Positions 1-64,000 of a DNA stretch of 64,000 bases are shown here, one piece after another. The notes under the pieces are model-generated. The model did not search any database, was not told where the DNA came from, and was given only the letters and a program-made list of their open reading frames with translations. Positions within the stretch are counted from its first letter, which is position 1. Every line of letters starts with the position of its first letter. The translations under genes were made by a program, and so were the position numbers. Source of the DNA: Candidatus Aenigmatarchaeota archaeon (GTDB taxonomy: Archaea > Aenigmatarchaeota > Aenigmatarchaeia > Aenigmatarchaeales > Aenigmatarchaeaceae); assembly GCA_043814985.1 (NCBI GenBank), contig JBDRJK010000001.1, positions 1 through 64,000 of the forward strand, in the 5' to 3' direction.

Positions 1-28
1 TTATAAAAATAAAAAAAGGTGAAAAAAA

Positions 29-67
29 GTGGCAAAAAAGAAGAAAGCAGCAAAAGCAAAGAAATAG
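29..67 (+). CDS. tiny Lys/Ala-rich basic peptide (MAKKKKAAKAKK, 12 aa)
   Basis: GGTGA SD at 18-22, GTG at 29, TAG at 65-67 followed by a T-run; resembles the 45632 peptide. Confidence 0.5.
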   Translation: MAKKKKAAKAKK

Positions 68-196
68 TTTTTTAACTACTGAAAATTTTTATTTTGGGTG
101 CCTTTTTGCACCCGCTCATTTTTCAACCTAACTTCTAAAAAACCTCTATTGTGACATAAAAAAGTTTTTATTCTCATATATGACAAAAATGATTCT

Positions 197-1237
197 ATGT
201 ATAACCACAGAACCCAGTCACTTGTCAGAAGGGCCATTGTTGAGGCTAGGATCAGAAGATGGTTTAACAAAGGAAGAAAGGTGGAACCGACTCCATCAAT
301 TCTTTTGACCAAAATAATTAAACCTAAGAAAGGTTTGCAAATAAACTTAACTAGAGAAGAGAGAATTAAGTTTGTTAATCTGATTAAAAGGATGTACATA
401 ACCAGGAAGATAATTCTAAAATACAGAAATGTCTATGGCCGAAGACCAAAACTCTTCTACAAGAAAGTTTTTGGTTTTCCAACAAGAAAATCCCAATCAA
501 TGAACATAATCTGGAACACATCTCACATTCATTTTATCTTTGAGAGGAACGATTTGATTGCTTTTTGGAAAAAGATTAGATGGGGCCCAGGAAGCGGAGG
601 TTACTATTCTGTTGGTGACAGGAGCATCAAGATCAAGGATCTTAGGGGCTTAATATCTTTTGGAAGAAGAGAATATTATTCAATTGAAACTAGAGATATA
701 GTAAGGCACGAGTCTGTTCATTCCTTTGAGGATTTTGTCAAGGGGAGAAAGCCTCCAATCGAGAAAAAGAGATTTCTGTTCTATAGGATAAAGTGTGAGT
801 TGAATGCTTACTTAAAAAATTTCAAAGAAAGTAATAAGGGGAGAAAAAGAAACGTCAATGAAAGCGCAAGACTTGGTTTGAGTGTCGAAGTAAAAGAAGA
901 GGTAGAGGAGTATCTGAGTTACAAAGAAACAATAAAACGAATTAGTAATATTAAAACAGAGATGAGAAGAACAAAAATCAAAAAGGAGAAAATGGAACTA
1001 AGAAAAAAATTAAATAGACTGAAAGACATACTTGATTCGAAAAAGAGGAAAAGGAAGATTTATTTGAATCTTTATAGGAAGACTGTCAGAGAAGTGAAGA
1101 AGGCACTTGAAATCATGCCAACTGATGTCCTACAGAGAATAATATATGAGACACCTTTTGAAAGACTTCAAAAGAAAATTCCAGAAACAGTCAGAGTTTA
1201 CAAGAGAATGAAATATGAATGGTATTATTATGATTAA
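197..1237 (+). CDS. hypothetical very basic protein with HExxH motif
   Basis: 346-aa ORF, K/R-rich, RHESVHSFED motif, coiled-coil-like C-half. Confidence 0.7.
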   Translation: MYNHRTQSLVRRAIVEARIRRWFNKGRKVEPTPSILLTKIIKPKKGLQINLTREERIKFVNLIKRMYITRKIILKYRNVYGRRPKLFYKKVFGFPTRKSQSMNIIWNTSHIHFIFERNDLIAFWKKIRWGPGSGGYYSVGDRSIKIKDLRGLISFGRREYYSIETRDIVRHESVHSFEDFVKGRKPPIEKKRFLFYRIKCELNAYLKNFKESNKGRKRNVNESARLGLSVEVKEEVEEYLSYKETIKRISNIKTEMRRTKIKKEKMELRKKLNRLKDILDSKKRKRKIYLNLYRKTVREVKKALEIMPTDVLQRIIYETPFERLQKKIPETVRVYKRMKYEWYYYD

Positions 1238-1323
1238 TAAGTTTCTTCTGTCTTCTTAGCTAATCTTAAGCAAGAATTAATTAAAGGCAAATTTTAATTA
1301 ATATTTAAGTTATATTCTAAATT

Positions 1324-1397
1324 GCCCCTATAGTTCAGCCTGGATAGAACGGTTCCCTGCGGAGGAGCAGACCCGCGTTCAAATCGCGGTAGGGGCA
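1324..1397 (+). tRNA. tRNA-Arg(GCG)
   Basis: cloverleaf; anticodon arm GTTCC-CT-GCG-GA-GGAGC; TTCAAAT T-loop; no encoded CCA. Confidence 0.95.
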
Positions 1398-1430
1398 TTC
1401 TTATTTTATTGGAATACAATAATCTTTTCT

Positions 1431-1721
1431 ATGGACATAAAGTCTCCACTATTGATTTTGCTTGAAATGCTGGGAGGCCTGATAGAAAATTTTGTCAGCA
1501 GCTTCCAGCTAGTCTTCAGCAAGATGGTAGAGCTCTTCATAACCCTGGACAAAATATCTGGATTGGGAATTCCAGGCTTTATCATTGCCATATTAACAGG
1601 GTCAGTGGTCGGCTTTTTGGTTATCAAGTTCGTGTTCGGAACGTCAAAAGAACTGATCTACATATCGCTGTTCTATTTCATGATGCTGATATTGCTTAGC
1701 ATCTCACTGGCATCTATCTAA
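1431..1721 (+). CDS. small membrane protein
   Basis: 96-aa hydrophobic ORF. Confidence 0.7.
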   Translation: MDIKSPLLILLEMLGGLIENFVSSFQLVFSKMVELFITLDKISGLGIPGFIIAILTGSVVGFLVIKFVFGTSKELIYISLFYFMMLILLSISLASI

Positions 1722-2403
1722 CTTTCCTAGAAATTTCAAGAAGCATTTTCTCTACTCTTCTGGTGTCGTATTTCCTGTGGGTTATTATCTCAACTGAAGT
1801 GACTGAGCCATCAAAAGTAAGGTTGGGCGTGATCTCAACATAGGCCTTCTGTTTTCTTATGAAGTTCTTCAAAGTCCTATTCTTGTTGAGTGAATTGCAG
1901 ATGTTAATGCTCCTTTTATTCATTAAGGCGGCCATCCTAGCGCTGCTGATGAAGAAGTTGTAAAAGCCAATAACACTCAGGATTGTAAAGACAAGAGCCC
2001 TTGGCATGAATATGTCCGGGAAGAAGAACAGAGTCTTGAATATTAAGTATGATACATAGAGCAACAATAGTCCAAAAATGAATGTGGCCCCGACCTTCAG
2101 CGGCATGTCCCTGAAGTCTGCTGGCCTGAACTTGCCCCTTTTCTTGTCATACATTATCCAGACGTCCTTAGACTTGAAGAAGCTCCTGAATATGAAGTTC
2201 CTGGAAAACGTGACCTCCTCTATCTTGATTACGCCGACCTTCTTCCTCTGGGACTTGTGAACAAACAGGAACAGGTCAATGCCGAGAGTGCATGCTGAAA
2301 GGAGAAGGAACACTGATGAGAGCTCTGGAGAAACCCCATAAGCCAGCAGGGACAGTACCAAGAGAAGGGCAAATAAAATAGTCAAAAACTTCAGCTTGAG
2401 CAT
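1714..2403 (-). CDS. hypothetical membrane protein
   Basis: 229 aa, about four hydrophobic segments. Confidence 0.75.
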   Translation of the reverse strand: MLKLKFLTILFALLLVLSLLAYGVSPELSSVFLLLSACTLGIDLFLFVHKSQRKKVGVIKIEEVTFSRNFIFRSFFKSKDVWIMYDKKRGKFRPADFRDMPLKVGATFIFGLLLLYVSYLIFKTLFFFPDIFMPRALVFTILSVIGFYNFFISSARMAALMNKRSINICNSLNKNRTLKNFIRKQKAYVEITPNLTFDGSVTSVEIITHRKYDTRRVEKMLLEISRKVR

Positions 2404-2448
2404 ATAATGTATAGATAATTTTTTATTTATAAAAACAAACTTATTGGC

Positions 2449-2778
2449 ATGATAACATTCGATGATTTCCAGAAACTCGACATAAGAGTAGGCAAGATCA
2501 TTGACATAGAGGACGCGGAGACCAGGAAGCCCATGTTCAGGATGAAGATAGACTTCGGGGAACTAGGAATAAAGCAGACAATAGCTGGCCTAAAAGGATT
2601 CTACACCAGGGAAGACTTGCTAAACAAGAAAGTCGCAGCCTTGGTCAACCTGGAACCAAAGAAACTGGGAAGTGAATTGTCAGAGTGCATGGTCCTGGCA
2701 GCTGTTGTAGGCAATGATGAGAAGGTTGTTGTCTTGAATCCTGAAAAGGACATAGAAGCCGGGACAAAGATTTATTAG
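2449..2778 (+). CDS. tRNA-binding OB-fold protein (Trbp111/CsaA/MetRS C-terminal family)
   Basis: ITFDDFQKLDIRVGKI...NLEPKKLGSELSECMVLAA signature. Confidence 0.9.
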   Translation: MITFDDFQKLDIRVGKIIDIEDAETRKPMFRMKIDFGELGIKQTIAGLKGFYTREDLLNKKVAALVNLEPKKLGSELSECMVLAAVVGNDEKVVVLNPEKDIEAGTKIY

Positions 2779-2813
2779 TTCAGCCTAAATTATAGACTAA
2801 AGCAAGTGATTCA

Positions 2814-3353
2814 ATGATTAACTTATGGTTTGAATTTGTAAAGGCTCTGCTTATTATTTTTCCTGCATACGCTACAAATGGGTTTCCTCCCTTAGCCAAT
2901 GGCAAAAAACCAATTGACATGAACAGGAAATGGAACGGCAACAGGCTATTAGGTGATGGGAAAACTTTTGAAGGCCTTGCAGTAGGAATCCTGGCAGGCT
3001 CTTTAATTGGAGCATTAGAAGCCTTTCTTTATCCAAACCTCAATGCCCATGCAATGCAGTACGGTGTAACCTTGCCATTAATCACTTTGTTCATAGGTTT
3101 CATGATATCTTTGGGTTCATTGTGCGGGGATTTAGCTGGCAGCTTCATCAAGAGAAGGCTGAAATTAAAGAGAGGTGCAGATATCCCGTTGCTGGACCAG
3201 TGGAACTTCATAATAGGCGCCACGTTGTTTGCAATGTGGTTCACTGAAATAAGCATCTGGATGCTGTTGATCATGTTACTGATAACACCATTGTTTCACA
3301 GGCTGGCAAACATTATTGCGCACAGGCTGAAAATAAAAAAGGAGCCATGGTAA
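2814..3353 (+). CDS. carS: CDP-archaeol synthase
   Basis: PAYATNGFPP, GDGKTFEG, GDLAGSFIKRRL, LLDQWNF and C-terminal KKEPW motifs. Confidence 0.92.
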   Translation: MINLWFEFVKALLIIFPAYATNGFPPLANGKKPIDMNRKWNGNRLLGDGKTFEGLAVGILAGSLIGALEAFLYPNLNAHAMQYGVTLPLITLFIGFMISLGSLCGDLAGSFIKRRLKLKRGADIPLLDQWNFIIGATLFAMWFTEISIWMLLIMLLITPLFHRLANIIAHRLKIKKEPW

Positions 3354-3354
3354 A

Positions 3355-4038
3355 ATGAGAATAGATTGCCACTGCCATACAATATACAGCAAGCACTGGT
3401 TCTGGGGCCACGACTCATTGAACAAGCCAAGGGAATTGATAAAAGTGGCAATCAAAAAAGGCCTTGGCGGCCTGGCAATAACAGACCATAACAATGTTAA
3501 AGGAAGCCTGGCAGTCAAGAAAGTTGCCAGGAGCTTCAGGGGCTTCAAAATAATAACAGGCTCGGAAATCAGGACACTAGAAGGTGAGATAATTGGTCTT
3601 GGGATAAAAAAAGATGTTCCAGAGGCATTGAGCATTGAGGAAACAATTGAAAAAATACACGACTTGGGAGGCATAGCAGTCGCGCCCCATCCTTTTGGAG
3701 GCTACATATTCAGGCAGTGCTCGAGGAATAAGGCTGTCAAAGCAGACGCGATAGAAGTTTACAACGCATCCCTCATGAAGCCTGCTAACACTAAAGCTTT
3801 GAAATTGGCCAATAGATTCAAAAAACCAAAAACAGCAGGAAGCGACGCTCACGGCCTCAGGGAAGTCGGCAACGGCGCAATAGAATGCTCGGGAGACCCC
3901 ATAGAGGCAATAATGAAGAAGCGAGTAAAGATTCTAACAAAAAAAACAACCATAAGAGACGTCTCAAGCTTGGTAACGAGAAAGTTCATAAGGTCCCTTG
4001 AATGGAGAATCCTAAGAAAAAGAGGCAAACACGTCTAG
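3355..4038 (+). CDS. PHP-family phosphoesterase
   Basis: DCHCHT, ITDHN, APHPF and GSDAH metal-binding motifs. Confidence 0.9.
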   Translation: MRIDCHCHTIYSKHWFWGHDSLNKPRELIKVAIKKGLGGLAITDHNNVKGSLAVKKVARSFRGFKIITGSEIRTLEGEIIGLGIKKDVPEALSIEETIEKIHDLGGIAVAPHPFGGYIFRQCSRNKAVKADAIEVYNASLMKPANTKALKLANRFKKPKTAGSDAHGLREVGNGAIECSGDPIEAIMKKRVKILTKKTTIRDVSSLVTRKFIRSLEWRILRKRGKHV

Positions 4039-4500
4039 CACCCAGCCGACACTGTAAAATCCTCCATAAGCAAGTATCCAGTGCAATATCAACTTTCCTA
4101 TGAGAGTCGCTAAAAAGAATTTCTTAACAGGATAACCAATGCTTCCCCCAACCAAACCAACAATGTCATCGGGAAGAGGGGTTGCCGCAAACAGTGCTAT
4201 TATCAGAAAGCCATCGTATTTCTCGAAAAGCTTTTCTGCATTTTTCATATCCTTTTTCCACCTCTTTTCTATAATTTTTTTACCTCCGAACCCTAACCCG
4301 TATCCTGTAAGCTCTCCGACAGCAGCACCCAGGCCGCCAGCCAGACCGAGAAGGAACGGGTCCATAAACAACGCAGAGAAAAAAACAACAAACGTGGAAG
4401 GTAGTGGAAGAAATATCGAGGCAGAGCCAATCATGCTGACTAAAAATACCCCGAAGTAGCCGTAAGTGCTTACCAAGACATTGAAAATCTCTAAGACCAT
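4012..4500 (-). CDS. DedA/VTT (SNARE-associated) membrane protein
   Basis: FLPLPS, GAAVGELTGYGLG and ATPLPDD motifs. Confidence 0.85.
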   Translation of the reverse strand: MVLEIFNVLVSTYGYFGVFLVSMIGSASIFLPLPSTFVVFFSALFMDPFLLGLAGGLGAAVGELTGYGLGFGGKKIIEKRWKKDMKNAEKLFEKYDGFLIIALFAATPLPDDIVGLVGGSIGYPVKKFFLATLIGKLILHWILAYGGFYSVGWVLDVFASFS

Positions 4501-4551
4501 CCTAAAATAAATAACAATTCAGCACAAATAAATGATGTAGGAAAGATAAAC

Positions 4552-5139
4552 ATGCTTTGGAAAAGAAGGAAACATCTTGACAGAGTAGGAAGGAAAATAG
4601 GTCTGTTATTTTCAAAGCTTCCTATGTCTCCCAATGCTTGGACATGTTTGGGCTTGGTCCTAGCCATAATCAATCTGTACTTTCTATTCAACAAAGATTT
4701 TCTAATTGCAACAGCTGTATTTGGCTTTGCCGCCTTGCTTGACATGATAGACGGCTCTGTTGCCAGAATAAAAAAGAAGGTGACAAAGCTCGGCGGCTAC
4801 CTTGACAGCGTCACAGACAGGACAGTTGAGTTCGTAATAATACTTGGCCTTTTCCTTGTAGGCTATCCGAGCTTTATTCTTCCAATGGATTTGTGGATAT
4901 TCCTCCTGTTATTCGGCTCCTTCATGTCAACCTACATGAGAGCAGTGTCATTCGAGAAGAAAATAAGGAGAAATGTCATAGGCGGCGTTCTAGAACATGC
5001 TGACAGGATGCTCGTATTTTTCCTAATTATAATAATTTCCAACTTCTCACTACAGTATGCAACATATTTGATTGCCTTGGCAGCAATACTTTCATTGGTG
5101 TCTGCCTTGCAGAGATTTCTCAAAGCAACAAAAAGATAA
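4552..5139 (+). CDS. CDP-alcohol phosphatidyltransferase
   Basis: DMIDGSVAR...GGYLDSVTD matches the DxxDGxxAR-x8-GxxxDxxxD signature. Confidence 0.92.
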   Translation: MLWKRRKHLDRVGRKIGLLFSKLPMSPNAWTCLGLVLAIINLYFLFNKDFLIATAVFGFAALLDMIDGSVARIKKKVTKLGGYLDSVTDRTVEFVIILGLFLVGYPSFILPMDLWIFLLLFGSFMSTYMRAVSFEKKIRRNVIGGVLEHADRMLVFFLIIIISNFSLQYATYLIALAAILSLVSALQRFLKATKR

Positions 5140-5164
5140 ATAGGGCGAAAACAGATTTGGTTTT

Positions 5165-5503
5165 ATGAAACAGGCCATAATAATAAGAAAGGACCTGAAG
5201 ATGGAAAAGGGCAAGATAGCTGCCCAGGCAGCGCATGCCAGCATCGGCGCTTTTCTGAAGGCAAGAAAGTCTGACAGGGAAACTTGGTTAGAAAGCGGCA
5301 TGAAGAAGGTTGTCCTCAAAGTCAATGACCTGAAGGAACTAAAAAATGTGCACAAGCTTGCAAAAACCAACAAGCTGTCCTGCGACTTGATAATGGATGC
5401 CGGCCTGACGCAAATCAAGCCTAGGACAATAACAGCATTGGGCATAGGGCCTGCAAGCGACAAGAAGATAGACAAGATAACCAGCAAGCTGAAACTATTG
5501 TGA
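5165..5503 (+). CDS. pth2: peptidyl-tRNA hydrolase Pth2
   Basis: KDLKMEKGKIAAQAAHA, DAGLTQI, LGIGP and KLKLL motifs. Confidence 0.95.
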   Translation: MKQAIIIRKDLKMEKGKIAAQAAHASIGAFLKARKSDRETWLESGMKKVVLKVNDLKELKNVHKLAKTNKLSCDLIMDAGLTQIKPRTITALGIGPASDKKIDKITSKLKLL

Positions 5504-5507
5504 TAAG

Positions 5508-5702
5508 ATGAAAAATAAAAGTTTTCTGTGGAAGCTAACTGAGAACTACCTGAATGCTATAATGGTACTTGTACTCTCAATCCTTGTAGTCTACTCAATA
5601 GTGTATAAAGACACACTCTCCTTTTATCTAGCAATCATATGGTTATTGGCAATACCCTTCATTGGAACATTTTTTGACATGAAATCAAATAGTAGGTTAT
5701 AA
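5508..5702 (+). CDS. small membrane protein
   Basis: 64 aa, two hydrophobic segments, tightly packed in operon. Confidence 0.6.
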   Translation: MKNKSFLWKLTENYLNAIMVLVLSILVVYSIVYKDTLSFYLAIIWLLAIPFIGTFFDMKSNSRL

Positions 5703-5703
5703 A

Positions 5704-6495
5704 ATGTTCATAGAAGATTTAATAAACGAAAACTTTCTGACGCCCATGTGCAGGTACTACACGCCCATAGGCACAATAACATATGGAATAATACTGATAC
5801 TGGCAGTCCTTGGGACCTACAAGCTCCTAAAACATCTAAAGATAAAGATTGACAAGAGGTTCTTCATCGGATTGTTGCCTTTCATCATATACGGCGGATG
5901 GACTCGGGCATTGAGGGATCACATGCTAGGCATATACCAAAGCAATTTCTTCTGCTCACCACCGATTTACTTCGTGATATTCGCAATGGCTCTAAGCTCA
6001 TTACTAATCGGCATAATAGTTGGTAAGAAAGTAAAGAACTACTCCTATGAAAAAGTAATGCTGATAATAGGCATAACACTGCTGATATACAATGCCTCCC
6101 TAACATCGATAAACAACATTTCAGGCTTCTCCCTAGTCGTGATACTTGTCAGCTTCTGGTCTTTGGTGTTTTTCGGGATAAACCATTTCAAGCCAAAGCT
6201 ATTGTCCAAAGAAAACGCGGGCATAATAGTTTCCCATCTATTGGACGCCAGCTCAACGTTCGTGGCAGTTTCATTCTTCGGCTACTACGAACAGCATGTC
6301 CTGCCCAGCTTCCTGATAGATCTCTTGGGAACATGGGTAATGTTTCCCCTGAAGATATCCGTTGTATGGGCAGTTCTGTACGCAATAGACAAGTCTGACG
6401 AGGACGTGTTCTTCAAGAGGTTCCTAAAGATAATAATCCTGATACTTGGTCTGGCCTTGGGAATAAGGGACTTTCTGACAATAAGCATTTTATAA
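5704..6495 (+). CDS. DUF63-family membrane protein
   Basis: polytopic; HLLDASSTF, YYEQHVLP and LGLALGIRD motifs. Confidence 0.8.
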   Translation: MFIEDLINENFLTPMCRYYTPIGTITYGIILILAVLGTYKLLKHLKIKIDKRFFIGLLPFIIYGGWTRALRDHMLGIYQSNFFCSPPIYFVIFAMALSSLLIGIIVGKKVKNYSYEKVMLIIGITLLIYNASLTSINNISGFSLVVILVSFWSLVFFGINHFKPKLLSKENAGIIVSHLLDASSTFVAVSFFGYYEQHVLPSFLIDLLGTWVMFPLKISVVWAVLYAIDKSDEDVFFKRFLKIIILILGLALGIRDFLTISIL

Positions 6496-6526
6496 ACTTT
6501 TATAGATATGAATGAAATGATTATAT

Positions 6527-7747
6527 ATGAAATTTGTAGACATTTTTTACGTATTCGCGAATTTTATTTCAATATACTTATCCCTAGTCTGGTTCATAGT
6601 TTACTTCAATAACAAAGACAAGTTTCTGAGAAAACCCAAAATAAAAAATTTGCCAAGCGTAACATTTCTTGTTCCAGCTTTCAACGAGGAAAAAAATATA
6701 GCAAGATGCCTAAAGTCCCTTATTGACATTGATTATCCTAAGAACAAGAAAAAAATAATTGTCATTAACGACGGTTCAACGGACAGGACTTCGGAAATAG
6801 TAAAGATGTTCAAAAAATTCAAAGTGAGGCTGATAGAAAAAAAGAACGAGGGGAAGGCTGTTGCATTAAATTATGCCATGAAGTTCGTCAATACAGACTT
6901 GGTGTCCTGCATAGACGCAGACAGCTTTGTGGAAAGGGATTTCCTGAAAAAAACCACAGGCTATTTCAAAAGCATGAAGGTGGGGGCTGTTACCAGCGCC
7001 ATCAAGGTTGACAGAACAGACACATTGATGGAAAAGATACAGTGGGTAGAGTATATTATATCAATAATTTTGAGGAAACTTTTCTCTGTTTTAGGCTGCC
7101 AGTTTGTCGTATCAGGAGCTGGCGGCATTTACAGAACAGAAGTTCTGAAAAAGGTGGGACTTTTTAAAATCAGTAGCATCACGGAAGACACAGAAATAGG
7201 CCTGAGGCTGCGATCTAGAGGCTATGATATAGAGAACTGCATTGACTCCTATGTTTACACATCCTCCCCCAAGTCTTTCAAGAGCTTATTCAATCAGAGA
7301 ATGAGATGGTACAGGGGGTATATTGAAAACATCAAAGAATACCTTTTTTTAATAAATCCGAAGTACGGCGATCTTGGAGTTTTTTTCATTCCCGTATCAA
7401 TCATGTCCATAAGCCTGGTGGTCATTCTGTTCTTATTGGTAGTTGGAACTACCATTTATGATTCACTTTACTCAATCTTCTCATGGTCTCTCATAAACAA
7501 CCAGATAATCATCCCAAGCCTATCGATAGATATTTTCCAAATCAGCTTTTTAAGCCTATTAAACTTTTTAGCATTGGCAACAAGTATTACCTTGATATTC
7601 ATGGGCATAAGATTAAGCAAGGTAAAGTTCATTAAAAGGAAGTTCCTCTATATAGGATTATATTTTTTGATTTATCCTTTCCTATTACCATTTCTCTGGT
7701 TATCCGTATTTATCTTAGAATTAAGAAAGGCTGATAAAAAATGGTAA
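6527..7747 (+). CDS. processive GT2 glycosyltransferase (cellulose/PNAG synthase-like)
   Basis: DGSTD, DADS, TED and QRMRW (QxxRW) motifs with flanking TM helices. Confidence 0.9.
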   Translation: MKFVDIFYVFANFISIYLSLVWFIVYFNNKDKFLRKPKIKNLPSVTFLVPAFNEEKNIARCLKSLIDIDYPKNKKKIIVINDGSTDRTSEIVKMFKKFKVRLIEKKNEGKAVALNYAMKFVNTDLVSCIDADSFVERDFLKKTTGYFKSMKVGAVTSAIKVDRTDTLMEKIQWVEYIISIILRKLFSVLGCQFVVSGAGGIYRTEVLKKVGLFKISSITEDTEIGLRLRSRGYDIENCIDSYVYTSSPKSFKSLFNQRMRWYRGYIENIKEYLFLINPKYGDLGVFFIPVSIMSISLVVILFLLVVGTTIYDSLYSIFSWSLINNQIIIPSLSIDIFQISFLSLLNFLALATSITLIFMGIRLSKVKFIKRKFLYIGLYFLIYPFLLPFLWLSVFILELRKADKKW

Positions 7748-8391
7748 AAGGAAAAATAAGCTGGAATGTATACATAATGGCTGCCGCTTTAACGTTTATC
7801 ATATTCTTTGGGGGGCTTGGAGTTGGCCTGCTTTTCAGCAATGAAAAATATCAGATAATCAGGCAGGAGTTTGAAGAGTTCCAGATACAGCAAAGGGACA
7901 TAGAGTTTGAACTCTTGTTACTTAGTTCAATGGGAACGGAATTCTGTGGCACCTTGGAGTACGAAATAGGCAAAACAAGCTATCTGGCATCAGATCTTGG
8001 TGAAAAGGTTAGCAGATACGGCAGTGATGTAGTAAGGGACCCGGATTTCATTTTACTGAAAAAAAACTATATGATCACGCTGGCACAGTTCTGGTCCTAC
8101 TGGGAAATTTTCAAAAAGAATTGCAACAGTTCTGTTAATACTGTGCTATATTTGTATTCTCTGGAAGACTGCAGCGACTGCCAAGTCCAAGGATACATAC
8201 TCTCTGTTCTAAAGGAAAACTATCCAAATGATATAATGATATTTTCTTTGGACAAGGACGTGGAACTTTACAGCATTAATCTCCTAAACAATATTTACAA
8301 TGTCACTACGACCCCCACTCTCATAATAAACAATGAAAAATACGAAGGTTTGAAGGACATAAACCAGTTAGAAGAAATACTAATTCTATGA
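7741..8391 (+). CDS. membrane-anchored thioredoxin-fold protein
   Basis: N-terminal TM, CSDC motif, TTPTLIIN cis-Pro motif. Confidence 0.75.
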   Translation: MVKGKISWNVYIMAAALTFIIFFGGLGVGLLFSNEKYQIIRQEFEEFQIQQRDIEFELLLLSSMGTEFCGTLEYEIGKTSYLASDLGEKVSRYGSDVVRDPDFILLKKNYMITLAQFWSYWEIFKKNCNSSVNTVLYLYSLEDCSDCQVQGYILSVLKENYPNDIMIFSLDKDVELYSINLLNNIYNVTTTPTLIINNEKYEGLKDINQLEEILIL

Positions 8392-9015
8392 TTCCATCAA
8401 AACCAGAAGCATCTTGTCAACAGCCAGATCCAAGTCCGTGTAGACCCTGTCGACTTCCTCGAAGCTCTTGCCTTCCAGAATAATCATGAAATTATAAACA
8501 GTAACAGCTGTCTGATTTGCATGTGAAGGACCAAGCATAAGTATGACAGGGTCTGTGAAACTAGGATTAAGCTCGTCTGTTGAATTTATGGCAATGGACC
8601 TAAAGCATCTGACCTGCCTGTTGGGATAGAAAATCATACAAGTGCTGCCGTCTTCATCATCAATAGTCTGTGTTTCCACGCCCATGAAGTTCTTATAGAC
8701 TAAACCAATTTTCAAAGCTATCTCGAAGCTTGTTGCAAAATAAAAGGAGTTCTCTGTCTCATTGGAGAAGTATGCAATGTGTATCTTATGGACTTCAGGG
8801 TTTAGCAGAACATTCTTTATTGCATTCTCATTGGGGTAGACAGGAGTTTTTGCAGCTTCGTTCAAATCAGCACGGAAGTTCCTAATACCGCCTGCATAGA
8901 TTTTTTGATAAGGAGTGAGGAAAAATGCAGGGTCTGACAAGACTATTGCAAGCACTGCAATTATGACTATTACTAGAAGTCCTAAAGGGGCGAATTTTTT
9001 CATATTTTTTTTCAT
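8386..9015 (-). CDS. hypothetical membrane-anchored protein
   Basis: 209 aa with N-terminal TM; downstream of the S-layer gene. Confidence 0.7.
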   Translation of the reverse strand: MKKNMKKFAPLGLLVIVIIAVLAIVLSDPAFFLTPYQKIYAGGIRNFRADLNEAAKTPVYPNENAIKNVLLNPEVHKIHIAYFSNETENSFYFATSFEIALKIGLVYKNFMGVETQTIDDEDGSTCMIFYPNRQVRCFRSIAINSTDELNPSFTDPVILMLGPSHANQTAVTVYNFMIILEGKSFEEVDRVYTDLDLAVDKMLLVLMES

Positions 9016-9096
9016 ATTATTACTACCTTACTGTCTCTATTTAAAAGAAAAATAAAGAAAAAGGGGGGTTCTAAAATTTCTATTTCTCAAGGGCTA

Positions 9097-11760
9097 TTAT
9101 ACAGTGTCGTAAGATGGTGTTGAAACGCTTCCAGTGATTTCTATTGAACTCTCATCTAACTGTGCTGCTGTAGCTCCTGGGAATCCAGTCTGGACTATTC
9201 TTCCTGCTAATGTGGTTTGAGGTCCGTGTGTTCCGGCAATTACCAATGCTGTCTGGCCTGTGCCAAATGCATCAGCGATTACTTCGACTCTTCCGAATGG
9301 TGTGCCTGTTGGCCAGTCCTCACAACTATATGGGAATAAGCCTAGGTCGGCTAATTCTGCCACAAGTTCATTGATACAAGGTCCGCCCATCAAGACAAGA
9401 TCATTGTTTTCCTTCTCGGATTGTGTGATCTCGTTTGCCATTCTAACAACATCAGCTGTTATTGCTAGTACAGTCTCAGTTGTAACAGTTCCAGCGCCAG
9501 TTCCTGATGAAGGAGCTGGTGAAGATCCAACACCAACTGTTGCTAATGCTTGAGTTGATGGTAGAGATGCTGAAAATGTTCCTGGTGCTGTGGAATCGTA
9601 TGAGACATATGTTCCGAATTGGTCCACATATCTGTTTAACGTTGTTCCACTAACTGCCGAAACAGATGTTACAGTTCCTGAAAAGCTGGGAGATCCTGCG
9701 ACCTCGGCTCTGTTGTAACTTGCACCTGAGTCCACTCTAACAGCTACTAAGTTCCTTACTTGGCTTTCATCTAAACCTTCGACAATCAACACACCTGGTG
9801 TTGTCCAGGCTGCTGTAGTACCTGAGTTGTCTGTTGCCCTAACTACCAAGGTAGTACCTGCTGCAGGGACGGTTATCTCATAGATAGCTGTTCCTACAGT
9901 GAAGTTAGCACTAGCTGTGCCTCCGGTACCTGTGGTAATTGCTTGTGTACCTGTTGGCAAGTTTAGAGTGTATGCTGTAGCGTTTGTAAGTCCTGTTATT
10001 GTCACTGGTGATGTTATTGCTACCCAAGCACCTTTGTTTGTCATTAATGCTGGATATACATCAATTGTGGTTGAACCTACATCAATTCCGCCTGTACATG
10101 TTGCACCTGTTCCCCAAACGAAGTAGACAGCAGCTGTTGATGGTACACAAACCTGGTATGCTTGGCCGTCCAAGTACATTGTTGTGTTACCACCTGTTAC
10201 TGTCAAAGTAGCTCCGCTTGCTACATCTTGGAATGAAGATGTAGTTGAAGATGATATCTGCAATGACAATACCCTCAAAATGTGTCCAAATGAGTTCTGT
10301 GCATTACCAGCTAGGCTGTTTCTTCCTAGTGCAACATACTGGTTTAGACCTGCTTGTGCGCCTTCAACTAAGTGAAGTGCATAGCTTCCAGCGTCTGTTA
10401 GTGCTATGTTTCCTGCACCTGCGGCAGTTGACCTAGCAAATGATTGAGACAAGCTCTGTCCATCAGATGTAGTGAATGCTACTGCTGCTGTTGTTCCTGA
10501 TGGTGTTACAGTTACTGTCCCTCTGTTTGCTGTGTCGTCCAAAGCAGGGGTTATTCCTCCAAAGAATATCTTGAATCCCTTGGATGCTGGATCTGTTAAA
10601 CTTGTTCCAACACCTATAAACTGCTCCAATGTGGGTGTCCACATTATCTGGATGTTATCCAAGGTCAACGCGGTTGTGGATGCTGTACCTGTCATGCTGA
10701 CAGTTACATCATTCAATGTTACTCCGTTTACCCTAACACCTAGATAAGCAGTTCCGTCTGTGACGTTTGTGTCCTGAAGTTCAAGCTTATCAGCTCCTAG
10801 GAATACAACTGCACTATCTATTGCGCCAGTCTTTGTTGTCACGAAGATCGATGTTACACCCATAAGTGTTCCATCAGACAAGGTCTTTGTTCCACCAGAC
10901 AAAATTTGTACTGTTTCTGGTGCAGCAAGACCACCGCCTTCGACTGTCAAGGTAGCGGCAGTATTTAAACCTATAGTACCGACAGCTACTAATGAAACTG
11001 TGTATGTAGAACCGTCTACATCATATGTAGATGATTCATCAGTTGTAACGGTCTGGGCGTTCTTACCTGACAACAATGTCAAAGCCAAAGTGTCTGTTCC
11101 AGCTACTGCTGCTGTTATTGTCCATGTCTTTCCGAGTATGTTCAATTGACTGTTTACCATGTTTGCTACAATGCCTCCAGTGAAGGTCTGTGAGATTTGC
11201 TTTGTGAATGAAAGGAGGTATGTATAAACGATGTTATTGCCTGTAATTTTCAATCCTAGCTGTGGTGCGGTTCCACCTGATGGTGTCTCATATACAACTT
11301 GGCCGTTTGCAGCCGCGTTTGTAAATGTCAAATACTGAGAGTATGGAACAGCCACACTAGCTTGATCGATGTAATTACTGGATTCCAATACGTCTGGCAA
11401 ATCAGTTGCTGTTAAGACTTGTTTTGAACTTGCAAGGGTATCCCACGTTGTTAATGGGTTTGTTCCAGTTGCCATTGAGACTCCGCCAGTAATTCCTACT
11501 GAGACGCCTGCTACTGCAACTTGGGATGTTGTCTTTGCATTCGATGCCATGTTAACAGCTACACCTATTCCGCCAGCGATATCTGATGGTAAAGCGTTTG
11601 GACCGACAACGAACAATGGGAAGGCAACAGTATCTGTTACACTTACCATATCAGCGATGTTTCCTAATGCTGTTACTGATGTTGCTAATGCTGGGCCAAC
11701 TAATGACAAACCTGCCATTAAAGCTGAACCAGTTATAGCAGCTAATTTTTTGAATTGCAT
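9097..11760 (-). CDS. S-layer protein
   Basis: start reassigned to ATG 11760 (GGAGGT SD); signal MQFKKLAAITGSALMAG; N-terminal VVGPNALPSDIAG and C-terminal LVLMGGPCINELV...ALVIAG motifs of euryarchaeal-type S-layers; Thr/Gly/Ala/Ser-rich. Confidence 0.88.
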   Translation of the reverse strand: MQFKKLAAITGSALMAGLSLVGPALATSVTALGNIADMVSVTDTVAFPLFVVGPNALPSDIAGGIGVAVNMASNAKTTSQVAVAGVSVGITGGVSMATGTNPLTTWDTLASSKQVLTATDLPDVLESSNYIDQASVAVPYSQYLTFTNAAANGQVVYETPSGGTAPQLGLKITGNNIVYTYLLSFTKQISQTFTGGIVANMVNSQLNILGKTWTITAAVAGTDTLALTLLSGKNAQTVTTDESSTYDVDGSTYTVSLVAVGTIGLNTAATLTVEGGGLAAPETVQILSGGTKTLSDGTLMGVTSIFVTTKTGAIDSAVVFLGADKLELQDTNVTDGTAYLGVRVNGVTLNDVTVSMTGTASTTALTLDNIQIMWTPTLEQFIGVGTSLTDPASKGFKIFFGGITPALDDTANRGTVTVTPSGTTAAVAFTTSDGQSLSQSFARSTAAGAGNIALTDAGSYALHLVEGAQAGLNQYVALGRNSLAGNAQNSFGHILRVLSLQISSSTTSSFQDVASGATLTVTGGNTTMYLDGQAYQVCVPSTAAVYFVWGTGATCTGGIDVGSTTIDVYPALMTNKGAWVAITSPVTITGLTNATAYTLNLPTGTQAITTGTGGTASANFTVGTAIYEITVPAAGTTLVVRATDNSGTTAAWTTPGVLIVEGLDESQVRNLVAVRVDSGASYNRAEVAGSPSFSGTVTSVSAVSGTTLNRYVDQFGTYVSYDSTAPGTFSASLPSTQALATVGVGSSPAPSSGTGAGTVTTETVLAITADVVRMANEITQSEKENNDLVLMGGPCINELVAELADLGLFPYSCEDWPTGTPFGRVEVIADAFGTGQTALVIAGTHGPQTTLAGRIVQTGFPGATAAQLDESSIEITGSVSTPSYDTV

Positions 11761-11932
11761 ATTAAATACCTCCTTTTCTTCTTCAAGTGCTTTCGCACTT
11801 GTCTGCGCGGTGTGCGCGCCTTTTGGCGCCAAATGTGCGCTGAGCGCGCCAAAAAAATCAATTGTCACCTTTGTAATATGTTCTTGGCGCCATTATTTGC
11901 AAACATTATTGCGTAAAATTAGCATATATAAA
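11761..11932 (-). promoter_or_regulatory. S-layer promoter and structured 5' leader
   Basis: TTTATATA box at 11932-11925; GC-rich stems including CAAGTGC-GAAA-GCACTTG; SD GGAGGT. Confidence 0.65.
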
Positions 11933-12032
11933 TTCATAGAAACAGTTTCTGTAGGTGTTCTGCATTGTTTCTGGACATATTTTCAACAAGAAACAATAGT
12001 TTTTATACGATTTAATTGTTTCTAAAGCTGTT

Positions 12033-12926
12033 TTATGCCTTCTTTTCAAAATTCTTCTCTATATGTACCTTGTTTGACCTACCAATCCTTTCAAGTTTGA
12101 TAAGTCCCCTTTCGCTCAAACTTTTCAGTACTTTTGACACTTTTGCCTTGGAATAGCCGCTGTCCCTCACAACAACCTTCTGATTAACGCCACTTCCGTT
12201 TTTCATGATGCTGTTGAAAATAATTTTCTCATCATCCTTCAAGACAGGCAGGATCATTTTGATTCCCTTATTCTTGTAATAGAACTTGTAGAACAAAACA
12301 AACGCGGAAAATGAAATTACAATGACCACAATCAGGTATTCCATGGGAAATTCAGATGGGATTATTGAACCAGTTGCTTCAAATGCAATTGAAATATCAA
12401 ACGTTTCTTCTGCTTTCAAATCATTTCTCAGCCAGTTGAGTATGAGCCTTCTGCCATCACCCCCCTTCAGGGCATCTGAAGGCGTAAAAGAACTTTCTAT
12501 TGGCTCCTTTAGGCCAGTTGCTTCTGGCAGCTTAACCAACACATTCAATATTTTTATATCTTCAGCCAGCTTGAATGAATCTGCAAACAAGAAATAGCTG
12601 TCCCTTTTCTTGACATTCTCATCAGAACTATAAATCACCACGATGTCAGTCCTCTTCGCAGCCTTCATATCGCAAGTAATATGGGTCTCCAACACCTTTT
12701 TCACAATCTTGCAAGCAACAGGGCTGTCTACTTCAATATTCAAGGGGTTTTCTAGTGTGAAGGAAAAGTTCTGGTTTGGATGGTCGACAAATATCAATTC
12801 CAAATCATAGAGAACAGTGTTGTTCTCAAAAATCTCAGCAGTTGAGCTGTATTGGAAAACCTCTGAAAATCCGGGTATTGAGAATAAAATGAACCCTAAC
12901 AATAAAGTAGCTATTACCTTTCTCAT
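12033..12926 (-). CDS. membrane-anchored protein with C-terminal HTH (COG2512-like)
   Basis: signal peptide, ectodomain, TM, then QKVVVRDSGYSKAKVSKVLKSLSERGLIKLERIGRSN winged HTH. Confidence 0.8.
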   Translation of the reverse strand: MRKVIATLLLGFILFSIPGFSEVFQYSSTAEIFENNTVLYDLELIFVDHPNQNFSFTLENPLNIEVDSPVACKIVKKVLETHITCDMKAAKRTDIVVIYSSDENVKKRDSYFLFADSFKLAEDIKILNVLVKLPEATGLKEPIESSFTPSDALKGGDGRRLILNWLRNDLKAEETFDISIAFEATGSIIPSEFPMEYLIVVIVISFSAFVLFYKFYYKNKGIKMILPVLKDDEKIIFNSIMKNGSGVNQKVVVRDSGYSKAKVSKVLKSLSERGLIKLERIGRSNKVHIEKNFEKKA

Positions 12927-12930
12927 AAAA

Positions 12931-13365
12931 TCATTTTCCCTTAATGAAAACTATCCCGCCGGCCCTTGCAGCAGCGAACTGATGCATTATCTGGGAGATC
13001 GAGTTTAGGATTCCCTGAGCCTCGCCAGCATCCAAGCCAATTTTTTTGGGGTCCAAAACCTCTATTGAAGCAGGCCCGTATTGCGTGACAACCTGAACTA
13101 GATTGTCGAACTTTTTCGTGATTAGCTCGACCTCGCATGTCAGTGAATAGCCAACATCAATACCTTTCATTGGCTTATCAACCTTTCTGATTTCTCCAAA
13201 TTCCTTCTTGTACATGCTGACCCTGTTGTCGTCATCCAGCCTTCCCATGAGGCTGTCCAATGACTCCCTGGTTACCTTCTCATTAACAGCCAGAACCTCA
13301 AACATCATCCAGGATCTCAGCCAACCCTCTTTTACTTTCTCGTCTGCAACTTCCTTTGTAATCAT
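12931..13365 (-). CDS. conserved hypothetical protein
   Basis: 144-aa ORF with host-like codon usage. Confidence 0.75.
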   Translation of the reverse strand: MITKEVADEKVKEGWLRSWMMFEVLAVNEKVTRESLDSLMGRLDDDNRVSMYKKEFGEIRKVDKPMKGIDVGYSLTCEVELITKKFDNLVQVVTQYGPASIEVLDPKKIGLDAGEAQGILNSISQIMHQFAAARAGGIVFIKGK

Positions 13366-13401
13366 AAGACTTATTTCATTTTCAAAGGTTTAAATTTATT
13401 C

Positions 13402-14433
13402 CTATGAATGTTTCCGCATCCATTTTTTGCCGAAAACAGGTATTTTCTCACTGCATTTTGGGCATTTGGAATCATCCTTTAAAGCGTATTTCACAACTCC
13501 CATAATGGTCCTCTCTATTAGAAGGTTACCACAGTTAGAGCAGTAGGTGTTCTCGTACTTGTGACCATGGACATTTCCTAGGAAAACATGCTTCAGACCC
13601 TCATCCTTTGCTGTATTGTAGGCCTTTTCCATTGTCTCAACAGGAGTCCTTGGTAGGCCAGACATCTTGAAGGTTGGGAAGAACTGTATCAAGTGGAAGG
13701 GCGTCTCTGGACCCAGATTGTCAACTATCCATTTGCAGAGCTTTCTCAAGTCCTCGATGCTCTCCCCGAAGTTGGGAACTATCATGTTAGTTATCTCTGT
13801 GTAAACCTTGTTTCTCTTATAGGCTAGCAAAGCATCAAATATCGGCTCCACCTTGGGAACAGATGAGAACTTTCTATAGAACTCCGGGTTAGCAGAGCCT
13901 TTGAAATCAACTGTCACAGCATCAAGGTATCCTGATATTTTCCTGATTGCCTCGGGAGAGGTGTAGCCGTTAGTAACGAAGACATTATATAGGCCTTTAA
14001 TTGAGGCCAGCTTGGCTGTGTCATATGCGAACTCGTAAAAAACAGTTGGCTCATTGTATGTATATGAAATGCCTTGGGTTCCTTGCTCTTTGGCTAGCTT
14101 CACCACCTGTTCAGGCGTGTATTCCTCCCCAGCAACAGTGTCCCATTCCTGCGAAATCTGCCAGTTGCAGCAGAAATTGCACTTGAAGTTGCAGCCAACA
14201 GTAGATATTGACAGTGTCTGGGAGCCTGGAGCGAACATGAACAATGGCTTCTTTTCTATGGGATCAACTGCCATTGAAACTAATTTTCCATAGACCAATG
14301 AATACAGCTTTCCTTTGATGTTCTTCCTGACCCTGCAAAAGCCTACTTGCCCTTCGGTTATAACACAGTTTCTCGCGCACAAACCGCATTTCACAGAGTT
14401 TTTAACCTGACCGTAGAACATAGCCTCTTTCAT
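13402..14433 (-). CDS. amrS: AmmeMemoRadiSam-type radical SAM enzyme
   Basis: CGLCARNC, DPIEKKPL, CNFKCNFC (CxxxCxxC), YTYNEPT and C-terminal Zn ribbons. Confidence 0.9.
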   Translation of the reverse strand: MKEAMFYGQVKNSVKCGLCARNCVITEGQVGFCRVRKNIKGKLYSLVYGKLVSMAVDPIEKKPLFMFAPGSQTLSISTVGCNFKCNFCCNWQISQEWDTVAGEEYTPEQVVKLAKEQGTQGISYTYNEPTVFYEFAYDTAKLASIKGLYNVFVTNGYTSPEAIRKISGYLDAVTVDFKGSANPEFYRKFSSVPKVEPIFDALLAYKRNKVYTEITNMIVPNFGESIEDLRKLCKWIVDNLGPETPFHLIQFFPTFKMSGLPRTPVETMEKAYNTAKDEGLKHVFLGNVHGHKYENTYCSNCGNLLIERTIMGVVKYALKDDSKCPKCSEKIPVFGKKWMRKHS

Positions 14434-14472
14434 GATACTTATATAATTTTCAAAAGATTTTATACTTATTAT

Positions 14473-14545
14473 GCCTCAGTAGCTCAGCTGGTAGAGCGTC
14501 TGTTTCGTAAACAGAAGGTCGTCGGTTCGAATCCGGCCTGAGGCT
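14473..14545 (+). tRNA. tRNA-Thr(CGT)
   Basis: cloverleaf; TCTGT-TT-CGT-AA-ACAGA anticodon arm. Confidence 0.95.
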
Positions 14546-14589
14546 CAAAAATAATAAATTTATTAATGTATGGACATAATAGTGATAAC

Positions 14590-14889
14590 ATGGAATGGAT
14601 AGCATTTGTCAAAAAAGAAAATGTCTCAAAAGCAGAGAATGCTGTAAAGGGCGACCTTAGCACAGCATCCAGGCAGAGCATAACTGTAAAGGATGCCAAA
14701 GGTTTGGGCATAGAAAAGGAAGGGAGCTTCTTTTTGATAAGCGGTTCTGATGAGGGTGTCGAAGAGGTCAAGGGACTTATGAAAGAATATGTCGAAGACG
14801 CCAAGGAAGACGAGCTGAACAAGGCAAAGGAAAAGATCAAGGAAGAGGAAGACAAGGCTGCAACTGGCTTTGGAGGCATATTTGGATGA
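14590..14889 (+). CDS. hypothetical protein
   Basis: acidic ORF ending AATGFGGIFG; start at the second ATG after GTGA. Confidence 0.75.
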   Translation: MEWIAFVKKENVSKAENAVKGDLSTASRQSITVKDAKGLGIEKEGSFFLISGSDEGVEEVKGLMKEYVEDAKEDELNKAKEKIKEEEDKAATGFGGIFG

Positions 14890-15146
14890 TGGCAATATTC
14901 ACTTTAGGTGCTGAGGAGATGAGGATAAGGCAGATGCAGGAAATAGCAGCAGCATGGGGCATGGTCGGCAAATACACTGATTCTAAGAGGCTTTTGGAAG
15001 ATGTCAAGAAAAAGAAGATCGCCTATGTGCTTGTCGTTGACCCTGAGGCAATAGAGGACGAAATAAAGGTTGAGCTGGAAAAGTTGAATGTCAAGATAAT
15101 CAACTTCAACGACAAGAAAAAGCTTGAAGGCCTTATAAGAATCTGA
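14886..15146 (+). CDS. hypothetical protein
   Basis: ATGA overlap with upstream gene, 86 aa. Confidence 0.7.
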   Translation: MMAIFTLGAEEMRIRQMQEIAAAWGMVGKYTDSKRLLEDVKKKKIAYVLVVDPEAIEDEIKVELEKLNVKIINFNDKKKLEGLIRI

Positions 15147-15163
15147 TTCTAAATTATTTTTAG

Positions 15164-15249
15164 GCGGCTGTAGTCTATTGGTAGGACACAAAACCTAAGT
15201 GTGTAAGCTTCCCAAGCTTGAAAGGCGGGTTCGATTCCCGCCAGCCGCA
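15164..15249 (+). tRNA. tRNA-Gly(CCC) with 15-nt intron at position 29/30
   Basis: removing 15192-15206 restores CAAGC-TT-CCC-AA-GCTTG; bulge-helix-bulge present at the junctions. Confidence 0.92.
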
Positions 15250-15478
15250 CTCATTAACTGTCGTTAGACATCTCCCTTAAAATTCTTAAGATGTATTCTG
15301 TTGTTTGCTCTGTTTTACTTTGCGATTCTCTCATGGTATTTTTTAAAGTTTCTTCATGAGTCCTCCAATAGTATATTTCCAAAAGGCTTCATAAAAACTT
15401 AATTAAAGAATAAAGATTTATTCTTATTCCTATAGATTTTTTCTAATTTTTATATAAAACAAAATCAAAATTCTGTAA

Positions 15479-16417
15479 ATGGTAGTGGCTTTTGTTGCAA
15501 TTGTGAGTTTCATAATAGGCTTAGTTATTCTGATATATTCCAGCAACAAGGCAGTTGAGCACTCCTTGAACATTGCAACAACCATGAGAATAGCCCCTTT
15601 CATTGTTGGATTGATATTCGTATCATTGGGAACAGACCTTCCTGAAATAGCCAATTCACTAATAGCCAATTCCCAGGGTTTTGGTGATATAAATGTAGGC
15701 GCTTCATTAGGCTCTGTCGTGGCACAGATAACCCTCATAATGGGACTCGTTGCAATCCTGAGCAACGGCTTCAGGATAAAAAGAAAGGAAGTGATAATAT
15801 CAGGATTCTTCTTGGTCCTGTCTTTAGTCTTATCGCTTATTGCAATCCAGACGGGTTTTATTCCAAGATCAGTCGGCTTCCTTCTTGTGGTAAGCTGGCT
15901 CTTCTTCAGCTTCCTGATCAAGAAAATAACTGAAAAGGACGTCAAGAAGAACTTTGTCTACAAGTACAACCCTGACTTGGATAAGGACATCGCAATATCA
16001 ATATTGGGTTTTATAGGAGTTGCAATCGGAGCCTATATTCTGGTCGAATCCATCATTGAGCTTTCATCGTTATTCAGCGTTTCTGACTTTATCATCAGCT
16101 TCTTCCTTGTTTCCGTGGGAACATCCATTCCAGAGCTTGTTGTCAACTTAAGCTCAATCAAAAAAAGAGAATTTGAGATGGCAATAGGGAACACCATAGG
16201 CAGCTGCATCATTGACGCTACTGTCCCAATAGGCCTAGGCAGTCTGTTCTTCCCAACTACCATATCAGTAGATGCAGCAACATTAACCGGACTATACGCT
16301 ATTTTTGCCACAATAGTCGTGATAGCAACAATGGCTGTTAGAAAGAAGCTTGACAGGAACATAGGCATATTCTTTTTAATCATCTATCTGTTCTCTTTTT
16401 TCCTCTTATCAGTATAA
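15479..16417 (+). CDS. Ca2+/Na+ antiporter (CaCA, YrbG-like)
   Basis: duplicated GTDLPE / GTSIPE alpha-repeat motifs. Confidence 0.9.
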   Translation: MVVAFVAIVSFIIGLVILIYSSNKAVEHSLNIATTMRIAPFIVGLIFVSLGTDLPEIANSLIANSQGFGDINVGASLGSVVAQITLIMGLVAILSNGFRIKRKEVIISGFFLVLSLVLSLIAIQTGFIPRSVGFLLVVSWLFFSFLIKKITEKDVKKNFVYKYNPDLDKDIAISILGFIGVAIGAYILVESIIELSSLFSVSDFIISFFLVSVGTSIPELVVNLSSIKKREFEMAIGNTIGSCIIDATVPIGLGSLFFPTTISVDAATLTGLYAIFATIVVIATMAVRKKLDRNIGIFFLIIYLFSFFLLSV

Positions 16418-16459
16418 GCTGATAAGATATTTAAAAACATAAAATCTATACATAACCAA

Positions 16460-16532
16460 GGGCCCATGGTCTAGTGGCTATGACGCTACCTTGACAGGGT
16501 AGAGGCCGGGAGTTCGAATCTCCCTGGGCCCA
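16460..16532 (+). tRNA. tRNA-Val(GAC)
   Basis: cloverleaf; CTACC-TT-GAC-AG-GGTAG anticodon arm. Confidence 0.95.
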
Positions 16533-16541
16533 CTCCGTGAT

Positions 16542-16979
16542 ATGATGAACTGGAAAAGAATCATAATAGCAGCAATTGTTTTTGCAATAATAGCTCAAGT
16601 TATTCATACAGTAGAATCAATGCTGACAATGGACTTCTACATGGACGAAGCATACTTGGGGGTGTGGAGCAAATTGATGATGCCAGTAGCAGGACCGCCT
16701 CCAGCAGAGTTCTTCTACGTGTCAATAGTTTCTGGTGTGATAATAGCATTGATATACGCAGCTGTCTATGATCTAGTCAACAATAGCTTGTCTGGAAAAA
16801 CAACAATAAAGAAAGGCTTGCAATATGGTATCATACTGTTCTTGATGGTGCAGATACCAGGGCTTTTGGCAATGTACCTGTTGGTCAACTTGCCAGCAAT
16901 GCTGTTGGTTTACTGGGGAATTTCAAGCCTTGTGATATCGCTGATTGGCGGGATTGTTATTGCAAAAATAGTCAAGTAG
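16542..16979 (+). CDS. four-TM hypothetical membrane protein
   Basis: 145 aa, hydrophobic. Confidence 0.75.
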   Translation: MMNWKRIIIAAIVFAIIAQVIHTVESMLTMDFYMDEAYLGVWSKLMMPVAGPPPAEFFYVSIVSGVIIALIYAAVYDLVNNSLSGKTTIKKGLQYGIILFLMVQIPGLLAMYLLVNLPAMLLVYWGISSLVISLIGGIVIAKIVK

Positions 16980-16986
16980 TGTTTTA

Positions 16987-18234
16987 ATGAAAATCTTTGC
17001 AGACTTGCATATTCATAGCCATTATAGTAGAGCTACTTCTAACAGGATGAACATTGAGAACTTGGAGAAGTATGGAAAAGTGAAGGGGGTAAACCTGATA
17101 GGAACAGGTGACTTCACACATCCCATATGGCTCAAGGAACTGAAGGGAAATCTTAGAGAGGATAATGGTCTCTTCAAATACAAGGACATGCATTTCATCC
17201 TGCAGGCAGAGGTTTCACTGATTTACAACGATGGGAAGACTAGGAAGATTCACAATGTCATACTTGCTCCGAGCTTTGACATAGTTGACCAGATTAATGA
17301 TTTTCTGAAGGATTATGGCAAATTGGCCTCTGATGGAAGGCCCATTCTTACAAAGATTGACTGTGCTGAACTAACAGAAAGCCTGATGAAAATATCCAAG
17401 GATATTGTAATAATTCCAGCTCATATATGGACTCCATGGTTCTCCCTGTTCGGAAGCAAGTCTGGCTTTGACAATATAGAGGAATGCTTCAAGGACCAGA
17501 CAAAGCACATCTTTGCTCTTGAAACAGGCTTATCGAGCGACCCTGAAATGAACTGGCGTCTGTCTCAATTAGACAGGTTCTCTCTTGTGAGCAACAGCGA
17601 CTGCCACAGCCCCTGGCCTACCAGACTGGGAAGGGAACTGAATGTTCTTGAAACCAAAATGAGCTACAAGGACGTAATTAATACTATCAAGGAAAAGAAC
17701 CCTGAAAAGTTTCTTTACACAATAGAAGTTGACCCATCCTATGGCAAGTATCATTGGGACGGCCATAGGGCATGCGATGTCTGCTTTGAGCCAAAAGAAT
17801 CAATAAAACACAAGAACCAGTGCCCTGTCTGCAAAAAAGAGCTGACAATAGGCGTTCTCCATAGAGTTGAAGAGCTGGCTGACAGGGAAGAAGGCTTCAA
17901 ACCCAAGAACGCCATACCCTTCAAAAGAATGTTACCCCTTTCCGAACTATTGGCTTCTGTCTTTAGTGTCCAGCCATTCTCGAAAAAGGTCTGGAACGAG
18001 GCAATAAAAATAACAAACGAGTTCGGGTCTGAGTTGAACGCCCTCTTGGAAGTTCCGGAGGAAAAGCTAAAACTAGTAACGCATGAGAAAATTGTAAAAA
18101 TGATAATAAAAAACAGAAATGGAAAGCTAAAAATACAACCTGGCTATGATGGTATTTACGGAAAGCCTGTTCTTGACAACCCCAGTTACATCAAGCAGCC
18201 CCAAAAGAGGCTTGATAGTTTTCTAAATAAGTAA
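16987..18234 (+). CDS. endonuclease Q family PHP/Zn-finger nuclease
   Basis: DLHIHSHYSRATS, GTGDFTHP, PAHIWTPW, SNSDCHS, GKYHWDGHRAC and PGYDGIYG motifs. Confidence 0.88.
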   Translation: MKIFADLHIHSHYSRATSNRMNIENLEKYGKVKGVNLIGTGDFTHPIWLKELKGNLREDNGLFKYKDMHFILQAEVSLIYNDGKTRKIHNVILAPSFDIVDQINDFLKDYGKLASDGRPILTKIDCAELTESLMKISKDIVIIPAHIWTPWFSLFGSKSGFDNIEECFKDQTKHIFALETGLSSDPEMNWRLSQLDRFSLVSNSDCHSPWPTRLGRELNVLETKMSYKDVINTIKEKNPEKFLYTIEVDPSYGKYHWDGHRACDVCFEPKESIKHKNQCPVCKKELTIGVLHRVEELADREEGFKPKNAIPFKRMLPLSELLASVFSVQPFSKKVWNEAIKITNEFGSELNALLEVPEEKLKLVTHEKIVKMIIKNRNGKLKIQPGYDGIYGKPVLDNPSYIKQPQKRLDSFLNK

Positions 18235-18267
18235 CAGAGAGACCTCTTTCGAGGTTCCCTAAAAAAA
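18235..18267 (-). terminator. T-tract plus GAAA-loop hairpin between convergent genes
   Basis: minus strand TAG-TTTTTTT-AGGGAACCTC-GAAA-GAGGTCTCT. Confidence 0.5.
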
Positions 18268-19227
18268 CTATCTTCCTGAAACAGTAACTTCAGCTGTTCT
18301 TTCTGTCCTGTATCCGTAAGTCGCGACCACCTTTATCTGGTATGACTGCATTGTTGTTGGTGGGCTTGTGACACTTACATCGCATGAAAGTGTTATGTCT
18401 CTTCCCACAGTCATTTCCTGCTCACCCTCGCATTCATCAAAGCCTGTCAAACCTGAGCCTTCAACATCAATGTCCAGTATGTGTAATTGCGTTTCCGTGT
18501 CCATGCTCAAGTCAGGATTGCTGTAGTCAATTGACTCAGCTTTGTAGAGCGTTCCTCCACCCACATTGCTTATCTTTATTTGCAGAGTGAAGGTGTCGTC
18601 TCCTGGAGCAAGAACCACTGGATCAGGTCGTGCTGTAACGTACAAGGCTATGGGACCTGCTGTTGATGAAAGGGTTGCCTTATTCAATGGTTTGTCGGTT
18701 GCCCTTGCAGCATCAGATTCGGCCTCAGAGTAAACCCAAATGTTTCCCATAACAGTTGTCGAGTAGTCATAATACAGCCTGCCAATGAATATGTCTTCCC
18801 TTGTTGAACCCTTTGCGATTCCTGAAGGCGAGGTCAAACTATATGTGATCATCTGCTCGCCTGCTGGAACGTCTGCAACAGGATTCTCTGGATCAAGCTT
18901 CTTTGTTATCTGCTCGAAAACGCTTGTGGTAGAACCCCTACCGCTCCAGTACAGGTCATTCTGCAAGTCGTCCTTGATGCCTGAACCTGTCAAGTAGAAA
19001 ACTGCATCGCCTGCATCAACAATTGCTCCTCCCCTGTTGCTGATTGTCACCATGATCCTTCCGGATGCATCGGTGTATATCTCAGCCGGGTCTGCGGTAA
19101 ACTCTGTGATAACAAGTCCAGCGCCACTCACTACTGTTGTTGTCGTTGAAATGAATGGAAATTGTCCCTGTACACAGCCAGCCACTAAAACTACGGATAG
19201 AATTGCTAATAAAACTCCTTTTTTCAT
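18268..19227 (-). CDS. putative lipoprotein, paralog 1 of surface cluster
   Basis: LVAGC lipobox; beta-rich; clearly similar to 19324-20280. Confidence 0.8.
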   Translation of the reverse strand: MKKGVLLAILSVVLVAGCVQGQFPFISTTTTVVSGAGLVITEFTADPAEIYTDASGRIMVTISNRGGAIVDAGDAVFYLTGSGIKDDLQNDLYWSGRGSTTSVFEQITKKLDPENPVADVPAGEQMITYSLTSPSGIAKGSTREDIFIGRLYYDYSTTVMGNIWVYSEAESDAARATDKPLNKATLSSTAGPIALYVTARPDPVVLAPGDDTFTLQIKISNVGGGTLYKAESIDYSNPDLSMDTETQLHILDIDVEGSGLTGFDECEGEQEMTVGRDITLSCDVSVTSPPTTMQSYQIKVVATYGYRTERTAEVTVSGR

Positions 19228-19247
19228 TTATTCACCTTTACTATGAG

Positions 19248-19278
19248 AATTGTGAAATGGATATTTATAATTAGTGGT
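19248..19278 (-). repeat. duplicated promoter element, copy 1
   Basis: AATTGTGAAATGGATATTTATAATTAGTGGT; 29/31 identical to 20291-20321; contains a TATA-like box. Confidence 0.85.
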
Positions 19279-19323
19279 TAATTGTAGTGCTTGTGCTGTT
19301 TTGGATAAAAAGAAAAAATGAAA

Positions 19324-20280
19324 CTATCTGCCCTGAACTGTCACGCTGGTCGTTCTCTCTGTGTAGTATCCGTATTTTACTGTTATATCAAACGGGTAAG
19401 ACTGGAATGTTGAGGGAATTGTATTGACAGTAAAATCACAGACTAATGTTAATTCTCTTCCTGCCACAAGTTCTTGGTCCAATAGATTAGCTGCAGTGCA
19501 TTCAGTACCGGCTCTTGACAATCCTGTACCTTCGTTTATAATAACTGATACATTGTTTATCTGGGCCATGTTTAGTCCAACACTATTACCACTATAAACT
19601 ATAGAACCTGGGTGATAGATTGTACCTGACGCAAGATTGTTTATTTTTATGTAAAGAGTAAATCTATTATCAGTGCCGTATAATACAACCGGTGTTGGAG
19701 ATACAGACACGCTCAAACCAACTGGTCCTTTAGTATATGTGAAGGAAGGTGTGTATATCTGTCTTCCAGCCGCTCTTGCTGCTTCTGCCTCAGTTTCACC
19801 GTAAACCCAAATGTTACCATTGGCAGTAGTGTTGTAGTCGTGGTAGACTCTCCCTATAAATATGTCATTTCTCGTTTGCCCAGGTGAAAGAGGTGGTGCT
19901 GTTAATGTTAAGGAGACTCTTTTAGTAGAAGCTGGAACGCCTCTAACAACATCTTCGGCCCTCATTTCTTGGCTAATAGATTCCTGATAATCAGTCGATG
20001 CAACGTCCCCATTCCACGCATCATAATTTGAACCTGTTATATAAACCTTGGACAGGCCTGAAGGAACGGTTGTTCCACCCCTGTTCTCAATCTCCATTAT
20101 CAACCTAACAGAATTGCCACTAAAGACACTAGAAGGCTCTGCTGTAAAGCTTATTATTTCAAGTCCGTTGCCTGCTCCAACTCCTATTCCACCTGCTCCT
20201 GGTATGTCTATTCCTACACATCCTGCGACTAGAACAGTTGCTAAAACTAACATCAAAATTTTTGCTTTCATTTGTTTCAC
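19324..20280 (-). CDS. putative lipoprotein, paralog 2 of surface cluster
   Basis: LVAGC lipobox; start may be ATG 20271. Confidence 0.8.
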   Translation of the reverse strand: MKQMKAKILMLVLATVLVAGCVGIDIPGAGGIGVGAGNGLEIISFTAEPSSVFSGNSVRLIMEIENRGGTTVPSGLSKVYITGSNYDAWNGDVASTDYQESISQEMRAEDVVRGVPASTKRVSLTLTAPPLSPGQTRNDIFIGRVYHDYNTTANGNIWVYGETEAEAARAAGRQIYTPSFTYTKGPVGLSVSVSPTPVVLYGTDNRFTLYIKINNLASGTIYHPGSIVYSGNSVGLNMAQINNVSVIINEGTGLSRAGTECTAANLLDQELVAGRELTLVCDFTVNTIPSTFQSYPFDITVKYGYYTERTTSVTVQGR

Positions 20281-20290
20281 TTAGAAATAA

Positions 20291-20321
20291 AATTGTAAAA
20301 TAGATATTTATAATTAGTGGT
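20291..20321 (-). repeat. duplicated promoter element, copy 2
   Basis: AATTGTAAAATAGATATTTATAATTAGTGGT. Confidence 0.85.
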
Positions 20322-20326
20322 GAATG

Positions 20327-21214
20327 CTATTTTGCCTTGACTGTTATTGGAATAGAGTCGTAGATTTTATACTCATAAATAACAGCAACATCAATGGACT
20401 TAATATCTATGGTAGATGTTGAAGCGGTTTTAAAACTGCATCTTGTCGGAACAGCTCTTCCCTTTATGAATTTTAATTCATCAATAAGGCTTAAGGTGCT
20501 TCCCGAACTTATGTAACCGTCACAGGACAAATCCATTATATTATTTGGGTAAATCAAATAAATTTTAACGTCCTCTAAAAAGCCATTTCCGTTGTTATTG
20601 TAATTGATGTCCATAGCGTATTCAGAAAGACCTGCAATAAAGGGCTGCGATTCAGGGAATGATAAGTAGACGTTCAATGGCCCCTTAGCGTAAGATGAAC
20701 TAATAGGAATACTTTGAAGCGTTCCTTCCATTTCCCTTTGCTGGTATTCATTCAGCGATAAAACAGCTATGTCTTGGAAAACCGAGTTTTTTGCCTCGTA
20801 AGATGTCAAGAACTTTATCGAGCACTGCCTGTCTATTTCTGACGGGTCTGATGTCCATCTCCAAGACCAAACACAACTGCGATTTCCCTTTAAAGTTCCT
20901 TCATCTCCACAATCATCCTTCACAAACAGACCGCTATTAAGATTCTCTGGAAAACATGCATTGTCATAGACTTCAAAATGAACATTGTTCAAATCATATG
21001 CCTGCTTGTTTCTCAACTCTACGAATACCTGGACGCCTCGCCCTGAATTGATCTGAGAAGAACTTGTTTCAACGTTTAAGAAGATGTCCGGGCTTCCCAT
21101 GTCAGTTGTAACTATTCCTGAACTTTCCAAACCTGGTATTGTGAGGTCTGGAAGCTGTATGCATAGAGAACATAAAGAAACTAGGAATATGGACAAAAGC
21201 AACAGGTATTTCAT
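20327..21214 (-). CDS. putative secreted/lipoprotein, paralog 3 of surface cluster
   Basis: signal ending SLCSLC; shares GP(L/I/V) and terminal YxY motifs with neighbours. Confidence 0.78.
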   Translation of the reverse strand: MKYLLLLSIFLVSLCSLCIQLPDLTIPGLESSGIVTTDMGSPDIFLNVETSSSQINSGRGVQVFVELRNKQAYDLNNVHFEVYDNACFPENLNSGLFVKDDCGDEGTLKGNRSCVWSWRWTSDPSEIDRQCSIKFLTSYEAKNSVFQDIAVLSLNEYQQREMEGTLQSIPISSSYAKGPLNVYLSFPESQPFIAGLSEYAMDINYNNNGNGFLEDVKIYLIYPNNIMDLSCDGYISSGSTLSLIDELKFIKGRAVPTRCSFKTASTSTIDIKSIDVAVIYEYKIYDSIPITVKAK

Positions 21215-21243
21215 AAAAAACTATTGCACTTTAATAAATAAAT

Positions 21244-22179
21244 CTATGGGTTTACCTTGATGTTGATCTCACCCACCGCAGAGTAGTCGTACTCAATCTC
21301 CGCGCTTATTGAGTATGTCTTCTCAGGACCAGGTCGAAAACTGAGATCATCGCTTTCTGGCGTCTTGATGTTGGAACACCTTATCTCAAGGGATTTTTTG
21401 TTTATTATAGGAATGTCCTCGTTGCTTGTGCAAACATTACCAAAACAATTAAAGTAAGGGCAGGCATTGGTAGGAACAGTAAACCCTGTTGGGAATGTTA
21501 TAGTAAAAGTCCCGTTTTCAATCTTTCTCAACAAACCTGTTCCCTTGTCTTCTACTCTTACATAAACTGGCAGTGGGGAGCCGTTCTTTACAGGAAGGTT
21601 GGCCCCAAATTCAAAGTAAATCTTTATGGGGCCTCTGCCAACATTAACAGTCGGCCTTGAAGTGACTGTCTCTCCTGCTCTCTGAAGTTCCAGAAGATAA
21701 TCCTTGTCAATGACAACAAAATCAACCTGTGACTCTGCTGTGTAGTCATAAAAATCAAACTTAAACCTTATGGGGCAGGTCACGCTTATGTAGGCAATCT
21801 CTTCACCTGTTGGGGCTTCAAAATTCCATTCAATCAGTCTTGATTCCTTTGGTGAGAATGTATCTACAAAAGAGCCTGTTGTGTCTGTAGGTGAAACTTC
21901 AGGGTCTCCGTCTATTGGCCTACACAATCCAGTATCATAAAGATTATAATCAAGGGGGATTTCCTCAAACTCGTCCTGATTCAAAACCTCGAAATAAACA
22001 GAAAACTGATCCCCTACACGGACAGACGTTGAAGGTAGAACAGTTATGTTGTGTACTGATATCACGTCAGGAGGCAGTTCCTTGACCTCAACATCCCCTC
22101 CAGAAAAAAAGTCGAAACCGGGCACTACGCATCCTGATATAAGCAAAACTGTTATCAATCCTAAAAATATTATTTTCAT
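21244..22179 (-). CDS. putative lipoprotein, paralog 4 of surface cluster
   Basis: LISGC lipobox; shared motifs. Confidence 0.8.
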   Translation of the reverse strand: MKIIFLGLITVLLISGCVVPGFDFFSGGDVEVKELPPDVISVHNITVLPSTSVRVGDQFSVYFEVLNQDEFEEIPLDYNLYDTGLCRPIDGDPEVSPTDTTGSFVDTFSPKESRLIEWNFEAPTGEEIAYISVTCPIRFKFDFYDYTAESQVDFVVIDKDYLLELQRAGETVTSRPTVNVGRGPIKIYFEFGANLPVKNGSPLPVYVRVEDKGTGLLRKIENGTFTITFPTGFTVPTNACPYFNCFGNVCTSNEDIPIINKKSLEIRCSNIKTPESDDLSFRPGPEKTYSISAEIEYDYSAVGEINIKVNP

Positions 22180-22217
22180 TCTATCACATTCTATATTTTA
22201 TTTTCTAATTTAAACGT

Positions 22218-25109
22218 TTATCCCGGAGGGGCGTTCGCTACTGACAGGCTTTGGGTTGTCGTTGTTTTAATATATCTGTAATCCGCTGTGCCTATTATAA
22301 GACTTGTTCTCCTATCAACATCTTCATCAATAGTTGATTCTATAAAAAATGATACTCTTTTGAATTCCTTGGGTTCTATTTCCCTGTTGTGAGTGCAGTG
22401 TATTAAGTTTCCAACAAATGAACAGCTGTCAAACGTGAAAGACAAATCATCTACTGAGTCAGGCAGACCTCCCAAAAATTCAGGTATGTAAATGTCAAAT
22501 GATGTGACAGATTCTATAATACCTCTACCCTCGTTGTAAATAGAAGCCACTATCAGAGAAGACTCCTCATCTCTCAGAGGCTGTCTCTGGCCCCACAATG
22601 TTGCCTTGACAGGACCTCCTGTGTATTGTGATGTCAGCTCCTGCAATGTTATCTGCCTATTTTCGAGCAGAGTTATGTAAAGATTATCATTTATGACTTC
22701 AATTGGTATTGAGACATTGACCCTGTAGTCATAGCTGTAATTTGCATTTATCTTGACTACCTGACCTGAATGTGTATACACTTCTCCGTCATCCGTAATT
22801 TCTGTTTCTCCCAGAATTATAGTAGTACCATCCTCCGCAGTTCCGGACCATGAATCCTGTTGCATTATGAATGTGGACATCTTTATCTCGTCGGGATAAG
22901 TTATTCCTGACCACTGGCATGTACTTATATGACCGGAAGGCGTCTGGTCATCCATTCCACTGCAGGTCAATTTCTTAAATGTTCCCATTTCTACTGACTC
23001 CTCTTTCACAGGATCCTCCCAAGTCGACCATATGTCCAATTTTATATTATTCGCATTGAACTCACCATCATTAGAAAGCTCTATCGAACCTATTGTCGGC
23101 TCGCTCGGCTCAAGTATGCCTGGGAATGATGGGAATATGTCAAATTTGGACAGCTCCATTGACCTTATTGTGCCTCCAGACTTGACAGCGCTCTTGGTCG
23201 CCTGGCCCTTTTGAGTCTGCAGCAGATAGTACTGCTGCGGGTTTGTCATCATCAACCAAGCATCTCCCATGCTGCTCTGAGCCTGATAAAACATCTCACT
23301 GAGGGGTTCGAAAATCATTGCTGTAAAGTTCTGGACCTGTGGCCAGAAGTAGCCGAACACTGCCTGTCCTATTGTTCCAGTGTACATGCTCGAGAATGTG
23401 ACCATTGCAATCAGTATCATCAGAATACCTATTGCAGGCTTTCCTCCAGAACCAGCTGATATTCCTGTGATAAATGAGACCACCCATATCAGGATAAACA
23501 TGACCATGGTTATGTCGTCCACTGTGAATGCTGTCAAAACACCGGAGAACAGCAGAGAGGCAAACATAAAGATAGGAAACAATACATATCTGTCCACCTT
23601 CTCAAAGCCGCCTCCAACACTATCCAGCCTCTTTGATGTTATCTCTATTACCCACTTGCCCTCTTCCTTTTCTTTCTTGTATACAGGAAGCGTGACAAAG
23701 AAGGCCAAGGCCATGAAGAAGAGTGAAATGCCAACCGGGCTTGACCCAAAGGTCATGAAGAACAATATTGCTATGTATACTCCCAAAGCCATTCTGAAGA
23801 ACGACTCTATTGCCTCGAAGGGCTTGCTGTTCTTGAACTCGATTGGCAGCATGAAGTAAAAGAAGAAAGCAATTACCAGAGTAAGCATTAGGTTAATCAT
23901 GAAAAATTGGTAGATTACAAGACCGAAGAACAGTAACTTGAAAATAGCCTTTGGAACCAGTAGCCATCCCTTACTGCCAAGAGCCTCGTTAGGACCCAGA
24001 GACTTGAGGATTTCGCTTTCCCCTGGAAGCAAAATGTAAACAGGCATAATGGCCATCAGGGCTATTGCCAGATACATGAATGATATTGGGAATCCCAAGA
24101 ATTGCGGTACTATCAACACTGCTATGCCAGCTATTACAAACATCAATACGCTGTAAAGCTCTGTTTCAACCTTTTCCCTAGAACTTTTGCTAAGTTTTAC
24201 TTTATCTCTTTCTGCTTCTTGAACATATCGTGGGTCTTGATAAATGTTAGGTTCACCACAAGGACAATATTTTAATTTATAATCATAAGATTCACCACAT
24301 GCAGGACAAATAACATCACTTCGTCCACTCTTGCCTATTTTTCCTGTGGTCCTAGATTCTATACCACCACTAATTCTTCCAGTACCTGATTTTATCTTTC
24401 CACCAAATCTTCCAGAACCTGATTTTATCTTTCCACCAATTCTACTGGCCCTACCAGGAGGCTTTTCAAAAAGCTTGTTCAGCGTTGGTATGTATTCTTC
24501 CGCTGGTTTCTTTGATTCTATGCTTCTTTGTTTTCTTAATTCAATTTCCTTAAAGGTCTGCTCCCTGTCTATTAATGGATTAGTAATACCACATTGAGGA
24601 CATCTCTTAGAATCTTTATGATAAGTATGTTGACACCAAGGACATCTCATTCCAGTTTTTTCACTACGCTGTTTTTTTGCTGTTGCTGTTTTAAAGAAAT
24701 CTCCCAAACGAACATTCCCTCTTATACCCGCTTCTGCTTCTCTTGATTTTTTTCTCTCTTCCTCTAGGATTTTTTCCTCTTTTTTATACCTTTTTCTTAA
24801 ATTAATTCCACGTTTTCTTCTGTCTTTAGACAAATTTTTCTGTCTTAAAAACTCATCCATCATCTCATCGGCTAATTTTTCCTCTAATGCATATTTTTTA
24901 CAAATAGGGCACCTTCCCTCATGGAGGGCATAAAAATTTACTTGCCTTCCACAACTAGCACATGTTATAAATTTAGAACCAATAAAAGTTCCTCCCTGGC
25001 CTTCATAATATGGAATTCCCTCAGGGCTTATTTTCCTAACACCATGAGGCATCTTTTCTACTGTTTTTTCCATTCCCAATAATCTTCTAATCCTATCAAG
25101 TATACTCAT
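22218..25109 (-). CDS. large polytopic membrane protein with N-terminal Zn ribbons and C-terminal cluster domain
   Basis: 963 aa; three Cys-pair Zn ribbons, multi-TM core, acidic ectodomain sharing motifs with the four lipoproteins. Confidence 0.8.
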   Translation of the reverse strand: MSILDRIRRLLGMEKTVEKMPHGVRKISPEGIPYYEGQGGTFIGSKFITCASCGRQVNFYALHEGRCPICKKYALEEKLADEMMDEFLRQKNLSKDRRKRGINLRKRYKKEEKILEEERKKSREAEAGIRGNVRLGDFFKTATAKKQRSEKTGMRCPWCQHTYHKDSKRCPQCGITNPLIDREQTFKEIELRKQRSIESKKPAEEYIPTLNKLFEKPPGRASRIGGKIKSGSGRFGGKIKSGTGRISGGIESRTTGKIGKSGRSDVICPACGESYDYKLKYCPCGEPNIYQDPRYVQEAERDKVKLSKSSREKVETELYSVLMFVIAGIAVLIVPQFLGFPISFMYLAIALMAIMPVYILLPGESEILKSLGPNEALGSKGWLLVPKAIFKLLFFGLVIYQFFMINLMLTLVIAFFFYFMLPIEFKNSKPFEAIESFFRMALGVYIAILFFMTFGSSPVGISLFFMALAFFVTLPVYKKEKEEGKWVIEITSKRLDSVGGGFEKVDRYVLFPIFMFASLLFSGVLTAFTVDDITMVMFILIWVVSFITGISAGSGGKPAIGILMILIAMVTFSSMYTGTIGQAVFGYFWPQVQNFTAMIFEPLSEMFYQAQSSMGDAWLMMTNPQQYYLLQTQKGQATKSAVKSGGTIRSMELSKFDIFPSFPGILEPSEPTIGSIELSNDGEFNANNIKLDIWSTWEDPVKEESVEMGTFKKLTCSGMDDQTPSGHISTCQWSGITYPDEIKMSTFIMQQDSWSGTAEDGTTIILGETEITDDGEVYTHSGQVVKINANYSYDYRVNVSIPIEVINDNLYITLLENRQITLQELTSQYTGGPVKATLWGQRQPLRDEESSLIVASIYNEGRGIIESVTSFDIYIPEFLGGLPDSVDDLSFTFDSCSFVGNLIHCTHNREIEPKEFKRVSFFIESTIDEDVDRRTSLIIGTADYRYIKTTTTQSLSVANAPPG
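24375..24440. repeat. 33-bp tandem repeat (2 copies) encoding (I/F)GGKIKSG(S/T)GR
   Basis: TCTTCCAG(T/A)ACCTGATTTTATCTTTCCACCAA(A/T) twice, two mismatches. Confidence 0.85.
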
Positions 25110-25159
25110 AAAAACAACTCTTTATCTAATCTAAGAATTATGAAAATTGCTATATTAAA

Positions 25160-25936
25160 TTAACCGTAGAACAAGACAATCCTAGAAGAAGTGATGTTGT
25201 AGTTTGTGTTTGGCCCTGCTGACAAGTCAATTGTATTTGTTCCCTCCTGAAGCCTGTCAGTGGCAAAGTCTATGAAAACAGGTATTATACCAGTGTATAT
25301 CTCAACGCCATTGACCCTGACCTCAAGGTTCTCGTTTCCTGTTCTCCTACCGAACACCAAGAGCCTTGCCCTGTTCAGGCTGTTTATTTCGCTTGGTGTC
25401 ATATCAAACTCAATTGTCTGGCTCTTCCTGCTCTCATAGCTAACAGAAACATCAGCGTCAAATATGTAGATGGTTGGCGCCCATATCTTCCAGCCAGAAG
25501 TCTCTGCTATAATGTTTATGCTGTTGCTGCTTTTGAGAATGGAGCTGTCAAAGCTTATTCCCTTGTCGCCTATGCTGGGTGCGCCCCTGTAGATTTCTTC
25601 ACCATTAATGTAAACCATCAGGTTGCCATAGTAATTGGATTTCTGGGTATTCAGGTTAATGGTTCCCTCTGTAATATCACCTATGTTCTCAATGTCAAAC
25701 TCGCTCCTCTGTTCTGAATAAGAAAACAAGCCGTTGCTGATCTCGCCACCAAACTCCGAAACAGTATTCTCGCCAACAGAGTAGGATATGGAGAAGTCCT
25801 CACCAAGCTCAATGCTCCGGCTAGACTGTGATATGTTCCTGCCAGTTGCAGAAAAGTCAAAACCCCCAGAGAAAACCAGCATCATAACTATTAATCCTAA
25901 TATGGCTGCTATGAGCACTGGAATGAAGTCAGGCAT
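25160..25936 (-). CDS. membrane-anchored beta-rich secreted protein
   Basis: start reassigned to ATG 25936 (MPDFIPVLIAAILG), avoiding overlap with pelota; internally repeated VYINGEEIY / VRVNGVEIY. Confidence 0.75.
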   Translation of the reverse strand: MPDFIPVLIAAILGLIVMMLVFSGGFDFSATGRNISQSSRSIELGEDFSISYSVGENTVSEFGGEISNGLFSYSEQRSEFDIENIGDITEGTINLNTQKSNYYGNLMVYINGEEIYRGAPSIGDKGISFDSSILKSSNSINIIAETSGWKIWAPTIYIFDADVSVSYESRKSQTIEFDMTPSEINSLNRARLLVFGRRTGNENLEVRVNGVEIYTGIIPVFIDFATDRLQEGTNTIDLSAGPNTNYNITSSRIVLFYG

Positions 25937-25973
25937 AATTGTATTTAATATATTAAGAATAAAAATATTCCTT

Positions 25974-26981
25974 ATGCGCTCATCATTTGATTTGAAGCAC
26001 AACATAGTGAAAATAACGCCTCAGACCAAGAGCGACCTCTTCATACTGAAGGAGGTCATAACGCCTGAGAGCTATGTCACTGCGAAGTCTCCCAGAAGCG
26101 TCAAGATAAAGAGAGGCGACCAGATGGTAAGGGCTAAGACTGGCAGGAAGGAAGTTGTAATGAAACTGCAGGTCGAGAAGATTGAGCTAAAGGAGAAATT
26201 AAGATTAACAGGAAAAATTACTGAGGCCCCTGACAGCGTTGACAAGGGCTATCACACCATAGAGATCGAACCAGACAAGTTTTTGAAAATAGAGAAGGAG
26301 TGGAAGTCCTGGGAACTGGACAGGATAAGGTCTGCCCAGATAAAGTCAGAACCTGTTCTAGTTTGTATCCTTGATGACGAGGAGGCTGACTTCTATTTCC
26401 TCAAGGAAAGGTACAAGCACCTGCTTCACATACAGGCTAACGTGCCTGGCAAGGGATTCGATACAAAAAAGGCTGACCTGAAGAAAAAGGAGTACTACAA
26501 GAAGGTACTGGAGAAGTTCAAGAAGGAGGAAAAGAGAGTTAAAAAGATAATTATCGCAGGACCTGGTTTCACCAAGGATAATATACAGACGCTCATCAAG
26601 GAAAGGGAGAAGGACCTGCTAGAAAAATTAATGGTCAATTCTGCATACCAGACAGGTAACCTCGGTTTGCAGGAATTATTGAATAAAGGCCTGCTTGAAA
26701 AGCTGGGAAAAATGAGCAGGATAGAAGAAGAGACAAAGGCTGTTGAGAGGCTGCTGGAGCAAATGGGAAAAGAGGGCAAGGCTGTCATCGGAGACAATGT
26801 TAAAGAAGGCATCAAATCCGGCTTGGAAATTCTGCTTGTATCTGACAATAAGATAAGAGATTTCGAGGAACTGCTGGATCTGGCAGACGAGTTAAAAATA
26901 AAAATAATGGTTATTTCCTCAGAGCACCCTGCAGGGGAAAGGCTTCTGGGAATTGGCGGGATAGCCGGCCTAAGATACTAA
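25974..26981 (+). CDS. pelA: pelota ribosome rescue factor
   Basis: start reassigned to ATG 25974; LRLTGKI, YHTIEI, IIIAGPGFTK and SSEHPAGERLLGIGGIAGLRY motifs. Confidence 0.92.
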   Translation: MRSSFDLKHNIVKITPQTKSDLFILKEVITPESYVTAKSPRSVKIKRGDQMVRAKTGRKEVVMKLQVEKIELKEKLRLTGKITEAPDSVDKGYHTIEIEPDKFLKIEKEWKSWELDRIRSAQIKSEPVLVCILDDEEADFYFLKERYKHLLHIQANVPGKGFDTKKADLKKKEYYKKVLEKFKKEEKRVKKIIIAGPGFTKDNIQTLIKEREKDLLEKLMVNSAYQTGNLGLQELLNKGLLEKLGKMSRIEEETKAVERLLEQMGKEGKAVIGDNVKEGIKSGLEILLVSDNKIRDFEELLDLADELKIKIMVISSEHPAGERLLGIGGIAGLRY

Positions 26982-27014
26982 GGTTTAAATTTCTTTCTTT
27001 CCCTTATTTTAAAC

Positions 27015-27203
27015 ATGAGTGAAGTTGAAAGAACAATGGAACATATGATTAAAGATTTAAATGCGGCATCTTCAATAGTTAAAACTTTTAAAGGAGATGT
27101 TATATATTTAGGACCTACAGAACATCCTAAATCATCTAATAGTGAAAATGTGAGTAAGCTTAATATTGTAGACGGAAAATGGAGACCAAGATATCCAAAA
27201 TAA
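27015..27203 (+). CDS. small hypothetical protein, AT-rich
   Basis: 62-aa ORF with TTTAAA box about 25 nt upstream. Confidence 0.5.
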   Translation: MSEVERTMEHMIKDLNAASSIVKTFKGDVIYLGPTEHPKSSNSENVSKLNIVDGKWRPRYPK

Positions 27204-27211
27204 AAAATGAG

Positions 27212-27284
27212 TGGACCGGTCGGGACTTGAACCCGAAACCTCCACCATGCCAGGGTGGCAATCTACCAGTTGATCTACCGGCCC
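27212..27284 (-). tRNA. tRNA-Ala(GGC)
   Basis: cloverleaf; CCACC-CT-GGC-AT-GGTGG anticodon arm; G3:U70. Confidence 0.95.
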
Positions 27285-27297
27285 TAAATAAGATTTA

Positions 27298-27819
27298 TTA
27301 TTTCAAGTGTTTATGAATGCCATCGTAGCCCTGCTTTGTCTTGTCCATCTTAAGAAACACAAGCTGGATTATCCTGGCATTCTCCTTTATGTCAATACCC
27401 TTCTCGTTCATTACATTCAACAAAAACTCAGCCTTGCCCTCGAAACCAGCATCCCAGAACCCAGTGAAGACAGTGGCTCCCATTCTATTAAGAGACGATC
27501 TGGGCATGGCAATAGCAATCAAGTCCAAAGGCATCTTAAACATCTCATTTGACTTGACCTTGTAGATACCTTTGTCCAAATGCCACCATCCGTATTCATC
27601 TTCACAACTTTTCTTGATGGGGTCAATCTCCACAGACTCGGGTATCACTCTTTCCTTGTTGTTGAAGTCCAAACAACCAGAACCAGTTATCTTGTAGACC
27701 TTTTTCAGTGTCACATCAAAGCCATTGGGAGTCAACTGCTTGTAAAGATTAACAAATTCAGAAACAAGCTGATGTTTCTCTATTAATTCCTCTATTTGTT
27801 CCCTGTTCAAGACAAGCAT
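27298..27819 (-). CDS. trimeric dUTPase / dCTP deaminase family
   Basis: QLTPNGFDVTL, PRSSLNRMG, WDAGFEG, ARIIQLVF and GYDGIH motifs. Confidence 0.9.
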   Translation of the reverse strand: MLVLNREQIEELIEKHQLVSEFVNLYKQLTPNGFDVTLKKVYKITGSGCLDFNNKERVIPESVEIDPIKKSCEDEYGWWHLDKGIYKVKSNEMFKMPLDLIAIAMPRSSLNRMGATVFTGFWDAGFEGKAEFLLNVMNEKGIDIKENARIIQLVFLKMDKTKQGYDGIHKHLK

Positions 27820-27832
27820 TTAATCACAAAAG

Positions 27833-27905
27833 TGGGCCAGGCAGGACTCGAACCTGCGATATTCACCGTGTAAGGGTGACGTCATAGCCGCTAGACCACT
27901 GGCCC
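27833..27905 (-). tRNA. tRNA-Val(TAC)
   Basis: cloverleaf; TCACC-CT-TAC-AC-GGTGA anticodon arm. Confidence 0.95.
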
Positions 27906-27910
27906 TGGAG

Positions 27911-28023
27911 TGGGCGAGGGGAGATTTGAACTCCCGACCTCCAGTTTTTACAAAACGCAGCCAACAAAAAGGACTAGCGTCCTTTTATAAGACTGGCGCT
28001 CTGCCAGACTAAGCTACCCGCCC
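27911..28023 (-). tRNA. tRNA-Ile(TAT) with 39-nt intron in the anticodon loop
   Basis: CCAGT-CT-TAT-A-[27985..27947]-A-ACTGG; 74 nt after splicing. Confidence 0.85.
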
Positions 28024-28059
28024 ATTAAGGATTTATTTTGTATACAACAATTTAAAAAT

Positions 28060-28953
28060 ATGCTGAGTGTCAGACAACAGGTCAAAAGTTTCCTAGAACA
28101 AAACGACTATGCCACTTGTGAGTATAAAGGGTGTTTTGACATAGCAGCACAAAGAAACGTGTTATTATTATTGAAGACCCTGATGAATGTTGATTCTTTC
28201 CAGGAAGAGCAGGCAAAGAACCTAAAAATAATATCAAACAACCTTGACGCGCACCCAATGTTAGTAGGAATCCATACAAGAAGGGAGAAACTGAAGTCCG
28301 GCATTGTCTACGAGAGGTATGATTTACCTACTGTTTCTCTGAAGACCTTCGAGGACTTGATTTGCAACTCAATATACCCGAAAATATACAGAGACAGGGG
28401 GGGCTTGTATGTGGAGATCGACTCGGACGTTCTAAAGGACTCCAGAAAGAGGAAAGGTTTAACACAAAGGGAGCTGGCAGAGGCTGTTGGAATAAACAAG
28501 AAAGTCATCTACGAGCATGAGAAGAAGCAAATAAGGATGATGCTGGCAATTGCTGAGAGGTTGGAGCAGATACTCAATAAAAAAATCATAAAGCCGACAG
28601 AAGTTTTCAAGAGGTACGAGGAGCACGGCTACCCTAAGGACAGATTGGAAAGCGTAATTGGAAAGAATCTTGAAAAAATAGGTTTCAAAACAGACTTTGT
28701 GAAACAGTCTCCCTTTGATGTGTTTGCCAAGGAGAAGGCACTGATCATCTCTGACATTGAACTCAACAGAAGGAAGATGATAAAGCACGCGGCAGACCTG
28801 AAAGACTTCATTAAAGTTGTCAAAAAGCCTGCTGTGCTCATAACCCAAGATTTCAAGGAAGATGAGATACACGGCATTCCTGTAATCAAGAAAAAGGAAC
28901 TGGAAGAAATTGACAAAAGAGAGCTGATAAAGAAGGCCAAGAAGGCAATCTAA
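28060..28953 (+). CDS. archaeal HTH (XRE-type) transcriptional regulator, COG1395-like
   Basis: FDIAA, RGGLYVEID, LTQRELAEAVGINKKVIYEHE and SPFDVFA motifs. Confidence 0.88.
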   Translation: MLSVRQQVKSFLEQNDYATCEYKGCFDIAAQRNVLLLLKTLMNVDSFQEEQAKNLKIISNNLDAHPMLVGIHTRREKLKSGIVYERYDLPTVSLKTFEDLICNSIYPKIYRDRGGLYVEIDSDVLKDSRKRKGLTQRELAEAVGINKKVIYEHEKKQIRMMLAIAERLEQILNKKIIKPTEVFKRYEEHGYPKDRLESVIGKNLEKIGFKTDFVKQSPFDVFAKEKALIISDIELNRRKMIKHAADLKDFIKVVKKPAVLITQDFKEDEIHGIPVIKKKELEEIDKRELIKKAKKAI

Positions 28954-29177
28954 ATCTTGTATCTTTCCCTTAGCTTGTCTATGACAGGCGTGTAGCCCTT
29001 CTTTCTAAGCATTATGAAAATTATTATTACAAGGGAAATTGTTATTAAAAACACGGATGCCTCGAGACTGATGGGCGATGGCATTATAAAATGCCCTGTA
29101 TGGAAGGGCTCTATGTTGACCAGTGTAAAAAACAGTACAATAATGAATAACGCGACAATCAGATTTTCCATTCTCAT
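28950..29177 (-). CDS. small membrane protein
   Basis: 75 aa, two TM. Confidence 0.65.
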   Translation of the reverse strand: MRMENLIVALFIIVLFFTLVNIEPFHTGHFIMPSPISLEASVFLITISLVIIIFIMLRKKGYTPVIDKLRERYKI

Positions 29178-29237
29178 AACAATAATAGAAGCGTAAATCT
29201 TATTAAGGCATCTAACAAATATTGATTTGGTGTTTAT

Positions 29238-29462
29238 ATGGTAGAATGGATAAAAAACCTTACAATAACCTTTGTGACTACTGTTCTTGTAATTACACTG
29301 AGCATAGTTTATTTCGGGTTATTGCTTTGGATAGTTAAGATGTCAAGCGATGCATTCTTCGGACCAGGTCTAGATGCAAACTGGGCTGTTTTCGCAGCTG
29401 CAATAATGTCAGCAGGCACAGTATTAGCAGGCGCCTTGGAAAAGAAACCTTCTAAGAAATAG
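29238..29462 (+). CDS. small membrane protein
   Basis: 74 aa, two TM, GGTG SD, T-tract after the stop. Confidence 0.7.
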   Translation: MVEWIKNLTITFVTTVLVITLSIVYFGLLLWIVKMSSDAFFGPGLDANWAVFAAAIMSAGTVLAGALEKKPSKK

Positions 29463-29525
29463 GCTTTCCTTTTTTTCTTTGATTAATTTTATTAACAGTA
29501 AATCAGTATTCTTATAAGTGAGAGC

Positions 29526-30356
29526 ATGGCAATAACAGACATCATAACACCACTGAACGTAGTAGAAGCTGTAATAGTCATTGTTTCAGCTTATTTGCTC
29601 TCAAGTCTATTCAAGAGGATGCTGATTAAACCTTTGGAGAAGAGGGGTGAGAAAAGAAGCGTCATCATACCAATGAAAAGGGCAATATCCTTAGTAATAT
29701 ACCTGATTGCGTTTGTCTTGATTCTCTATATTTTCGAGATTGACATAACCGCAGCTGTCGCTGGTCTTGGAGTTGGAGCAATAGTCATAGGCTTCGGCCT
29801 GCAGGACATAATAACGAACTGGATATCAGGCATAATAATAACCACGGGAAATATCTACAAGATTGATGATGTCATCAGAATAGGCGACATAACCGGTGTC
29901 GTGAAGGACATAAGACTCAGGTCTACCATACTCACGACATATGACAGGAACGATGTCATAATCCCGAATTCCATGATTGTAAAGGAAAAGGTCATAAACC
30001 TGACTGGAGGGAAGAGAGAGTCTGTGTCCTCGATCAACTTCTCCATAGACTATACCTCTGACACTGAAAAGGCCAAAAAGGTCATAGAAGCCATTCTAAG
30101 GAAAAATGAAAACGTGATAGTCGATGAAAAGAGGAGAAGAGAGATAAGGTTCATCATAAGAAGCAAAGAATGGACTACTGAAATAGAGACTCTCTTCTGG
30201 ATAAACGAGCCCAAAAAAGAGGAATTCATCAAGTCGAGAATCACAGAAGCTATCAAAAAGAGCTTTGAAAAGGAAAACATACTGCCACCTGTTCCAGGAT
30301 TCTTGAGAAAGGACTATCTGGACTCTAAAATCAAGCATGGAAGACGCAAAAGATAA
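29526..30356 (+). CDS. mscS: small-conductance mechanosensitive channel
   Basis: AGLGVGAIVIGFGLQDIITNWISG, GVVKDIRLRST and IIPNS motifs. Confidence 0.92.
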   Translation: MAITDIITPLNVVEAVIVIVSAYLLSSLFKRMLIKPLEKRGEKRSVIIPMKRAISLVIYLIAFVLILYIFEIDITAAVAGLGVGAIVIGFGLQDIITNWISGIIITTGNIYKIDDVIRIGDITGVVKDIRLRSTILTTYDRNDVIIPNSMIVKEKVINLTGGKRESVSSINFSIDYTSDTEKAKKVIEAILRKNENVIVDEKRRREIRFIIRSKEWTTEIETLFWINEPKKEEFIKSRITEAIKKSFEKENILPPVPGFLRKDYLDSKIKHGRRKR

Positions 30357-30364
30357 TCTACTAA

Positions 30365-31147
30365 TCATACAAACTTTGCATATTTCCTAATATCTGCTGG
30401 AGACGACACAACCTCGCTGATTTTCGAACCAGGTATTTCCAGATAATGAGGCCTGCCGCCATACACGTTAGTAGAAGATATCGTGACTACCCTTTTCTGA
30501 GTAATATGGGGCCCTTCACTTGCTAACCTAGGTTGATGGCTTCTTATCAATAGATTGGCTCCAACATTTTTTAACACTGTTTCAGTTATGTCTTCACCAA
30601 ACTCTACTCCAGCCCCTCTCCTGTTATATCGTTCTCCCAACGAATTAGATGGATCGCTCCACAAGATGTCTTCCTCAGACCATGAGGGATTTCTCAAATT
30701 ATCCAGACTTCTTATTCTTGAACTTATACCGCCATGAACAAGCATAATCTCTTGGTCAGCTATCGCAGCCAAACCTAAACCATCAAAGAAAGGCTTCAAA
30801 TGTTCTGAGAAATAAGGCAACCAATAACCGCGTTTATTTTTAACTTCTTTAATCAAATCACATGGATTGAATTTCGGCTCACCGCGATGGTCATAATCTT
30901 CATGGTTTCCCTTGAGAATGACTACATTTTCCCTGTCTTTCAGCTCAACCAACTTCTCATTTATCTCAACACCGTTTTTACCACGGTCAGCATAATCCCC
31001 GAGAAACACAATATAGTTGTTTTCCATGCCATCCCAGCTGCCTAGAATCTTTTCGAAGGAATCCAAGTCACCGTGCAGGTCACCAACCACAGTCAAGCTT
31101 TCTGGATTCTCAATTTTGACCAGCTTTCCTTCCGTATTTCTGACCAT
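30365..31147 (-). CDS. PPP-family Ser/Thr protein phosphatase
   Basis: GDLHG, GDYADRG, GNHE, HGG, LWSDP and RSHQ motifs; start at second Met. Confidence 0.9.
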   Translation of the reverse strand: MVRNTEGKLVKIENPESLTVVGDLHGDLDSFEKILGSWDGMENNYIVFLGDYADRGKNGVEINEKLVELKDRENVVILKGNHEDYDHRGEPKFNPCDLIKEVKNKRGYWLPYFSEHLKPFFDGLGLAAIADQEIMLVHGGISSRIRSLDNLRNPSWSEEDILWSDPSNSLGERYNRRGAGVEFGEDITETVLKNVGANLLIRSHQPRLASEGPHITQKRVVTISSTNVYGGRPHYLEIPGSKISEVVSSPADIRKYAKFV

Positions 31148-31206
31148 AATATTAATTTGGATATAAATTTTAAATAGCCTCAAAACAGTATAATTTCGGT
31201 GTTTTA

Positions 31207-31491
31207 ATGGGTTTAATAAAAGATTTTATGGATTTCGTGAAAAAGCAGAACATTGTATCAGTTGCACTAGGTTTAATTATAGGTTTTGCAGCCAAGACAT
31301 TGATAGACGCTTTGGTAGCAGATCTGATAAGTCCCCTGTACACACCGTATCTGGGGCTTGGAGCTGATGCTGCAATAACAGTAGGCATGTCAGTATTCAA
31401 GATAGGCCACTTCATAGAAGCATTGATCAGTTTTCTGGTGATTCTGCTTGTAGCATTCATTATTGGAAAGAGTATGAACAAGAAAGCGTGA
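31207..31491 (+). CDS. mscL: MscL-family mechanosensitive channel (short)
   Basis: DFMDFVKKQNIVSVALGLIIG...LVADLISP...GHFIEALISF. Confidence 0.85.
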   Translation: MGLIKDFMDFVKKQNIVSVALGLIIGFAAKTLIDALVADLISPLYTPYLGLGADAAITVGMSVFKIGHFIEALISFLVILLVAFIIGKSMNKKA

Positions 31492-31592
31492 ATAAGCTCA
31501 TACTCACCCCTTTTCTTCTTTTTGATTAGATTTAAATAATTTGGAGATATACTTACATACACATATTTTTGTAATAAAAACGAGGTGATAAA

Positions 31593-33248
31593 ATGAGTAA
31601 CGGACAAACACAAATGGGAATGGGAGGACAGCCAATACTAGTGCTACCTGAAGGAACCCTAAGAACCTTGGGAAAGGGTGCCCAGTACACTAACATAGCA
31701 GCTGCAAAAGCTGTGGCAGACGCTGTAAGAACTACACTAGGCCCTAAGGGCATGGACAAGATGCTTGTGGACAACATGGGAGACATTGTTATAACCAATG
31801 ACGGTGTCACAATTCTAGAGGAAATGCAAATAGAGCATCCATCTGCAAAAATGCTTGTTGAGGTTGCAAAGACGCAGAACGAGGAAGTCGGAGACGGCAC
31901 AACAACAGCAGCTGTTTTAGCAGGTGAATTACTGAAAAAGGCAGAAGACCTTTTGGACCAGAACATACATCCAACTGTTATAACAAAGGGCTACAAGCTT
32001 GCCAGGGAAAAGGCATTAAAAATTTTAGACAGTATTTCTGAAAAAATAACGCCCGAAGATGTCAGAGACCTGGAAAAGATAGCAGTTACTGCAATGACAG
32101 GAAAGAGCGCTGAAATGGCTTCAGAGCACTTGGCAAAGCTGAGTGTTGAGGCTGTAATAACTGTCTTAGAGAAGATTGACAGCAAGATAGAGATTGACAA
32201 GGATGATATAAAGCTCAATAAAAAACATGGAGGATCAGCAGATGACACGGAACTGATAAAGGGAGTGATAATTGACAAGGAAGTCGTGCATCCAGGAATG
32301 CCTAAAAGAGTGAAATATGCAAAAATCGCCTTGGTGGACGCTGCTTTGGAAATAGAGAAGACTGAGACAGACGCCCAAATACAGATAACATCCCCTGAAC
32401 AGTTGCAAACCTTCCTAGAACAGGAGGAAAAAATCTTGAAGAACATGGTTGAGAACATTGCCTCTTCTGACTGCAATGTGTTATTTTGCCAGAAGGGAAT
32501 AGACGATGTGGCACAGCACTACCTTTCTAAGAAAGGTATTTTAACAGCCAGAAGAGTTAAGAAGTCAGACATGGAAAAGCTTGCAAGAGCAACTGGCGGA
32601 AGAATAGTCTCAAACCTATCTGACATCTCTGTCAAGGATCTGGGAAGCGCTGGACTTGTTGAGGAAAGGAAAATTTCAGGAGAGGAAATGATCTTTGTAA
32701 GGGACTGTAAGAACCCGAAATCAGTATCAATACTGATCAGGGGCGGGACAGAACATGTTGTCGACGAGGTCGAGAGGGCAATGGAAGATGCCTTAGGAGC
32801 AATCGTGTCTGCTTTGGAAGTCGGCAAAGTAGTTGCAGGCGGAGGAGCTCCTGAAGAGGCTGTGGCAAAGGGTTTGAAGGAATTTTCACAAAGTTATTCA
32901 GGAAGAGAGCAATTGGCCATATTAGCATTTGCAGAAGCAATGGAAGTAATTCCCAGGACTCTAGCAGAAAACGCAGGTTTAGACCCAATAGACATATTAG
33001 TGGAATTAAGGTCTGCACACGATCAGGGCAAGAAGACCTACGGCGTGAATGTCTACACAGGAAAGATAGTAGACATGAAGGCATTGGGTGTCATCGAGCC
33101 TTTGAAAATAAAGACGCAGGCAATAAAATCTGCTGCAGAAGCTGCTGAGATGATATTGAGAATCGACGATATCATATCTGCCGGAAAGTTGAGCAAAGGT
33201 GGAATGCCGCCAATGCCATCAGGAATGCCTGAAATGGGTGGCTACTAG
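31593..33248 (+). CDS. ths: thermosome (group II chaperonin) subunit
   Basis: [28 protein letters not shown] and a Gly/Met-rich tail; GAGGTGA SD. Confidence 0.97.
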
Positions 33249-33310
33249 CCCCCTCCATTTTTTTCTTTTTCTTAAGAAGATTTATATATCGGTTTTATAA
33301 AATTATACTT

Positions 33311-33799
33311 ATGCCAGACAATTATGAAAACGATTATGAGATTATACCTGTCACCCCCTTGAAAAAGATGGAAAAAAGATTGGACAAGCTAGAGGGTGCA
33401 GGAACTGTTCCTCAACTACAATCTTTGATAAACCAGATAATAGAGCTAATAAGAAGCAATCAAAAAATAGTGAACGATGTCATACAGGCAAACGTCGAAC
33501 TGAAAAACGAGATGGCAAAGCTGCCTTCAAAGATAGACGAGATGACAACAGAATTGAAAAACTTCATCTCTTTGGTCGAGGCTGCTGGCAAAGAAGAGTT
33601 TTCAGGCCCTAGTCCTGAGATAATGAAGCCTGTGACAAGCGAATTGAAGAAAATGGTCGAGCAGAACCAGAGAATAATGGAAAGCAACCAGGCCATGCTT
33701 GACAAGCTGGATGTTCTCGGGAAAAAGGCCAGGAGAGGCACTCCTGTTTCAGAGCTTTTGACATCCTACCCCAGCGTTAGGTTTAGGAGAGAAAGATAA
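33311..33799 (+). CDS. coiled-coil hypothetical protein
   Basis: 162 aa with heptad-like pattern. Confidence 0.75.
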   Translation: MPDNYENDYEIIPVTPLKKMEKRLDKLEGAGTVPQLQSLINQIIELIRSNQKIVNDVIQANVELKNEMAKLPSKIDEMTTELKNFISLVEAAGKEEFSGPSPEIMKPVTSELKKMVEQNQRIMESNQAMLDKLDVLGKKARRGTPVSELLTSYPSVRFRRER

Positions 33800-33800
33800 A

Positions 33801-34025
33801 ATGTTATTCAGAAACGTTGTAAAGGTAATAGCAGTTTTGGTGGAAATAATACTGGCCCTAGTTATTTTAGTGGTGTTCACAGCATTTGCATTGCAACCAA
33901 CGGAACTTTTAATATTCACAAATGCTCTAATACTGGTAATGATAATGGTACAGTTGTATACTGTAAACACACTAACAGATTTATATGAGGAAATAGATAA
34001 AATAAAGGTGGTGAAAAAGAAATGA
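33801..34025 (+). CDS. small membrane protein
   Basis: 74 aa, two TM, ATGA-coupled to the pilin gene. Confidence 0.7.
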   Translation: MLFRNVVKVIAVLVEIILALVILVVFTAFALQPTELLIFTNALILVMIMVQLYTVNTLTDLYEEIDKIKVVKKK

Positions 34026-34459
34026 AAGGCGTTAGCGCGGTAATAGCAATAATTTTGATTTTGATGATAGTTGTTGCTCTAGCTGCTTTGGCTTACACGT
34101 GGTTCACAGGCATATTCAGTGACTTGACAGCAAGCGCAGGTGAAAGTATAACTCAATCAACATCGCAGATGTCACTGAGTTTTAGCTTAGAATCAGTAAC
34201 ATGTGGTACTGCTGGTTGTCCATCAGGTAGCACATTGACAGTGGTGATTAGAAACACGGGAACTGGAGACATTGTGGCGGATTCTGTAGGTGTATACTTG
34301 GATGAATTCTTCCAAAGCACAACATGCGGATCAGGTGTAGATGTAGATTCATTGGCATCATGCACAGTCACTACGAACAGGATTGGAAATTGTGGTACCA
34401 GTGTAGTGAAAGCAACAATCGGAAGCGGCATAGTAGGAACAAAGACACTTGCATGCTAG
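34022..34459 (+). CDS. archaeal type IV pilin (probable major pilin)
   Basis: class III signal MKG/VSAVIAIILILMIVVALAALAYTWF; VIRNTG motif. Confidence 0.9.
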   Translation: MKGVSAVIAIILILMIVVALAALAYTWFTGIFSDLTASAGESITQSTSQMSLSFSLESVTCGTAGCPSGSTLTVVIRNTGTGDIVADSVGVYLDEFFQSTTCGSGVDVDSLASCTVTTNRIGNCGTSVVKATIGSGIVGTKTLAC

Positions 34460-34617
34460 TTGTACTGGAAAACAAAGCAGATTAATAACTATCATGAAGA
34501 CACAGATAGACTCAGTTATTTTTTATTCTTTTTATTTAATTATTCTTATTTTTTCAATTTAAATATCAGAATGTATTTTTTGCAATTTATTTAAACAAAA
34601 TAACTTAGATAACTATT

Positions 34618-35118
34618 ATGAAAGGGCAGTCTGAGGCAATAGTTTTCATTCTTTTATTTATTGTCAGCATTTTTCTTTTTACATTCGCAGCCCAATGGAG
34701 CAGAAATATTTTCCAGGAGAACATGGATTTTTCAAGGCTCGAGGCCTCGGAAAGGTTCATGAAGGAACTGGACAACGACATCTCGAACATCATAAGATTC
34801 GGGGGCCTGAGGGAAATAGAGTTCAACCTTGATGGAACAGTAGAGCTGGTTGATAGCAGGACAATAGGGATAAGGGTTCCAAGTTCCCTAGATATCCAAA
34901 ATAACTGGGTCAACATATCTGAAGGCGCTTCCTTTATACGGGAAAGGAAGGAGGGGGAAACCATTGTCCTTCACCTGATTTATCCTCAAAGCGACTACAG
35001 GGTAGAGTTCTTCACTGACGGTTCTAGATTGTCCCAGCCATCATATGTGAAACTGGAAAAAAACGACACTTTTTTCGATACAACGACTGTCATTAGAATA
35101 AAAATAAGCTTTGTGTAA
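34618..35118 (+). CDS. pilin-like protein (class III signal)
   Basis: MKG/QSEAIVFILLF. Confidence 0.8.
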   Translation: MKGQSEAIVFILLFIVSIFLFTFAAQWSRNIFQENMDFSRLEASERFMKELDNDISNIIRFGGLREIEFNLDGTVELVDSRTIGIRVPSSLDIQNNWVNISEGASFIRERKEGETIVLHLIYPQSDYRVEFFTDGSRLSQPSYVKLEKNDTFFDTTTVIRIKISFV

Positions 35119-35126
35119 TTATTCTT

Positions 35127-35549
35127 ATGAAAGGGCAGTATCTAACAATAGAATATCTTCTTTTCTTCACAATCGGAGTAATCATGATAGTCTCAGTGTA
35201 CTATATTTTTTCAGGCCTCAACCAGCAGTATGAAAAGGCCACCACAGAATACCAGCTCCAGATGACAGGCCAGATGATAATGGGAAGTGTGATAAATGTG
35301 TTCGAGGCATCAAATTCAACGAACAGCCAAGTGATATATAATCTTACAATACCGACCAAACTATCCAATTGCATCTATTCCATAAGGGAACTTAACGGCT
35401 TCCTGCTATTGGAATGTGTGGAAATAAGAGGCATGAATGCCAATTTAACACTATACAATTTCAATATTAAAATAAAAAATAATATAATATACAGCACAAA
35501 TGGTTTACTGGAAATATATGCCAATGGCGGGGAGATTGATATAAAATGA
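35127..35549 (+). CDS. pilin-like protein (class III signal)
   Basis: MKG/QYLTIEYLLFF. Confidence 0.8.
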   Translation: MKGQYLTIEYLLFFTIGVIMIVSVYYIFSGLNQQYEKATTEYQLQMTGQMIMGSVINVFEASNSTNSQVIYNLTIPTKLSNCIYSIRELNGFLLLECVEIRGMNANLTLYNFNIKIKNNIIYSTNGLLEIYANGGEIDIK

Positions 35550-37334
35550 AAATTGTTTTGAGGAGACCACCAAAAAAAGTAAATCTATACAAAGTTTTCC
35601 ACAAAGCTGTCGATGGATACAAAAACCTGCAAAAAAGGGCCATGGAAAACATGCCGCATGTTCAATTATTGTCCTCAATGATAGGCGAGCCTCCCCAACC
35701 AGGAGCATATGGTCCAATGCCTGGTCTAAAACCTCATATTGGCCTAGGGAAGACGGCAGTTGAAAAAATTGCTGAGGAGGAAAAGGAAAGCGATATAATA
35801 AAAAAGAAGACTCCTTTGGCGTTCAATGAGCCTGAAGTTAATCTAAAGTCTATAAATATTGTTTACACTTTGATACAGTCTGAAGAGAGGGTACCACTTG
35901 CCAGCGCCAACATAAAATGGAGCCGTACGGAAAACTCTCTGATATACTACCTAATCGAACCTGTCCTGAACGACAGTGAAAAGAATTTACTGAAAAGAAT
36001 AAAAACCGCAATAATGGAAAAACTTGACATTGACTTCACATCAATGAGAAAGGGTGAGGCAAGAACTTACCTGAAAAAGAGGTTCGAGGAAACCATAGAC
36101 CTTATGACAGCAGAGCTGCCAGTTGAAAAAAGAAAGCAATTTCTCTACTATGTCGAGAGGGACTTTGTCGGTATGGATAAGATAGAACCCATGATGCAGG
36201 ACCCCAACATAGAGGATATTTCCTGCGACGGTATTGGAATTCCGCTTTTTGTATTTCATAGGAACCCTGTATTAGGAAGCATACAGACAAACGTGAAGTT
36301 TGAAAGCAAGGAAGAGCTTGACACATTTGTCAGCAAGGTTGCACAAAGATGTGGAAAGAATATTTCAATTGCTGTTCCTCTCATTGGAGGCAGCTTGCCT
36401 GACGGTTCCAGAGTTCAGGCAACATTGGGAACAGACATAGCCAGAAGAGGAAGCAACTTTACAATAAGAAAGTTCACAAAAAGGCCTCTGACTCCTATTC
36501 AGTTGATAAATTTCAAGACAATCGACCCGAAGATTGCCGCGTTCCTGTGGCTGTCGATCGAGTACGGAAGGTCTATCTTAATGAGTGGCGGTGTTGCATC
36601 AGGAAAAAACCACTCTACTCAATGCACTGTCACTTTTCATAAGGCCTGAACTTAAGATTGTTTCAATAGAAGACACTGCCGAACTTAAACTGCCACACCC
36701 ACACTGGGTTCCAGGCGTTGCCAGAACAGCAATAACCCAAATAGAGGGGAAGAAGATAGGTGAAGTGGACTTATTCGACTTGTTGAGAGAGTCATTGAGA
36801 CAGAGACCTGACTACCTGATTGTAGGAGAGGTTAGGGGCAGGGAAGCGTATGTACTGTTCCAGCAAATAGCAACAGGGCACTCGAGCATGTCAACCATAC
36901 ACGCTGACTCTATGGAGAGGCTTATGGACAGGCTGACAACACCACCAATTAACCTGCCTGCAACCTTGATTGCAGCTTTGGACATTGTGATATTTATTGT
37001 GAAAATGAAGTACGGACAAACCTATGTAAGAAGGATCAAAAGTATATACGAAGTCACTGGTTTTGATAGGGACAAAAACTTCCCTCTTGTCAATGAAGTA
37101 TACAAATGGAATTCTTTAACAGACAAGTACGATCAAATAAACCCTTCAACTGTTCTAAAAAAAATAACTGAACAATACGGCATTCCGCAAGAAAAACTAA
37201 AAACTGAGATCAAAAACAGGGCGGCAGTAATAAACTGGATGATAGAAAGCAGAATTGAGGACTACGTGGATGTTGCAAAAATAATTAAGCTTTACTACGT
37301 CAGGGCGCAGGACCTATTAGATGCAATTGGATGA
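35546..37334 (+). pseudogene. type IV pilus assembly ATPase (PilB/FlaI/VirB11-like), split by a +1 frameshift at 36604-36609
   Basis: frame 1 reads ...GGVASGK and the next frame continues TTLLNAL...SIEDTAEL...LRQRPDYLIVGEVRG...TGH; A6 run where A5 is needed. Confidence 0.85.
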
Positions 37335-37339
37335 TTTGA

Positions 37340-38218
37340 ATGGATTTGTGGAAAACCCTTAAACCATTGTCATTCAAGTTCTTTGGAAGAAGTCTAGAGC
37401 CCTTTATAGGTTATTTCGATAGCATAAAGCCAGACTTGCAAAGAGCCAACATAGGTCTCAGCCTGCAGGAATACATCTACATAATATTTTTTGTGATGCT
37501 TGGAACCTTCATCATAGAATTCCCCTTCGTAGTCATAATAACATCCCTACTGCTTGGGGATGCCATCAGTGCATTCCTATTATCTTTTACCTTGACTGTC
37601 CTGATTATGATTGTCCAGTTCTTTATATTCTACACTTATCCGAGCATGTCTGCCGGAAGGAGAAGAAAGAGCATAGAAGCTTCATTGTCTTTCGCAACAA
37701 CGTACATGGCAACAATAGCAAGCTCTGGAGCGCCGCCAATAACCATGTTCAAGGTTCTTGCTGACTTCGAAGATTATGGGGAGATGTCAAAGGAGGCGGG
37801 AAAAATCTACACGGACGTGGAAGCCTTTGGAATGGAGCTTGTTGCAGCCATAAGAAAAACTGCAAGGAGAACACCCTCAGAAGAACTAAAGGAGCTTTTG
37901 TGGGGTCTTGACACTATTCTAACAAGCGGCGGTAATGTAAGCGACTTTCTTCATGAGAAGTCCAGACTTTTCATAGCAGAGTACAGGAGAAAACTGGAAA
38001 AGTATTCCAGAACCCTGTCAATGCTCATAGAAGTTTACCTGACTGTTGTACTGATTGGTTCAATATTCTTCATAATCATGACAGCTTTGATGTCAATAAT
38101 AGGAGGCGGTTCAAATCTACTCATGATATTCCTCCAGTTCCTAGTTGTTTTTGTTGTTCTGCCGTTTGTCTCAATAGGTTTCATACTGCTAGTGAAATCA
38201 ATATCGCCAACCATGTGA
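37340..38218 (+). CDS. type II secretion system F / TadC-like pilus membrane platform protein
   Basis: YMATIASSG, AARTPS-like TARRTPSEEL and SGG motifs; TM pattern. Confidence 0.88.
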   Translation: MDLWKTLKPLSFKFFGRSLEPFIGYFDSIKPDLQRANIGLSLQEYIYIIFFVMLGTFIIEFPFVVIITSLLLGDAISAFLLSFTLTVLIMIVQFFIFYTYPSMSAGRRRKSIEASLSFATTYMATIASSGAPPITMFKVLADFEDYGEMSKEAGKIYTDVEAFGMELVAAIRKTARRTPSEELKELLWGLDTILTSGGNVSDFLHEKSRLFIAEYRRKLEKYSRTLSMLIEVYLTVVLIGSIFFIIMTALMSIIGGGSNLLMIFLQFLVVFVVLPFVSIGFILLVKSISPTM

Positions 38219-38222
38219 TAAA

Positions 38223-39230
38223 ATGAATTTTAAAAATATGTTAAGTTTTGGCTCGGGAAAGCCTAAAAAAGGCGGGCCCAAAAAGGAAGGGTTAAACATA
38301 GAGTACAAATATATACCCTTGATAGTAGCAGCTATCATAATCGCCATTGGATTATTTTTCTACGAAATTCCAGCAATAATGTACAACCTCATTGTTCTTG
38401 GGGTCATAATAGGAGTGGCCCCACTAGTACTCATTTCTTATTTTGAATATTCTAGAATCAAGGCAATAGAGGACCAGCTGCCAATTTTCTTGCTTGATCT
38501 GGCCGAGTCACAAAAGGTCGGGTTGACCCTACACGAGTCACTGAAACAAGCAGCAAAAACTGACTACGGCAAGCTGACGCCTGAGATAAGAAAGGTCTAC
38601 AACCAACTGTCATGGGGCTTGAGAGTACAAGACGTGTTTTTGAATTTTTCCAAAAGAATGAAGAAGTCAAAGCTAATAGGAAGGATTGTCAGGATAATAA
38701 ATGAGACCTATATATCCGGAGGGGATATAGGAAGGACAATGGAATCGACCGCATCAGACATAACAGCCATAAAGGAGGCTGAGAAGGAAAGGAAGTCAGT
38801 AACCTCGGAGCACACCTTCATCATGTATGCAATATACTTCATATTCATCGGGATTGTCATTGGTCTTTCCCAGACACTTATACCGCTGTTGAGCATGGGA
38901 GAGCAGGCCGGAGCAGCAGGTGGGGGAATGGGGGGAATATTCGAATTCAAAGACCCCTGCGTGGCATGTGAAGGCAGCGGCAACATATACTGCATAAACT
39001 GCTCGATTTTTGGTGTTGTCTGCCAGATGTTCAGTCTAAAGGAAGGCGGAACATGCTATTACAATGCCTTATTCCTCGTGATGGCAGTTGTGCAGGGCAT
39101 CTTCTCAGGCCTGGTGGCCGGGCAGATAGGTGAGGGCTCTGTTTATGCTGGCGTCAAGCACAGCATTATAATGACAATCTCCGGCTTTGCAATACTTATA
39201 GCCCTAATGCTGTCAGGTTTCATGGGATAA
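38223..39230 (+). CDS. type II secretion system F / TadB/C-like protein
   Basis: LPIFLLDLAESQKVG, DYGKLTPEI, SGGD and QGIFSGLVAGQIGEG motifs. Confidence 0.88.
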   Translation: MNFKNMLSFGSGKPKKGGPKKEGLNIEYKYIPLIVAAIIIAIGLFFYEIPAIMYNLIVLGVIIGVAPLVLISYFEYSRIKAIEDQLPIFLLDLAESQKVGLTLHESLKQAAKTDYGKLTPEIRKVYNQLSWGLRVQDVFLNFSKRMKKSKLIGRIVRIINETYISGGDIGRTMESTASDITAIKEAEKERKSVTSEHTFIMYAIYFIFIGIVIGLSQTLIPLLSMGEQAGAAGGGMGGIFEFKDPCVACEGSGNIYCINCSIFGVVCQMFSLKEGGTCYYNALFLVMAVVQGIFSGLVAGQIGEGSVYAGVKHSIIMTISGFAILIALMLSGFMG

Positions 39231-39231
39231 T

Positions 39232-39678
39232 ATGCTCGGTCAAATAAGAATTGAATTCATTGCTGGCATCTTGATATTTTCAATAATAATAACGTTTGTC
39301 GTAAACCAGACCAACATAACTTTCTCAAACCTGCTGACAGATTCAAAGGCTGACATCCTGAAGGCAAAGGCCTTAAATTCAATAACAATCCTTGTTGAGG
39401 ACACGGGACAACCATCAAACTGGAATCCGTCAAATGTTGAAAGAGTCGGACTTGCATACAAGCCGCATAGCCTTTCCCGCAACAAGATAAACATGCTCAA
39501 CACTAACTGTGATATCTTGGACAATTTCGTACTTAGGACCTACAGGCTAACGATATATAATTCCACTGATTTGATGTTGTTTTGCGGCAGCGAGAATTTA
39601 AACCCGGCTGCAGCATTTGAAGTGGAGTATGTTGAGATCGAGGGAGACTACGGCAATGTCTCATTAGAGATGTGGTAA
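39232..39678 (+). CDS. pilin-like protein
   Basis: MLG/QIRIEFIAGILIF; GQPSNWN motif. Confidence 0.75.
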   Translation: MLGQIRIEFIAGILIFSIIITFVVNQTNITFSNLLTDSKADILKAKALNSITILVEDTGQPSNWNPSNVERVGLAYKPHSLSRNKINMLNTNCDILDNFVLRTYRLTIYNSTDLMLFCGSENLNPAAAFEVEYVEIEGDYGNVSLEMW

Positions 39679-39679
39679 A

Positions 39680-40843
39680 ATGAAAGGTTTTGTATATTTG
39701 TTGGAGATAGCAATCGCAGCAATACTTATGGTAGTTGTCCTGAGCACTTTCTTTGCCATCAGAGTGAAACAGAGCTGGGAAAGCTCTGACCTCATAGACG
39801 CCGGAAACAACATTCTTAGCTACATAAAACAAGACGACAATTATTTTGTAGACATACTGGATGGAAACTTTTCAGATATGATTGAAAATATTAAGGTGGC
39901 AAGCATTGGTTATGGTATCAGCATCAAAGGCTCGCCAAAGTCAAACATAATAGTTGGCTGTGCTCAGAATTATCAATGTGCTTATATTCAAAGCCTTTTG
40001 ACAGATGTTTATTTGAACGAACGCCAAATCACTTTTCTTGTTGAGGAATTCAACATCACGGCCGGAGTTCCGAATTACTATGATGCAATTGTTTTTGTTG
40101 ATTATAATGGATACACAACATATAAAACAGAAATCATTGATTTTTTGAACACTGGAGGCATGGTTCTTGGAATAAACCCAGTAATCAACAACAATGATTT
40201 TTATGACATTTTCGGCTTAAGTGAAAGCCTTAATCCCCTTCCCCCTCCAGGCGAGTCTAACCATTTCACAGCATATGACCCTGCAATAGAGGACATAGAA
40301 AAGTATTTCATGGGAATTGGTTTTGACCTAAATAGAAGCTGGTATATCTGGGAGGATGAGTGGACAGTTGATTATGGTACGAATTATATAAACTTATCAA
40401 GAGGCGGTGAGGAGAGGAATTTACGTTACGAAGAGGATACTATTGTCCTGAGAGGACCAGATTCCATTGATTATTCATTCCAAGTAAAGGAAATATGGTC
40501 TGGGATTCAAAAAGCAAATGTCCAAACCTTGAGTACTGGCTTTGTTTTTGAAGATTTTTCAGATGCAATCCCTGTTGAAGGCAATAAAAACGTTGTTGGT
40601 TATTTTTCAAACAGTTATGCAGAAATGGCATCAAATGGAAGCGCAATCTGGATTTCAGACTTTCCGTTTAGCAGCGAATATGTAACATTGTTAAAATCTG
40701 CCATAATTTCAAGGTGTGATGAATGGGTCGCCAAGGGAGTTTACACAGAAAGGGAGACTGTAACAACATCATCCTTCTTTTCTTTGTGCTGTGACATGCC
40801 AGAAACAGCAGAATTGGAAATCACCTTGTGGAATATTGTCTAA
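39680..40843 (+). CDS. large pilin-like protein (possible adhesin)
   Basis: MKG/FVYLLEIAIAAIL; acidic 387-aa ectodomain. Confidence 0.75.
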   Translation: MKGFVYLLEIAIAAILMVVVLSTFFAIRVKQSWESSDLIDAGNNILSYIKQDDNYFVDILDGNFSDMIENIKVASIGYGISIKGSPKSNIIVGCAQNYQCAYIQSLLTDVYLNERQITFLVEEFNITAGVPNYYDAIVFVDYNGYTTYKTEIIDFLNTGGMVLGINPVINNNDFYDIFGLSESLNPLPPPGESNHFTAYDPAIEDIEKYFMGIGFDLNRSWYIWEDEWTVDYGTNYINLSRGGEERNLRYEEDTIVLRGPDSIDYSFQVKEIWSGIQKANVQTLSTGFVFEDFSDAIPVEGNKNVVGYFSNSYAEMASNGSAIWISDFPFSSEYVTLLKSAIISRCDEWVAKGVYTERETVTTSSFFSLCCDMPETAELEITLWNIV

Positions 40844-41139
40844 ACTTCCTCTGTTTTTCCATTAATCTTGACAATTTCCTTCATTGCCTTTGTCAATGTC
40901 CTCTTCTTGTAATGCTCTATGCTCATGTGCCAGTAGAGGTTGCCGTGAGCCACTTTCCTCTTCATTATCTTGCCTTCATTGCAAAGCCAGTCAAGTTTCT
41001 TCCTGATTGTCTCCAAGGTATTGGGTTTTACAGGGATTCCTTCTATTTTCAGCAAATCTGTTGGCATACAGGGAGAATTAGCTAAGACAAGTATCTCCAA
41101 TCTCTCCTCATCAGGATAATCGTAAATTTTCTTGGGCAA
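40840..41139 (-). CDS. small winged-helix-like protein
   Basis: TTG start; TIRKKLDWLCNEGKIMKRKV pattern. Confidence 0.6.
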   Translation of the reverse strand: MPKKIYDYPDEERLEILVLANSPCMPTDLLKIEGIPVKPNTLETIRKKLDWLCNEGKIMKRKVAHGNLYWHMSIEHYKKRTLTKAMKEIVKINGKTEEV

Positions 41140-41301
41140 AAAACCACGTATAAACTCTACTTATTCTTATTATAACTTAATTAGTATAAAAGAATAACTG
41201 CACTTACAAAAGAGATAACTAGACTTATAGAAAATTTAAATTTCCTTTGGCACCTTTTAGGCACGGAAGGTATACTAAACCATCTCATCTTTTCCGAAGA
41301 A

Positions 41302-41598
41302 TTAGTCTAAGGAGATTTTCTTCAACATGCCTTTTTTCTTAATCCATAAAGACTGTGCTCTTGAGTATTTCCAAATAACGTCTGCCCTTTCCTCAGTCTG
41401 TACTACCCATGGTGTCACTAATACCAGATCGCCGGCCTTAGCCCACATTCTTCTTCTTACCCTACCGGGTATCCTGCATATCCTAGTAAAACCATCATCG
41501 CACTTGACTTCCATTCTTCCGCCTCCCAAAAGAGCATTAACAGTTCCCAAAATCTCCCCTTTCTTGGGCATTCTAACTCTTATGATCACTTCTTCCAT
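41302..41598 (-). CDS. eif1a: translation initiation factor aIF-1A
   Basis: LLGGGRMEVKCDDGFTRICRIPGR and GDLVLVTPW motifs. Confidence 0.95.
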   Translation of the reverse strand: MEEVIIRVRMPKKGEILGTVNALLGGGRMEVKCDDGFTRICRIPGRVRRRMWAKAGDLVLVTPWVVQTEERADVIWKYSRAQSLWIKKKGMLKKISLD

Positions 41599-42246
41599 TC
41601 AATCAATCCTTACTAATATCGAACTTCTATAAATATCTTTACCTTTCTTTCTAGTAACCAGCTTGTAATTCTTTTTTACTTCGGCGTCAAATTTCTTTTT
41701 TAACTCGTTTGCTACTCTGTCCGCGAAATTATTGTCTGCCAGATAGATGTCCATCCCGTTCTTTAGTTCCTCCACCCTGAAAGTCTTGTTCTCCCTTATT
41801 ATCTGATCATCTATGAAGTTCATGGCCTCGGCTGTATTGCCTCTCAGCTGAATAACAGCTTCAAAGTATCCGCCACTTCTTCTAGAGCAGTCTATACAAA
41901 CCTTCTTAATTGGCTTGAGAGCTATAACATGCTCCTCTTTTTCTTTAATTTTCTTAGAGCCCTTAAGATAGCCCTTGGCGATAACATGGAGGACATCGTT
42001 CTTATTGATTTTAATGCTGACATTCTTTCCCATAATCTTAATCTTGTCCCTCAGAAGCTCCCCAACCTCAATTTCCTCCCAATTGTTCCTGTGCTTTATG
42101 CGGTCGCACCTCTTGCACACTGTAAAGGTCATTTTCTCAGGAACTTCTATCAGGTTAAACTCCTTGTTGTAGCAGTCCTCGCAGTAGCCCTCTACCAATT
42201 CTTCAGTATTCTTACCACACAAAAAACAAAACTTCATACTAATCAT
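41599..42246 (-). CDS. nmd3: NMD3-family protein (short form)
   Basis: multiple CxxC pairs and CIDCSRRSGGYFEAVIQLRG. Confidence 0.88.
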   Translation of the reverse strand: MISMKFCFLCGKNTEELVEGYCEDCYNKEFNLIEVPEKMTFTVCKRCDRIKHRNNWEEIEVGELLRDKIKIMGKNVSIKINKNDVLHVIAKGYLKGSKKIKEKEEHVIALKPIKKVCIDCSRRSGGYFEAVIQLRGNTAEAMNFIDDQIIRENKTFRVEELKNGMDIYLADNNFADRVANELKKKFDAEVKKNYKLVTRKKGKDIYRSSILVRID

Positions 42247-42733
42247 TCCTTACCTTTTGTAAGAAGCCGTATACCTTTGAATGTTTTGATCCTCTAAGTA
42301 TCATGTTAACAGCGTCTCTAGCTATTTCAAGCTGTTGGTATTTGCCTATCAGGGATACTGTCTTGCCGCACACGGACATGAAGCAGCCACTGTCCTTCTC
42401 AATAATTATCCTTGTCTTGCCTCTGGTGCCTATCAGCCTTGACTTTATCAGCTTCAATTTATTGTCCTTGAAGCCTTCCAGCTCTATTATTTCCAAAACT
42501 TCTTCTTCATCAAACAATCTAAAGGCCTTTTTCGGAACAAAACCCTTTGCTATTGCCTTCACTATGCACTTTGCCTGTAAAAGCTCTATGCCCTCGCCTT
42601 TGATTTCAACCAGATTGTCCTGGAACTCGATTTTCACATTGAGGGTATTTTCTATCTTATGATTGACAGGTCTGTCTTTAATTACCTTTATCCTATCCAG
42701 GGGAACAATCACTGTTTCTAAAATCTCTCTCAC
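42239..42733 (-). CDS. KH-domain rRNA processing protein (Dim2/Pno1-like)
   Basis: AIAKGF, SRLIGTRGKTR and GSKHSKVYGFL motifs. Confidence 0.88.
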   Translation of the reverse strand: MREILETVIVPLDRIKVIKDRPVNHKIENTLNVKIEFQDNLVEIKGEGIELLQAKCIVKAIAKGFVPKKAFRLFDEEEVLEIIELEGFKDNKLKLIKSRLIGTRGKTRIIIEKDSGCFMSVCGKTVSLIGKYQQLEIARDAVNMILRGSKHSKVYGFLQKVRND

Positions 42734-42864
42734 CTATATTCATAAATTGAAAAGACAAACTTATATTAAACACAAGTGTATTTATATAAAAAATAGAACT
42801 TAACTTCTAAAAAATGCAATTAAGTTTAAAAGGAATAAGTGTCAATTCAATTGAGTGGTAAAAA

Positions 42865-44448
42865 ATGGCAGATAATTCGAAAAACGCAACAGAACTGGGA
42901 AAAAGTCTGAAAGAAATATCTGTGGCCGAATTCTTCGAGAAGAACAGGCACTTGTTGGGTTATGACAACCCTACAAAGGCATTGCTGACCATTGTAAAGG
43001 AGACAGTAGACAATTCAATTGATGCTTGCGAAGAAGCAGGCATACTTCCTGACATAAAGGTTACTATAAAGCAGATTGGAGACAGCAGATACCGCTTAAA
43101 GGTCGAAGATAATGGCCCTGGAATAATTGAAGAGAAGCTTTCCCTAGCTTTTGGCAAGTTCCTTTACGGAAGCAAGTTCCACAGATTAAGGCAGGCAAGA
43201 GGTACACAGGGCATTGGAGTTGCAGGAGCCATCTTATATTCTCAATTAACAACAGGAAAACCAGTTAAAATATCATCAAGTATAGGAAATGAGATTACAG
43301 ACCTTGTCTTGATGCTTGATGTTATCAAAAACGAACCTCACATAATATCTTCTACTAAATCAAAAAACCCCAACAAGTGGCATGGCATAAAAATCGAGAT
43401 GGAAATGGAGGCAAGATACATAGAAAAGGGTGTGTCTGTCCCAGAATACCTGAAGCAAACAGCAATAATGAACCCTTATACAAAGATAGTTTACAACGGC
43501 CCCAACGAAAAGATAACATTCTCAAGAGCAGTGCAAAAACTTCCTAAGATGCCAAGGGAAATCAAACCTCATCCGCACGGAGTTGAGCTTGGAATCCTAA
43601 GGAGAATGGCAAAACTATCAAAGGAAAAGGACATAAAGAGGTTTTTGAAAAAGGAATTCTCAAGAATAGGAAGCACATCAGCTGAACAGATATTCAAATT
43701 GGCGAAAATCGATCCTAAGAAGAAGCCAATAAATCTTGCTCACGATGATATTGTAAAATTGCACAATGCAATGAATAAAATAAAACTCATTGCCCCATCA
43801 ACAGACTGCCTGTCTCAGATAGGAGAGGAAATGATAGAAAAAGGTTTGAGAAAGCAGATAGATGCAGAGTATTTTGTTGCAATATCAAGGTCACCGACAG
43901 TCTACAGGGGAAGGCCTTTCGCAGTTGAGGTCGGAATAGCATACGGAGGAAGTCTGAACCCGAAAGACAAGGCGGAGCTTTTGAGATTCGCAAACAAGGT
44001 TCCTCTGATGTATCACAAGGGAGACTGCGCAATAACAAAGGCTGTACAGCAGACTGACTGGAGAAGATACGGCTTGCAGCAGTCAGGAGGTTCCATACCA
44101 AACGGTCCTGTGGCAATTACTGTTCATTTCGCATCTGTCTGGGTTCCCTACACTTCAGAAGGAAAGCAGGCAATAGCAAGCTATCCTGAAATCGTAAAGG
44201 AAATCAAACTGGCGCTTCAAGACGCTGGCAGGAAACTCAAACTTTTCATTTCAAGAAAGAAGAAAAGGCACGAACTTGAAAAAAGGAAGAACCTTTTTGA
44301 GAAATACATACCAGAAGTTGCAATAGCCTTGTCAAAAATAACAGACACGCCAGAAGGGAAAATCAGAAAAGGTCTGGAAGACTTATTAAAGAGAGGTACT
44401 AAAAATGGCGAAAACGGAGAAGCTGAAGCAGGGGAAGAAAAACCTTAA
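42865..44448 (+). CDS. top6B: DNA topoisomerase VI subunit B
   Basis: ISVAEFFEKN, VDNSIDA, DNGPG, GTQGIG, KPHPHG and RFANKVPL motifs. Confidence 0.97.
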   Translation: MADNSKNATELGKSLKEISVAEFFEKNRHLLGYDNPTKALLTIVKETVDNSIDACEEAGILPDIKVTIKQIGDSRYRLKVEDNGPGIIEEKLSLAFGKFLYGSKFHRLRQARGTQGIGVAGAILYSQLTTGKPVKISSSIGNEITDLVLMLDVIKNEPHIISSTKSKNPNKWHGIKIEMEMEARYIEKGVSVPEYLKQTAIMNPYTKIVYNGPNEKITFSRAVQKLPKMPREIKPHPHGVELGILRRMAKLSKEKDIKRFLKKEFSRIGSTSAEQIFKLAKIDPKKKPINLAHDDIVKLHNAMNKIKLIAPSTDCLSQIGEEMIEKGLRKQIDAEYFVAISRSPTVYRGRPFAVEVGIAYGGSLNPKDKAELLRFANKVPLMYHKGDCAITKAVQQTDWRRYGLQQSGGSIPNGPVAITVHFASVWVPYTSEGKQAIASYPEIVKEIKLALQDAGRKLKLFISRKKKRHELEKRKNLFEKYIPEVAIALSKITDTPEGKIRKGLEDLLKRGTKNGENGEAEAGEEKP

Positions 44449-45499
44449 GGAACTAGGTCAGAAAATAGTGAAGGATATTGAGAGTGAGAAGAATCCCTCA
44501 ATGGATGTTCCTGTGAGAAGCCTCTCTAATGTTTATTATGATGAGAAGAACAGGATACTGAAACTTGGGATAAACAAGTCAAAAAGGTATTTCTTCAATG
44601 TTGCTCATGTGAGAAAGTTCACACAGACCGCTGAGGTTGCCGCACTGGCAAAGCAGTTGCTTGATGTTGACAAGCACATAAGTCTGAGAGAGGTTTTCTA
44701 TGCAATGAGGAGAACGCTTCCCGATTCTGACATAGACATAGTCAACGAGCAGGATGAGTCTAACATGGCCGTTGAAGACTTGGAGCTGATAACAAACCTT
44801 CTCAGAGAACAGCTTCACATAAACGCTAACAAACTAGGAGCAGCTGCGGGAAGAATAGTAATTAAGGACAAGGGAGACCTTATCGACTGGTCAAAGCTGG
44901 GAAGTGGTGGATGGGCTATCCCCTCCAATGTCGAGGAGATTGAGTTCAAGAAAGTGGATGCCAAGTTTATAATCTACATGGAAAAGGCTGCTGTGTGGGA
45001 AAGACTGCACGAAGATAGGTTATGGGACAAGATGAACTGTGTGATAATCGCATCCCAGGGTCAGGCAACAAGGGGAATAAGGAGACTGCTCAAAAGAATG
45101 AATCAGGAACTGAAACTTCCTGTTTATATCTTGACAGATTTCGACCCATGGGGGATTTACATATATTCTGTCATCAAGACAGGTTCAATATCATTGGCCC
45201 ACATATCAGAAAGACTGGCAATACCTGACGCGAAATTCCTTGGGTTATCAGGGGATGACATAATAAAGTATGGCCTGAAAAAACACATAATAAAATTCAA
45301 GGATGTTGACATTAAGAGAATAAAGCAAATTTCCAACTACGAGTGGTTCAAGGACAAGAAAGAATGGAAAAGGCAGTTCAAACTGATGATGGACATGAAG
45401 GGGAAGGTGGAACTAGACGCCCTAGTTTCCAAGGGAATAACATTCACTTCTGACGTATACATACCAGAAAAAATTAAAAACAAAGAATTTATTGACTAA
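44405..45499 (+). CDS. top6A: DNA topoisomerase VI subunit A
   Basis: SLREVFY, EQDES, EKAA, DFDPWG and VELDAL motifs. Confidence 0.97.
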   Translation: MAKTEKLKQGKKNLKELGQKIVKDIESEKNPSMDVPVRSLSNVYYDEKNRILKLGINKSKRYFFNVAHVRKFTQTAEVAALAKQLLDVDKHISLREVFYAMRRTLPDSDIDIVNEQDESNMAVEDLELITNLLREQLHINANKLGAAAGRIVIKDKGDLIDWSKLGSGGWAIPSNVEEIEFKKVDAKFIIYMEKAAVWERLHEDRLWDKMNCVIIASQGQATRGIRRLLKRMNQELKLPVYILTDFDPWGIYIYSVIKTGSISLAHISERLAIPDAKFLGLSGDDIIKYGLKKHIIKFKDVDIKRIKQISNYEWFKDKKEWKRQFKLMMDMKGKVELDALVSKGITFTSDVYIPEKIKNKEFID

Positions 45500-45546
45500 T
45501 TTCTATAAAATATTTTTATTTTATTTTTGCGTAAAAAAGACATAAC

Positions 45547-45600
45547 TATAAATATCAAAAAATTATAATTTAAATTACGAAATAAAAAAATTATTTCGTA
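45547..45600 (+). promoter_or_regulatory. TATA box and 10-bp perfect inverted repeat upstream of the basic peptide gene
   Basis: TATAAAT at 45547; TACGAAATAA-AAAAA-TTATTTCGTA at 45576-45600. Confidence 0.55.
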
Positions 45601-45631
45601 TTATTTTATAAAAAAAATTGAGGTGTAAAAA

Positions 45632-45709
45632 ATGGCAGCAAAAAGGAAAGCAGCAAAGAAGAAAGTAACAAAGAAAAAGACAACAAAAAAGAAAAAAACC
45701 AAAAGATAG
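45632..45709 (+). CDS. 25-aa Lys-rich peptide (MAAKRKAAKKKVTKKKTTKKKKTKR)
   Basis: GAGGTG SD, ATG...TAG, sits alone in a ~350-bp intergenic gap. Confidence 0.72.
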   Translation: MAAKRKAAKKKVTKKKTTKKKKTKR

Positions 45710-45853
45710 TAAATAAATTGCCTGAGAAAACGATGATGGCGTTTTTATTTTTTCGAACTTTCTTTCTTTAAATTTTTATTATCAGCTCATTCTAAAACCG
45801 GATTCAAAACAGCACTAAAAGGTTTAAATATTATAATCCTTTATCAATTTGTA

Positions 45854-45927
45854 GGGGCAGTAGCTCAGCCTGGGAGAGCGCACGGCTGAAGACCGTGATG
45901 TCGCGTGTTCAAATCACGCCTGTCCCA
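45854..45927 (+). tRNA. tRNA-Phe(GAA)
   Basis: cloverleaf; CACGG-CT-GAA-GA-CCGTG anticodon arm. Confidence 0.95.
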
Positions 45928-45963
45928 CTTATTTTTTAATCTTTAAAATCCAATTTTTAGTAT

Positions 45964-46515
45964 ATGTTTCTTCGTATAGTGCCGGTCAGCAACATAGCCC
46001 AGGGCATATTGGACAAGGTACGAAACGACCTGGAGAGCAACCTGAACATAAAGTGCAGGATAATGCCGGGACTCCAGCTTCCCGAGGGCTCATTCAACAG
46101 GTGGAGAAAGCAGTACAATGCAGAAGTGATACTCAGTCTGCTGTCTGAAAAGTCAGCAGTCAAGTTCATAGACAAGAACATCCCGACCTTACTGATAACT
46201 GACGTTGACCTCTATTACGGTGGCCTGAACTTCGTTTTCAGCCTGGAATATCCTGCAAAGAGCTCTGCCATTGTCTCTATCACAAGACTGAGACCAGAGT
46301 TCTACGACGAGAGAGCCAACATGAACCTTCTCGGTGATAGGACTGTCAAGGAGGTCATACATGAGATAGGGCACCATCTCAGCTTGGGGCACTGCTGCAA
46401 CACATGGTGTGTCATGTGCTTTTCCCCATCTGTAGGAGACATCGACATAAAGCAAAAGTATTTTTGCGAGAACTGCAAGATTAAACTAATGACAAGAGGA
46501 ATAAACATAGGTTGA
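45964..46515 (+). CDS. amzA: archaemetzincin Zn protease
   Basis: HEIGHHLSLGHCCNTWCVMCFS...FCENC. Confidence 0.9.
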   Translation: MFLRIVPVSNIAQGILDKVRNDLESNLNIKCRIMPGLQLPEGSFNRWRKQYNAEVILSLLSEKSAVKFIDKNIPTLLITDVDLYYGGLNFVFSLEYPAKSSAIVSITRLRPEFYDERANMNLLGDRTVKEVIHEIGHHLSLGHCCNTWCVMCFSPSVGDIDIKQKYFCENCKIKLMTRGINIG

Positions 46516-46519
46516 TTTT

Positions 46520-47104
46520 ATGGTTACCGAAACTGTTTTAGTAAGAATTGTTGAAGAATATGTGTTTAGTAATCCTCCTCCTAGAGACATTCTTTACCTT
46601 AGTCATGTAGATTCTGTCAGAAATTATGCTTTATTGTTGGCGTCAAAAATAAAGTCTGACAAACTGGTAGTAGAATTAACAGCTCTACTTCACGATATTG
46701 GAAAAACAAAGGATTTGAAAAACCACCATATAGAAAGTGCAAAAATAGCAGAACCACTTCTGAGGAAACATGGTTGTGATGAAAAAACAATACAAAAGGT
46801 CGTCAATTGTATTCTAACTCACAGAGCCGAAAGAGATGACAAAGCTGAAACAATAGAGGCTCAGATAATCAAAGACGCCGATGGTATAGCTTTTCTGGAT
46901 ATTGAAACAGGCACATGGATAGCCTTTCTATATTATATGTGGTTAGAAAGAAAGCTTAGTTTTGAAGAGGGTGTGAAAAAAACCATAATTAAAACTGAAA
47001 ATATGTACGAAAAGATAGAAACAGAAGAAGGTAAGTCGATTGCTAGCTCAAATTATAATAAAATAAAAAGTCTACTCTCATTCCCAATTAAGAAAATGTT
47101 TTAA
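46520..47104 (+). CDS. HD-domain phosphohydrolase
   Basis: H...ALLHDIGK...HH...H...DAD pattern. Confidence 0.88.
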   Translation: MVTETVLVRIVEEYVFSNPPPRDILYLSHVDSVRNYALLLASKIKSDKLVVELTALLHDIGKTKDLKNHHIESAKIAEPLLRKHGCDEKTIQKVVNCILTHRAERDDKAETIEAQIIKDADGIAFLDIETGTWIAFLYYMWLERKLSFEEGVKKTIIKTENMYEKIETEEGKSIASSNYNKIKSLLSFPIKKMF

Positions 47105-47128
47105 ATAGTGCAAACCTAAAGTGATTAT

Positions 47129-47677
47129 ATGCCTGACAAAACTCCGAAAGCAGAACTCCAAGAAGACAAGGTAATAGTCTGGAACACGGGAGACGGCAGA
47201 AAGATATTTGACAAGGGATGGTTCGGCGAAATCTTTGATGACAGGCTGGAGCTTTCCGTAATAGAGGCCACTTACCTTCTGGAGAGGAAGAAGATCGAGA
47301 TCAAGGAGGACAAGAAGAAGGTCACGCTGAAAAGCATCTACAAGCACGCCCAGAAAAGGGACAAGAGGTTCCTGATAAAATACAATGCCTACAAGGACTT
47401 GAGAGAGAGGGGACTGCCTGTGAGGACAGGCTTCAAGTTCGGCTGCGACTTTCGAGTATACGAGAGAGGCGTATCACCAATCAAGAGGGGCCCCAAGTCT
47501 GCAAGAGAACATACTAAATGGATTGTTTTCTGCGTCTCAGAGGACTACGACTGCTCGTTCCAGGAGCTGTCAAGGGCAGTCAGGCTCGCGCACAACATAA
47601 GATCCAACATGCTCTGGGCTGTCGTGGACAATGAGGGCGACTGCACTTACTACAGCGTCACTTACATATCTCCGTAG
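47129..47677 (+). CDS. endA: tRNA splicing endonuclease (single-unit alpha type)
   Basis: LSVIEATYL, YKDLRERG, GFKFGCDFRVYERG, EH and AVVDNEGDCTYY motifs. Confidence 0.92.
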   Translation: MPDKTPKAELQEDKVIVWNTGDGRKIFDKGWFGEIFDDRLELSVIEATYLLERKKIEIKEDKKKVTLKSIYKHAQKRDKRFLIKYNAYKDLRERGLPVRTGFKFGCDFRVYERGVSPIKRGPKSAREHTKWIVFCVSEDYDCSFQELSRAVRLAHNIRSNMLWAVVDNEGDCTYYSVTYISP

Positions 47678-47682
47678 GTTTT

Positions 47683-48825
47683 ATGATGATTGTCAAAGAT
47701 ATAATGTCAAAAAACGTGATTTGCCTGTCTCCTGAGGACACTGTATCAGAACTGATTTCCCTGGTGGAAAAAAATCATATAAGGGAAATCCCGATAGTGG
47801 AAAACAAGAAGCTGAAGGGCATTGTCTATTCCAAGGACATTGCAAGGAAGAATGTCACCAATCCCCAAAAGACAAAGATAGCCAAGGTTGTCAAGTCGCA
47901 TCCTGCAACTGTCTCTCCCGACCAAGACATAAACGAGGCAGCTGAGCTGATATTGAAGAACGGGCTGATAGGCCTGCCTGTTGTGGAAAAGGGCAAGGTG
48001 GTCGGCATAATCTCCATGCACGACATAATAAACTTCTCCTCAAAGACAAAGCAGTTCAGGCAGACCAAAGCAGAGCAGATAATGTCCATGCCAGAGACCA
48101 TAACCAATGATGTTGACATCGGGAAGGCCAGATTGCTGATGAGGGAGAAGAACATATCAAGGCTCCCTGTTGTTGACAGCAAAAACAAGCTGTCAGGAGT
48201 TGTGACCATATTCGATCTGCTGAAGGCAGTAAAGCCAAGGGATAGAATGGGTTTCTACTCAAAAGCAGCTGAAAAGGAGACAATGATGGGCATACCAGTG
48301 TCAACAATAATGGACAGGAATCCGGTAACTGCTGAAAGAAGCAATTCTTTGAACGAGATTGTAAGCCTGATAGACAAGAACAGGACAGACGGCATCATTG
48401 TTCTGGAGGGGGGACAACCAATCGGTGTTGTCACTGAAAAGGACCTGCTGGAAGTCTATGTTTCCAGTTTCAAGCAGAAGGGCATATTCTACCAGATAAG
48501 CGGTCTTAAGGACGAGGATGATTTCATACTAGCAACAGTTAACAGGATGATAAGGGACAGCCTGCAAAAACTAACAAAGATGACCAAATCCGAATTCTTC
48601 TTCCTGCATGTCAAAAGGTACGATAAGAAGGGAAAGGTAAAGTACTCGATAAGGACCAGGCTGATGACTGAGAGGGGAATTTTCGTGAGCAAGTCGTACG
48701 CGTGGGACCTTAGGGAAGCTGTTGACATGTCTCTGGACAGGCTGGAAAAAATAATAATAAGAGGCAAGGAACACAAAAAGGACAAAATAGAAGATATGTT
48801 AAGGTTTAAGAAGTTGCTAAGATAA
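47683..48825 (+). CDS. four-CBS-domain protein with C-terminal HPF/RaiA-like domain
   Basis: four CBS repeats; C-terminal YSIRTRL...AWDLREAVDMSLDRLEKII. Confidence 0.8.
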   Translation: MMIVKDIMSKNVICLSPEDTVSELISLVEKNHIREIPIVENKKLKGIVYSKDIARKNVTNPQKTKIAKVVKSHPATVSPDQDINEAAELILKNGLIGLPVVEKGKVVGIISMHDIINFSSKTKQFRQTKAEQIMSMPETITNDVDIGKARLLMREKNISRLPVVDSKNKLSGVVTIFDLLKAVKPRDRMGFYSKAAEKETMMGIPVSTIMDRNPVTAERSNSLNEIVSLIDKNRTDGIIVLEGGQPIGVVTEKDLLEVYVSSFKQKGIFYQISGLKDEDDFILATVNRMIRDSLQKLTKMTKSEFFFLHVKRYDKKGKVKYSIRTRLMTERGIFVSKSYAWDLREAVDMSLDRLEKIIIRGKEHKKDKIEDMLRFKKLLR

Positions 48826-48845
48826 GATATATTCAAGGTGTTTTT

Positions 48846-48977
48846 ATTCAAGTTATCTGCGATCGTTGCAAAAAGTCAGTCAAGGAAGTAGGAAGGCTTA
48901 CCAATGTCAAGTGGAAGGGCGTCAACCAGAAGATATGCAAGTTCTGCAGAAGGAACCTGAAGATAAGGGTCAGATAA
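48846..48977 (+). CDS. 43-aa Zn-ribbon microprotein, probable ATT start
   Basis: IQVICDRCKKSVKEVGRLTNVKWKGVNQKICKFCRRNLKIRVR; AGGTG SD 5 nt upstream. Confidence 0.65.
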   Translation: MQVICDRCKKSVKEVGRLTNVKWKGVNQKICKFCRRNLKIRVR

Positions 48978-49007
48978 GTATAAAAAATTTTCTTTACCTA
49001 TATCTGT

Positions 49008-49265
49008 ATGAACGCTTGTGCTGTTTCTGAAGAGAAATGGGATCAACTCGGAGAAAAGGTAAAAGAACTTGATCCTTCTTTTAATCCCTGTAATTTTAAT
49101 GGTCCATGTTATGTTCTGCGTGTACCTGAAGATAATCTTGAAAAATACAAGAACTTTCTTATAGAGGAAGCAAAAAAGCTGGGAATTGAAGATTCTATAT
49201 CTATTAAATCTTCAGATGATTTTATGAGAAAGAGGCATTATCAAATCAAAGTGTCTATGAAATAA
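49008..49265 (+). CDS. small hypothetical protein, AT-rich
   Basis: 85-aa ORF with TATAAA about 25 nt upstream. Confidence 0.55.
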   Translation: MNACAVSEEKWDQLGEKVKELDPSFNPCNFNGPCYVLRVPEDNLEKYKNFLIEEAKKLGIEDSISIKSSDDFMRKRHYQIKVSMK

Positions 49266-49886
49266 TCACATCCAGTCGTCTTCCCATTCCTCGAACTCTT
49301 CCTCATTGATGTTTATTCTGGATTTTCTCTTTGATATTATTCTTTCCCCGTACTTCTTTTTCAGATAGAAACCAATGATTAAACCGAAACCTAAGCCAAA
49401 CAGATGAGCTGCATTGGCCACATTAGAAGGAGCGAAGAAGCCTATCAAGTCTCCTGCAGCCCAGACGACAACAGCAGCAGCCATTGGCATGGGAACATAA
49501 CTAATATAGACCCTCATCCCAGGCCTTAACACAGCCAATGTTCCCAGAATACCCATTATGGCTCCTGAGGCCCCTAGTGAAGCCTCGTAGAATGGGATAG
49601 TGCCCAAACCTGCTATTATTCCTGCGAGAAAATAAAGGACAAGGAACTTCTTTCCTCCTATTATCCTTTCTAGAATGGAACCGAACAAAGCAAGAGCAAA
49701 CATGTTATAGAACAGGTGCTCAATGCTCCCGTGGAGGAAAATGCTGGTTACTAAAATCCAGGGCCTTGAGAATACATCTGAAGATTCTAAAAGATACTGG
49801 TCTGTTATTGCCTCATTACTAATCTGCAGGACAAAAACAGCTACGCATATTATCACAAGTGTTATTGCAAACCAATTAAATCTCAT
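49266..49886 (-). CDS. rhomboid intramembrane serine protease
   Basis: HLFYNM, GASG and AHLFG motifs. Confidence 0.93.
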   Translation of the reverse strand: MRFNWFAITLVIICVAVFVLQISNEAITDQYLLESSDVFSRPWILVTSIFLHGSIEHLFYNMFALALFGSILERIIGGKKFLVLYFLAGIIAGLGTIPFYEASLGASGAIMGILGTLAVLRPGMRVYISYVPMPMAAAVVVWAAGDLIGFFAPSNVANAAHLFGLGFGLIIGFYLKKKYGERIISKRKSRININEEEFEEWEDDWM

Positions 49887-49887
49887 A

Positions 49888-50673
49888 TTAGGTACCTGTT
49901 GAGCTATAATTCTTTATGCCGTATTTCCAAAACGAATAGGCTATGAAAAACATCATCAAGCCTACTAGGGGAGTGAGAAACGATATGAAACTTACTGTTG
50001 TTTTTTGAAGAAAGTACTGTGATGGATAATAGTTAATGAAACCGAAAGGTATCACAAATGTCAAAAAGAAATTTATTACAGGATTGTATATCTCAAGGGG
50101 GTAATCTGTAAATTTAGTCAAAGGCCATAATAGCTCTGAAATTGCACTTGATCTGGTCACCCAAAACGAAGTTGTAGATATAATCAAATTGAATGAAAAG
50201 AATATCAGAACACCTCCTGTTATAGTAAGTATCAAGAATAATATGTTAGGAATTGTCCATGCTATTGAGAGAGCACTTGAAGAATACCAGAGTATCATTA
50301 TACCGGCTATCATATCGCCTATACCATCGTCATCTATATTTCCCATTAGAAGGAATAGTAGGGTGTTGACTGGTCTTAATAGGAACATGTCAAATTTACC
50401 ATCTCTTATATGCCTTTCCACCCTATGGGCAGATGCCCCTACTAGGAAAACATGCCATATACTGATGGAAAAGTATGATATACCTATAAGGAAAAGCATC
50501 TGCTCAAAGGTCCAACCGTTTATGGTAGGTATGTTCTGGAATATTATCCAAAAAAATGTTACTGATAAAAGATTAGTCAAAAATATTGCTATTATGCCTA
50601 TGAAAAAGTCTGCCCTATACTCTGCCATTCTCTTAATATTCATCTTCAATAGCTGTTTCCATAGTCTTAGCAT
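49888..50673 (-). CDS. ABC-2 type permease (DUF990-like)
   Basis: GKFDMFLLRPVN, YPLEIY and YSSTGT motifs. Confidence 0.88.
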   Translation of the reverse strand: MLRLWKQLLKMNIKRMAEYRADFFIGIIAIFLTNLLSVTFFWIIFQNIPTINGWTFEQMLFLIGISYFSISIWHVFLVGASAHRVERHIRDGKFDMFLLRPVNTLLFLLMGNIDDDGIGDMIAGIMILWYSSSALSIAWTIPNILFLILTITGGVLIFFSFNLIISTTSFWVTRSSAISELLWPLTKFTDYPLEIYNPVINFFLTFVIPFGFINYYPSQYFLQKTTVSFISFLTPLVGLMMFFIAYSFWKYGIKNYSSTGT

Positions 50674-51462
50674 CTAACCACCATGAACAATTACCTTTCT
50701 CTCCGCTTTCTTCCAAACCAGATAGCAAATGGAACCTAACAATGCTATCCAAAACAATTGAACACCGATAGAGTATAAAATATCAAAATCGGCTATCTTC
50801 CCCAAATATATTGAAATTGGTATGTGGAATAATGTCTGGAATGGCAAGAAACTAGTTATGTTTGAGAGCCACTGGGGAAAAAAATAAAGAGGTATCAATG
50901 CACCTGACAATATCTCTGCTATTATTTGCCTTGAGAGTCTAAGACCCCAGACTCTTCCAGAGGACCAAAAGACCCACATGCCAGTAAGGAAAGCCAACAA
51001 ATAATCAACAAAGAAACCCAGCACAACACTCAACGCAAAGGCAAGGGGATTCACTGGCAAAGATATGTTTAGTATAAGGATTGAGACCAAAAAAATCGGC
51101 ATTGAATTCGTCAAGGCATTCATCAAAACATTGCTGAACCCCTTTAAGCTCCTGAAGATAGGATAGCTTATTGGCTTTGTCATATCAGTACATATTGCTC
51201 CTGATATCACATCATCCTGAAATATGTATTCTATGTCTGAAAATGTCAGTGGCCTCAGGCACGATGATATCACAAGGTAAGTCAACATCACTGGAAGAGT
51301 AAAGCCGTTTATAGAATCCACGCCAGAAGCAGCAAAGATGGAATTCCAAACAAACCAAAGCACTATTAAGTTAAGGATGGCGCCGAAAAGGCTTGCAAAA
51401 AAACGAATTCTGTAGGCAAATCTCTCCCTAAGGCCAATAGAAATCACATGCAAATATCTCAT
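50674..51462 (-). CDS. ABC-2 type permease (DUF990-like)
   Basis: LSGALIPLYFFP, LPFQ and C-terminal VHGG motifs. Confidence 0.88.
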   Translation of the reverse strand: MRYLHVISIGLRERFAYRIRFFASLFGAILNLIVLWFVWNSIFAASGVDSINGFTLPVMLTYLVISSCLRPLTFSDIEYIFQDDVISGAICTDMTKPISYPIFRSLKGFSNVLMNALTNSMPIFLVSILILNISLPVNPLAFALSVVLGFFVDYLLAFLTGMWVFWSSGRVWGLRLSRQIIAEILSGALIPLYFFPQWLSNITSFLPFQTLFHIPISIYLGKIADFDILYSIGVQLFWIALLGSICYLVWKKAERKVIVHGG

Positions 51463-52439
51463 ATGCCTTCACAATAAATTTTTCTGATAATGTCCTCTAT
51501 TTTGGGCTCTTCTATGGAAATGTCATATATAGGCCATTTCGAAAGTATTTTCGTTATTACACCAGAAACAGAAGTTTTCTTAGTATCTATACCTAGGAAC
51601 ACCTTGTCAGCTTCAGAGTCAAGAAATCTGACGCCCTTCCACTTTAGGTCTTTCTTGCTGACATCTTTCTTAAAGTCTACAATCAATACCCTTTCTGTTC
51701 CAAACCTCTTTTTTATATCATCAACCAGACCGTCATAAATCTTCTTGCCCTTGTCTATGATCACTATCCTCTCACACAACTCTTCAATATCTCCCATGTC
51801 ATGGGTCGTTATTATTATTGTTACCTTTCTTTCCTTGTTTATCTTTGTTAGAAACTCCCTAGTCTTCTGCTTAGCAACAATATCCAAACCTATTGTAGGC
51901 TCGTCCAAGAAAACAATTTCCGGATCATGGAGCAAGCTTGCTGCGATATCACATCTGACCCTTTCACCTAGGGAAAGCTTTCTGACAGGCTTTTTCATAT
52001 ATTTGTCTATTTCCAATATTGAAGAGAACATTTCCAGATTTTCTCTGAACCTGTATTCAGGTATCTTATACAGATGTTTCAGCAAATCAAAGGAATCTTT
52101 TACCATCAGATCCCACCAGAGCTGTGTTCTCCATCCAAAAACAACACCAATGTTCTTTGCATTCTCCTTTCTATTCTCATAGGGTTTCAAACCAAGTACT
52201 TTAGAATAGCCTGATGTTGGAGTGAGTATACCTGTGAGTATCTTTATCATTGTTGACTTTCCAGCGCCGTTTGGACCAATGACACCAACAAATTCTCCCC
52301 TCTCTATCTTGAGATTTACCCTGTTCAGAGCCTTTACTTTCTTATAGTCCCTGCTAAACAAATCCCTGAAAAATGATTTTCTTTGCAAATCTTTGAATTC
52401 CTTGCTAAGATTTTTTGCTTCTATAACAGTTTTTGACAT
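51459..52439 (-). CDS. ABC transporter ATP-binding subunit
   Basis: GPNGAGKST, LSLGE and FLDEPTIGLD motifs. Confidence 0.93.
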   Translation of the reverse strand: MSKTVIEAKNLSKEFKDLQRKSFFRDLFSRDYKKVKALNRVNLKIERGEFVGVIGPNGAGKSTMIKILTGILTPTSGYSKVLGLKPYENRKENAKNIGVVFGWRTQLWWDLMVKDSFDLLKHLYKIPEYRFRENLEMFSSILEIDKYMKKPVRKLSLGERVRCDIAASLLHDPEIVFLDEPTIGLDIVAKQKTREFLTKINKERKVTIIITTHDMGDIEELCERIVIIDKGKKIYDGLVDDIKKRFGTERVLIVDFKKDVSKKDLKWKGVRFLDSEADKVFLGIDTKKTSVSGVITKILSKWPIYDISIEEPKIEDIIRKIYCEGI

Positions 52440-52505
52440 TAACTCACCACAAAAAGTAAATAGAATTTGACTAAATTTAAATAAGTTACTATCGAAATTT
52501 TAGTT

Positions 52506-52619
52506 ATGGGACTTGTTTGCAACAGATGTAAATCAGAGAATCTGCACTATAGAAAAGGTTCTTCCATAAAATGCGATCAGATGATACTTGTTTGTATGGA
52601 CTGTGGGTTTGAGTTCTAA
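52506..52619 (+). CDS. 37-aa Zn-ribbon microprotein
   Basis: MGLVCNRCKSENLHYRKGSSIKCDQMILVCMDCGFEF; TTTAAATA box about 25 nt upstream. Confidence 0.65.
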   Translation: MGLVCNRCKSENLHYRKGSSIKCDQMILVCMDCGFEF

Positions 52620-52622
52620 AAA

Positions 52623-54092
52623 TTATTTGAACTTTTCGGAAATAATCTTCGCTAAGTCATCTATCTTGACCCTTTCCTGCTCTGCCGTGTCCCTATATCT
52701 TAACGTAACCGTCGAGTCTTTTTCTGTATCAAAATCAATTGTGACTGCAAAGGGCGTACCTGCCTCATCAGACCTAGCATATCTCCTACCAATGGAACCA
52801 GAACCATCATAGAAAACATCAAAATGCTTATCAAGTTCCTTGCAGACAATCTCAGCTTTCTTATCTAAACCATTTTTATTTACCAAGGGGAACACTGAAA
52901 CTGTTATTGGTGCCACATGGGCAGGCAATTTCAAAACAACCTTTTCGTCCTTTATTGAATAGGACAAATCCAACAATGAATATAATATCCTGTCAACACC
53001 GAAAGAGAGTTCCAATACGTGGGGTATAAATTTCTTGTTGTCAAAGAACACTTCCTGCTTCTGCTTTGACACTTTCTGATGACCTAGAAGATCGTGGTCA
53101 GACCTGTAATGAACACCACCTACCTCCTTGAAACCACCTAAGCTCTCAGTATCCAATTCCATGTCCCAGTGAATCTTATTGTAGAAAGCTCTTTCATCTT
53201 CTGACAACTCTCTGAACCTGAACTTATCTTTTTCAATTCCTAAAACATCAAAAAAGAACTTTTGTACCTTTGCCATGTAACGAACATAAAATTTAGGGAC
53301 TGTCTTTGATAGCTCCTGACAGCTCATCTGAATGCTGGCCTTCTTATCACTCTCTGATACAGGCAAAACTGTTAACTTGTAACTTTTAACATCCTCCCAA
53401 TCCTCGTGCTCATCAATCTTCTCAGGATCGAAAAATATCTGCAACTCAGCCTGCGTGAACTCCCTCATCCTTATAGTTAACTGCCTGGGGGATATTTCGT
53501 TCCTAAATGATTTGCCAACAATAGCCAGACCCAAAGGAATCCTTTTCCTCAGGGCTGTAAATTGGTTAGAAAAATTAACATAAGCGCCCTGAGCAGTCTC
53601 AGGTCTAAGGTAACCTTTTGCATTCTTTTCTGCACCGACCTCCATTGAGAACATCATATTGAGTATTCCAGATTCTCCCAATTTTCCCTTACATTTAGGA
53701 CATTTGATGTTGTTTTCTATTATCAATTTTGTCAGTTTTTCTGGAGTCATGCCCTCGAATGTTCTTCCCAAAAATGACTCTAGAATATGATCCGCCCTAT
53801 GCGACGTATTGCACTTGGTGCACTTTGCAACAGGGTCAACAAAACCTTTCAAGTGACCAGAAGCCTCGAAAACCTTTTCAGACATTATAAGAGGCGGGTC
53901 AATCTCGTAAAAGTTATCCTCGTTCAAGAAATATTTTCTCCATATATTTTCAAGCTTCCTCTTCATCAATGTTCCCATATGACCATAGGTATAGAAGCCA
54001 GCAAAGCCTCCGTAAATCTCGTCAGACTGGTAGAAGAATGCCTTCTTCTTTGCCAACAACTCAATAGTCTCTATATCAGCCATACAAATCAT
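52623..54092 (-). CDS. glyS: glycyl-tRNA synthetase (homodimeric type)
   Basis: LRPETAQG, FRNEISPRQ, ELSFGVDR and SIGRRYAR motifs; start may be 54083. Confidence 0.96.
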   Translation of the reverse strand: MICMADIETIELLAKKKAFFYQSDEIYGGFAGFYTYGHMGTLMKRKLENIWRKYFLNEDNFYEIDPPLIMSEKVFEASGHLKGFVDPVAKCTKCNTSHRADHILESFLGRTFEGMTPEKLTKLIIENNIKCPKCKGKLGESGILNMMFSMEVGAEKNAKGYLRPETAQGAYVNFSNQFTALRKRIPLGLAIVGKSFRNEISPRQLTIRMREFTQAELQIFFDPEKIDEHEDWEDVKSYKLTVLPVSESDKKASIQMSCQELSKTVPKFYVRYMAKVQKFFFDVLGIEKDKFRFRELSEDERAFYNKIHWDMELDTESLGGFKEVGGVHYRSDHDLLGHQKVSKQKQEVFFDNKKFIPHVLELSFGVDRILYSLLDLSYSIKDEKVVLKLPAHVAPITVSVFPLVNKNGLDKKAEIVCKELDKHFDVFYDGSGSIGRRYARSDEAGTPFAVTIDFDTEKDSTVTLRYRDTAEQERVKIDDLAKIISEKFK

Positions 54093-54134
54093 TTGTCACT
54101 TTGATTTATATGTATATTTAGAAAAAAGTATTTA

Positions 54135-54734
54135 TTATTCTTCTGCTAAGAGCCTCAATCCAATCATGTCCTTAGAAAGCGGTGGAGTCATGCAAGCAGC
54201 ATAGATATCTCCTCCGTTCTCATAGTTTTTTGTTCTAACAACAGCCGCCCTGTCATACTTATCCCTGTTAAGACCAAGCCATTGAATGTTCTCCCTAAAG
54301 TCTTCAAACAGATTATAAATAACAAAACCTATTCCTGATGACGGATGTGATGGAATAAAGAATTCATACTCTCTGGGCATGTCAACTTTTCTCACTTCTG
54401 GATTTATCATCATAAAACTACCGTCCACGTATTCGGCCTTCCATTCAGGAGGTGAGGAAAGAACAGTTTCCTTGTATTTGTCATCCAATCTCTTGAAGGC
54501 CATATAGTCTTCTTCAAGGCTTGGTAGTCTTACCTTGATTCCATTGCTTAGCTCTCTTGTCAGCAATTGGGCCTCCGGGAAACTAACGCAACTGACATAA
54601 TTTCCATTGGAATATCTGAGCTTGTCCGGGGCAATACGCCCGGACAAACCCTTCACTTCCAGGAAGCTTTCTGTTTTCAACGGCTCTATTCTTGACAATA
54701 GTTCTTCAAGCCTGCTCTTTCTCCTAAGGAACAT
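54135..54734 (-). CDS. hypothetical protein
   Basis: 199-aa ORF. Confidence 0.6.
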   Translation of the reverse strand: MFLRRKSRLEELLSRIEPLKTESFLEVKGLSGRIAPDKLRYSNGNYVSCVSFPEAQLLTRELSNGIKVRLPSLEEDYMAFKRLDDKYKETVLSSPPEWKAEYVDGSFMMINPEVRKVDMPREYEFFIPSHPSSGIGFVIYNLFEDFRENIQWLGLNRDKYDRAAVVRTKNYENGGDIYAACMTPPLSKDMIGLRLLAEE

Positions 54735-54820
54735 GAGAATAATAGAAATCAGGGGAACATCTATTTTGTTTCCTACTCAGGGTGGTAAACCAATAAATAA
54801 ATTACAGCCGAATATCTATT

Positions 54821-55633
54821 ATGAGTCTTTTCACTAACCCTGCTATTCTGGAACAGACCTTCCTGCCTAAGCTGCTGCCGCACAGGGAGGAGCAGCACAA
54901 GTACATAGCAGAGTGCATAAAGCCGTTGTTCGAGAGGAGAAATGGCACTAATTTAATCATAACAGGCACGCCCGGAATAGGCAAGACAGCCTGCGTCAAA
55001 TACGTATTCAGGATGCTCGTTGAAGAGACAGACAATATAATGCCCATCTATGTTAACTGCTGGAAGAGGGACACTAGTCCTAAGATAATAAACGAGATTG
55101 CAAAGAAGATGGACCTGAAGCTGATTGACAGGATGTCCTCAGACGAAATATTCGACAGGCTCATAGAAAAGTTCAGCAAGTATGACGGCGTTGTTTTCGC
55201 CTTTGACGAGCTGGACAAGGTAAAGGACTTTGATTTTCTTTACAGGATTCTGGAGGATGTCCCATACAAGACCATATTCCTCATAACCAACATAAGCGAT
55301 ATAGTTACTAAAATGGACAGGAGATTGTTATCAAGATTATTATTGGAAAGAAATGATTTTAAGCCTTACAAATTCGAAGAGACCAAAGAAATTCTATATG
55401 AGAGGCAGAAGCACGCCTTCTCTCCTGGCTCTTGGGACTATGACGCATTCGAAATGGTAATAAGGAAGACCTATAACGTAAAGGACATAAGGACCGGACT
55501 GTTCTTGATGAAAAGCACTGGAGAGATTGCCACCAAGAGGAACGCGCCCAAGATAGGGGTGGAGGACGTAAACAAGGCATTGGAAAAGCTTAAGGACTTC
55601 TACAGCAAGACTGAAATAGGAAAGTTCGTATAA
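54821..55633 (+). CDS. Cdc6/Orc1-like AAA+ protein without winged-helix domain
   Basis: FLPKLLPHREEQ, GTPGIGKT, YVNC, FDELD, FKPY and DIR motifs; ends at 270 aa. Confidence 0.85.
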   Translation: MSLFTNPAILEQTFLPKLLPHREEQHKYIAECIKPLFERRNGTNLIITGTPGIGKTACVKYVFRMLVEETDNIMPIYVNCWKRDTSPKIINEIAKKMDLKLIDRMSSDEIFDRLIEKFSKYDGVVFAFDELDKVKDFDFLYRILEDVPYKTIFLITNISDIVTKMDRRLLSRLLLERNDFKPYKFEETKEILYERQKHAFSPGSWDYDAFEMVIRKTYNVKDIRTGLFLMKSTGEIATKRNAPKIGVEDVNKALEKLKDFYSKTEIGKFV

Positions 55634-55653
55634 TTTTCTTTTTAAAGAGGTAA

Positions 55654-56670
55654 GTGAAAATGAAGCCTAAAACAAAAGATTTGATTGATTTTGAGAAGAA
55701 GGTTTTTAATATAGAGAACGAATCCAGACCGAGAGGGGCTTGGTGGTGGTGGTTCTGGCTGTTCTTTTTCAACAATCCTAAAAATCCTGGAAAGCCGAGG
55801 CAGCTAATGATTCTATGGTCAACCAAGAATGTGAAAGAGATAGAGTGCAACAAGCTGAAGATAAGGCTGAACCGCAATAGTGACAGAAAAAACCTGGACG
55901 GCGCAGTGGCTGTCTGGTACTTTGATGGAGAAAAGATGAACCACAACTTCGTCCTAGAGCAATGCAACCTAAAGCTGTCAGGCAACGAGCTTTCATCTGA
56001 TTCAAAAACACCAACTTCCTTTTCCACAGACAATAACAAGAACATGGTAAAGATAGGAAATGATTTCACTTTCATTGCAGAAAGTAATAAAGGTCATAAG
56101 TTTTCAATGCCAGTTTATCGTTCCAACAATTATCTGGGAAATGTGGGATACTCAATATTGAAAATGAACCGTCTCAGCCTAAGGGGAAAAATAAGGAATG
56201 AACCGATAAGTGGAAGCGCCTACTTCCAGCGAGTTTTCGTTAATGCCCCTTCAGTCCCGTGGTACTGGGGCATATTCCACTTTGAGAACGGCGGCATACT
56301 GACATACTTCAACCCGCATGTGTTTGGGAAGTCAATCAAGAAGGACATATCCTTTTTTGACGGCAGGAGCATGCACAAGTTCGACAACATAAAAGTAAGG
56401 AGATTGGGCAAGTATCTGCCGACTTTTCTTATAACAGGAATCAATGAAAAGGAAAGAATAAGTTTCAAAGTGAAGAGCTATTCTCACTCCTCATGGTCCT
56501 TCAAGAAAAAATCACTGGGTATAATACCCAACAAACTTGTCTACAATGAGTATCCATCTGTTATTTCTGATTTGAAACTGACAAACAACAAGACAGGCAG
56601 AAGTATTCTTTTGAAGAAGCTGGGTAAGTCAGTGGGCAATGCCGAGCACACAACTGGTTTGTTGCTTTAA
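55654..56670 (+). CDS. hypothetical beta-barrel protein (tocopherol cyclase/AttH-like, tentative)
   Basis: WWWWFW, AYFQRV and PWYWG aromatic motifs. Confidence 0.6.
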   Translation: MKMKPKTKDLIDFEKKVFNIENESRPRGAWWWWFWLFFFNNPKNPGKPRQLMILWSTKNVKEIECNKLKIRLNRNSDRKNLDGAVAVWYFDGEKMNHNFVLEQCNLKLSGNELSSDSKTPTSFSTDNNKNMVKIGNDFTFIAESNKGHKFSMPVYRSNNYLGNVGYSILKMNRLSLRGKIRNEPISGSAYFQRVFVNAPSVPWYWGIFHFENGGILTYFNPHVFGKSIKKDISFFDGRSMHKFDNIKVRRLGKYLPTFLITGINEKERISFKVKSYSHSSWSFKKKSLGIIPNKLVYNEYPSVISDLKLTNNKTGRSILLKKLGKSVGNAEHTTGLLL

Positions 56671-56820
56671 GATAATTTTATATATTTTTGACTTCAAATA
56701 ATCCTCTAGGCGATTACATGGGATGGGATTCACTTCAATTTATTTAGAAGATTTGTCTATTTCTAGTAAGCTTAAAAATAAAGCTAGAGTAATTTATCTA
56801 TTAGCTGTAAAGGTGAGTAT

Positions 56821-57906
56821 ATGAAAAATGAAAGAATAGATCCGTGGGGCTCAATCGAAATAAAGGATTATTCAAATGTCTTCAAGGAATTCGGCCTAAA
56901 GCCCTTTCCAGAAGAATACAGAAAGAATCTGAATCATCTAGCCTTTAGAAGAAAAATCGTGATAGCCCACAGGGATTTTGAGAAGGTTTACAATAGGATA
57001 ATGAACAAAAAGCCCTTCATAAACATGACAGGCATAGCTTCCAGCGGATATCTGCACATGGGCCACAAGGCTGTGATAGACCTATTCATATTTTTCAAAA
57101 ATTGCGGAGCCAAAAACCTTTTCGGCATATGTGATATAGACGCCTACACGAGCAGGAAGAAGATTCCCGACTTGAAAACAGCAAAGGAGTTTGCTGTAAG
57201 CAACTTGGCAGATGTCCTAGCATTAGGCCTGACAAAGAATGATGTTTACATACAAAGCAAGAAAGAGCAGAGATATTATGAATTCACTTTCGAGCTTTCT
57301 AAAAAAATCACTGGGGCGACTTTTCAAGCAATTTACGGAACTCTGGACCTGGGAAAGGTTTCAGCAAACCTCCTACAATACGCAGACATCTTGCACGGCC
57401 AACTGAAAGAGTATTGCGGAAAGATGCCATCCATAACTGCAATTGCAATCGAGCAGGACCCTCACATAAGGGCTGTCAGGGATGTTGCCAAAAGGCTTCC
57501 GTATGATATGGAACTGCCGTCCTCAATATACATCACCCATCAACCAGGCCTTAAAGAGGGCATGAAGATGAGCTCTTCAGTGCCTGACACTGCCATTTTC
57601 TTAAGGGACAAGCCAGAAGTAGCCAAAAAGAAAATACTGAACTCATTCACTGGAGGCAAAGACACTGTTGAAGAGCAGAAAAAAACAGGGGGCAATCCCG
57701 ACATATGCAAAGTCTATAATATTTTTAAATTCCACCATCCTGACGATAAACAAGTTGAAGATATTTATAAAAACTGCAAGTCTGGAAGTCTTATGTGTGG
57801 AAATTGCAAAAAGATTTGCATAAAATTCGTTGAAGAATTCTTAAAAGAGCATCAAAAGAAATACAAAAAGTTTGAACCAGTTGCAAGAAAAATGGTATTT
57901 GGTTGA
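56821..57906 (+). CDS. trpS: tryptophanyl-tRNA synthetase
   Basis: IDPWG, HMGH, QYADIL, EQDPH, KMSSS and TGG motifs. Confidence 0.95.
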   Translation: MKNERIDPWGSIEIKDYSNVFKEFGLKPFPEEYRKNLNHLAFRRKIVIAHRDFEKVYNRIMNKKPFINMTGIASSGYLHMGHKAVIDLFIFFKNCGAKNLFGICDIDAYTSRKKIPDLKTAKEFAVSNLADVLALGLTKNDVYIQSKKEQRYYEFTFELSKKITGATFQAIYGTLDLGKVSANLLQYADILHGQLKEYCGKMPSITAIAIEQDPHIRAVRDVAKRLPYDMELPSSIYITHQPGLKEGMKMSSSVPDTAIFLRDKPEVAKKKILNSFTGGKDTVEEQKKTGGNPDICKVYNIFKFHHPDDKQVEDIYKNCKSGSLMCGNCKKICIKFVEEFLKEHQKKYKKFEPVARKMVFG

Positions 57907-57907
57907 T

Positions 57908-59236
57908 ATGTACAAGTTAACACCTGAGGGTCAGGATTATCTAAAGAACGGTTTGCCGGAGAAGCAATTGCTAAAGTCATTAGGAGATGAGAAGCCATTG
58001 GAAGAGGTTTCCAAATCACCAAAATCCGGGATATCAATTGGATGGGCAAGAAGGAATGCATGGATAGAGATTGAGAACAAGAAAGTCAAAATAACTGAAC
58101 TCGGTAAAAAGGCAATTAGTGAGAGAACTGAAATTGAAAAATCATTAGATGATATTGATAAGAATGGAACAACAGATGAAAAACTAACAAAGATTCTATT
58201 GAGCAGAAAACTGATTGCGGAGATGGAAGATACTGTAACCGAAACGGAAACAACAGAAAAAGTTTCTTTTTGGCAGAGACTAATTAATTTCTTCTACAAG
58301 AAAGAAAGACCTGTTATAGAAATAACAAATTCAACAGAAATAGCGCAGCTGACACCACAACTAATCAAAACAGGAGAATGGAAAAACAAGGCCTTCAGGA
58401 AATATGATGTGAATGCTCCTGCTCCCAAAGTCTATGCTGGTAAAAAGCAGCCCTATGTCCAATTCGAAGAAGACATAAGAGACAAGTTAATAGGTTTGGG
58501 GTTCCAGGAAATGAAAGGCCCTCTGGTCGAGACTTCTTTTTGGAACTGCGACGCTTTGTTCATACCGCAGGACCATCCTGCCAAGAGCATGCAAGACATA
58601 TTCTACATGAAAAACCCGAGCACAGGAAGACTGCCTGACGAGAATCTCATTTCAAAGGTCAAGGCAACGCACGAGGGCGGCTGGGTTACTGAAAGTACTG
58701 GATGGGGTGGCCACTGGTCAAAGGAAGAAAGCAAAAAGGTTCTATTAAGATCACACACAACAGCTGTTTCTGCCAGAACACTTTACGAGATTGGTGAAAA
58801 ACCAGGAAAGTATTTTACAATAGATAGGAACTTCAGGCCTGATATCATAGATGCAAGTCATCTAGCAGAATTCTACCAGTGTGAGGGCATAGTTGTTGGT
58901 AAGGACTTGTCATTCAGGAATGTTTTAGGATACTTGAAGGAAATATCGCAGAGCTTGGGCTCAATAGAGGTTAAGTTCAAGCCAGGCTTCTTCCCCTACA
59001 CAGAACCTTCTGTTGAGGGTTTTGTCAAGCACCCCCAGATGGGATGGATAGAAGTATTGCCTGCAGGTTTGTTTAGACCTGAACTATTGAGACCGCTAGG
59101 TATAGAAGACTATCAGGTGCTGGCATGGGGAATCGGGATTAGCAGGCTGGCCATGGCAAAGCTGAACATAACTGACATCAGGATGCTGTTCTCTGATGAT
59201 CTAGAATGGTTAAGGAAAACTCCAATGGTGAAATAG
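57908..59236 (+). CDS. pheS: phenylalanyl-tRNA synthetase alpha subunit
   Basis: start at MYKLTPEG; PQDHPA, RSHTTA, EFYQCEG and FPYTEPS motifs. Confidence 0.96.
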   Translation: MYKLTPEGQDYLKNGLPEKQLLKSLGDEKPLEEVSKSPKSGISIGWARRNAWIEIENKKVKITELGKKAISERTEIEKSLDDIDKNGTTDEKLTKILLSRKLIAEMEDTVTETETTEKVSFWQRLINFFYKKERPVIEITNSTEIAQLTPQLIKTGEWKNKAFRKYDVNAPAPKVYAGKKQPYVQFEEDIRDKLIGLGFQEMKGPLVETSFWNCDALFIPQDHPAKSMQDIFYMKNPSTGRLPDENLISKVKATHEGGWVTESTGWGGHWSKEESKKVLLRSHTTAVSARTLYEIGEKPGKYFTIDRNFRPDIIDASHLAEFYQCEGIVVGKDLSFRNVLGYLKEISQSLGSIEVKFKPGFFPYTEPSVEGFVKHPQMGWIEVLPAGLFRPELLRPLGIEDYQVLAWGIGISRLAMAKLNITDIRMLFSDDLEWLRKTPMVK

Positions 59237-59488
59237 ATGGCAGACTTAATTATTGAGATAATCGGCTGGTTTGGCATGGCACTTGTATTAGTGGCATATC
59301 TTTTGATTACTACCAAGAAGGTCAAGATTGGATCTTTCATATATCATGGTTTGAATTTTATTGGAGCAATAACACTGGGATTCAATGCTCTAGCCAACGA
59401 GGCATACCCATCTGCTCTCTTGAATGCAATATGGTTGGTTATTGCAGTATACGGTCTACTGGAAGGTATGAAAATATTCAAAAGGTGA
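59237..59488 (+). CDS. small three-TM protein (CBU_0592-like)
   Basis: IGWFG...AY, LNFIGA and YPSALLNAIW motifs. Confidence 0.75.
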   Translation: MADLIIEIIGWFGMALVLVAYLLITTKKVKIGSFIYHGLNFIGAITLGFNALANEAYPSALLNAIWLVIAVYGLLEGMKIFKR

Positions 59489-59492
59489 TTGA

Positions 59493-59912
59493 ATGAAAAT
59501 AAGGAACGCAACATCAAAGGACAGAAAGAAGATAACTGAACTTTATTTCGGTCTTTATCCTGACTGGAAGAGGAAGGTTAAGGGAAAGGTACCACTAGAT
59601 ACGAAAGTCAAGAAGATTGTTCTTCTGGCTGAAGATAAAAAAGATGTTGTGGGGTTCTGTTGGGCCAATCTTATCCAACACGGCTTTTCAAAGTTCGGTT
59701 ACATCGAGGACTTGTTCGTCAGCGAGGGTTCCAGAAAAAAAGGTGTAGGAACCATGCTTGTCAAAAGAGTCGTAAAAGAGATGAAGAAAAAGGGAGTAGC
59801 AGCCATCTTCATCACAACCAGTAGGAAAAACAAAAATGCCATAGAATTTTACAAAAAATCAGGTTTCATAGTGGACAAGAATGTATGGTTGTACTGGAGC
59901 AGAAAAAAGTGA
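59493..59912 (+). CDS. GNAT acetyltransferase
   Basis: IEDLFVSEGSRKKGVG and NAIEFYKKSGF motifs. Confidence 0.9.
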   Translation: MKIRNATSKDRKKITELYFGLYPDWKRKVKGKVPLDTKVKKIVLLAEDKKDVVGFCWANLIQHGFSKFGYIEDLFVSEGSRKKGVGTMLVKRVVKEMKKKGVAAIFITTSRKNKNAIEFYKKSGFIVDKNVWLYWSRKK

Positions 59913-59916
59913 TTGA

Positions 59917-60657
59917 ATGGCAAAGATAAACTCGATTGTAAGATTTTTGAACAAGGAATTGAAAGTCAAAAAAATAAAAGACCCTTGGTGTAAGAACGGT
60001 CTTCAAGTAAAGTCATCTACTGAAGTGAAAAAAATTGGTTTGTCTGTAGATGCATGTATGGATGTTTTTGAAAAGGCCAAAAAGTTAAATTGCGACCTCA
60101 TTATAGTTCATCATGGTATTCTTAAGCCCAAACAAAAAGACACTACAGGTTTAATAAAGAAGCGTATGAAATTCCTGAAGAAAAACAAAATATCTCTGTA
60201 TGCTTCTCATCTTCCTTTAGACATTCATAAGAAATATGGTAACAATGCTAACATACTAAGAATGATTGGACTGGAACCAAAGGCTTCTTTCTCAGAAGTA
60301 GGATACCTAACATACTCGAAAGGTAGAAGCATTGACTCAATAGCAAAAGAATTGGGAAAGAAGTTGAAGACAAGATTTAAAATATGGAGATTTGGTAAAA
60401 AGAGGGTAAGAAAAATAGCTGTGAACTCAGGCTATGGCGGTCCTGAAGTTAGTCTGGCAATCAAGAAGGGTGTGGACCTTTTGATTGTTGGAGAGCTAGG
60501 TCATGGACCTTATCTTCGTGCAAAGGAAGGGAAATTAAACGTGATTTTAGGGGGCCATTACAAAACAGAAACAGTAGGTATCAAGATATTGGGAAATATA
60601 TTGGAAAGAGAGTTCGACTTAAAGACTGTCTTCATAGACAATCCAACGGGAATGTGA
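59917..60657 (+). CDS. Nif3/YbgI-like dinuclear metal protein
   Basis: NGLQV, VHHG, SHLPLDIH, GHYKTE and DNPTGM motifs. Confidence 0.92.
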   Translation: MAKINSIVRFLNKELKVKKIKDPWCKNGLQVKSSTEVKKIGLSVDACMDVFEKAKKLNCDLIIVHHGILKPKQKDTTGLIKKRMKFLKKNKISLYASHLPLDIHKKYGNNANILRMIGLEPKASFSEVGYLTYSKGRSIDSIAKELGKKLKTRFKIWRFGKKRVRKIAVNSGYGGPEVSLAIKKGVDLLIVGELGHGPYLRAKEGKLNVILGGHYKTETVGIKILGNILEREFDLKTVFIDNPTGM

Positions 60658-60742
60658 TTAAAATGATTTTTACAGAACTAAGACAAAAAAACTACTTGAA
60701 AAGGTTAAAGAGTATTACAAAGAGGCTGGTTTGAGTGATTAG

Positions 60743-62347
60743 ATGGTTGTAATTGAGATTAGCAAAAAGGATTTGTTGAATTTATTGGGAAAGGAAATGA
60801 CAGACGATGAAATAGAGGAAGTCCTGTTCCTGATAAAGATAGAGTCAAGGATTGACGGCGATGTCATAGAATGTGAGATGAATCCTGACAGGCCTGACTT
60901 TTTCTCTGTTGAGGGAATAGTAAGGTGGATGAAAGGCTTCTTGGAAATAGAAAGCGGTTTGAAAAAGTATGATGTCTCTGACTCAAAGGTTGTATTGAAA
61001 AAAGAGAACTCTGAAGTGAGACCATACATAGGATGCGGCATAATAAAGGATGTTGAGCTCACTGACAATCTGGTAAAGAGCCTGATGCAAGTCCAGGAAA
61101 AACTGCACGACAGCATTGGAAGGGGAAGGAAGAAGGTTGCGATTGGTGTTCATGATTTTGACAAGATGAAGCCTCCCCTGGTTTACAGGGATGTGGAAGA
61201 GGAGACATTTGTTCCTTTAGGCAAAACAAAAGAAATGACCATAAAGGAAATACTTACCAAGCATCCCAAGGGAGTTGCATTCGCGCATCTTGTAAAAGAC
61301 AAGTATCCTCTGATTTATGACAAGGAAGGTGTGATAAGTTTTCCTCCAATAATAAACTCTGAAAGAACCAGGGTAACTGAAAACACGAAAACATTATTCC
61401 TTGATGTTACAGGAACGGATGAGAAGACAGTCAATGTTGCATTGAACATACTGGCCTGCAACATACTAGAAAGGTGCGGTAAATTAGAAACAGTAAAGGT
61501 CGGCAACAAGAAGATGCCTGACCTCACACCAGTCCAGAAAACAATAGACATTGAATACATAAACAAAATCATAGGATTGGAATTAACCGGAGACGAAATA
61601 GTAAAATTATTTGAGAAGATGAGGTACAGCGCCTCAAAACCAAGAGGCGGTAAAATAACAGTCTCAATACCTCCTTATCGTGCTGACATACTGCATGCAA
61701 TTGACCTGGTAGAAGATGTTGCAATCGGTTATGGCTATAATAATCTGGAGCCAGAGATTCCTGAACTGGCAACAATTGGAAAAGAAGCTGGAATAGAAGT
61801 ATTGACAAGGAAGATAAGAGAGCTAATGGTCGGTTTGGAATGCCAGGAGATTGTCAACTTTGTTTTAACGAGCAAAGAGAACAACTTCTCAAAAATGAAT
61901 GTTGATGGGACTGCAGCAGAATTAATGAATCCTATATCAAGCGAATACACAATATGCAGGACATGGCTTCTTCCCTGTTTGATAAGGAACCTGGTGTCGA
62001 ACAAGCACAGGGACTACCCGCAGAGAATATTTGAAATAGGTGACTGCGTTGCTCTTGATGAAACAGAAGAAACAGGAACCAAGACTATCAGAAAGCTGGC
62101 AGGAGTTGTTTCATATGACAACACCAACCTGACAGAGATGAAGTCAATAATAGAGAGCGTCCTGAAGAATTTAGGATATGACTACCAGATAAATGATTAC
62201 AAGCATCCGAGCTTTATTGAGACAAGGGTCGGAGAGATAACAGTCAATGAAAAGCAGATAGGATTCTTCGGGGAAATCAAGCCTGAAATACTTGAGAAAT
62301 GGAAGCTTGAGAAACCAGTGATTGCCTTTGAGATCGAGGTTGTTTAG
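60743..62347 (+). CDS. pheT: phenylalanyl-tRNA synthetase beta subunit
   Basis: NPDRPD, QEKLH, FPPIINS and RADILHAIDLVEDVAIGYGY motifs. Confidence 0.96.
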   Translation: MVVIEISKKDLLNLLGKEMTDDEIEEVLFLIKIESRIDGDVIECEMNPDRPDFFSVEGIVRWMKGFLEIESGLKKYDVSDSKVVLKKENSEVRPYIGCGIIKDVELTDNLVKSLMQVQEKLHDSIGRGRKKVAIGVHDFDKMKPPLVYRDVEEETFVPLGKTKEMTIKEILTKHPKGVAFAHLVKDKYPLIYDKEGVISFPPIINSERTRVTENTKTLFLDVTGTDEKTVNVALNILACNILERCGKLETVKVGNKKMPDLTPVQKTIDIEYINKIIGLELTGDEIVKLFEKMRYSASKPRGGKITVSIPPYRADILHAIDLVEDVAIGYGYNNLEPEIPELATIGKEAGIEVLTRKIRELMVGLECQEIVNFVLTSKENNFSKMNVDGTAAELMNPISSEYTICRTWLLPCLIRNLVSNKHRDYPQRIFEIGDCVALDETEETGTKTIRKLAGVVSYDNTNLTEMKSIIESVLKNLGYDYQINDYKHPSFIETRVGEITVNEKQIGFFGEIKPEILEKWKLEKPVIAFEIEVV

Positions 62348-62944
62348 ATGGACAGCATGTTTCATTTCATATTCCCGATAATTGCCGCGCTTGCAGCAAG
62401 GCTGAATGTCAAGCATCCCATAAAGTCAATACTGGCAGCTGCTGTTTTAACAGTATTGATAGATGTGGACCACTTCATTGGTTTGGAAAGGGCGACATTC
62501 CATAATGTCTTTGTAATAATCCTACTTCCATTGGTATTGTTGTACCTAGCATTCCATTTCAGAATGAACCGTTATGCCAAAGGGTTCTTACTTCTATTGT
62601 TGGTATTTTCTTCAAGCCACCTTTTCCTAGATTTGTTCTCCTCGCCTAGCTTCGGAACCGGCATAGGAATAGTAGAAGGTGCGGGCCCTGCCTTGTTTTA
62701 CCCCCTAAGTAACACTCAGTACTCAATAGACTTCAACATAAAGATTCCAATGAGCACTGACAACCCGCCATACCTAATAGAAGGGTATGTGATATCTTCT
62801 CTAGGTTTTGGAATTTTATTGTATTTCATAATTATTTTGCTGCCCTGCCTGTTCTTGGATGACATAATAGAAATAGCAGAAAGAAAACGAGAAAACTTAG
62901 GAAAGGCAACACAGAGCTTCCTCAAGAAATCTTTTAGAGACTAG
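62348..62944 (+). CDS. membrane-bound metal-dependent hydrolase (YdjM-like)
   Basis: H...DVDH...RATFHN...SHLFLD pattern. Confidence 0.8.
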   Translation: MDSMFHFIFPIIAALAARLNVKHPIKSILAAAVLTVLIDVDHFIGLERATFHNVFVIILLPLVLLYLAFHFRMNRYAKGFLLLLLVFSSSHLFLDLFSSPSFGTGIGIVEGAGPALFYPLSNTQYSIDFNIKIPMSTDNPPYLIEGYVISSLGFGILLYFIIILLPCLFLDDIIEIAERKRENLGKATQSFLKKSFRD

Positions 62945-63705
62945 TCCCACCAGAAGAACAATCTTTCAAAAAAGCTCTTCTTCTTGGCTCCGTAATAAGT
63001 TTCGCCAAGTATCCTTGATGCGAGCTTCTGGAACTGTATCGATGATTTGCTTCTTGGTTTGTGATGTACAACAGGAGTTTTTTTAGAAATTGACTTGGGA
63101 ACAGCCAAATCCTCAGGAATTATAGAGATTATCGGGACCTCAAGCATGGACCTTATCTCGTCCATTGACAATTCATGACTCATACCCCTGACCCTGTTTA
63201 CCACGACTCCCAAAACATTGGTATTGTTGTCCTGGGCTATCTTTATTGTCTTCAAAGCGTCTGCAACAGCTGGCAGCTCTGGATTGGTCACAATCAAAAT
63301 ATCGTCTGCAACATCCATTGCAGTCAATGCCTCCTTTCCAAGACCAGCTGCAGAGTCAACAATGATTATGTCGTTCTTGTCAACAAGGTGTGAGAGTGCC
63401 TTTTCCAACTTGCTCATGTCAATTCCTTTCAAAGCTTCAGTTGACAATGAAGCAGGAACTATCTTCAACCCAGTGTGATGGTCGTAGATGGCTGATTCTA
63501 TAGGCGTGTCATTCCTTAGAACATCATGAAGAGTGACTGGATAGAGAGGAATGCCTAAATGTAAGCTTAAATTGGGCGTTGTGACATTGGCGTCGAGTAT
63601 TGTTACCTTCTTTCCCCTCTTCACCAAGGCAGTACCAAGATTAGAAACCAAAGTTGTTTTGCCAACACCACCTTTTCCAGACAATACAGATATTATCCTT
63701 GCCAT
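62941..63705 (-). CDS. minD: MinD-family ATPase (archaeal)
   Basis: SGKGGVGKTT, DSAAGLG, VTNPE and IPED motifs; C-terminal amphipathic SFFERLFFWW. Confidence 0.92.
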   Translation of the reverse strand: MARIISVLSGKGGVGKTTLVSNLGTALVKRGKKVTILDANVTTPNLSLHLGIPLYPVTLHDVLRNDTPIESAIYDHHTGLKIVPASLSTEALKGIDMSKLEKALSHLVDKNDIIIVDSAAGLGKEALTAMDVADDILIVTNPELPAVADALKTIKIAQDNNTNVLGVVVNRVRGMSHELSMDEIRSMLEVPIISIIPEDLAVPKSISKKTPVVHHKPRSKSSIQFQKLASRILGETYYGAKKKSFFERLFFWWD

Positions 63706-63743
63706 TTAACCAAAAAATAATTTGTTTAATACAGATAAAAAGA

Positions 63744-63968
63744 TTATTCAGAGCAACTTATTGACTCATATACGAATTTTTCTATAGAATAATCTTCTTT
63801 GAAACCTATTTTAGGATCGATTAATTTCAAATCACCAACAACTCCCTCACACCTTTCCAAGTCACTGGGTGGGTCCATAAAAGCTAGAGACAAGTTCTCT
63901 CCTTGGTAACAATTGAGCACTTTACATCTTTTCTTACAGCCTTCTCTATCACAGCTTGCTCTATACAA
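63744..63968 (-). CDS. hypothetical Cys-containing protein (may start beyond the window edge)
   Basis: ORF near the window end, AT-rich. Confidence 0.45.
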   Translation of the reverse strand: MYRASCDREGCKKRCKVLNCYQGENLSLAFMDPPSDLERCEGVVGDLKLIDPKIGFKEDYSIEKFVYESISCSE

Positions 63969-64000
63969 AATTCTTTGGTCGTCAGGATTTGATTCAATTA

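Follow-up and report, generated by a model that had tools for sequence, protein, structure and literature searches.

A conserved operon-like cluster of Aenigmatarchaeota encodes paralogous, predicted membrane-anchored surface proteins

The DNA analysed here (the window: 64,000 nucleotides, positions 1 to 64,000 of contig JBDRJK010000001.1) belongs to the 0.81 Mb genome of an uncultured groundwater archaeon of the Aenigmatarchaeota (DPANN). Six minus-strand genes at positions 18268-25936 are transcribed in the order F-E-D-C-B-A (Table 1), with intergenic gaps from A to F of 96, 46, 29, 38 and 50 nt, and hence form a tight, operon-like arrangement. The true start of B is likely the ATG three codons in; the ESM Atlas entry for this protein begins at residue 4. 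The sixth, upstream gene proposed in the initial annotation is real, and the product of this gene, F, has a conserved start (MPDFIPVL) at position 25936.

Table 1. Coordinates of the cluster genes and other features in the window
Feature	Position	Strand	Description
A	18268-19227	-	319-aa predicted lipoprotein, lipobox LVAGC
B	19324-20280	-	318-aa predicted lipoprotein paralogue, lipobox LVAGC
C	20327-21214	-	295-aa module paralogue, degenerate lipobox VSLC15
D	21244-22179	-	311-aa predicted lipoprotein paralogue of the module, lipobox LISGC17
E	22218-25109	-	963 residues + stop; three regions
E residues 1-315	24165..25109	-	Basic cytoplasmic region, three CxxC...CxxC zinc-ribbon motifs
E residues 316-640	23190..24164	-	Polytopic core (~9 helices), then conserved juxtamembrane helical segment
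E residues 641-963 + stop	22218..23189	-	Extracellular copy of the two-sandwich module
F	25160-25936	-	258-aa single-pass membrane protein, first operon gene
Putative operon promoter	25937..25975	-	A/T-rich, TATA-like elements immediately 5' of the F start
DUF63/AliA-family membrane protein	5704..6492	+	PF01889, E 6.7e-59
S-layer protein	9100-11868		923-aa, PF05124; separate from the cluster

A module of ~280 residues is common to A-D and the C-terminal part of E, and the genome has it at this locus only. Pairwise BLAST and phmmer linked only A and B (40% identity, E 1e-69). With family profiles built from 20 related loci, hhalign gave probabilities of 100% for A-B, 98.8% for A-C and A-D, 98.9% for B-C, 99.2% for B-D and 99.8% for C-D, and E joined at 97.6% with C (E 4e-12), 97.8% with D (E 1e-12) and 92.1% with A, the weakest pair being B-E at only 53%. 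The all-against-all comparison that the initial annotation had called for thus finds the five modules homologous, at 92-100% in every pair except B-E. The four ordered motifs it had described (y.y, gPv, n.G.G and a terminal Y.Y) likewise occupy shared columns when 78 module sequences are aligned jointly, and are the most conserved positions within the families. F scored below 4% against every other family in hhalign and is unrelated to the module.

The AF2 model of B (pLDDT 87.9, pTM 0.81) consists of two interwoven beta-sandwiches, which two long strands (136-161 and 293-316) are predicted to join, and it is on these strands that the conserved YxY motifs would lie. Foldseek searches with both models returned only generic tandem-Ig matches with TM-scores of 0.25 or less, MSCRAMM adhesins and pilins being among these structural neighbours. 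No Pfam, NCBIfam or PDB family matched the module, and, apart from noise, PDB sequence searches with the module, E and F profiles matched nothing but Wza, and this in the lipobox region. The proposal that one of the two sandwiches, domain 1 (the first half of the module) and domain 2, arose by duplication of the other found no support (hhalign 21% or less).

Domain 1 appears to be a remotely CARDB-like Ig sandwich. In the Pfam search A and B scored 16.7 and 15.3 bits with CARDB (PF07705), short of the gathering cutoff of 22.7 bits, while C, D and E had no match to it at all; the best match among 23 A/B family members had an E value of 1.3e-4, and the genome has no PF07705 match at E<=1e-5. Against a 17-domain CARDB profile built from relatives, domain 1 gave hhalign probabilities of 92% (A), 90% (C), 78% (B), 68% (D) and 7% (E), compared with less than 8% for domain 2 of all five and 0.4% for F as control. 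In the models, the Ig-like beta-sandwich can be superposed on a solved CARDB domain. The description of the domain as unnamed therefore needs qualifying for its first half, although it stands insofar as no named family or system was matched.

The predicted architecture of E, a module fused behind a polytopic core and a basic zinc-ribbon N-terminus, agrees with hydropathy, model helices and CxxC pairs. These pairs lie at residues 50/67, 156/170 and 268/282 (the last reading CPC), in a region with 71 K+R against 42 D+E and a G/K/S-rich low-complexity stretch; Pfam DZR (PF12773) scored 22.7 bits, below its cutoff of 27.3, and precomputed zinc-ribbon Pfam matches exist in 15 of 62 E homologues. 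The sequence of this region is not conserved, and its pLDDT is low. Hydropathy indicates ~9 hydrophobic helices between residues 321 and 580, and the AF2 helices extend from 293 to 638 with pLDDT mostly of 68-92 (below 50 in the loop 482-499). The residues conserved across 37 homologues are mostly G, P, F, Y and W, plus K557(R) and E652, with no conserved catalytic or transport motif among them. The membrane core matched no Pfam, NCBIfam or PDB sequence, and homology of the core to DUF63 was ruled out (hhalign 0.1%).

F has an invariant N-terminal anchor (M1, F4, P6 and L8 being invariant in an alignment of 17 sequences), followed by two beta-rich repeats outside the membrane. Sub-threshold matches to the CBM-like family PF14683 occur in 7 of these 17 members, the best with an E value of 6e-4.

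The four lipobox-type signals noted initially proved to be present, canonical in A, B and D and degenerate in C. Counted over the first 70 residues, with [L/V/I][A/S/T/V/I][G/A/S]C as canonical, the lipobox is canonical in all 10 members of the A family, 14 of 15 of the B family and 18 of 20 of the D family, whose two exceptions read SSAC and VCGC. In the C family it is canonical in 9 of 18 members and degenerate in the other 9, which include the C protein of the window, with the cysteine invariant throughout. An even number of conserved cysteines and acidic ectodomains are further signs, besides the lipoboxes, of an extracytoplasmic location; N-glycosylation sequons are not enriched in the ectodomains (10 observed, about 17 expected).

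A candidate enzyme for the lipidation of A-D is the DUF63/AliA-family protein encoded 11.8 kb from the cluster. DUF63 can be equated with the AliA family because HVO_2859, which appears as a 'DUF63 family protein' in PMC9426492, is AliA in PMC12462473. According to the latter source (Hong et al. 2025), archaeal lipoproteins are prevalent in DPANN, where AliA is present with gaps. Outside the taxonomic order of the window the cluster usually abuts this gene: of 28 such loci, 18 have aliA no more than 100 nt away from one of the cluster genes. It often stands head-to-head with D. We know of no archaeal lipoprotein-lipidation enzyme other than the AliA family.

Clustering is conserved in related genomes, as the initial annotation had anticipated. 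The order F-E-D-C-B recurs throughout the taxonomic order of the window, with E-D-C-B/A in 17 of the 20 loci and contig ends cutting the remaining three, and the order D, C, B is also kept in more distant families. Among genomes sampled from the phylum, identified as Aenigmatarchaeota by record title, 162 of 301 have a homologue of E, and in a sample of 101 the F family is present in 91; across the phylum, the cluster is single-copy and fixed in position and order. A-type orthologues were found in 9 of 20 related loci, all in the taxonomic order of the window and 8 of the 9 in its family; judged by its 40% identity, A is a duplicate of B. Lineages that lack E keep F, aliA and one to three module lipoproteins, and E is hence no obligatory anchor. 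The flanking housekeeping genes (for Pelota and a PHP-type protein) are as syntenic as the cluster itself, so that conserved order in these genomes says little about shared function, the adjacency of aliA included. In one locus (L033) a type IV pilus-like locus, checked with Pfam, adjoins E on the opposite strand, and four others (L034-L037) have the same gene sizes and order. The cluster proteins have no match to the S_layer_C domain (PF05124); a coupling of the cluster to the PF05124 S-layer was ruled out since this domain is near-universal (280 of 301 genomes) and present also in families without E.

Phylogenetically, the cluster is a mosaic: in the trees E, D and C fall with genus g11, whereas F, B and Pelota fall with the genus of the window itself. 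The AU tests, on groupings that follow preset genus labels and were tested after the trees had been inspected, gave p values of 4.9e-9 for C, 1.1e-5 for D, 3.9e-4 for B and 9.4e-3 for F. Within the family, E, D and C are 32-62% identical, compared with 62-75% for the housekeeping flanks. The discordance, read from sequence trees, suggests exchange of E-D-C as a block between genera, and such joint movement would fit a co-adapted trio; block-wise exchange of the three further suggests that selection operates at the cell surface.

Our preferred explanation, to which we give about even credence, is that this is a vertically inherited envelope operon of Aenigmatarchaeota whose products form a membrane-anchored hetero-oligomeric surface complex, and what the cluster encodes is probably a fixed component of the cell surface. 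Assembly is inferred because the paralogues are ancient and fixed in order, and E, D and C appear to have been exchanged jointly. E would be the base, with its basic zinc-ribbon tail in the cytoplasm, ~9 membrane helices and one rigid module outside. D, C, B and, in the lineage of the window, A would be secreted and lipidated by AliA (DUF63) at the lipobox cysteine, with short tethers keeping them against the external side of the membrane. As ancient, separately conserved paralogues, A-D would most likely pack side by side with the module of E, giving one fixed hetero-oligomeric complex between membrane and S-layer. F, single-pass and presumably co-transcribed, with two CBM-like sandwiches, would probably be a glycan-binding or S-layer-facing arm. 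The weak B-E similarity, the degenerate lipobox of C and the equally syntenic flanks count against this explanation, as do the lineages that lack E but keep module lipoproteins.

An alternative that we consider unlikely is that of a host-contact or adhesion apparatus, in which binding to the surface of a host cell falls to the Ig-like modules and CBM-like F, and E-D-C is a swapped specificity cassette. The DPANN lifestyle and small genome of this archaeon would suit it, as would the block exchange of E, D and C and their faster evolution relative to the flanks, the MSCRAMM adhesins and pilins among the structural neighbours and the weak CBM-like matches in F. Those fold matches are generic, however, and the short lipid tethers would hold A-D near their own membrane, beneath the S-layer that the genome encodes. 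Moreover, the DPANN adhesin candidates we know of are large, variable and strain-specific, and thus differ from a cluster that is single-copy and fixed in position and order across the phylum.

Somewhat more doubtful still is that A-D are independent surface lipoproteins, acting for example as binding proteins or envelope spacers, related by descent to the ectodomain of E and clustered only through inherited synteny. Unrelated housekeeping flanks are, after all, equally syntenic, and lineages without E retain such lipoproteins; but even in distant families the orthologous D, C and B classes follow one another in an unchanged order, the genes are spaced as in an operon, and the discordant phylogeny is common to E, D and C.

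The boldest reading, in our view an improbable one, is a docking and transfer machine directed toward the host and, on present evidence, confined to Aenigmatarchaeota. It would have a nine-helix E base whose zinc-ribbon tail binds nucleic acid or protein in the cytoplasm, four to five paralogous AliA-lipidated two-sandwich modules arranged outside as a ring or stalk, F as a glycan-binding arm and an E-D-C specificity cassette swapped to track hosts or to escape viruses. We attach slightly less weight again to an uptake or transfer conduit similar to Mce, the E core forming a channel and the modules a tunnel or funnel outside the cell that carries lipids or other host-derived molecules. One operon with a polytopic core and several paralogous anchored ectodomains, a basic cytoplasmic tail with zinc ribbons and the host dependence of DPANN would all accommodate it, but the operon lacks an ATPase or other energising component, neither MCE nor any transporter family was matched, charged or polar residues are exceptional (K557/R and E652) among the conserved core positions and the Ig-like fold is atypical of carriers. 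Very improbable is a fibre or pilus of modules polymerised by strand exchange or covalent links from an E base, as in TasA/CanA-type archaeal fibres or Gram-positive pilins: the N-termini are lipoboxes or plain anchors, and lipobox anchoring of every subunit opposes release into a fibre; neither a sortase signal nor a class III signal peptide nor PGF-CTERM is visible in the cluster sequences; and no PilB/FlaI-type ATPase or PilC/FlaJ platform was matched by Pfam in the operon or its immediate neighbours.

Searches of the literature on DPANN and Aenigmatarchaeota, archaeal lipoproteins and AliA, CARDB and DUF63 yielded no description of the cluster, nor an earlier report of the aliA adjacency or the E-D-C discordance. 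The gene neighbourhoods listed in the portion of PMC12462473 available to us do not mention it, and term searches in the text of Sakai et al. 2022 (PMC8784108) did not bear out that study as the source of a conserved DPANN cluster. Pfam, NCBIfam, PDB and Foldseek searches, too, agree with the initial view that no named family or system is recognisable here. This phylum-wide single-copy operon encodes six envelope proteins with no characterised relative. It can be put to the test both as a candidate core surface complex of DPANN and as a candidate source of natural substrates for AliA beyond the haloarchaea. DPANN are, to our knowledge, a large share of archaeal diversity whose envelope building and host contact are almost unknown. 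Were the assembly true, paralogous Ig-like lipoproteins would make up an archaeal envelope machine of a new type.

Among known systems, mycobacterial Mce operons encode YrbE permeases and six paralogous Mce proteins, some of them lipoproteins, that form one hetero-oligomer. The cluster resembles them in combining a membrane core with several ancient paralogous anchored ectodomains in fixed order; it differs in having no MCE domain and no ATPase and in its Ig-like fold, and there is no relation in sequence or fold. The Gram-positive Csc/WxL clusters (PMC1534035) are also conserved sets of multiple surface proteins, of unknown function and thought to form one extracellular complex, but are bacterial, with other domains and other anchoring. 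With the Ig-like surface proteins of the CARDB or 'COG1361 S-layer domain' type (PF07705; solved example, the PF1109 CARDB domain, 3idu) the comparison extends to the sandwich, whereas the domains of the cluster are interwoven by long shared strands and its proteins are predicted lipoproteins, encoded together with a polytopic partner in a fixed operon. AliA is known, from the account in PMC12462473, from Haloferax with unrelated substrates, and the lipidation of A-D is predicted. The likeness to the AliA/AliB pathway lies in the canonical lipoboxes of A, B and D and in an AliA-family gene that is present and, in most lineages, adjacent to the cluster.

Six minus-strand genes encode four lipoprotein-type products (A, B, C and D), a large membrane protein (E) and an anchored protein (F), and the gaps separating them from A to F (96, 46, 29, 38 and 50 nt) make them look like a single operon transcribed in the order F-E-D-C-B-A. 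Pelota, divergently transcribed, borders it on one side and a convergent PHP-type gene on the other, and an A/T-rich, TATA-like stretch read just 5' of F is a putative promoter element. The genome amounts to 0.81 Mb in 21 contigs (91% complete), and the public sequencing runs in which the stretch occurs come from groundwater and biofilm metagenomes.

Pairwise comparison linked A and B alone (40% identity, E 1e-69). Family profiles, for which orthologues were gathered from 20 loci of related genomes, aligned per family and compared all against all by hhalign, bore out the initial annotation that five consecutive genes share one domain: A-B scored 100%, A-C 98.8%, A-D 98.8%, B-C 98.9%, B-D 99.2%, C-D 99.8%, C-E (residues 655-963) 97.6%, D-E 97.8%, A-E 92.1% and B-E, the weakest, 53%. 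Mutual matches of A, B, C and D span almost their entire length, and when 78 module sequences are aligned together, the four ordered motifs on which that claim was built fall in common columns, which are the best-conserved positions. F showed no relationship to any other cluster family (hhalign <4%). A genome search confined the module, a ~280-residue unit, to this one locus; a combined D+C profile run against 1.84 billion proteins picked up 1950 cluster representatives at E<=1e-3, with 364 remaining at E<=1e-30.

In an AlphaFold2 model of B (23 relatives in the alignment; pLDDT 87.9, pTM 0.81), the signal helix leads through a disordered tether (residues 19-32) into two beta-sandwiches, which are joined by a pair of very long strands (136-161 and 293-316) bearing both YxY motifs; the helix expected before the GP motif is present at 162-170. 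Residues 643-957 of E adopt the same fold (overall pLDDT 71.4). No module member reached the CARDB cutoff in the sequence-level family search, and a profile of 17 true CARDB domains from relatives matched domain 1, the first sandwich, of A (92%), C (90%), B (78%) and D (68%), but neither domain 1 of E nor any domain 2. ESM Atlas neighbours agree with this picture, and hence the module is best read as two fused, interwoven sandwiches, the first remotely CARDB-like and the second without detectable family; on that reading, its description as an unnamed domain holds for domain 2 but not for domain 1.

The lipobox-like signals noted on four genes are canonical (first 70 residues counted) in 10/10 members of the A family, 14/15 of B and 18/20 of D (the remaining two being SSAC and VCGC), but in only 9/18 of C, the other nine, among them VSLC15 of the window, being degenerate. 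The lipobox Cys is nevertheless invariant throughout the alignments, and the ectodomains are acidic with an even Cys number. E has the predicted build, its module lying behind about nine membrane helices, a conserved juxtamembrane helical segment and a basic, poorly conserved N-terminal region of ~315 residues, in which CxxC pairs occupy positions 50/67, 156/170 and 268/282 (DZR score under cutoff). Conservation among 37 E homologues falls almost entirely on G/P/F/Y/W residues, together with K557(R) and E652, and gives no sign of catalysis, ion binding or substrate binding. F, directly upstream, is indeed membrane-anchored, through an N-terminal segment that is invariant, and contains two repeats rich in beta structure; below-threshold PF14683 'CBM-like' matches occur in 7/17 members (best E 6e-4).

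Clustering is kept in related genomes. In the window's order, D follows E in all 20 loci, the complete E-D-C-B/A order occurs in 17, and a same-strand F precedes E in 18, contig ends cutting the remaining three and two, respectively; A, a duplicate of B, is found in nine. Pelota and PHP-type genes flank the cluster throughout, so conserved order in these genomes extends to unrelated genes. The F-E interval sometimes holds 1-5 inserted genes, several of them for zinc-ribbon proteins without a family match, which suggests that the cytoplasmic zinc-ribbon part of E can be encoded separately. Some relatives carry a double-length D (556-611 aa, D-profile match), adjoined in L027 by a normal-length D gene (332 aa). 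E homologues occur in 34/41 relatives and 162/301 genomes sampled from the phylum, patchily by family: commonest in f14 (21/23), f15 (11/11), f21 (31/35) and f17 (24/34), rare or absent in f16 (0/58), f19 (0/17) and f12 (1/19). F is more widespread (91/101 genomes, including 20/20 in f16 and 9/10 in f12). Of 20 loci from other orders, nine have lipoproteins of the D, C and B types after E.

Seven of eight E-less loci are arranged Pelota< F> DUF63< 1-3 module lipoproteins> PHP<, the gene in E's place encoding a 258-aa seven-helix DUF63 protein (PF01889, E 1e-46 to 1e-59). Haloferax HVO_2859, listed as 'DUF63 family protein' in a table of PMC9426492, is given in PMC12462473 as AliA, an archaeal lipoprotein-lipidation component. 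Outside the window's order, DUF63 lies inside the retrieved stretch in 22/28 loci and <=100 nt from E, F or a module gene in 18/28; it often converges on E or F and stands head-to-head to D (L033-L042, L051-L052 and L093-L100 bear on this). It was found in none of the 20 retrieved loci of the window's order, where it has moved away from the cluster; the window copy lies 11.8 kb off, near lipid-synthesis genes (CarS, a VTT-domain protein and a CDP-alcohol phosphatidyltransferase). The E core is not a DUF63 homologue, no homology being found on comparison. In the literature searches made, we found no paper tying DUF63/AliA to the cluster.

The operon is inherited as a mosaic. Within the window's family, housekeeping flanks are 62-75% identical to its proteins; A, B and F are nearest to same-genus genomes (58-67%), whereas C, D and E are nearest to genus g11 (C and D, 48-62% versus 32-41% to the window's own genus). 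In ML trees, Pelota (100/99), F (100/100) and B (93/95) of the window group with its own genus, and C and D (both 100/100) group with g11, as do both E parts in FastTree (97 and 88). AU tests, with groups that follow genus labels but were chosen after the trees were seen, and with long branches present, reject grouping with the same genus for C (p 4.9e-9) and D (p 1.1e-5), and grouping with g11 for B (p 3.9e-4) and F (p 9.4e-3). On these trees the simplest reading would be exchange of an E-D-C block between genera, which fits three co-adapted, surface-exposed partners.

Coordinates of the cluster, its neighbours and features of related loci (L0xx)
Feature	Source	Position	Strand	Detail
A	window	18268-19227	minus	319 aa
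B	window	19324-20280	minus	318 aa
C	window	20327-21214	minus	295 aa
D	window	21244-22179	minus	311 aa
E	window	22218-25109	minus	963 aa
F	window	25160-25936	minus	258 aa; start set by conserved MPDFIPVL
Mosaic, E, D, C	window	20327-25109		
Mosaic, A/B side; F and Pelota flank	window	18268-20280; 25160-26981		
CDP-archaeol synthase (CarS)	window	2814-3350		lipid synthesis, near DUF63
VTT-domain protein	window	4015-4500		near DUF63
CDP-alcohol phosphatidyltransferase	window	4552-5136		near DUF63
DUF63	window	5704-6492	plus	
GT2 glycosyltransferase	window	6527-7744		after DUF63
PF05124 protein	window	9100-11868	minus	923 aa
F-E inserts	L016	11492-12733		
F-E inserts	L019	6247-8685		
F-E inserts	L022	11134-15692		
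F-E inserts	L028	9778-11748		
F-E inserts	L030	8104-9036		
F-E inserts	L045	6446-8947		
F-E inserts	L046	10927-12300		
Double-length D	L027	6873-8540		
Double-length D	L024	11103-12935		
Pilus-like neighbourhood	L033	2703-7570		family f14

We see an even chance that the cluster builds a fixed hetero-oligomeric complex in the envelope, close to the membrane. E would serve as its integral base and display a single module. The lipoproteins D, C, B and A, presumably lipidated by AliA, would be tethered beside E and pack with its module, and F would be an anchored, co-expressed arm carrying CBM-like domains. What the analysis demonstrates is the homology, fold, sorting signals, operon structure, synteny, aliA adjacency and mosaic inheritance; lipidation, contacts, stoichiometry, a position beneath the S-layer and any ligand are inferences. 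The rivals to such a complex are a host-contact apparatus, paralogues that do not assemble, an uptake conduit and a fibre. The cluster is not the S-layer itself, nor is it coupled to PF05124: the genome has a separate gene whose product, from its PF05124 S-layer 'outer domain' (E 1.4e-12), is probably the S-layer protein, and the domain is near-universal (280/301 genomes sampled from the phylum) with or without E. In L033 the E homologue and DUF63 are neighbours of a type IV pilus-like locus encoded on the other strand and comprising a T2SSE ATPase, two T2SSF half-proteins and two small pilin-like genes, a layout repeated in L034-L037.

Sequence and profile searches found no Pfam, NCBIfam or PDB family covering E, F or the whole module, and database names for homologues are all 'hypothetical', 'Zn-finger' or 'lipid attachment site-containing'. 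The portion of Castelle et al. 2021 (PMC8204110) considered here reports an Aenigmarchaeota-specific module of unannotated families, often membrane or extracellular, and does not describe the A-F cluster. Our analyses add phylum-wide counts, the E-less locus form, AliA adjacency, the interwoven module structure and the apparent E-D-C exchange. As a system, A-F matches no known kind, and its component parts are familiar: an Ig-like sandwich, lipoboxes and zinc ribbons.
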